A stretch of 26,169 nt of DNA from a virus. Taxonomy: Duplodnaviria; Caudoviricetes. The position numbers and the translations under genes were made by a program. Below, in pieces: positions 1 to 26,169 of this stretch (its first letter is position 1; each line of letters begins with the position of its first letter). The notes beneath the pieces are model-generated. The model had not been told where the DNA came from, did no database searches, and saw only the letters and a list, made by a program, of their open reading frames with translations. The stretch covers positions 1 through 26,169 of the IMG/VR virus record IMGVR_UViG_3300021982_000385; one strand, given 5' to 3'.

Positions 1-1119
1 TTAAATAGCAAGTTTGGTCCATTCCTTCCCGCGATCATCGTTGTATCTGTCAGTGGTTGACTGTGTTTTATGCCCCAGCAAAATTTTCGTATCGATCCCC
101 TGGGCGCGGTAAAGTCGTTCGGACAATGAGCGCTGTTCGTGAAACGTTGTGGGTGTTTTTCCTGCAGGCGGTACGATACCGGCGGCATCACGTGCCGCGG
201 CAAACTCTTTGGAAACCAGAATCAGATTCACAGGTTTCGCCTTACTGTTCATTTTCCCGTGCAAGAGGTAGGGACTGACAAACCTATCCCTACATTTCCG
301 TATTACATCCTCCAGCGATAAGCCAATGGCTTCACAACGGAGGTTCAGCGGCAATGCAATACGTGCCCCCGTTTTGCTTTGCTCGATGTGCAGATAGCCG
401 TCCTTAATGTCTGAAAACTTCATGTTCGCAATATCCTCCCGGCGCTGACCAGTGACTAAGGCAAGCAGCATCGCTTTATGCGAGTACCGATCCTCGGGTA
501 TTTGCGCCAGTATTTTTTTCCATTCGTCCAGAGAGAGGCGCGCACGTGTAACCTTCACCGAAGGTTTTTTTGTTGCTGCTGGTGGATTCCATCCAGGAGG
601 CACCTCTCCTGCATGTTGTGCTTCAGTGAAAATATCCACCCATACCACCCGGTTACAGAGGGCACTGCTGGCATGTCCTGCATCCAGATATTCATCCAGT
701 AACACGGCAAAATCCTTTACCTCCAAACTCTTCATTGGCCGGGAACCAAGCCGCCTGGAAAGCAACTCTGCCATGCGTTTTTTTTCTTTAAAGCGTTTCA
801 GCGATAGCGATCCGGCATCCAGGCTTTGTTTCTGAATCTTCAGATATCGTTCTATCCATGCTTTGAGACTGATCCCGCGCTGTGCTGCTGCTTTTGGAGT
901 ATCATCAATTTGGCGCAAATAGTGCTCAGCTTCTGCTGCTGCAATTCTCTGATTTGCCGTTGTGGCTATTTTTTCCGCTTTCTCTCTGTCTGTTCCCAAG
1001 CCGTGGAACTTACCCGTTAAAGGGTTTTTATACTGGTAGTATGTTTTTGCTGTGCGACGATCAAACCGGGCATACAGCCCGGAAATTGATACATTATTTT
1101 TTCGTGGCCTTGGTGACAT
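1..1119 (-). CDS. int: Lambda-type tyrosine integrase
   Basis: N-terminal arm-binding domain (YYQYKNPLTGKFHGLG); catalytic motifs TGQRREDI, HEQRSL, LLGH, DRY. Confidence 0.95.
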   Translation of the reverse strand: MSPRPRKNNVSISGLYARFDRRTAKTYYQYKNPLTGKFHGLGTDREKAEKIATTANQRIAAAEAEHYLRQIDDTPKAAAQRGISLKAWIERYLKIQKQSLDAGSLSLKRFKEKKRMAELLSRRLGSRPMKSLEVKDFAVLLDEYLDAGHASSALCNRVVWVDIFTEAQHAGEVPPGWNPPAATKKPSVKVTRARLSLDEWKKILAQIPEDRYSHKAMLLALVTGQRREDIANMKFSDIKDGYLHIEQSKTGARIALPLNLRCEAIGLSLEDVIRKCRDRFVSPYLLHGKMNSKAKPVNLILVSKEFAAARDAAGIVPPAGKTPTTFHEQRSLSERLYRAQGIDTKILLGHKTQSTTDRYNDDRGKEWTKLAI

Positions 1120-1357
1120 CGCTCAGGATCTCCCGCAAAATTTCGTCATCGTCACTGTGAATTTCTGGTTCGACTCCCGTCGCGCCTGGTCCGATATAAA
1201 TTGCCTGTTCGTCTATACACCAACGATTTCCAATTTTAATCGGCCTCGGTTGTATGTATCCAAGTTTCCCGTGTTTCACCAGGCATGTGATTGTTATGGG
1301 GAAGTGCAATCTGCGAGCTTTCCAGTCACGCAGCGGTATCAGACTTTGTTCACTCAT
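1094..1357 (-). CDS. xis: Excisionase
   Basis: Small gene overlapping the int start; GYIQPRPIKIGNRWCID matches the Exc family; ATG at 1357 preferred. Confidence 0.85.
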   Translation of the reverse strand: MSEQSLIPLRDWKARRLHFPITITCLVKHGKLGYIQPRPIKIGNRWCIDEQAIYIGPGATGVEPEIHSDDDEILREILSDVTKATKK

Positions 1358-1374
1358 AGCTATCACTCTTGATA

Positions 1375-1405
1375 GCCAGCTGCGATCATACGTGCTGCAG
1401 CTGGC
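1375..1405. other. Stem-loop upstream of xis
   Basis: GCCAGCTGC-N13-GCAGCTGGC perfect 9-bp inverted repeat, no U-tract. Confidence 0.5.
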
Positions 1406-1417
1406 GGATATTGAATC

Positions 1418-1660
1418 TCACGAATCAGCCAACCCTGGCAGGCGGCGAAGATGACGGGCTTTGGTCATGGCCGTCGCCACATAACTACGGCTCCGGTTGA
1501 CGACTTCAACTGTCACTTTCTGTTCGCCGACACGCACTGTGTAAATCGTCTGGGTGTAGCGACGCCCATGTTCGCCATATTTTTCAAAATGGCATTTGAG
1601 CGCGGCGGCGCATGCTGGCCCGCCGATGCTGTCTCGTTTGCTCCGGTTAATCAGACGCAC
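1418..1660 (-). CDS. DUF4060-like phage protein
   Basis: GTG start overlapping the upstream gene end; MRLINRS...YVATAM...RRL signature and usual position before xis. Confidence 0.75.
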   Translation of the reverse strand: MRLINRSKRDSIGGPACAAALKCHFEKYGEHGRRYTQTIYTVRVGEQKVTVEVVNRSRSYVATAMTKARHLRRLPGLADS

Positions 1661-3548
1661 TGGAGCCTTCCTGATGATTGATAACGCTGCGGGCAAGCCC
1701 GGCGGCCATAGCTGGTAATTCCTCATGCTGATTGCAATATGCTGGGTTGGAACATAAGCCCTGCAGTGCTGCAATGGTCAGCTGCTGCAGGTAGGTAACA
1801 GAAGAAAGCGGAGCGTTTATTTCAGGCGCTGGTTCGGGCTCTGCTTTCGGCTTTGCAGTAACTGACGGCGGATCGAGCACGACAGATTTTGGTGGTTCGG
1901 GTCGTCGGTATTCCACGATCGCATCAAGCGCTATTTTCTGACGAACGCTAATATCATCGGTCCAGCTATCCAGCATGGTGGTGGCCACGTCGTGGATCTC
2001 CTCGTCGGTGAAATCAGGAGACAGGCAAAATTCTGTGGCGGTGATATCTTCCATTAGTAGCGGGATAACATCGGAAACGAGCTGGCCGGTGCATGCCACC
2101 ACTCCCTCTGCTTCTTCTTTCCCCATGATGTCGGTGCGGCCAGATATCAGGTCATTCAGTGCATGCAAAATTGAAATTTCGCGTTCGCCTGGTGCTGGTG
2201 GTACTTCCTGTTTTTCGACTTCATTTGAGGCGGTGGTATTTATAAGAGCATCGACAGAGAAGACTCCGCCACCTAAGTTCTCCACCCGCGGCTGATCCCC
2301 GGTTTGATTTTCAGGTGCTGGGCTCTGAGCGAATGCGTCGTTGAGTTCTTTGTCGAGTTGCGCAGCTTTGCCAGGGCAAACTGCTGGTGGCAGAGTTTCG
2401 CCCGGTACAGTCGATTCGGTTTCATCATTTTCTTTTTGCTCAGCATTGGTGCGAGGTTTTGGGCGGCAGGCCGTATCAATTGTTTTCTGGTCAGGGTGCG
2501 CGTGGTCAGATTCAACCAACTCGCGATTGATGTATTCCCGTAATTTGATCGGATTGAGCCAGATGTCTTCAGGTGCTGACTTGATCAGGGCGATGATGGA
2601 CGCTCGCGAATAGTCCAAAATTCCAGGGGTACCGCGTAGCTGCGCCCACCATGCAGTAAAACGAGGATCCTGTGCAGCTTCCGCCATTGCTTTCGCTGGA
2701 ATCATGTATTTATTCGGGATCCAGTAAATGTCGATCTCGTCGTACATACTCAGAATGGCAATAGCCACTTCGATACGCAGCGTAGAGAGGTTATGAACCA
2801 GATCCGGGCTACGGTCTGTCTTGTTTCCACCACCCAGCGTGGAGCCGGTGTCTGTACGGTTTTCTTCTGTGGTGGTGGTAGACAGAGGACGCTTATCAAC
2901 TGGTGTATCGATCCATTTAGCGATCTGCTTTTTAATGTCCGGCCACTGTGCAGATTCTTTGGTGTTCTCACGTAACCAGGAGAGTAATTGCGCCTGGCGT
3001 TCCGGCACCAGTTCAAGCGCGCGTCGCTCTTTTGCCAGTGCTTCTGCAAGCTCGCGGGCAAAGCTGGGTTCATCGTCATTCTTCAAATCGACGATCTGGC
3101 CATACTGCGCTGAAGTGATTCCAGGGACCGGGCCGAACAGTGCCAGACAAGCTGCGCGGGATGCCAAATCGAGCTGCGCAACGATTTTAATTTCTTCCTG
3201 AGTCTTGTTGTCCTCCCATTCTTCCTTTGCTTTAGTCTCTGGCTTTGGTGCAGCAGCTGGTTCACCGCGGTTGGTATTCCAGACAACATGCTCACCAAAG
3301 AAATCAGAGCTAAACACATCAAGCCCAGGGCAGGGGAGATCATCATGGTGCTCCCAGATTTTCACCTTAAAATAATCATCAATATGTTCAGGATGTTCAG
3401 CCGCAAGCTTACCGAAAATAACGGCCTCAGCGATGGCTTTTGTGGCCGCATTAACTGCGGTGGCAAGTGGTTTTAAATCGGGATGTTTTTTTAATGCTTT
3501 ATCTTTTGGGAAGTAAGCACCACCAAATACTTTTAACTCAACAGACAT
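1647..3548 (-). CDS. RecE/exonuclease VIII N-terminal-region homologue lacking a recognisable nuclease domain
   Basis: GGGNKTDR..VH.L, PGILDYSRA and ESDHAHPD..ID.AC align with the Rac RecE N-terminal region; no PD-(D/E)xK C-terminal domain. Confidence 0.8.
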   Translation of the reverse strand: MSVELKVFGGAYFPKDKALKKHPDLKPLATAVNAATKAIAEAVIFGKLAAEHPEHIDDYFKVKIWEHHDDLPCPGLDVFSSDFFGEHVVWNTNRGEPAAAPKPETKAKEEWEDNKTQEEIKIVAQLDLASRAACLALFGPVPGITSAQYGQIVDLKNDDEPSFARELAEALAKERRALELVPERQAQLLSWLRENTKESAQWPDIKKQIAKWIDTPVDKRPLSTTTTEENRTDTGSTLGGGNKTDRSPDLVHNLSTLRIEVAIAILSMYDEIDIYWIPNKYMIPAKAMAEAAQDPRFTAWWAQLRGTPGILDYSRASIIALIKSAPEDIWLNPIKLREYINRELVESDHAHPDQKTIDTACRPKPRTNAEQKENDETESTVPGETLPPAVCPGKAAQLDKELNDAFAQSPAPENQTGDQPRVENLGGGVFSVDALINTTASNEVEKQEVPPAPGEREISILHALNDLISGRTDIMGKEEAEGVVACTGQLVSDVIPLLMEDITATEFCLSPDFTDEEIHDVATTMLDSWTDDISVRQKIALDAIVEYRRPEPPKSVVLDPPSVTAKPKAEPEPAPEINAPLSSVTYLQQLTIAALQGLCSNPAYCNQHEELPAMAAGLARSVINHQEGSSASD

Positions 3549-3559
3549 AATAACCTCGT

Positions 3560-3769
3560 TTAATATTTGAAAAATGATGTTGAATGAAATGGCTTGCGGA
3601 TGCCGCGTTTTACTTTTTTTAAAGCGTCACGCTTTTCTCTTTTTTCATTGCATTGCTCACATAAATAAATCGTGCGCTTAAAGGGATATATGTCTGATTT
3701 CCTTTCGTGCATTTCCGATTTTTTATATTCGTGGCAGCAAACAGCGCAATGACAAATGATGTCGTCCAT
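3560..3769 (-). CDS. Small zinc-finger-like protein
   Basis: CAVC...CEQC pair with a basic tail; tightly packed in the leftward operon. Confidence 0.65.
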   Translation of the reverse strand: MDDIICHCAVCCHEYKKSEMHERKSDIYPFKRTIYLCEQCNEKREKRDALKKVKRGIRKPFHSTSFFKY

Positions 3770-3770
3770 A

Positions 3771-4043
3771 TCAATTGAGTTGTTGGCGCTTATGGTCGTA
3801 ATAGGTCATGCCACATGAGTTCTGCGCTTCTGCGAACTTCACAGACAGCAAACTAATATGTTTAACAGCGCAGGCTGGGCAATCGAACTCCCCGAGTACG
3901 TAGCCACCATCAATCACAACGGTAACAGGGCCAGAGGATGGCAAATGAACCACGCCTGAAATAGCATCGTTAATATTAAAGGTTGCAATATCTTTATTTA
4001 CGATAACAAGATTCAGCTCAACGGTTGTAACGCTCACTTTCAT
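3771..4043 (-). CDS. Hypothetical phage protein (CPAC motif)
   Basis: AAGGAG SD, 90 aa, 1-nt gap to the next gene. Confidence 0.7.
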   Translation of the reverse strand: MKVSVTTVELNLVIVNKDIATFNINDAISGVVHLPSSGPVTVVIDGGYVLGEFDCPACAVKHISLLSVKFAEAQNSCGMTYYDHKRQQLN

Positions 4044-4113
4044 TTTGAACTCCTTGGTTCAGGGTGTGAAAATCCCTGCCGTTTAAGGCATCGATTTTTT
4101 TAAGTTAGTAAAA

Positions 4114-4299
4114 TTAAATAACGTTTAAGCTATCTCGCCACTCCTGGCGGGGTTGGCGATGCACTACAAAATTTCTGTATTTACGTAATACTTTCCAAGC
4201 GGCATGACATCCGGCAACATCACGAAGAAACACTGATGTGACAAGTTTACCCTGAGCCCATGCAATTTGCTGTTCCGGAGTTAATTGTGTTTTATTCAT
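4114..4299 (-). CDS. kil: Lambda Kil-like cell division inhibitor
   Basis: AQGKLVTSVFLRD resembles lambda Kil IQTKFTIATFIGD; early left position; ATG at 4299. Confidence 0.6.
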   Translation of the reverse strand: MNKTQLTPEQQIAWAQGKLVTSVFLRDVAGCHAAWKVLRKYRNFVVHRQPRQEWRDSLNVI

Positions 4300-4329
4300 T
4301 ACTGAATACCCCGCTGAGAAATTAATCCT

Positions 4330-4387
4330 AAAAAGGGCGGTATAATCATGGACCACGGGAAAGCATATACCGCCAAGCGATCAAATC
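4330..4387 (-). ncRNA. DicF-like sRNA / terminator hairpin
   Basis: Minus strand TTGGCGGTAT...CCGTG...TACCGCCCTTTTT resembles Qin DicF (TTTGGCGGTAT...CCGTG...TGCCGCCC plus U-tract). Confidence 0.55.
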
Positions 4388-4906
4388 TTATTGCATCTGA
4401 AATAATTGCCGCTGAGTTAATCTGTTTTCCCATAATCGGAGGGCAGTTGCTTTTGCCCAGCGGTACCATTCCCGGCCAGCTTCTTTGTAAGAATTACCGA
4501 GTCTAACCAGATCCCAGGTTTCCTGTGAAAAATCGGGTTTTTTATTGGCGATATGCTGCCGGGCTGCGATCATGTTGTCGATTGCTGCGTTGATTTCCAG
4601 CGCTTCGACGTGTGCTTCGTCCATATCCAGTTCTTTTGCACAGGTGCTGGAGATTTTCATCACACCATCCACGAACTCGATCATCTGCGCTGGAGGAACA
4701 GAACAATCAATCGACTCTTCACCTACCAGTTCGTAACCATCCTCCTCCTCAATGAGATCGATGTTGAATGCAGCAAAGCACCAGTCTGCTGATTTGTTCG
4801 GACGGGCCAGCATGTCCATTCCGTTATCAAGGCGGGTTCCAGTTGCTTCTTCTGCGATTTGAAAACCATCGCGTCGCTGATAAATCATGAATTTTCTTTC
4901 CATCAC
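4388..4906 (-). CDS. Hypothetical protein, first gene of the pL operon
   Basis: 172-aa ORF with GAGGAG/AGGTG SD-like sequence; no recognised family. Confidence 0.7.
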   Translation of the reverse strand: MMERKFMIYQRRDGFQIAEEATGTRLDNGMDMLARPNKSADWCFAAFNIDLIEEEDGYELVGEESIDCSVPPAQMIEFVDGVMKISSTCAKELDMDEAHVEALEINAAIDNMIAARQHIANKKPDFSQETWDLVRLGNSYKEAGREWYRWAKATALRLWENRLTQRQLFQMQ

Positions 4907-4982
4907 CTATCTCCTCTTCTCACCCTTATCGCCGGGTAGGCGGAACGTTTACCTGTCGCACCTGTTGTGCTTCGATGAGTAG

Positions 4983-5010
4983 AGAATACAACATAAAGTA
5001 GATGTGTCAA
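4983..5010 (-). promoter_or_regulatory. pL promoter
   Basis: TTGACA-16 nt-TATTCT on the minus strand with an operator in the spacer. Confidence 0.7.
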
Positions 5011-5053
5011 CACTAAAAGTAGAAAATGAGAGGGGTTGCGCTACTTGTGGTAG
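4989..5053. promoter_or_regulatory. OL operators (3)
   Basis: CAAC-ATAAA-GTAG 4989-5001, ACAC-TAAAA-GTAG 5010-5022, CTAC-TTGTG-GTAG 5041-5053. Confidence 0.7.
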
Positions 5054-5066
5054 TGGTGAAAGGCGT

Positions 5067-5092
5067 AAAAAAACCCGGCATGTGCCGGGTTA
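5067..5092 (-). terminator. Rho-independent terminator of the repressor gene
   Basis: AACCCGGC-ATGT-GCCGGGTT followed by a T-run on the minus strand. Confidence 0.8.
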
Positions 5093-5105
5093 TTTGGGAT
5101 TTTTT

Positions 5106-5561
5106 TTACTTCTGCGGGGTGTTGGCGTACTTCAGAAAGAAATCATATAGCTGCTTATACCGCATTTCGAACGCCAGTAGCATGTTCTTGGCTTCGACGC
5201 TTGGGAACTGCCTATACACTCGAAGCAGTCGCTTTTCGTCTTCGCTTAAATCTCTGAATTCCGCATCGCTGTCAATGTCAGGATCTGTCGGCGGGAAGCC
5301 CGAAAACTCAGTTTCCGGAAGCTTGATGGGTACACTCTCGCCTTCGCCATAATCAAGCCATGCCGCTTGGACATTTAGCCAGTCAGCTATCTTTTGCAGT
5401 TTCTCATCGCGTGGCTTAGCCGTGCCCAGCGTATAACGACGAGCCATTTCGTATGTGACATCGCAAGCCTGGCTTAAATCCTTTACGGAACGGCGCTGTC
5501 TGCGCATTTCTTCGGTCAGCCGGTTAGCGAAATCCTGATGTTTATTCGCTTTTTCTACCAT
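5106..5561 (-). CDS. cI: CI-like repressor, DicA/RacR/Gifsy type (XRE HTH, no S24 peptidase domain)
   Basis: HTH (SVKDLSQACDVTYEMARRY...WLDYG); helical C-terminus LSEDEKRLLRVYRQFP; divergent from cro. Confidence 0.85.
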   Translation of the reverse strand: MVEKANKHQDFANRLTEEMRRQRRSVKDLSQACDVTYEMARRYTLGTAKPRDEKLQKIADWLNVQAAWLDYGEGESVPIKLPETEFSGFPPTDPDIDSDAEFRDLSEDEKRLLRVYRQFPSVEAKNMLLAFEMRYKQLYDFFLKYANTPQK

Positions 5562-5634
5562 AGGTAGAAGAGTAAGGCACGGCGCGTTCATAGTCATTTC
5601 TATTTTTCGTAGTTGTGTTTTCTACTTTATGTAG
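5555..5634. promoter_or_regulatory. OR operators (3)
   Basis: CTAC-CATAG-GTAG 5555-5567, CTAT-TTTTC-GTAG 5600-5612, CTAC-TTTAT-GTAG 5622-5634. Confidence 0.75.
5569..5597 (-). promoter_or_regulatory. pRM-like promoter (probably leaderless cI mRNA)
   Basis: ATGACT-17 nt-TACTCT, then 7 nt to the ATG; no SD. Confidence 0.5.
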
Positions 5635-5640
5635 TATATT
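5613..5640 (+). promoter_or_regulatory. pR promoter
   Basis: TTGTGT-16 nt-TATATT with an operator in the spacer, mirroring pL. Confidence 0.55.
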
Positions 5641-5669
5641 GCAGTCATCGACTCATTCAGGAGAACACG

Positions 5670-5939
5670 ATGACTACTTCATACAAGAACATAACTGAAA
5701 AGGCGGTGAGGTCGATTGGTTCTGTTTCGGCCGTCGCACGAAAATTCAACTTTAAGTCCTCACAGTCAGTTGCAAACTGGATTATCCGAAACCGAGTTCC
5801 AAGTGAGCGAGTTATTAAGCTCTGTGAATTTGGCGGCTGGACAGTTACCCCGCATGAGTTACGTCCGGATTTGCATCCGACCCCTACCAGCGGAATTCCT
5901 GTTCAGGATATCCCACGCGCGCAGAAGGAGTCTGACTGA
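5670..5939 (+). CDS. cro: Cro/YdaS-like regulator
   Basis: AGGAG SD; SVSAVARKF..SSQSVANW HTH; TPHELRPDL motif. Confidence 0.85.
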   Translation: MTTSYKNITEKAVRSIGSVSAVARKFNFKSSQSVANWIIRNRVPSERVIKLCEFGGWTVTPHELRPDLHPTPTSGIPVQDIPRAQKESD

Positions 5940-6388
5940 TGGAAATCAAAAAACTGGCATGTGAGCTGGAGTCCTGGGCGCAGGAAAAGGGCTGGAAGAC
6001 AGTGACGCAGCTGATAACCCCTCATCACTTTGGCGATCTGCTTCAGTCACTGGATGACGTATCGGATCCGGACGAGTACGCGCGGCGGCTGCACAACAAC
6101 AAGCAGATTATTCAGCGTGCGTTCCGCAACGATACGCCGAACTACCTGAAACAGGCTGAAGCCCTGAGCTATGCCATTCGTACCGCTATTGATAACGAAC
6201 TGGCGCAGAAGGACTGCATGCACTACCGGGCGGCCAGGGTTAACAAAGAGTGTATCGAAGCCACCAACGCTGTCTTCACAGGCAAGCCGCAACCGGTAAT
6301 CCGACGCGAGACTCTGGAAGCGATCGACGCGCTGGCGCAGATGGCTGGCGTGAAAGTCCAAATTATGCACTGCCATCGTGCGGCGTAA
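5939..6388 (+). CDS. CII/YdaT-like transcriptional regulator
   Basis: LESWAQEKGWK.V and NKQIIQRAFR motifs; lies between cro and the replication gene. Confidence 0.7.
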   Translation: MEIKKLACELESWAQEKGWKTVTQLITPHHFGDLLQSLDDVSDPDEYARRLHNNKQIIQRAFRNDTPNYLKQAEALSYAIRTAIDNELAQKDCMHYRAARVNKECIEATNAVFTGKPQPVIRRETLEAIDALAQMAGVKVQIMHCHRAA

Positions 6389-6402
6389 GGGTCAGTAAAA
6401 CC

Positions 6403-7374
6403 ATGAATCCATCTGACATCATTCGCGGGTTCGGTCGTCCGGTTGCTTATTACCCGGCACTGGCCGAACACCTCGGCGGCGTTAGCGCCACAGTTCTTTT
6501 TTGCCAGATGACCTACTGGATGGACAAGCTCACCTCTGATCTGGGTGTGCATAAAACCTCAGAGGAAATTGAGGATGAAACCGGGCTGAGTTACGAAGAG
6601 CAGCTGACGGCCCGGAAAAAGCTTAAGCGTCTGGGGGTTTTGGTAGAGACACATAAGCGACTGGAGCACCGGATTTACTTCAAAGTTAACTTTGAGCGAG
6701 TGGATCAGGTACTAACGCAAGCCATTGATAAATCACCAAATGGGCAAAACCCATTTCGGGGAATGGACAAAGCCCAAGTCGGTAACGAGGGAATCCCTTG
6801 TTCGGGAACTGGGGAAAGCCCAGCCCGCGGGGAAGGCAAAACCCATTTCGATCCTACAGAGATTACTACAGAGACTACTACAGAGAATAAAAACACTTCT
6901 TGTCCGGACGCTTCGCTGTCGGACGAACGACTGACCAAAGAGGCATTTTTAAATCGTCATCCAGAAGCCGTGGTTGCACATGCAGGAAAACGGCAGTGGG
7001 GAAGCAAGGAAGATCTGACCTGCGCCCAGTGGATGTGGAACCGCATCGTCAAACTGTATGAAAAAGCCGCTGAGACAGACGGGGAACTGGTGCGCCCTAA
7101 AGAGCCTAACTGGGCTGCATGGTCCAACGAAATCCGGCTGATGTGTGCCGTTGACGGCAGAACACATAAGCAAATTTGCGAAATGTTTTCGCGTGTACAG
7201 CGAGATCCGTTCTGGTGCCGGAACGTGATGTCACCGTCAAAACTGCGCGAAAAATGGGATGACTTAATTCTTCGACTGCCATCGCCAGGGGCGGCTCAGA
7301 ATCAGGCTGGTGGCCGGGATATCAATCGGATCTCCCGTCCTGACAGCTCCGTTCCGCCAGGATTCAGGGGGTAA
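6403..7374 (+). CDS. Phage replication initiator (O-like)
   Basis: GRPVAYYP wHTH N-terminus, internal iterons, FW..NVMSPSKLREKWD and PPGFRG C-terminus. Confidence 0.85.
   Translation: MNPSDIIRGFGRPVAYYPALAEHLGGVSATVLFCQMTYWMDKLTSDLGVHKTSEEIEDETGLSYEEQLTARKKLKRLGVLVETHKRLEHRIYFKVNFERVDQVLTQAIDKSPNGQNPFRGMDKAQVGNEGIPCSGTGESPARGEGKTHFDPTEITTETTTENKNTSCPDASLSDERLTKEAFLNRHPEAVVAHAGKRQWGSKEDLTCAQWMWNRIVKLYEKAAETDGELVRPKEPNWAAWSNEIRLMCAVDGRTHKQICEMFSRVQRDPFWCRNVMSPSKLREKWDDLILRLPSPGAAQNQAGGRDINRISRPDSSVPPGFRG
6738..6890. repeat. Replication origin: five iterons at 23-bp period plus three TACAGAGA repeats at 12-bp period
   Basis: GG(C/G)AAA(A/G)CCCA-like cores at 6743, 6766, 6789, 6812 and 6835. 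Confidence 0.75.
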
Positions 7375-7376
7375 GC

Positions 7377-8117
7377 ATGCAAAACGCAGGTTCCATTCTC
7401 GATCGCCTTCGCCGCGTAATTCCGCAGGGCGTAGAACCCAAATTCAAGAGCGCCGCTGAGCTGATGGCCTGGCAGCGAGAGGAAGGGCTAAAACGTGCCG
7501 CTGAGGTGGACAAACTCAACCAGCAGGCACGTGCAGAGAAAATTTTCGGGCGATCCGGGATCCAGAACCTGCACCGTAGCTGCAGCTTCGCGAATTACAC
7601 GGTGAACGGCGATGGCCAGCGCCACGCCCTGAGTATGGCAAAGAGCTATGCGCAAAATTTTGGAACCGGCTTTGCGAGTTTCGTTTTCACCGGAAAGCCA
7701 GGCACTGGCAAAAACCATCTGTCAGCAGCCATTGGAAATTATCTGCTGAAACAGGGGCGAACGGTTCTGATTGTGACGGTTCCGGATCTGACCCTTCGCG
7801 CCAGGGCCTGTTATGACGAAGGACGTTCTGAAGCCGCGCTGCTGGATGATCTCTGCAAAGTTGATCTGCTGGTGCTTGACGAAGTCGGTATTCAGCGCGA
7901 CAGCCGCGGCGAGAAAGTTTTGTTGAACCAGATTATCGATCGCCGCCTGGCCGCCATGCGCCCGGTTGGTGTTCTGACCAATCTGAATTACGACGCGCTG
8001 GTAGAAACCCTGGGTGAAAGGGTTGTTGACCGCCTGCGCATGGATAACGGCATTTGGGTGAACTTTGACTGGGAGAGCTATCGCGGAAACGTTAGCCACC
8101 TGAGACCTGTTAAGTAA
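7377..8117 (+). CDS. dnaC: DnaC/IstB-like helicase loader ATPase
   Basis: Walker A GKPGTGKNH, Walker B LLVLDEVG, FDWESYR. Confidence 0.92.
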   Translation: MQNAGSILDRLRRVIPQGVEPKFKSAAELMAWQREEGLKRAAEVDKLNQQARAEKIFGRSGIQNLHRSCSFANYTVNGDGQRHALSMAKSYAQNFGTGFASFVFTGKPGTGKNHLSAAIGNYLLKQGRTVLIVTVPDLTLRARACYDEGRSEAALLDDLCKVDLLVLDEVGIQRDSRGEKVLLNQIIDRRLAAMRPVGVLTNLNYDALVETLGERVVDRLRMDNGIWVNFDWESYRGNVSHLRPVK

Positions 8118-8134
8118 ATTTTGAGGAGAAAATT

Positions 8135-8851
8135 ATGGAATCTGTAATCGACGCACTGAAAGCCATGAAAAAAGCGACATATCGCGAGGTTGCCGCCCGT
8201 CTTGATATCGAACCCGTAGAAGCGCTGAACATGCTGCGCGAGCACAAACAGCAGGGTTTGTGTGATTTCTTCGATGGGTCATGGTCAGTCGGTACCGCGA
8301 AAGAGCAGGCCAGGGAACTGGCAAAAGCGCCGGCAGTGGCGCCAGTGCATAAGGCGCCACAGCTGAAAGGTGAGATACCGACAACTGTTGATCCGGATGT
8401 TGTCCGCCAGCTGCTCGGCAAGAACGGATCTATGACCACCGCGGCACTGGCCGCAGCTGTTAACCGTAATGCCCGCGGCATGGTCTCAGTGATGCTGGCG
8501 TTTGAGCGCCAGGGTGTGGTCATCAAAAACGGCAAGGGGAAGGGCGTTACATGGTCTCTGCCTGTAACCGGCCAGACTGAAACAGACAACACCGGAGCGG
8601 TACAACCTGAGCCAGGCACGCTGGATAACGAGTTAGCTTCATCGCCAGACAGCAAATCCCTGAATGAAATTATTGGGGATATTCCTGCATTCACCGCCCG
8701 CCCTGATGACCTGATTATTCCGTCATCGCGCTTTATTTCGAATGAAATCCGCCGCACAAAAGCGAAGCTGTCTAATCTGCAGCGTCTTCAGGGTGCCGTT
8801 CGGGAGCTGCGCCGCCATAAACACCTGCTGCAGGGGATGGGGAATGACTGA
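8135..8851 (+). CDS. DUF1627-like HTH protein
   Basis: MESVIDALKAMKKAT N-terminus; DDLIIPSSR..EIRRTKAKL C-terminus; usual post-dnaC position. Confidence 0.75.
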   Translation: MESVIDALKAMKKATYREVAARLDIEPVEALNMLREHKQQGLCDFFDGSWSVGTAKEQARELAKAPAVAPVHKAPQLKGEIPTTVDPDVVRQLLGKNGSMTTAALAAAVNRNARGMVSVMLAFERQGVVIKNGKGKGVTWSLPVTGQTETDNTGAVQPEPGTLDNELASSPDSKSLNEIIGDIPAFTARPDDLIIPSSRFISNEIRRTKAKLSNLQRLQGAVRELRRHKHLLQGMGND

Positions 8852-9074
8852 TTTACCGAAATGCCCAGAATGTGGGATGGCTCCTTCTCTCAAAGTTCGC
8901 AGCCGGGGAATGAACTGGGGGTCGGCAGAGGTTCGCTGTTCAAACGGTTGTCCTGGCGTCCGCGCGGGATTTTCGTTCCCGCCTGATGGTGAGGCAGCGG
9001 CCCGGCAATTGCTTCGGGAAAAATGGAAAGAGCTGGTGGGAGGGCTTAACGATGCCAAGACCAAAAACGCATGA
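8844..9074 (+). CDS. Lar-like zinc-ribbon protein
   Basis: LPKCPECG...VRCSNGC...A...W pattern. Confidence 0.55.
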   Translation: MTDLPKCPECGMAPSLKVRSRGMNWGSAEVRCSNGCPGVRAGFSFPPDGEAAARQLLREKWKELVGGLNDAKTKNA

Positions 9075-9312
9075 CGAGCGCACCAGGATTATCAACCGGA
9101 TTATCGAACTGGTGAAAGAGCATGGGCGCATCACTACGAAAGATGTCGTTGCGATGTTCGATCTGCATCGCACAACGGCTGAGAAATATCTCCGCACCGC
9201 GGTAGAGCAGGGCGGCCTGGTTCGTCATGGTCGCTGCGGTATTTTCCGCGATCAGCGCGCAACCATCGATTTTGACATGAAACGTTTTTCGAATAGTAAG
9301 GCGGCAGCATGA
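9052..9312 (+). CDS. DUF977-like HTH protein
   Basis: MPRPKT..ER..I..RIIELVKEHGRIT...HGRCGIF. Confidence 0.75.
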   Translation: MPRPKTHDERTRIINRIIELVKEHGRITTKDVVAMFDLHRTTAEKYLRTAVEQGGLVRHGRCGIFRDQRATIDFDMKRFSNSKAAA

Positions 9313-9617
9313 GCATTCAGCCGAAATACGGAATTTTATCTCCAGAGCAGCAGGCGGCGTTCGATGAGCTACTTAAAGACATGCCGCTCTATCAACCAAA
9401 ACGGCCGGAGCTAACCGGCCACCTAAGGAGTTATGAGCTTCCTGAATGGTGGAGGCATGGACAGAAGGTACGCACGCGCAGAGATGGCATTCTGACGCTG
9501 AATATTGCGCCTGACGCCGAATACTGGCTCACCAACGATGAAGGCAAAGAGGTTTACGTATTCTCTGCTGACATCCTCGGGCCGGTGAAAAACGATGCAG
9601 AAGGAGCCGCCCAATGA
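9309..9617 (+). CDS. Hypothetical phage protein
   Basis: ATGA overlaps at both ends. Confidence 0.7.
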   Translation: MSIQPKYGILSPEQQAAFDELLKDMPLYQPKRPELTGHLRSYELPEWWRHGQKVRTRRDGILTLNIAPDAEYWLTNDEGKEVYVFSADILGPVKNDAEGAAQ

Positions 9618-9913
9618 GCAACATCGACAAACAGACTCTCGCAGATGATGAAAGCGTGAAAACTTATTACATCCATCCGGCGGCATTCGGCAGCACGAAA
9701 AACCCAGGCTACGGGCATGTTCCTGTTGTACATGCTGATGATTTCGAGAAACTGCGCGCCAAGCTGGAAGCCGCAGAGAAGCGGATTGCTGACCAGTGCG
9801 GAATCATCAAGTCGGCTCGAAAGTTCATCAACGAGTACGTGGGCCTGGGTGATGTAGGCGCTGCTGAGTTCATAAAGATAATAGACCGCGCAGCAGCCGC
9901 TAAAGGAGAGTGA
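9614..9913 (+). CDS. Ead/Ea22-like mosaic protein
   Basis: MSNIDKQ.L start; LEAAEKRIA coiled coil. Confidence 0.65.
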   Translation: MSNIDKQTLADDESVKTYYIHPAAFGSTKNPGYGHVPVVHADDFEKLRAKLEAAEKRIADQCGIIKSARKFINEYVGLGDVGAAEFIKIIDRAAAAKGE

Positions 9914-9914
9914 T

Positions 9915-10334
9915 ATGGCACTGACGAAAAACCAGAGAGCAGAGCTTCGAATGAAGTTCGGCGGCCGCTGTGCTTACTGTGGATGCGAGCTACCGGAAAA
10001 AGGCTGGCACGCTGACCACGTCGAGGCGGCATTGCGTAAGTGGGAATTCGGCGAGCGACAGGCTGACGGAAGCAGACGCACCGTCGCAACAGGAGAGTTC
10101 TGGCGCCCGGAGAATGACGCTATCGAAAATCTGTTCCCGGCATGCGCTCCATGCAATCTGTTTAAAGCGACTTTCACAGTTGAAGGGTTGCGTGAACAGG
10201 TGGCAGCCCAGGCAGAGCGTGCGCGAGCATACAGCGTAAATTTCAGAACGGCGGAACGTTTCGGGCTGGTTGAGGTAGTCGAGAAGCCCGTTATTTTCTG
10301 GTTTGAACGGTATCAGGAAGGAGCGACATCATGA
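9915..10334 (+). CDS. HNH endonuclease
   Basis: CAYCG...HADHV...NLFPACAPCNLFK. Confidence 0.85.
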   Translation: MALTKNQRAELRMKFGGRCAYCGCELPEKGWHADHVEAALRKWEFGERQADGSRRTVATGEFWRPENDAIENLFPACAPCNLFKATFTVEGLREQVAAQAERARAYSVNFRTAERFGLVEVVEKPVIFWFERYQEGATS

Positions 10335-10915
10335 GCACTGTTACCAAAGAATGGCTGCAACAAACTATCGCCGAATATGAAGCCAATCGTGATGAATTAC
10401 CATTTGGACTGGATACCAACAGTGCCATTGAACTTCAGGCGTTCAAGTTGGCGCTGGCATCGCTCGAAGCGGAGCCTGTGGCATTACGTGACGAGCGTTC
10501 AGGTAGTGGAGGTATCAGCAAGAAGCCTGGATTTAATGACCTACCGCATGGCACACCGCTATACGCCGCCCCGCAATCGACGGTATCTGTGCCTGATTTC
10601 AAGAAGCTAGCGCGTGAGCTGGTAGAAAACCTCGTTGACTGTGATGGCGCTGATGATAGCGCGGTTAAGCAGTATCTGAAATGGACGGAGAAAACCTGCC
10701 GCGACGCCATGCTTCAGGGGGCCGATCAACCACAAAACGCACCGCAAAATATTCCTGAAAAAATTCCTGCCAGGTGGCGGCAGTGGATTATCGACGTCGT
10801 TGAATATTTAGAGAATGGACTCGAAGTGGACGGAGAACTTGAGGCGCAGGGCAGTGTAGATGCTAAGCGTTTGCTGGCAGCAGCCCCTCTGCAGGAGGTA
10901 AAAACGTGTACCTGA
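10331..10915 (+). CDS. Eaa-like mosaic phage protein
   Basis: MST.TKEWLQQ.I, LALASLEAEPVA and PLYAAP motifs. Confidence 0.7.
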   Translation: MSTVTKEWLQQTIAEYEANRDELPFGLDTNSAIELQAFKLALASLEAEPVALRDERSGSGGISKKPGFNDLPHGTPLYAAPQSTVSVPDFKKLARELVENLVDCDGADDSAVKQYLKWTEKTCRDAMLQGADQPQNAPQNIPEKIPARWRQWIIDVVEYLENGLEVDGELEAQGSVDAKRLLAAAPLQEVKTCT

Positions 10916-10995
10916 TGGAGCTGTTATCAGGCGCAGTCTGGCTGGTTGTTTTAATCGTGCTGGTGGTGCTGGCTCTGAGAAGAATTGATTACTGA
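10906..10995 (+). CDS. 29-aa single-pass membrane peptide (not in the ORF track)
   Basis: AGGAGG SD plus GTG; MYLMELLSGAVWLVVLIVLVVLALRRIDY. Confidence 0.6.
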   Translation: MYLMELLSGAVWLVVLIVLVVLALRRIDY

Positions 10996-11005
10996 TTAAG
11001 CACTT

Positions 11006-11026
11006 ACCCGCTTCGGCGGGTTTTTT
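11006..11026 (+). terminator. Rho-independent terminator
   Basis: ACCCGC-TTCG-GCGGGT-TTTTT. Confidence 0.9.
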
Positions 11027-11068
11027 GTCCTACTCCAAAGCCCTTTAACATTCCGTGCTGTTAAACCG

Positions 11069-11111
11069 TTGATCAATTCCATGTGTGAGTGTACTGTATA
11101 AATATACAGTA
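11069..11111 (+). promoter_or_regulatory. SOS promoter with LexA box
   Basis: TTGATC-17 nt-TACTGT; TACTGTATAAATATACAGTA at 11092-11111 is a near-consensus SOS box over the -10. Confidence 0.9.
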
Positions 11112-11131
11112 ACATTATGGAGGCGATCACC

Positions 11132-11455
11132 ATGGGTTTTCCATCACCAGCAGCAGACTACGCAGAACAAACCCTCTCAATTACCAGCATCTGCGGTTAT
11201 GACAGCAACTGCCGCACCATCGAAACCTCTTCCGGTTACGCAATCATCAACGTTGCCAGAAAGGCGAAGATTGGCGACACGGTACTCATTTCCTTCTGTG
11301 GAAAACTGGACTTCGCCTCCGTTCAGGGGAAAGCACTCATCACGCCTGACGGAGAGGCGATTGAAGGTGATGCGCTGGATGATGCGACCGTTCATGGTGT
11401 TGTTACATACCTTCTGAACAGCGTTACCGACACAGACGACAGGCCAGTGATATAG
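11132..11455 (+). CDS. UmuD'-like (HumD-like) protein lacking the catalytic Ser/Lys
   Basis: GGAGG SD; MGFPSPAADYAEQ corresponds to the UmuD' N-terminus; GDTVLI and VHGVV strands retained; no GDSM or VK motif. Confidence 0.8.
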   Translation: MGFPSPAADYAEQTLSITSICGYDSNCRTIETSSGYAIINVARKAKIGDTVLISFCGKLDFASVQGKALITPDGEAIEGDALDDATVHGVVTYLLNSVTDTDDRPVI

Positions 11456-11500
11456 CAGAGGGTGCATGATTCCTGTGCATAAAGAGCCGATCGGTTACAC

Positions 11501-11524
11501 AGATCAATTACAGTTAATTGATCT
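11501..11524. repeat. GATC-containing inverted repeat
   Basis: AGATCAATTA-CAGT-TAATTGATCT. Confidence 0.6.
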
Positions 11525-11640
11525 ATCTAACCTATTAGACGTTCATGGCGATGGCTGCTTTAGTTACGTTCAGCGCGCAGGGAGAAAAGGGCCGACCCCC
11601 GATTAGTCGGGGATGACTGAATTGAATAGGATTTTTCGTT

Positions 11641-11808
11641 ATGAATGAGCAAGAATTAATCGCTGCCGTTCGCCCTGCTGGACGTTATGAGGTAGTGAGC
11701 CGGGAGGATGGCTCCTTTGTTGTAATCCCTGTACCTGCCGAAGCAATACTCATCACCAGGGAAGCACTCAGACAATGCCTTGAGCGCTTCCGCAACCCTG
11801 ACAACTGA
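11641..11808 (+). CDS. 55-aa hypothetical protein (not in the ORF track)
   Basis: MNEQELIAAVRPAGRYEVVSREDGSFVVIPVPAEAILITREALRQCLERFRNPDN; AGGA upstream. Confidence 0.6.
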   Translation: MNEQELIAAVRPAGRYEVVSREDGSFVVIPVPAEAILITREALRQCLERFRNPDN

Positions 11809-11870
11809 TTTATAATAATCAAGCTGGCCTGAACAACCAGCGCCTGTCGCACCATCACCGGAGAAAAGTG

Positions 11871-11951
11871 ATGGCGCAAAGAACTACCCAGAATTATTCA
11901 CACCGCCCATTCGCACGCGGTGTTTCTGCTTATGCTGGTGGTCCAGCATGA
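11871..11951 (+). CDS. 26-aa leader ORF coupled to ref
   Basis: GGAG SD; MAQRTTQNYSHRPFARGVSAYAGGPA; ATGA overlap with the next gene. Confidence 0.45.
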   Translation: MAQRTTQNYSHRPFARGVSAYAGGPA

Positions 11952-12241
11952 AGAAAGCAGATAGCCTCTATCTTTCACGTGTGGCCGCACTGGGCTGCAT
12001 TGTGTGCAGAAACCAGAACCTGGGCGAGACGCCTGCGGAAATTCACCATATCCGAACCGGTCAGGGCACAAGCCAGCGCGCTGACCATCGAAAATCAATT
12101 CCCCTGTGCCATATGCATCATCGCAACGGCGGTTATGGTGTGGCGATTCATGCTGGCCGTAAGCAATGGGAGAAAAACTTCGGTACCGAGTTGCAGCTGC
12201 TGGAGCAGGTCCAGTTAGAGCTGGGGGTGTTCTATGCCTAA
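11948..12241 (+). CDS. Ref-family / HNH-like nuclease
   Basis: LGCIVC...AEIHH...IPLC..HH...IH. Confidence 0.8.
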   Translation: MKKADSLYLSRVAALGCIVCRNQNLGETPAEIHHIRTGQGTSQRADHRKSIPLCHMHHRNGGYGVAIHAGRKQWEKNFGTELQLLEQVQLELGVFYA

Positions 12242-12590
12242 ATACATCATCACCCCAGTAGGAAAACCCCGCATGACTCGCCGCGATAAATGGAAACAGC
12301 GGCCGCCCGTGATGCGCTATCGCATGTTCTGCGATGAAGCCAGGCTGCATGGAATCCAGGTGCCGGAGAGCGGCGCCCATATCACCTTCGTTTTGCCGAT
12401 GCCGCAGAGCTGGAGCAAGAAAAAACGCGCAGCTATGGACGGCCAGCCCCACCAGCAAAAGCCAGATCTGGACAACTTAACAAAATCTCTGTTGGACGCC
12501 TTGTTTGAGGATGATTCCCACATTTGGGACGCCCGGACATCAAAAGTATGGGGCGAAACCGGAATGATAATTATCGAGGACATGAAATGA
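12234..12590 (+). CDS. rusA: RusA Holliday junction resolvase
   Basis: KPDLDNLTKSLLDAL.EDD catalytic motif. Confidence 0.9.
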   Translation: MPKYIITPVGKPRMTRRDKWKQRPPVMRYRMFCDEARLHGIQVPESGAHITFVLPMPQSWSKKKRAAMDGQPHQQKPDLDNLTKSLLDALFEDDSHIWDARTSKVWGETGMIIIEDMK

Positions 12591-13192
12591 CGCCACGCCA
12601 GAAACGCCAGTATCTCGAAGGGCTGGGAAAAACAGCAATGGCACCACGTAAGAGTTGGCTGGGGAAAAGTATTCTCCTGAATGATGTCCAGTCCGGGTGG
12701 ATTAAATCGCTACTTACCGTGTGGGGCGAATGTGTTCGCGGCGGAACCGCCCCGGCGAAACCGTGTGGGCATTCGTGCTGGCAAGTGATCAGGGGGACGA
12801 ACTGGTCAGATAAAGCGCTTGAACGTTTTACTGCCGCACTGAACCAGGCAAGGGAGGAGGGTTACCGCGGCGAACAGGCAATGCGGCGGGCACGCTCGAT
12901 ACTCTGGCCTGAACCAGCGGCCAGCGTAATTGATGAGGCTATGACTCTTGATGATGCTGAGTTCATGGAGGACGTGGTGCTGCAGGCGTTTGATTTGAAG
13001 GATCCGGTTTATATCGTCGGGCGGCAGTATTACACCACCCGAAAAAAAATATCGGACATCACCAGAGATTTGCAGAGTATGGCGCCATGGCTTACGGATA
13101 ACGAGGCCAGAAAGCGGGTGCGCTGGTGCCTGGAAATATTCAGGGCAAAGGTTTTTCTGTCGGTGCGGAATGCCCTTAAAGAAAATTCATGA
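12587..13192 (+). CDS. Late antiterminator Q (DUF1133-like)
   Basis: Follows rusA and precedes pR'/tR'; WIKSLLTVWG and RKRVRWC motifs. Confidence 0.7.
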   Translation: MTPRQKRQYLEGLGKTAMAPRKSWLGKSILLNDVQSGWIKSLLTVWGECVRGGTAPAKPCGHSCWQVIRGTNWSDKALERFTAALNQAREEGYRGEQAMRRARSILWPEPAASVIDEAMTLDDAEFMEDVVLQAFDLKDPVYIVGRQYYTTRKKISDITRDLQSMAPWLTDNEARKRVRWCLEIFRAKVFLSVRNALKENS

Positions 13193-13234
13193 AAATCATT
13201 TTTTAGCAAAAAGTGCTATTTGTGCGATGAAACA

Positions 13235-13262
13235 TTGAAAACGGGCCAGAAAATCAGATAAT
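13235..13262 (+). promoter_or_regulatory. Late promoter pR'
   Basis: TTGAAA-16 nt-GATAAT right after Q and about 70 nt before a terminator. Confidence 0.55.
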
Positions 13263-13328
13263 CCATTCATGCTTGGCAGAGCTGCACCACGATGGCAGCG
13301 ATGTAAAGCGACAATTTGAATAAACTTG

Positions 13329-13352
13329 AAACCCCGCCTGCCGGGGTTTTTT
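13329..13352 (+). terminator. tR' terminator
   Basis: AAACCCCG-CCTGC-CGGGGTTT-TTT. Confidence 0.85.
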
Positions 13353-13359
13353 GTTATCC

Positions 13360-13418
13360 GGCGATACGACAGGGGTATTCGCGAAGGTGCATGGCATCAG
13401 TACCCCTGTCATATCGCC
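13360..13418. other. Long stem-loop
   Basis: GGCGATACGACAGGGGTA / TACCCCTGTCATATCGCC, 17 of 18 paired. Confidence 0.7.
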
Positions 13419-13501
13419 GCACTTCATTCAACTTTTAGTATTTTTAACGCCCCCGTGCAAAATGAAAAGCTACACTCACCTTTGATGAACGAAGGGTTAG
13501 C

Positions 13502-13693
13502 ATGAAAGAAGGTTATTATTGGATCCAGCATAACGGAAAAGTTCAGGTAGCTTATTATTCTGATGGCATGACCGAAGACTTGGTAACAGGTCAAACGATT
13601 AGCGGTGTATGGCATCTAACGATTGGCGATGACATTTGTCACGATGGGGAGGCTGAAATTCTCGAAGGTCCACTTTCCCCACCAATTTGCTAA
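13502..13693 (+). CDS. 63-aa acidic hypothetical moron protein
   Basis: MKEGYYWIQHNG..QVAYY; GAAGGG SD-like sequence; downstream terminator. Confidence 0.75.
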   Translation: MKEGYYWIQHNGKVQVAYYSDGMTEDLVTGQTISGVWHLTIGDDICHDGEAEILEGPLSPPIC

Positions 13694-13827
13694 TAACATT
13701 TATTGCACTGTATTCATTGAACTTCATCGTTTTAGAACTATTCTTTCAACTATCCGGTGGAATGGATATGGAAGTGCTTTGTACATAGTGCTTTTACTGA
13801 CAGCGTGTATGCTGTTAGCGTCTGGTT

Positions 13828-13854
13828 GCCTGCACGCTGAGTGGGCTTTTTTTT
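13828..13854 (+). terminator. Rho-independent terminator
   Basis: GCCTGC-ACGCTGA-GTGGGC followed by a T-run. Confidence 0.65.
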
Positions 13855-13905
13855 GTCCAGAAATAACGAATTGACCTTTAGAATGATTAGCGCGTAAATT
13901 ATTTC

Positions 13906-14075
13906 TGTGGTGAATCCTTTCTAAGCGAAAGGGCGTTCCAGCCAACTGCTATCTGCAGGTATGCGCGCGACTTTGCTGGCTGGAGTAGAGTCACCGGGAG
14001 GCACCCGGCACCATGACAACAACAATACAGTTTCAAATTCCTTGAGAGCCTGCCGTAAAAAGCAGGCCTTTTTTT
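13906..14075 (+). ncRNA. Candidate structured sRNA with its own promoter and terminator
   Basis: TTGACC-18 nt-TAAATT upstream; multibranch pairing; GCCTGC/GCAGGC terminator with T-run. Confidence 0.55.
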
Positions 14076-14230
14076 ATGAATTTGCAAACTGCTGCTACGC
14101 TTGAAATGTGTGTTGAAGGTAACTGCCTGATGGTTCTCCTGAACCGTTGTGAATCAGCCCGATACTGTCTCACTCTGGTCAGTTAGCAAAACCCACGACT
14201 ACCTACCTTACTTACTAATAGTCACTCATT

Positions 14231-14258
14231 AGCCCGCCTTCAAAAGCGGGCTTTTTTT
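14231..14258 (+). terminator. Rho-independent terminator before the lysis genes
   Basis: AGCCCGC-CTTCAAAA-GCGGGCT-TTTTTT. Confidence 0.85.
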
Positions 14259-14308
14259 ATCTCCCCTCAATTTTTCTGAGAGGACTCACGGCAATAAGAG
14301 GGGGCTAA

Positions 14309-14704
14309 ATGTCCGATCCTGTTTCTGGCGCTACGGTAGCGGCTGGTGGTCTCATGGGGGCCAGTATCTTTGGCCTGGCAACCGGTATTGATTACGGTGT
14401 GGTGTTTGGCGCATTTGCTGGCGCGGTGTTCTACGTCGCTACGGCGGTAAATATCAGCCGCCTGAAGCTGGTGGGCTATTTCATCACATCATTCATTTTT
14501 GGCGTTCTGGGTGCGCCTCTCCTCGGTTCTTACTTTTCGAAATGGACGGGGTATAGCGACAGGCCACTTGATGCGCTGGGAGCGGTAATCGTAGCCGCTA
14601 TTGCGATTAAGCTGCTGACGTTCGTCAACAGTCAGGATTTGGGTAGCCTGTTTGGAATTCTCTCTCGTTTACGTGGAGGAGGGACCAGCAATGGTAACAA
14701 GTGA
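14309..14704 (+). CDS. Putative holin (multi-TM)
   Basis: DYGVVFGAFAGAVFYV motif; several TM segments; first lysis gene. Confidence 0.8.
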   Translation: MSDPVSGATVAAGGLMGASIFGLATGIDYGVVFGAFAGAVFYVATAVNISRLKLVGYFITSFIFGVLGAPLLGSYFSKWTGYSDRPLDALGAVIVAAIAIKLLTFVNSQDLGSLFGILSRLRGGGTSNGNK

Positions 14705-14972
14705 TCCGAGTGCAATGGCGAATGCCATCATCTGCGGGGTGATCGTTCTTGCCCTCATGTTCTACCAGCGCGGCGGGGCGAGACATCGTCCTCTGATATC
14801 GCTGATGGCTTATTTCACGGTGCTGGTTTATGCCAGCGTCCCTTTCCGTTACCTGTTCGGCCTGTATCACGAATCACACTGGTTTGTGGTGCTGGTGAAC
14901 GTCCTGATTTGCGCTGCTCTTCTCTGGGCTCGGGGAAACATGGCGCGCCTGGTTGATGCACTGAGGCACTAA
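14691..14972 (+). CDS. Second holin-family protein (3 TM)
   Basis: LMFYQRGGARHRP and ARGNMARL motifs. Confidence 0.8.
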   Translation: MVTSDPSAMANAIICGVIVLALMFYQRGGARHRPLISLMAYFTVLVYASVPFRYLFGLYHESHWFVVLVNVLICAALLWARGNMARLVDALRH

Positions 14973-15598
14973 TGAACCAATCACAATTTCAAAAGGCGGC
15001 TGGGCTAAGCGCCGAGTTAGCTGCGCGCTGGTTTCAGCCAGTCAGTGATGCGATGAAAGAGTTCGGCATCACCAGGCCGGTAGACCAGGCGATGTTCATT
15101 GCTCAGGCAGGGCATGAATCAGCTGGCTTCACTCTGCTCGTGGAAAGCTTCAACTACCGCATTGCAGCACTTGTTAACTTCATCCGTGCAGGACGTCTCA
15201 CAGCAGACCAGGCAAATGCGCTTGGCCGCCGTCCTGAGGAGCGAACATTACCGATTGAGCGCCAGCGAGCCATTGCTAACCTGGTATACAGCAAACGCAT
15301 GGGGAATAACGCACCCGGTGACGGCTGGTTATACCGTGGGCGTGGACTTATCCAGATTACCGGCCTCAACAACTACCGTGACTGTGGGAACGGCCTGAAG
15401 GTTGATCTGGTTAAGCAGCCTGAGCTATTGGCCGAAGATGTTTACGCAGCCAGAAGCGCGGCGTGGTTCTTCGCTACTAAGGGATGCGTGAAGTATTCCG
15501 GCGACCTTTTGCAGGTGACGAAGATTATAAACGGCGGCACGAACGGACTGGAAGATCGTCGCGCTCGGTTCGGTCAGGCCAAAACGGTACTGGTGTGA
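14972..15598 (+). CDS. GH19 endolysin
   Basis: FIAQAGHES, YRGRGLIQITG..NY, INGG.NGL.DR. Confidence 0.92.
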   Translation: MNQSQFQKAAGLSAELAARWFQPVSDAMKEFGITRPVDQAMFIAQAGHESAGFTLLVESFNYRIAALVNFIRAGRLTADQANALGRRPEERTLPIERQRAIANLVYSKRMGNNAPGDGWLYRGRGLIQITGLNNYRDCGNGLKVDLVKQPELLAEDVYAARSAAWFFATKGCVKYSGDLLQVTKIINGGTNGLEDRRARFGQAKTVLV

Positions 15599-15605
15599 GG
15601 TTGAT

Positions 15606-15875
15606 ATGGGATTAGAAACAATCGTCGGTATTGCTGCCCTGATAATGGCGGCCATCGCTGGTGCTTTTGGTATTGGTCATTCACGCGGCACCAGCAAAGC
15701 GGAAGCGAAAGCCGACCAGCAGCGAACCGAAGAAAAGGCCGCAGCGACTGAAGCAGTAGCCGAACGCCGGGTAGAAGCAACGAAAGAGGCCAGCAATGTA
15801 CAGCAGACTGTTAACCACTTGCCTGATAACGATGTTGATCGCGAGCTGCGTGACACGTGGAAGCGCAGCTCATAA
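15606..15875 (+). CDS. Inner-membrane spanin (Rz-like)
   Basis: N-terminal TM plus Ala/Glu-rich coiled coil directly after the endolysin. Confidence 0.75.
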   Translation: MGLETIVGIAALIMAAIAGAFGIGHSRGTSKAEAKADQQRTEEKAAATEAVAERRVEATKEASNVQQTVNHLPDNDVDRELRDTWKRSS

Positions 15876-15888
15876 GGGGCGAATATGA
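15796..15888 (+). pseudogene. Vestigial embedded o-spanin N-terminus
   Basis: Alternate frame MYSRLLTTCLITMLIASCVTRGSAAHKGRI with LIASC lipobox; stop overlaps the HNH ATG (ATGA). Confidence 0.65.
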
Positions 15889-16505
15889 GGAAGACAATCG
15901 ACCTAACCGGTAATCATTACGGAAAGCTGACTGTGCTGTCCTACACCAACAAGGATAATTCAGGCGTTTCTATGTGGCTGTGTAGTTGTGAATGCGGAAC
16001 CGAAAAAGTTATTAGGTCAAATGCACTCCGCTCTGGCAGGACACAATCTTGCGGGTGTATGTCTGGTGCAAAACACGGGCATCGCAGACCGTCAGAAACT
16101 TCCCCCACATATATAAGCTGGCTGTCAATGCAGCGGCGTTGCAATTATCCCGGCGATGCGTATTACGGAGATTATGGTGGTCGTGGAATTTCAGTCTGCG
16201 AGCGCTGGGGTAATTTTGAATCTTTCCTGAAAGACATGGGTGAGCGTCCGGCAGGTCACACGCTTGATCGAATTGATGTAGATAAGGCGTACTCACCAGA
16301 AAATTGCCGATGGGCTATACCCAAAGACCAGGCAAGAAACCGACGAAGTAACCATATGCTCGATACACCAGCTGGTCGAATGTGCATTACCAAAGCAGCC
16401 GAAACCTATGGTGTAAAAGTAAAGACAATCGCGCACCGATTGAGCAGGGGATGGAGTGTTGAAAAGGCGCTGCTAACTCAACCATGGCAGGGCAACAATG
16501 AATAA
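15885..16505 (+). mobile_element. Free-standing HNH-type homing endonuclease gene
   Basis: DLTG..YGKLTV, WLC.CECG, SCGC, YGGRGISVCERW, TLDRID...NCRWA...Q..N. Confidence 0.85.
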
Positions 16506-16731
16506 ATATTTCATGTTTATCTCTATGCTTTCCGTGTCAGCATTGGCTGCTGGCTGTGTTGGTGGTCCTCCAAAGCCCAGCTATGTTTTCGTCCACGATT
16601 CCTGTGACTGGGTAAAGCCAATCTACCTGACTGATCACGACATCGACGTTATGGACCGCCAGACGAAGAAAGACATCCTGACGCATAACAGATCTTGGCA
16701 GGTCAATTGCAAGAAAAAGATTCTTAATTGA
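16498..16731 (+). CDS. Outer-membrane spanin lipoprotein (Rz1-like)
   Basis: Signal peptide with LAAGC lipobox; CDWVKPIYLT...DIL.HN..W..NC. Confidence 0.8.
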   Translation: MNKYFMFISMLSVSALAAGCVGGPPKPSYVFVHDSCDWVKPIYLTDHDIDVMDRQTKKDILTHNRSWQVNCKKKILN

Positions 16732-16808
16732 ACATTTATTTGACAATCGCAATGATTAAGCCCGACTATAATCTTAAAAATAATCGGGCTCTGAAAGGTT
16801 ACTTTATG

Positions 16809-17360
16809 TCAACAATTAATCCACCAGGTAGCATTGGGTTCAACGATGCTAGCCTCCTGAATACCTTCAATAAGGCCGAGAGTTGCAGCTCTCTCAGGAT
16901 TAAGAATGGAAGAAGTTCTGATCAGCTCACGCCAGTCAGTGAATTGTCCAGCGGAAACAGTTTCCTCGTTAAAGATAGAAATGAGGCGGTCAAGGTCGTG
17001 ATCTAAACTAGATACCCATTCGCGCATTCGTTCGTGATCGACACTTTGCATTCCGCCGAAGTTCCACTGAAAGGGATGCAACAAAAATCTTGCTCCATGA
17101 TTAGCAAAGCGCTTTATACCAGCGAGGAAAATCGCATTAGCAATTGAATCTATATTGCTAATGTTGAAGCAATAAACTGGAATTGGAAGTGTTTTGATGA
17201 AATTGTAAGCGGTAAAGCCGGATGTTACGTCGCCGCCAGAGCTCGAAATGTGTAGGTTGATTCGGGTTGCCCCTTGAGCTATTGCTGACAAAATGTTGTT
17301 TTGAAGCAAGCTTACTGTGCTTGGATTGACTGGGCATAAAAAATGAACAGTATGAATCAT
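16809..17360 (-). CDS. Stand-alone ClpP-family serine protease (moron)
   Basis: HISSSGGDV..G...YN, IDSIA (Ser), FLAG..R, FLLHP (His); opposite strand, AT-rich. Confidence 0.85.
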   Translation of the reverse strand: MIHTVHFLCPVNPSTVSLLQNNILSAIAQGATRINLHISSSGGDVTSGFTAYNFIKTLPIPVYCFNISNIDSIANAIFLAGIKRFANHGARFLLHPFQWNFGGMQSVDHERMREWVSSLDHDLDRLISIFNEETVSAGQFTDWRELIRTSSILNPERAATLGLIEGIQEASIVEPNATWWINC

Positions 17361-17448
17361 AGAATTTTCCAGAGGTTATCCCGGATTGGGCAAATCTGTT
17401 ATTGGTGCGAAAATTCCTAATTCAACATGAAATATTTTCAAGAAGCAT

Positions 17449-17474
17449 AAGCCGCCTCAGGGCGGTTTTTTATT
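17449..17474 (+). terminator. Rho-independent terminator
   Basis: AAGCCGCC-TCAG-GGCGGTTT-TTTATT. Confidence 0.8.
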
Positions 17475-17501
17475 GCCGGGAGAAAGCCAATGAACCAATA
17501 A

Positions 17502-17706
17502 AGCGGATAGGCCGAAAGGTAATGCAGCAGTCATGATGCTGCCCCGAGTCGCGTAATGGCGAGCAGGTATAGCAGACCGTTGTGAGGGTAAGTAAGGGAA
17601 CATGCTCCGGTAAAGCAGTGCGAACGCCAGACGCGCACCGGTTATAAGCGGCGATGAAGCGACAGCAACTCAATGGCATGAGCGAGCCCACTGCGAGAGT
17701 GTGGTC
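17502..17706 (+). ncRNA. Candidate ~200-nt structured RNA
   Basis: GC-rich island of nested helices between AT-rich morons. Confidence 0.45.
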
Positions 17707-17770
17707 TTCATTAGCTGTATCTGCGTAAAAATGCTAAATTGACCCCACGAAATGTCGCTGGGGAATGGCT

Positions 17771-18637
17771 ATGAAAAGAGGTGTTGTTTTCACGGTACGC
17801 GAGCTTCTGAAAGTTAATGGTGGAAAAGGATTCACTACGGGTAGAGGTATTTCTACAGAAGAACTTAATTATTTGATGTTGTACTGGGATAAACTTGTTT
17901 CTCCAACTAATAATTTTATCCATATTAGTTTAGCAAATGAAGAGGAACTGGAAAATTGTGGAGTCCTTTACCGACCAAGGTTTACCCAACAAGGGGGTAT
18001 GGATGGTGCTAGGATGACAGAATTTCATGCTTTTACCCATGTAGAAGCTTTAAATATGATGAGAAAAAATGAGCGCGAAGTTGATTGGCGTATGCATTTT
18101 TTTAATAATGAAGTTTCAATTCATCAGGAAGCTGCACAACAAAAAGAAGTTGTGAGATTCGAGTTAGCTGAACTTTTACCAGTTCCACCAAAAGATACAC
18201 CTCTACAAGAGATACTAGAATTTAAAGAAAGGCGTAGCGACGAACTTCAAGCACTACATGGTTATCTTGATGAGCTTTATTTTGAAGTGTTAAATTCTGG
18301 CGACTTTAATTTACAAAGAGCCAAAGCTCTTTCAGGCCTGAGGGCATCTCTTGACGATCTTAATAAGTTAAACGGACAAGGTTGGAGAAGTCCGATAAAA
18401 TTTAATCTTTCTACTGCTTTTGAATTTGATTTGAATCAGATAGTGAATGGAGGTTTAAAGGCTCTTGAAGCCTTAAGTTCACAAAAGCCGCTTGAAATAA
18501 TTGGTATTGAGTCGGTTGTCAACTTGTTAGGTGGCTTTATAAAAATTAGGCCTCAACTTCAAAATGTTCTTAAAGACGGCGATCCTAAATTGGCATATCT
18601 CACTAACGCTACCAGAGAAGGCATACTTGAGAAGTAA
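17771..18637 (+). CDS. DUF6236-like protein (moron, candidate defence gene)
   Basis: AT-rich; LYWDKL and LPVP...PL.EILEFKERR.DEL motifs recalled for DUF6236. Confidence 0.6.
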   Translation: MKRGVVFTVRELLKVNGGKGFTTGRGISTEELNYLMLYWDKLVSPTNNFIHISLANEEELENCGVLYRPRFTQQGGMDGARMTEFHAFTHVEALNMMRKNEREVDWRMHFFNNEVSIHQEAAQQKEVVRFELAELLPVPPKDTPLQEILEFKERRSDELQALHGYLDELYFEVLNSGDFNLQRAKALSGLRASLDDLNKLNGQGWRSPIKFNLSTAFEFDLNQIVNGGLKALEALSSQKPLEIIGIESVVNLLGGFIKIRPQLQNVLKDGDPKLAYLTNATREGILEK

Positions 18638-18683
18638 AAAACTAGGTGAAAATTAACATTTAGGATTAGCCTTGCTTATTAGC

Positions 18684-18717
18684 AAAAAAGCCATAATTGA
18701 ATTGTTATGGCTTTTTT
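18684..18717. terminator. Bidirectional terminator
   Basis: AAAAAAGCCATAA-N8-TTATGGCTTTTTT. Confidence 0.85.
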
Positions 18718-18757
18718 ATTGCGCATCGCAATATGGTCAGCGCTTACGAGAAGCAAT

Positions 18758-18773
18758 AGACGTTTAGACGTCT
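18758..18773. promoter_or_regulatory. Tandem Met boxes (MetJ operator-like)
   Basis: AGACGTTT-AGACGTCT (7/8 and 8/8 matches to AGACGTCT). Confidence 0.6.
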
Positions 18774-18800
18774 AAAGAAATGCCTTCTCATAGGTGCAGG

Positions 18801-18815
18801 TGATAATCATTATCA
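18801..18815. promoter_or_regulatory. Fur box (7-1-7)
   Basis: TGATAAT-C-ATTATCA. Confidence 0.65.
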
Positions 18816-18821
18816 TTTGAT

Positions 18822-18862
18822 GGGTCCTCCCGGTGGGGTGGCCTGCCACGGGGCGGCTGGCG
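18822..18862 (+). other. cos site: cosQ (GGGTCCT 18822-18828) and cosN (GGGCGGCTGGCG 18851-18862)
   Basis: Context ACG-GGGCGGCTGGCG-CGCGG parallels lambda ACG-GGGCGGCGACCT-CGCGG; upstream of terS. Confidence 0.8.
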
Positions 18863-18979
18863 CGCGGAAAACGGCTAGTTTTTGCGATCTAGGGTCATCA
18901 TCATCATTTATGCAGGTCTTTGATTTGATTAAAGGCCGTTTTCGCAAGATGTCGAATCGTTTAAAAAGTGTTCACCATC

Positions 18980-19468
18980 ATGGACCAGGAAATCGCCGCA
19001 TTAAAACTGAATATCAACCAGCTTGCCGGGATAACCGGCGTACACCGTCAGACGGTTGCCGCGAGGTTGAAAAATGTCGAACCTGCGCCAGGCAGCAACA
19101 GCAAATTAAAGCTCTATCTGGTTACAGACATTCTGACTGAACTGATGATCCCCACCGTATCGACGAATATCGACGATATGGATCCATCCGACAGGCTCGC
19201 TCACTGGAAAGCAGAGAACGAGAGGCTGAAGTTTGAACAGGATACGGGGCAGTTAATACCTGCTGATGAAGTGGCGCGTGAATTCTCATTGATGGCGAAA
19301 GCCGTCGTCATGGTACTTGAAACTCTCCCTGACATACTCGAACGCGACTGCGCATTAACGCCGACTGCGGTTTCCCGCGTACAAAACGTTATCGATGACC
19401 TGCGCGACCAGATGGCGGAGAGGGTGAAGGACGCTGAAACAGAGGAGGAAGAGCCAGAGGAGGACTGA
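18980..19468 (+). CDS. Terminase small subunit (Nu1/DUF1441-like)
   Basis: LNINQLA..TGVHRQTVAARL HTH; position after cos. Confidence 0.9.
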   Translation: MDQEIAALKLNINQLAGITGVHRQTVAARLKNVEPAPGSNSKLKLYLVTDILTELMIPTVSTNIDDMDPSDRLAHWKAENERLKFEQDTGQLIPADEVAREFSLMAKAVVMVLETLPDILERDCALTPTAVSRVQNVIDDLRDQMAERVKDAETEEEEPEED

Positions 19469-21570
19469 TGGCAAAGCGGGCATCCGCCAGGGGCATCCGC
19501 CGCGATGTTTCCGGTATTTTACGTGCCCCGCGTCGTATGCCGGTGGCCGATGCGGTCGGTACATATATGCGCGTGCCGATGGGGGCAGGAAACTCCGTTC
19601 CATGGGATCCGGATCTTGCTCCTTATGTGATAGAGCCGATGAATTGCCTGGCCTCGCGTGAATACGATGCGGTTGTGTTTGTTGGCCCGGCGCGAACGGG
19701 TAAAACCATCGGGCTGATTGACGGCTGGATTGTCTATAACATCGTCTGCGATCCGGCAGATATGCTCGTCATTCAGGTATCAGAGGAAAAGGCCCGCGAG
19801 CATTCAAAAAAACGTCTGGACCGTACTTTTCGCTGCAGCCCTGAAGTTAAAAACCGGTTAAGTCCGAGGCGTAACGATAATAACGTCTACGATCGTACAT
19901 TTCGCGCCGGTAACTATCTGAAGCTCGGCTGGCCATCCGTCAATATCATGTCGTCCTCTGACTATAAAAGTGTGGCGCTGACGGATTACGACCGTTTTCC
20001 TGAAGATATCGACGGGGAGGGCGACGCTTTTTCACTGGCGTCGAAACGTACCACGACATTTATGTCCTCCGGGATGACTCTGGTTGAGAGTTCACCCGGC
20101 AGGGATATCAGAGACACAAAATGGCGGCGAACCACGCCTCATGAAGCCCCTCCAACTACCGGAATTTTATCACTCTATAACCGTGGCGACCGCCGCCGCC
20201 TTTACTGGCCATGCCCGCATTGTGGGGAGTATTTCCAGCCGGAAATGGACAATATGACCGGGTACCGCGACAGCAGCGATCCCGTGCTGGCCAGTGAAGC
20301 TGCGTTTCTACAGTGCCCGGCCTGTAAAGGCAGGATCACACCGGACATGAAGCGTGCGCTGAACATGAAATGTGTCTGGCTAAGGGATGGGCAGAGTATC
20401 GACCGTAACGGTCAGGTAAGTGGTGATGGCCGTCGTTCCCGTATTGCCTCCTTCTGGATGGAAGGTCCGGCAGCTGCATACCAGACCTGGGCGCAGCTTA
20501 TTTATAAGTACCTGACTGCCGAGCAGGAATACGAATCCACGCGCAGCGAAGAAACCCTGAAAACGGTGATCAACACCGATTTCGGCAGACCCTATCTGCC
20601 GCGGGCAAGCCTGGAGCAGCGTAAAAGTGAATTGCTCGAGCAGCGTGCCGAGGATGTTCCAAAACGTTCGGTACCGGACGGCGTACAGTTTCTCACCGCG
20701 ACCGTGGACGTGCAGGCCGGGCGCGACCGGCGATTTGTAGTGCAGGTTACGGGTTACGGAAGTATGGGTGAGCGCTGGATAGTTGACCGTTACAACATAC
20801 GGTATTCGCTGCGCTGTGACGGCAACGGGGAAAGCATACAGGTTGATCCGGCAAGCTATCCGGAGGACTGGGATCTTTTGCTCACTGACGTCTTTGAGAA
20901 AACGTGGCCTCTGGCATCTGACCCGTCAAAGGGCATGCGGCTGATGTCGATGGCCGTGGACTCCGGGGGCGAGGACGGTGTGACGGATAATGCCTACAAG
21001 TTCTGGCGCAGATGCCGCCGGGAGGGGCTGGGTAAGCGTATCTATCTCTTCAAAGGTGACAGTGTTCGTCGCAGCAAACTTATCCAGCGAACGTTTCCCG
21101 ACAACACCGGCAGATCAACACGCCGCGCACAGGCGACCGGGGATGTGCCTCTTTATCTTCTCCAGACCGATGCCCTTAAAGACCGGGTGAACAATGCGCT
21201 GTGGCGTGATTCACCCGGCCCTGGCTATGTGCATTTCCCCGCCTGGCTGGGCAGCTGGTTCTATGACGAACTGACATATGAGGAACGCTCGAATGAAGGG
21301 AAGTGGAGTAAGCCCGGCCGTGGCGCAAACGAAGCATTTGACCTGCTCGTTTATGCAGATGCGCTCGCCATCCTTAGTGGATACGAAAAAATTAAATGGC
21401 CGTCAGCTCCTGAGTGGGCACGGCGGGAAACGTGGATCGAGGACACGCAGACGGAAACTGGCGAAGTGCCATCCCCGTCGCCTGCGCCGAAATCTAAATC
21501 AAAACCAAAACGTGAGAAGCCCGTAACTGAACAGGCTAATCCGTGGTCTTCGTCAGGAGGTTGGGTGTGA
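19468..21570 (+). CDS. Terminase large subunit (GpA family)
   Basis: GPARTGKT, LTDYDR, CPHCG, VDVQ, NEAFD. Confidence 0.95.
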   Translation: MAKRASARGIRRDVSGILRAPRRMPVADAVGTYMRVPMGAGNSVPWDPDLAPYVIEPMNCLASREYDAVVFVGPARTGKTIGLIDGWIVYNIVCDPADMLVIQVSEEKAREHSKKRLDRTFRCSPEVKNRLSPRRNDNNVYDRTFRAGNYLKLGWPSVNIMSSSDYKSVALTDYDRFPEDIDGEGDAFSLASKRTTTFMSSGMTLVESSPGRDIRDTKWRRTTPHEAPPTTGILSLYNRGDRRRLYWPCPHCGEYFQPEMDNMTGYRDSSDPVLASEAAFLQCPACKGRITPDMKRALNMKCVWLRDGQSIDRNGQVSGDGRRSRIASFWMEGPAAAYQTWAQLIYKYLTAEQEYESTRSEETLKTVINTDFGRPYLPRASLEQRKSELLEQRAEDVPKRSVPDGVQFLTATVDVQAGRDRRFVVQVTGYGSMGERWIVDRYNIRYSLRCDGNGESIQVDPASYPEDWDLLLTDVFEKTWPLASDPSKGMRLMSMAVDSGGEDGVTDNAYKFWRRCRREGLGKRIYLFKGDSVRRSKLIQRTFPDNTGRSTRRAQATGDVPLYLLQTDALKDRVNNALWRDSPGPGYVHFPAWLGSWFYDELTYEERSNEGKWSKPGRGANEAFDLLVYADALAILSGYEKIKWPSAPEWARRETWIEDTQTETGEVPSPSPAPKSKSKPKREKPVTEQANPWSSSGGWV

Positions 21571-21782
21571 GTCCAGCTGATATTCAAAACATGATCGACC
21601 GCTACGCTGCTGCAGAGCTGTCTGTTCTGGAAGGGAAATCAATCACTTTCAACGGGCAGCAGATGACGCTCGAAAACCTGTCGGAAATCAGAAAAGGCCG
21701 TCAGGAATGGGAGCGACGACTGGCAACGCTCAATAACAAACGCCGCGGGCGACCCGGCTACAGGCTGGCGAGGTTTGGATGA
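21567..21782 (+). CDS. gpW-like head completion protein
   Basis: GTGA overlap with terL; AE..VL.GKSITFNG...ENL.EI; between terL and portal. Confidence 0.8.
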   Translation: MSPADIQNMIDRYAAAELSVLEGKSITFNGQQMTLENLSEIRKGRQEWERRLATLNNKRRGRPGYRLARFG

Positions 21783-23278
21783 GTTTTTTAGATGATGCGA
21801 TTGGCCTGTTTTCACCAGGCTGGAAAGCCTCACGCCTGCGTGCCCGTGCGGTTATTAAGGCGTATGAGGCGGTAAAGCAAACGCGTACCCACAAAGCCCA
21901 GAAGGAAAATCGCTCAGCCGATCAGCTCAGCCAGATGGGGGCGGTTTCACTGAGGCAGCAGGCGCGCTGGCTGGACAACAACCACGATCTGGTAATCGGC
22001 GTTTTCGACAAGCTGGAAGAAAGGGTGGTGGGTGCGAAGGGCATCATAGTTGAACCGCATCCGATGCTGAGTAACGGGAAGATCGCTAAAAAGCTTGCCA
22101 CTGATATCCGCAGAAAGTGGGGCGAATGGTCCGTAAGACCCGATGTCACAACCCAGTTTACCCGACCCATGCTTGAGCGGCTGATGCTGCGAACGTGGCT
22201 CCGGGACGGCGAGGTTTTTGCTCAGCTGGTTAGCGGTACCGGAAATGGGCTTCAGCCGGTCGCTGGTGTGCCGTTCTGGCTGGAAGCGCTGGAGCCTGAT
22301 TTCGTGCCGATGAACAGTGATGCAGCCACCCAGCTTAATCAGGGCGTTTTTGTCGATAACTGGGGACGGCCCAAAAAATATCAGGTCTATAAAAGTCTGC
22401 CGGTGTCCGGGCGACAGTTCGATACGAAAGAGATAGATGCTGAGAACATGCTTCATCTCAAATTCACCCGCCGCCTGCACCAGACCCGCGGAACGTCTCT
22501 TTTGTCTGGTGTCCTGATGCGTCTGAGCGCGCTGAAAGAGTACGAGGACTCGGAGCTTACTGCAGCAAGAATTGCTGCGGCGCTCGGCATGTATATCAAA
22601 AAAGGCGACGGACAGAGTTTCGATTCAGATCCCAGCAGCGATGACCGCGAGCTGATGATTCAGCCAGGGATGCTGTATGACGAACTGCAGGCCGGGGAAG
22701 AAATCGGGATGATTAAATCCGATCGCCCGAACCCTAACCTCGAATCGTTTCGTAATGGGCAGCTGCGGGCGGTATCTGCGGGCAGTCGCCTCAGTTTTTC
22801 CAGTACATCCAGAAACTACAACGGCACATACAGTGCCCAGCGGCAGGAGCTTGTCGAGTCAACAGACGGATATCTGATTCTGCAGGACTGGTTCATCGGT
22901 TCAGTGACCCGGCCAATGTACCGGGCCTGGCTGAAGATGGCTATTGCTGCCGGAGAAATCAATCTGCCGAGAGGCATCGATATGGACACGCTGTATAACG
23001 CGGTTTATTCGGGACCCGTTATGCCGTGGATTGATCCCGTTAAAGAAGCCAATGCCTGGAAAACGCAAATCCGCGGCGGTGCGGCCACCGAGTCCGACTG
23101 GATCCGTGCCAGCGGTCGCAACCCGGATGATGTCAAGTCACGCCGTAAAGCGGAGGTTGACGAGAACCGTGAACAGGGCCTGGTGTTTGACACCGACCCC
23201 GCCAATGATAAAGGAGGCACCAGTGCCGAAGCCAAAGAACCGGGCGCGCCACCGTCCGAAAGCCAGCGCAAAAAGTAA
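21779..23278 (+). CDS. Lambda-family portal protein
   Basis: RDGEVF, QTRG.S, YSAQRQ.L.E, WIDP.KE. Confidence 0.95.
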   Translation: MSFLDDAIGLFSPGWKASRLRARAVIKAYEAVKQTRTHKAQKENRSADQLSQMGAVSLRQQARWLDNNHDLVIGVFDKLEERVVGAKGIIVEPHPMLSNGKIAKKLATDIRRKWGEWSVRPDVTTQFTRPMLERLMLRTWLRDGEVFAQLVSGTGNGLQPVAGVPFWLEALEPDFVPMNSDAATQLNQGVFVDNWGRPKKYQVYKSLPVSGRQFDTKEIDAENMLHLKFTRRLHQTRGTSLLSGVLMRLSALKEYEDSELTAARIAAALGMYIKKGDGQSFDSDPSSDDRELMIQPGMLYDELQAGEEIGMIKSDRPNPNLESFRNGQLRAVSAGSRLSFSSTSRNYNGTYSAQRQELVESTDGYLILQDWFIGSVTRPMYRAWLKMAIAAGEINLPRGIDMDTLYNAVYSGPVMPWIDPVKEANAWKTQIRGGAATESDWIRASGRNPDDVKSRRKAEVDENREQGLVFDTDPANDKGGTSAEAKEPGAPPSESQRKK

Positions 23279-25238
23279 TTCGTGGTTCCGCATGCAGGCC
23301 AGCAATAACAGCGAGGCCGACATTTTTATTTATGACGAAATCGGGTACTGGGGCGTAACGGCGAAACAGTTCGTCAATGATCTCCGGGCGCTTGGTGACA
23401 TCACCCACATCAACCTTCACATCAACTCACCCGGTGGTGATGTCTTCGACGGTATTGCTATCTATAACGCGCTGAAGCACCACGGTGCGGCGATTACCGT
23501 TCATATCGACGGCCTGGCGGCCTCCATGGCCTCGGTGATCGCGATGGTAGGCAATCCGGTCATCATGCCTGAAAACACGATGATGATGATCCATAAGCCA
23601 TGGGGGTTTGCTGGTGGTGATGCGACCGATATGCGCGACTATGCGGATCTTCTCGACAAGGTTGAATCCGTTCTTATCCCGGCTTACGCGCAAAAAACCG
23701 GAAAATCCACCGAAGAAATTGCGGCAATGCTGGAAGACGAAACCTGGATGAGCGGCAGCGAGTGCCTTGAACTGGGTTTTGCCGACCAGGTGACTCCATC
23801 CCTGCAGGCTATGGCCTGTATCCATTCAAAACGTATTGAGGAATTTGAAAAAATGCCAAAAAGCATTCGCAACATGCTCACCCCGCCGCGCAATACTACC
23901 CAGCGTGACCCGGTTATTACCCAGCCTCAGGCACCGCAGGCAAAAACTGACCCGGCGCCGGATGAAAATGCGATCCGCGCGAAGGTGATGGCTGAGCAGA
24001 AAGCCCGTGTTAACGCCATCGGTGATCTCTTTGCCATGTTCGGTAATAAACACATGGAACTGCAAAATCAGTGCGTGGCCGACCCTGATTGTTCCGTTGA
24101 TAAGGCGAAAGATTTGCTGCTGGCAGAGCTCGGTAAAACGGCCACGCCATCCAACAAAACCACACAACAGCATATTTATGCGGGCAACGGTAATTTCGTT
24201 GCGGATGGTATTCGCCAGGCGCTGATGGCGCGTGCCGGTTTTGAAGGCCAGGAGCGGGATAACGTTTATAACGGTATGACGCTGCGCGAGTATGCGCGCA
24301 TGGCCCTGACAGAAAAAGGTATCGGTGTATCCAGCTACAATCCGATGCAGATGGTTGGCCTGGCGCTGACGCACAGCACCTCTGACTTTGGCAATATTCT
24401 GCTGGATGTGGCGAACAAAGCGCTGCTTCAGGGCTGGGAAGAATCCCAGGAAACCTTCGAACTGTGGACCAAAAAAGGCCAGCTGTCAGACTTCAAAACG
24501 GCGCATCGTGTCGGTATGGGTGGTTTCCCTTCTCTGAGACAGGTTCGCGAGGGGGCGGAGTACAAGTACGTCACTACCAGTGATAAAGGCGAAACCATCG
24601 CGCTTGCCACTTATGGTGAAATTTTCTCTGTTACCCGCCAGGCGATCATTAACGACGATCTGAACCAGCTCACCGACGTGCCGATGAAGATGGGGCGCGC
24701 GGCGAAAGCAACGATTGGCGATCTGGTTTACGCCATCCTGACCAAAAACCCGAAGCTCTCCGACGGCAAACCGCTGTTCCATGCCGATCACAAGAACCTG
24801 AGCGCGGGCGCAATTTCTGTGGCCAGCCTGGACGAAGCGCGCAAGCTGATGCGCCTGCAAAAGGAAGGTGAGCGTACCCTGAATATCCGCCCAGCCTACA
24901 TGCTGGTGCCTGTAGCTCTGGAAACCCTGGCGAATCAGACTATCAAGTCGGCCAGTGTTAAAGGTGCTGATATTAATGCCGGCATCGTTAACCCGATCCA
25001 AAACTTTGCAGAGGTCATCGCTGAACCGCGTCTGGATGAAGCGGATGCGAAAGCCTGGTATCTGGCCGCCGCGAAGGGCACCGACACCATCGAGGTCGCT
25101 TATCTCAACGGTGTCGATACGCCTTACATCGATCAGCAGGAAGGCTTCACCACTGATGGTATCGCCACGAAAGTGCGTATTGATGCCGGTGTGGCGGCGT
25201 TGGACCATCGCGGCATGACCAAATCCACTGGTCAGTAA
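23223..25238 (+). CDS. ClpP-like prohead protease / major capsid protein fusion
   Basis: AAGGAGG SD plus GTG at 23223; INSPGGDV, GLAASMAS, MIHKP; capsid HSTSDF and TRQAIINDD. Confidence 0.92.
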   Translation: MPKPKNRARHRPKASAKSNSWFRMQASNNSEADIFIYDEIGYWGVTAKQFVNDLRALGDITHINLHINSPGGDVFDGIAIYNALKHHGAAITVHIDGLAASMASVIAMVGNPVIMPENTMMMIHKPWGFAGGDATDMRDYADLLDKVESVLIPAYAQKTGKSTEEIAAMLEDETWMSGSECLELGFADQVTPSLQAMACIHSKRIEEFEKMPKSIRNMLTPPRNTTQRDPVITQPQAPQAKTDPAPDENAIRAKVMAEQKARVNAIGDLFAMFGNKHMELQNQCVADPDCSVDKAKDLLLAELGKTATPSNKTTQQHIYAGNGNFVADGIRQALMARAGFEGQERDNVYNGMTLREYARMALTEKGIGVSSYNPMQMVGLALTHSTSDFGNILLDVANKALLQGWEESQETFELWTKKGQLSDFKTAHRVGMGGFPSLRQVREGAEYKYVTTSDKGETIALATYGEIFSVTRQAIINDDLNQLTDVPMKMGRAAKATIGDLVYAILTKNPKLSDGKPLFHADHKNLSAGAISVASLDEARKLMRLQKEGERTLNIRPAYMLVPVALETLANQTIKSASVKGADINAGIVNPIQNFAEVIAEPRLDEADAKAWYLAAAKGTDTIEVAYLNGVDTPYIDQQEGFTTDGIATKVRIDAGVAALDHRGMTKSTGQ

Positions 25239-25260
25239 AAAACAGTCCTGACAAACAGAT

Positions 25261-25279
25261 GCCCGTAAGGGCTTTTTTT
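25261..25279 (+). terminator. Terminator after the capsid gene
   Basis: GCCC-GTAA-GGGC-TTTTTT. Confidence 0.75.
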
Positions 25280-25320
25280 ATACCTGAAACCAGCCCCACA
25301 TGGGGCTGAATGGAGAAGTT

Positions 25321-25647
25321 ATGGCTAAGAACTATGCGCAGGACGGGAAAACGATCCCGCTGGTAAACAGTGGTGCAACCGATATTCAGAGCGGCGACCC
25401 GGTTGTTGTTGGAAAACTTATCGCGGTGGCAATTACCGATATCCCGGCTGGCGATACCGGGGACGGTTTTACTGAGGGTGTTTTCCTCTTGCCAAAAGTA
25501 TCCGCAGATGCGGTTACTGCCGGGGCGCAGGTGTATCTGAAGGACGGCAAAATCCAGACCGATGAAACGGATGCCGTTGCCGCAGGCATCGCCTGGGAAG
25601 ATGCACCGGCAAACACCACCGTTGTTGAAGTGAAGATTAATGTCTAA
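25321..25647 (+). CDS. DUF2190 capsid-associated protein
   Basis: MAKNY.QDG.TI and GVF.LPK motifs. Confidence 0.85.
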   Translation: MAKNYAQDGKTIPLVNSGATDIQSGDPVVVGKLIAVAITDIPAGDTGDGFTEGVFLLPKVSADAVTAGAQVYLKDGKIQTDETDAVAAGIAWEDAPANTTVVEVKINV

Positions 25648-25915
25648 TCCCTTTGATCGGATGGCGGCTCGCATGGACGCGGCCACCATAAAAAAGATGG
25701 GGAAAACGGCTCTGATTAACGGAATCACATACGACGTTATCTCTGCTGAGTTGCTTGAAGAGATGGGGCCGTTATCAGGGAATTTACGGTCTCTGGTGGT
25801 ATTCAGTGGAGAATATACCCCGCGGCGAAACGATGAAGTGGTTTGGGAAGGCAAAAACTGGACCGTCACACGTCACGAACTGTTTAACGGGAAACCTCGT
25901 ATCTTCATTGAGTAG
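25640..25915 (+). CDS. Head-tail joining protein
   Basis: MSNPFDRM..RMDAAT; position after DUF2190. Confidence 0.75.
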   Translation: MSNPFDRMAARMDAATIKKMGKTALINGITYDVISAELLEEMGPLSGNLRSLVVFSGEYTPRRNDEVVWEGKNWTVTRHELFNGKPRIFIE

Positions 25916-25923
25916 GAGGGGCT

Positions 25924-26169
25924 ATGTCGATCAAAGGCCTCGAGCAGGCTATCGCAAACCTCAACTGCATCAGCAAAACGGCCGTACCACGTGCCTCTGC
26001 CCAGTCGGTTAACCGTATTGCCGGGCAGGCCATCAACCGAAGCGTTTCTGTCGTTTCAAAATCGACGCGTGTACCTCGAAAACTGGTTAAGCAACGTGCC
26101 CGGTTACGGCGGGCTACCGTCAGTAAACCACGCGCACTTATTCGGGTGAACCGGGGAAATCTCCCATAA
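25924..26169 (+). pseudogene. Truncated minor tail protein gpZ
   Basis: MSIKGLEQAIANL..ISKTAVP...VNRGNLP matches the lambda gpZ N-terminus, then stops at codon 82. Confidence 0.7.

Follow-up and report, generated by a model that had tools for sequence, protein, structure and literature searches.

The first gene of a LexA-boxed cassette in a lambdoid prophage encodes a 107-aa UmuD'-like protein which, judged by a start and tail in common, is a shortened sister of P1 HumD. The protein has no pro-peptide and no catalytic dyad, and it keeps the N-terminal arm of UmuD' while losing the groove. Our preferred reading, held at somewhat below an even chance and built on a modelled Pol V, is that it pairs with host UmuD' (or UmuD), lends its arm to UmuC and so advances Pol V activity at induction. 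What is new from the window, by which we mean the whole stretch of 26,169 nt that was analysed, is the Gifsy-type arrangement of the cassette, a likely antirepressor behind the 107-aa gene, and the pattern of keeping the arm and losing the groove. The UmuD-like family itself is real and conserved, and the label "UmuD-like" existed before this work: RefSeq carries it for members of PHROG 3469 in mEp390, phiES15 and vB_EhrS_59, as annotation only. No functional study of the shortened family was found in the literature searched, which covers few subscription papers.

The window covers the left half of a provirus of lambdoid type; the record is about 50% complete. It holds an integrase, a short CI, Cro, CII, replication genes, HNH/RusA/Q, lysis, terminase and head genes, and it lacks the tail/att end. 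We infer that the host is Enterobacter because the closest named homologues of the 107-aa gene come from that genus. The CI repressor (5106..5597, minus strand) has 163 aa and, by domain search, a helix-turn-helix (HTH) without an S24 domain; it is GftR-like and predicted to be non-cleavable. Two moron-like genes lie between lysis and terminase, at 16809-17360 (-) and 17765-18637 (-), and encode a stand-alone ClpP-like protease (Pfam CLP_protease) and a DUF6236 protein. Within the spanin region is a 206-aa ORF, at 15885-16505 (+), which we take to resemble a homing endonuclease.

The cassette begins with a predicted intrinsic terminator (11006..11027, plus strand), a terminator-like hairpin at 11006-11021 followed by TTTTTG, which would insulate the cassette from the early right operon. 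A near-identical hairpin precedes dinI in Gifsy-2. Next comes a predicted sigma70 promoter, TTGATC-17-TACTGT (11069..11097, plus strand), with its -35 TTGATC at 11069, a 17-nt spacer and its -10 TACTGT at 11092. A generic promoter scan of the window did not pick it up; the pattern TTGA-17-TACTGT is invariant in 11/11 aligned upstream regions, Gifsy-2 among them. The -10 is covered by a LexA box, TACTGTATAAATATACAGTA, at 11092-11111 (unstranded), which matches the consensus 20-mer at 19/20 positions. Its closest competitor in the window shows 8 mismatches, and the box is also the window's sole perfect CTGT-N8-ACAG. The earlier note had described just this arrangement, a terminator-insulated promoter whose -10 lies under a near-perfect LexA box, and it was found as described.

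LexA control was then considered for the family, using 164 loci, namely 80 viral ones (the best of 452), 80 genomic ones (the best of 189), those of three annotated phages and that of the window, with duplicates kept in. A LexA box lies within 450 nt of the UmuD-like gene in 155/164 loci, compared with 23/2639 control windows, which makes the proposed LexA control a family trait. The box stands directly before the gene in 65 loci, precedes an intervening 80-aa gene in 84 and lies farther off in 6; 6 loci have none and 3 are cut off. In a screen of RNA data no run contained half of the sampled words. Of four runs examined further, one was without reads, and the other three yielded contigs of relatives spanning the whole region, which are uninformative on expression.

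The ORF at 11132-11455 (plus strand) encodes 107 aa and begins MGFPSPAADYAEQ, the UmuD'-like start that had been noticed earlier. An in-frame ATG at 11117, just ahead of GGAGG, is not conserved. The protein belongs to PHROG 3469, "UmuD-like protein" (E 3e-45, 104/106 positions). It has no Pfam match, and falls far below the cut-offs of the NCBIfam HumD and UmuD models. A profile built from 76 homologues matches E. coli UmuD (97.7%, E 1.8e-12), with the alignment running from Gly25 onward. In this alignment an 11-residue gap in the 107-aa protein covers UmuD SGDSMIDGGIS, Ser60 included, and UmuD TVKKL pairs with DFASV, which places Lys97 opposite Ala62. The Ser-Lys dyad is absent, the Ser60 loop being deleted and Ala standing in place of Lys97, and so is a cleavable pro-peptide: Met directly precedes Gly, and M1 is invariant in 76/76 aligned homologues. 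The profile alignment thus upholds the claimed loss of the GDSM(Ser60) segment and of Lys97, and both the born-cleaved start and the dead active site appear to hold across the 76 homologues.

AlphaFold2 predicted the structure of the 107-aa protein with a pLDDT of 75.4 and a pTM of 0.60, the arm being low at 54-58. The top five Foldseek rows for this model were all UmuD', at E 4e-3 to 6e-3 and none at 1e-3. Superposition on UmuD' (1UMU) gave Z 10.1 and an rmsd of 2.8 over 87 residues, so that the suggested S24/UmuD'-like fold is supported at the level of a predicted structure.

The family is common in enterobacterial temperate phages. A homologue search returned 304 candidates, 299 of them true homologues. 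Matches were found in 73/50,697 phage records, in an estimated 3200 or so IMG/VR stretches, and in 12/301 sampled genomes of the order at 1e-8, where 4 match strongly and the others score like ordinary UmuD. Selection on the protein is strongly purifying (median dN/dS = 0.087 to 15 relatives, 15 pairs). The frame was also considered as a pseudogene or a chance ORF, and the dN/dS rules out both.

Conservation falls on distinct parts of the protein. Across the 76 diverse homologues, arm residues G2-A7 and D9 are 93-97% conserved. The Lys97 position is Ala or Gly in 87% of the family, the Glu93 position is Arg, Ser or Lys, with Glu kept in 8%, and the Thr95 position is Gln, Asp or Glu. The most conserved feature outside the arm is an acidic hairpin-helix, ITxDGEAIEGDALDD (G74 100%, E78 92%, G79 95%), whose counterpart is absent from UmuD'. 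Pro105 is 93% conserved, and the 107-aa protein ends in the tail DDRPVI. This acidic tail resembles the last residues of UmuC and also the C-terminal tip of SSB.

The neighbours of the gene were surveyed in the same 164 loci. dinI occurs in the fetched locus in 40, mostly adjacent, and a gene for an 80-aa protein (phrog_3893) lies directly upstream in 88. umuC is present in 3/164 loci, as one 33-aa remnant and two full operons. Whole records of 36-67 kb were surveyed as well (50 records, after excluding 28 shorter ones and the 2 longest); umuC was found in 1/50 of these and in 0/40 near-complete ones. Within the window there are 0 matches to a Y-family polymerase or umuC. The earlier note had remarked that the gene has no umuC partner, and this stands for the window but is not special to it, as P1 HumD and four HumD relatives are likewise without an adjacent umuC. 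One close relative (1/50 records) carries umuDC at its tail/att end, and the part that this prophage is missing could thus hold umuDC too. All 5 host genomes tested have umuC.

Further genes were seen in related cassettes. The 80-aa gene, as at L002:3762-4001, is fused to the family gene in one case (P0160) and is absent from the window. In locus L023 a full-length prophage recA (10497-11636, a 379-aa frame with Pfam RecA) stands directly behind the family gene, seemingly with its own LexA box. A protein consisting of the LexA DNA-binding domain only is encoded in the SOS cassette at L027:7943-8440 and also in L023, L030-L032 and L035, where its gene sits after dinI and an antirepressor candidate.

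The HumD proteins compared were P1 HumD, N15 gp26, phiKO2 gp23, HK140 gp28 and HK639 gp28 (NF051876, PHROG 811). None of the five has an adjacent umuC. They keep Glu93 (5/5) and Lys97 (4/5); Thr95 is Arg in 5/5, and Ser60 is Thr in 4/5, being kept only in P1 HumD. An unrooted tree of 39 rows places each of three groups on one side of a branch: the short family (100/100), HumD (100/99) and UmuD (86/90). HK140 holds dinI, the 80-aa gene and a full HumD where mEp390 and Flotzy hold dinI, a LexA box and the short form; the same 80-aa family (phrog_3893) is annotated in the Flotzy slot. P1 HumD is reported to promote mutagenesis, according to a title cited in PMC11541004 and a RefSeq note.

The protein could be a plain substitute for HumD, a homodimer that has no need of host UmuD' to activate host UmuC. 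It agrees with HumD in slot, partner gene, start and tail, and the gene is orphaned from umuC as HumD is, with no umuC in the near-complete records. However, the protein scores 30.8 bits against the HumD model NF051876, where the cut-off is 120, its clade is separate, and Glu93, Lys97 and the Ser60 loop, which HumD largely keeps, are gone. That HumD itself varies at Ser60 and Thr95 speaks somewhat for a plain substitute, which we nevertheless consider improbable. If the protein merely copied HumD, it would be an unremarkable example of a type known since 1999.

The structure of Pol V is unsolved, and no UmuC chain is present among the best 60 of 69 PDB matches. Passages of PMC11791011 describe an AlphaFold model in which the UmuC C-terminus docks in the catalytic groove of one UmuD' and the arm of the second UmuD' reaches in near the UmuC active site; they also describe an armless UmuD' which dimerises and is non-mutagenic. 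By our own reading, S36, T71, K73 and E69 in that paper are the UmuD' numbering of Ser60, Thr95, Lys97 and Glu93. The Ser60 loop, Lys97, Glu93 and Thr95 are the groove positions lost across the 76 homologues. With the arm kept and the groove lost, the 107-aa protein would work only as the arm donor in a mixed dimer.

Of the roles suggested in the earlier note, pairing with UmuD/UmuD' is still the most favoured, and the proposed mechanism runs as follows. SOS would cleave LexA and the cassette would be transcribed, as the observed box suggests. Once Met is removed, the N-terminus would be G-F-P-S-P-A, as it is in UmuD' after RecA* cleavage. The protein, predicted to fold like UmuD', would dimerise via its kept helix and C-terminal strand, and would form only the arm-donating half of the mixed dimer, with host UmuD' holding the UmuC C-terminus. 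Pol V activity would be brought forward at the time when the phage must replicate damaged DNA. The transcript likely extends into the 55-aa ORF downstream, whose product is a likely antirepressor that would inactivate the non-cleavable CI.

Several observations argue for an arm donor. The arm is conserved though no cleavage needs it, and the family is under strong purifying selection with its groove lost throughout, while HumD largely keeps Glu93 and Lys97. The Met-Gly start and the D-D-x-P-V-I/M tail are common with HumD, the same slot and 80-aa partner go with either HumD (HK140) or the short form (mEp390/Flotzy), and umuC is present in the hosts. The slot at the tail-att end interchangeably holds umuDC, umuC alone, HumD or a UmuD-like gene, the first two as LexA cassettes. 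The link of the family to Pol V is supported by this context, and also by the armless members beside umuDC and the remnant overlapping a umuC start that are described next.

Other arrangements were seen at prophage ends. Armless family members stand beside umuDC, directly after umuC or before umuD, at L160:1077-1364, L163:3669-3956 and L177:3368-3682 (-) (L177/L212). At L174:1192-1501 a LexA box is followed by a family remnant that overlaps the start of umuC. At L182:1465-2766 a LexA box stands directly before umuC, with no umuD. Both are orphan umuC cassettes.

Other points weigh against an arm donor. The architecture assumed for Pol V comes from a model, and the monomer model of the 107-aa protein has low confidence in the arm. 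The hairpin-helix ITxDGEAIEGDALDD is unaccounted for. The armless members beside intact umuDC show that a core lacking the arm can be maintained, and HumD's own changes at Thr95 and Ser60 indicate that the contact in the groove can withstand substitution. Heterodimers of UmuD with UmuD' are described as inactive and subject to degradation; if the protein paired with uncleaved UmuD, it could therefore damp Pol V instead.

The protein may then be a damper of Pol V, a dead partner that traps host UmuD in a form uncleavable in trans, or one whose arm plugs UmuC, so that phage DNA is spared mutagenesis. UmuD cleavage is intermolecular, the arm of one subunit entering its partner's active site, according to passages of PMC9926225, and the non-mutagenic armless UmuD' dimer of PMC11791011 and the armless members adjoining complete umuDC fit such a role. 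But a poison needs no arm, and the arm is 93-97% conserved; the sister HumD, moreover, is reported to promote mutagenesis. We regard damping as quite unlikely.

The earlier note had also proposed a decoy for RecA*. Passages of PMC9926225 report a cryo-EM structure of RecA with UmuD, in which the core touches RecA through Tyr52, Phe94, Asp91 and Glu93 and the arm through residues that include Phe26 and Pro29. In the 76 homologues only the arm contacts are present: Tyr52 is Arg, Phe94 is variable, Asp91 is Cys, and Glu93 is Arg, Ser or Lys. The decoy is weakened because these four core residues are not kept; its arm contacts stand. A comparison of the RecA patch found the UmuD contact residues lost and a different acidic patch conserved.

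In a related explanation, the protein would be an analogue of DinI which binds the RecA filament groove through its kept arm and new acidic hairpin, stabilises or shields RecA*, and tunes SOS or repressor cleavage. The gene holds the dinI position of the Gifsy cassette, and the alternation of UmuD'-like gene and dinI in Gifsy-type phages (L273, Gifsy-2) points to RecA. The acidic residues of DinI, LexA and UmuD engage the same basic patch of RecA, and UmuD Phe26 and Pro29 touch RecA (PMC9926225); the family has a conserved acidic patch. Against this, neither the UmuD F203 pocket (Tyr52, Phe94) nor the acid pair (Asp91, Glu93) is present, and dinI, co-present in 40/164 loci, is not a simple substitute for the family gene. 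Neither domain nor phage family profile searches matched the 107-aa protein to the DinI family. This explanation seems unlikely.

The acidic hairpin and acidic C-terminal tail may instead serve another partner, either the 80-aa phrog_3893 protein or a basic host protein. The 80-aa gene directly upstream in 88/164 loci and the one fusion are in favour, and the acidic motif and tail are otherwise unexplained. Yet in 65/164 loci, the window included, the LexA box is directly before the gene and there is no such partner, and we think a different partner very unlikely.

The 107-aa protein had been proposed as the antirepressor of the non-cleavable CI, being first behind the sole strong LexA box in a prophage whose CI has no S24 domain. 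This claim did not survive. Among the 50 records carrying the family, 27 encode a frame of 211-286 aa with an S24 domain, including two confirmed HTH+S24 repressors, and its occurrence in such phages led us to reject an antirepressor identity for the protein. Its alleles do not track repressor type: near-identical copies co-occur with different repressors, UmuD-like alleles only 45-50% identical accompany the same 55-aa ORF, and seven loci have related CIs and a diverged 55-aa ORF without a UmuD'-like gene. We give the idea hardly any credence.

The second gene of the cassette is the better candidate. The 55-aa ORF (11641..11808, plus strand) occupies the position of gftA in the Gifsy cassette, and is likely the antirepressor of this prophage's CI. 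In the first loci examined, the 55-aa allele accompanied the window's CI type in 5 and a related C-terminal domain in 1 more, with 1 locus too short, and a 72-aa allele accompanied a 139-aa CI in 6/10 loci, with no CI found in the other 4. The tree of the UmuD'-like gene intermixes loci of the two alleles. Of 30 loci fetched by the 55-aa ORF, all have a LexA box 531-562 nt upstream and the family gene upstream (45-99% identity), and 26 have the CI C-terminal domain, which in 5 of these is joined to a different HTH. Conversely, a 55-aa homologue is present in 31 of the 36 loci retrieved with the CI, and none of the 36 has another allele; the remaining 5 are short or cut at the flank. Seven of the CI-fetched loci hold the 55-aa ORF without a UmuD'-like gene, and 1 has dinI there. 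The 55-aa allele tracks the CI C-terminal domain even where the HTH differs, with all these co-occurrence counts inflated by shared ancestry.

For the ORF, dN is below dS in the 5 measurable of 6 pairs. Its likeness to GftA/GfoA is weak: a gapless 43-residue match at E 0.073, not significant by hhalign, and 6.2 bits against the GftA type, a score equalled by 2/1000 shuffles. Profile comparisons with GftA-type alleles were not significant, no match was found in the phage collection or the atlas, and the low-confidence model (pTM 0.36) had no viral fold match at E 0.001. We call the antirepressor role likely and no more because shared ancestry inflates the counts and the GftA homology is weak. 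With other CI types the same position holds alleles of 72 aa and about 90 aa, which match phrog_340 weakly, as does GftA.

Two further elements flank the 55-aa ORF. Between the two genes lies a conserved imperfect hairpin or palindrome (11493..11532, plus strand) with GATC sites, common to both antirepressor alleles, which may tune expression of the second gene. Covariation is weak, with two-sided change in 5/30 predicted pairs over the whole spacer. Downstream, at 11824..11951 (plus strand), is the motif of the Gifsy gftA-irsA spacer and then a 26-codon ORF (11871-11951, plus strand), which starts MAQ where Gifsy irsA (DUF1367) begins and overlaps the start of the next gene. It is a probable irsA remnant.

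Taken broadly, thousands of enterobacterial prophages may carry a half-mimic of UmuD', one with the arm only, which switches on Pol V via a mixed dimer before RecA*-dependent cleavage, and whose armless siblings by umuDC act as a brake. We offer this as a doubtful but possible generalisation; if true, nature would offer a test of the asymmetric Pol V model, and phages would encode a dial for mutagenesis in the host. If the protein is an arm donor, one small gene is enough for common prophages of Enterobacter, Klebsiella and E. coli to adjust SOS mutagenesis in their hosts, and the protein could serve directly as a probe of how two UmuD' subunits split the work in Pol V. The 55-aa ORF and the CI C-terminal domain are likely a new antirepressor-repressor pair in a group of Enterobacter prophages.

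Three known systems bear comparison. In Gifsy-2, passages of PMC3121763 describe a terminator and a LexA promoter that drive dinI, gftA and irsA, and a GftA that inactivates a short non-cleavable repressor. The window's cassette is alike in its terminator, its LexA-covered promoter, its place downstream of the replication genes, its downstream motif, its short non-cleavable repressor and its small second ORF. It differs in that dinI is first in Gifsy and the UmuD'-like gene is first here, the second gene is a 55-aa ORF with weak GftA likeness, and irsA is cut to a probable remnant. The earlier placement of the 107-aa gene in the Gifsy slot therefore stands for the terminator, promoter and downstream motif; the gene itself holds the dinI position only, and the gftA position belongs to the 55-aa ORF. 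Compared with E. coli UmuD', the 107-aa protein is alike in predicted fold, N-terminal arm, dimer helix and C-terminal strand, and differs in having no pro-peptide, no Ser-Lys dyad, no umuC operon and no core RecA-contact residues. With HumD it has in common a Met-Gly-Phe-Pro-Ser-Pro start, a LexA box, carriage by phages without an adjacent umuC, and an acidic D-D-x-P-V-x tail (D-D-x-P-V-I/M) that is absent from UmuD; its sisterhood with HumD is drawn from that start and tail. It differs from HumD in being about 20 aa shorter, in having lost the Ser60 loop, Lys97 and Glu93, and in its new acidic ITxDGEAIEG motif.
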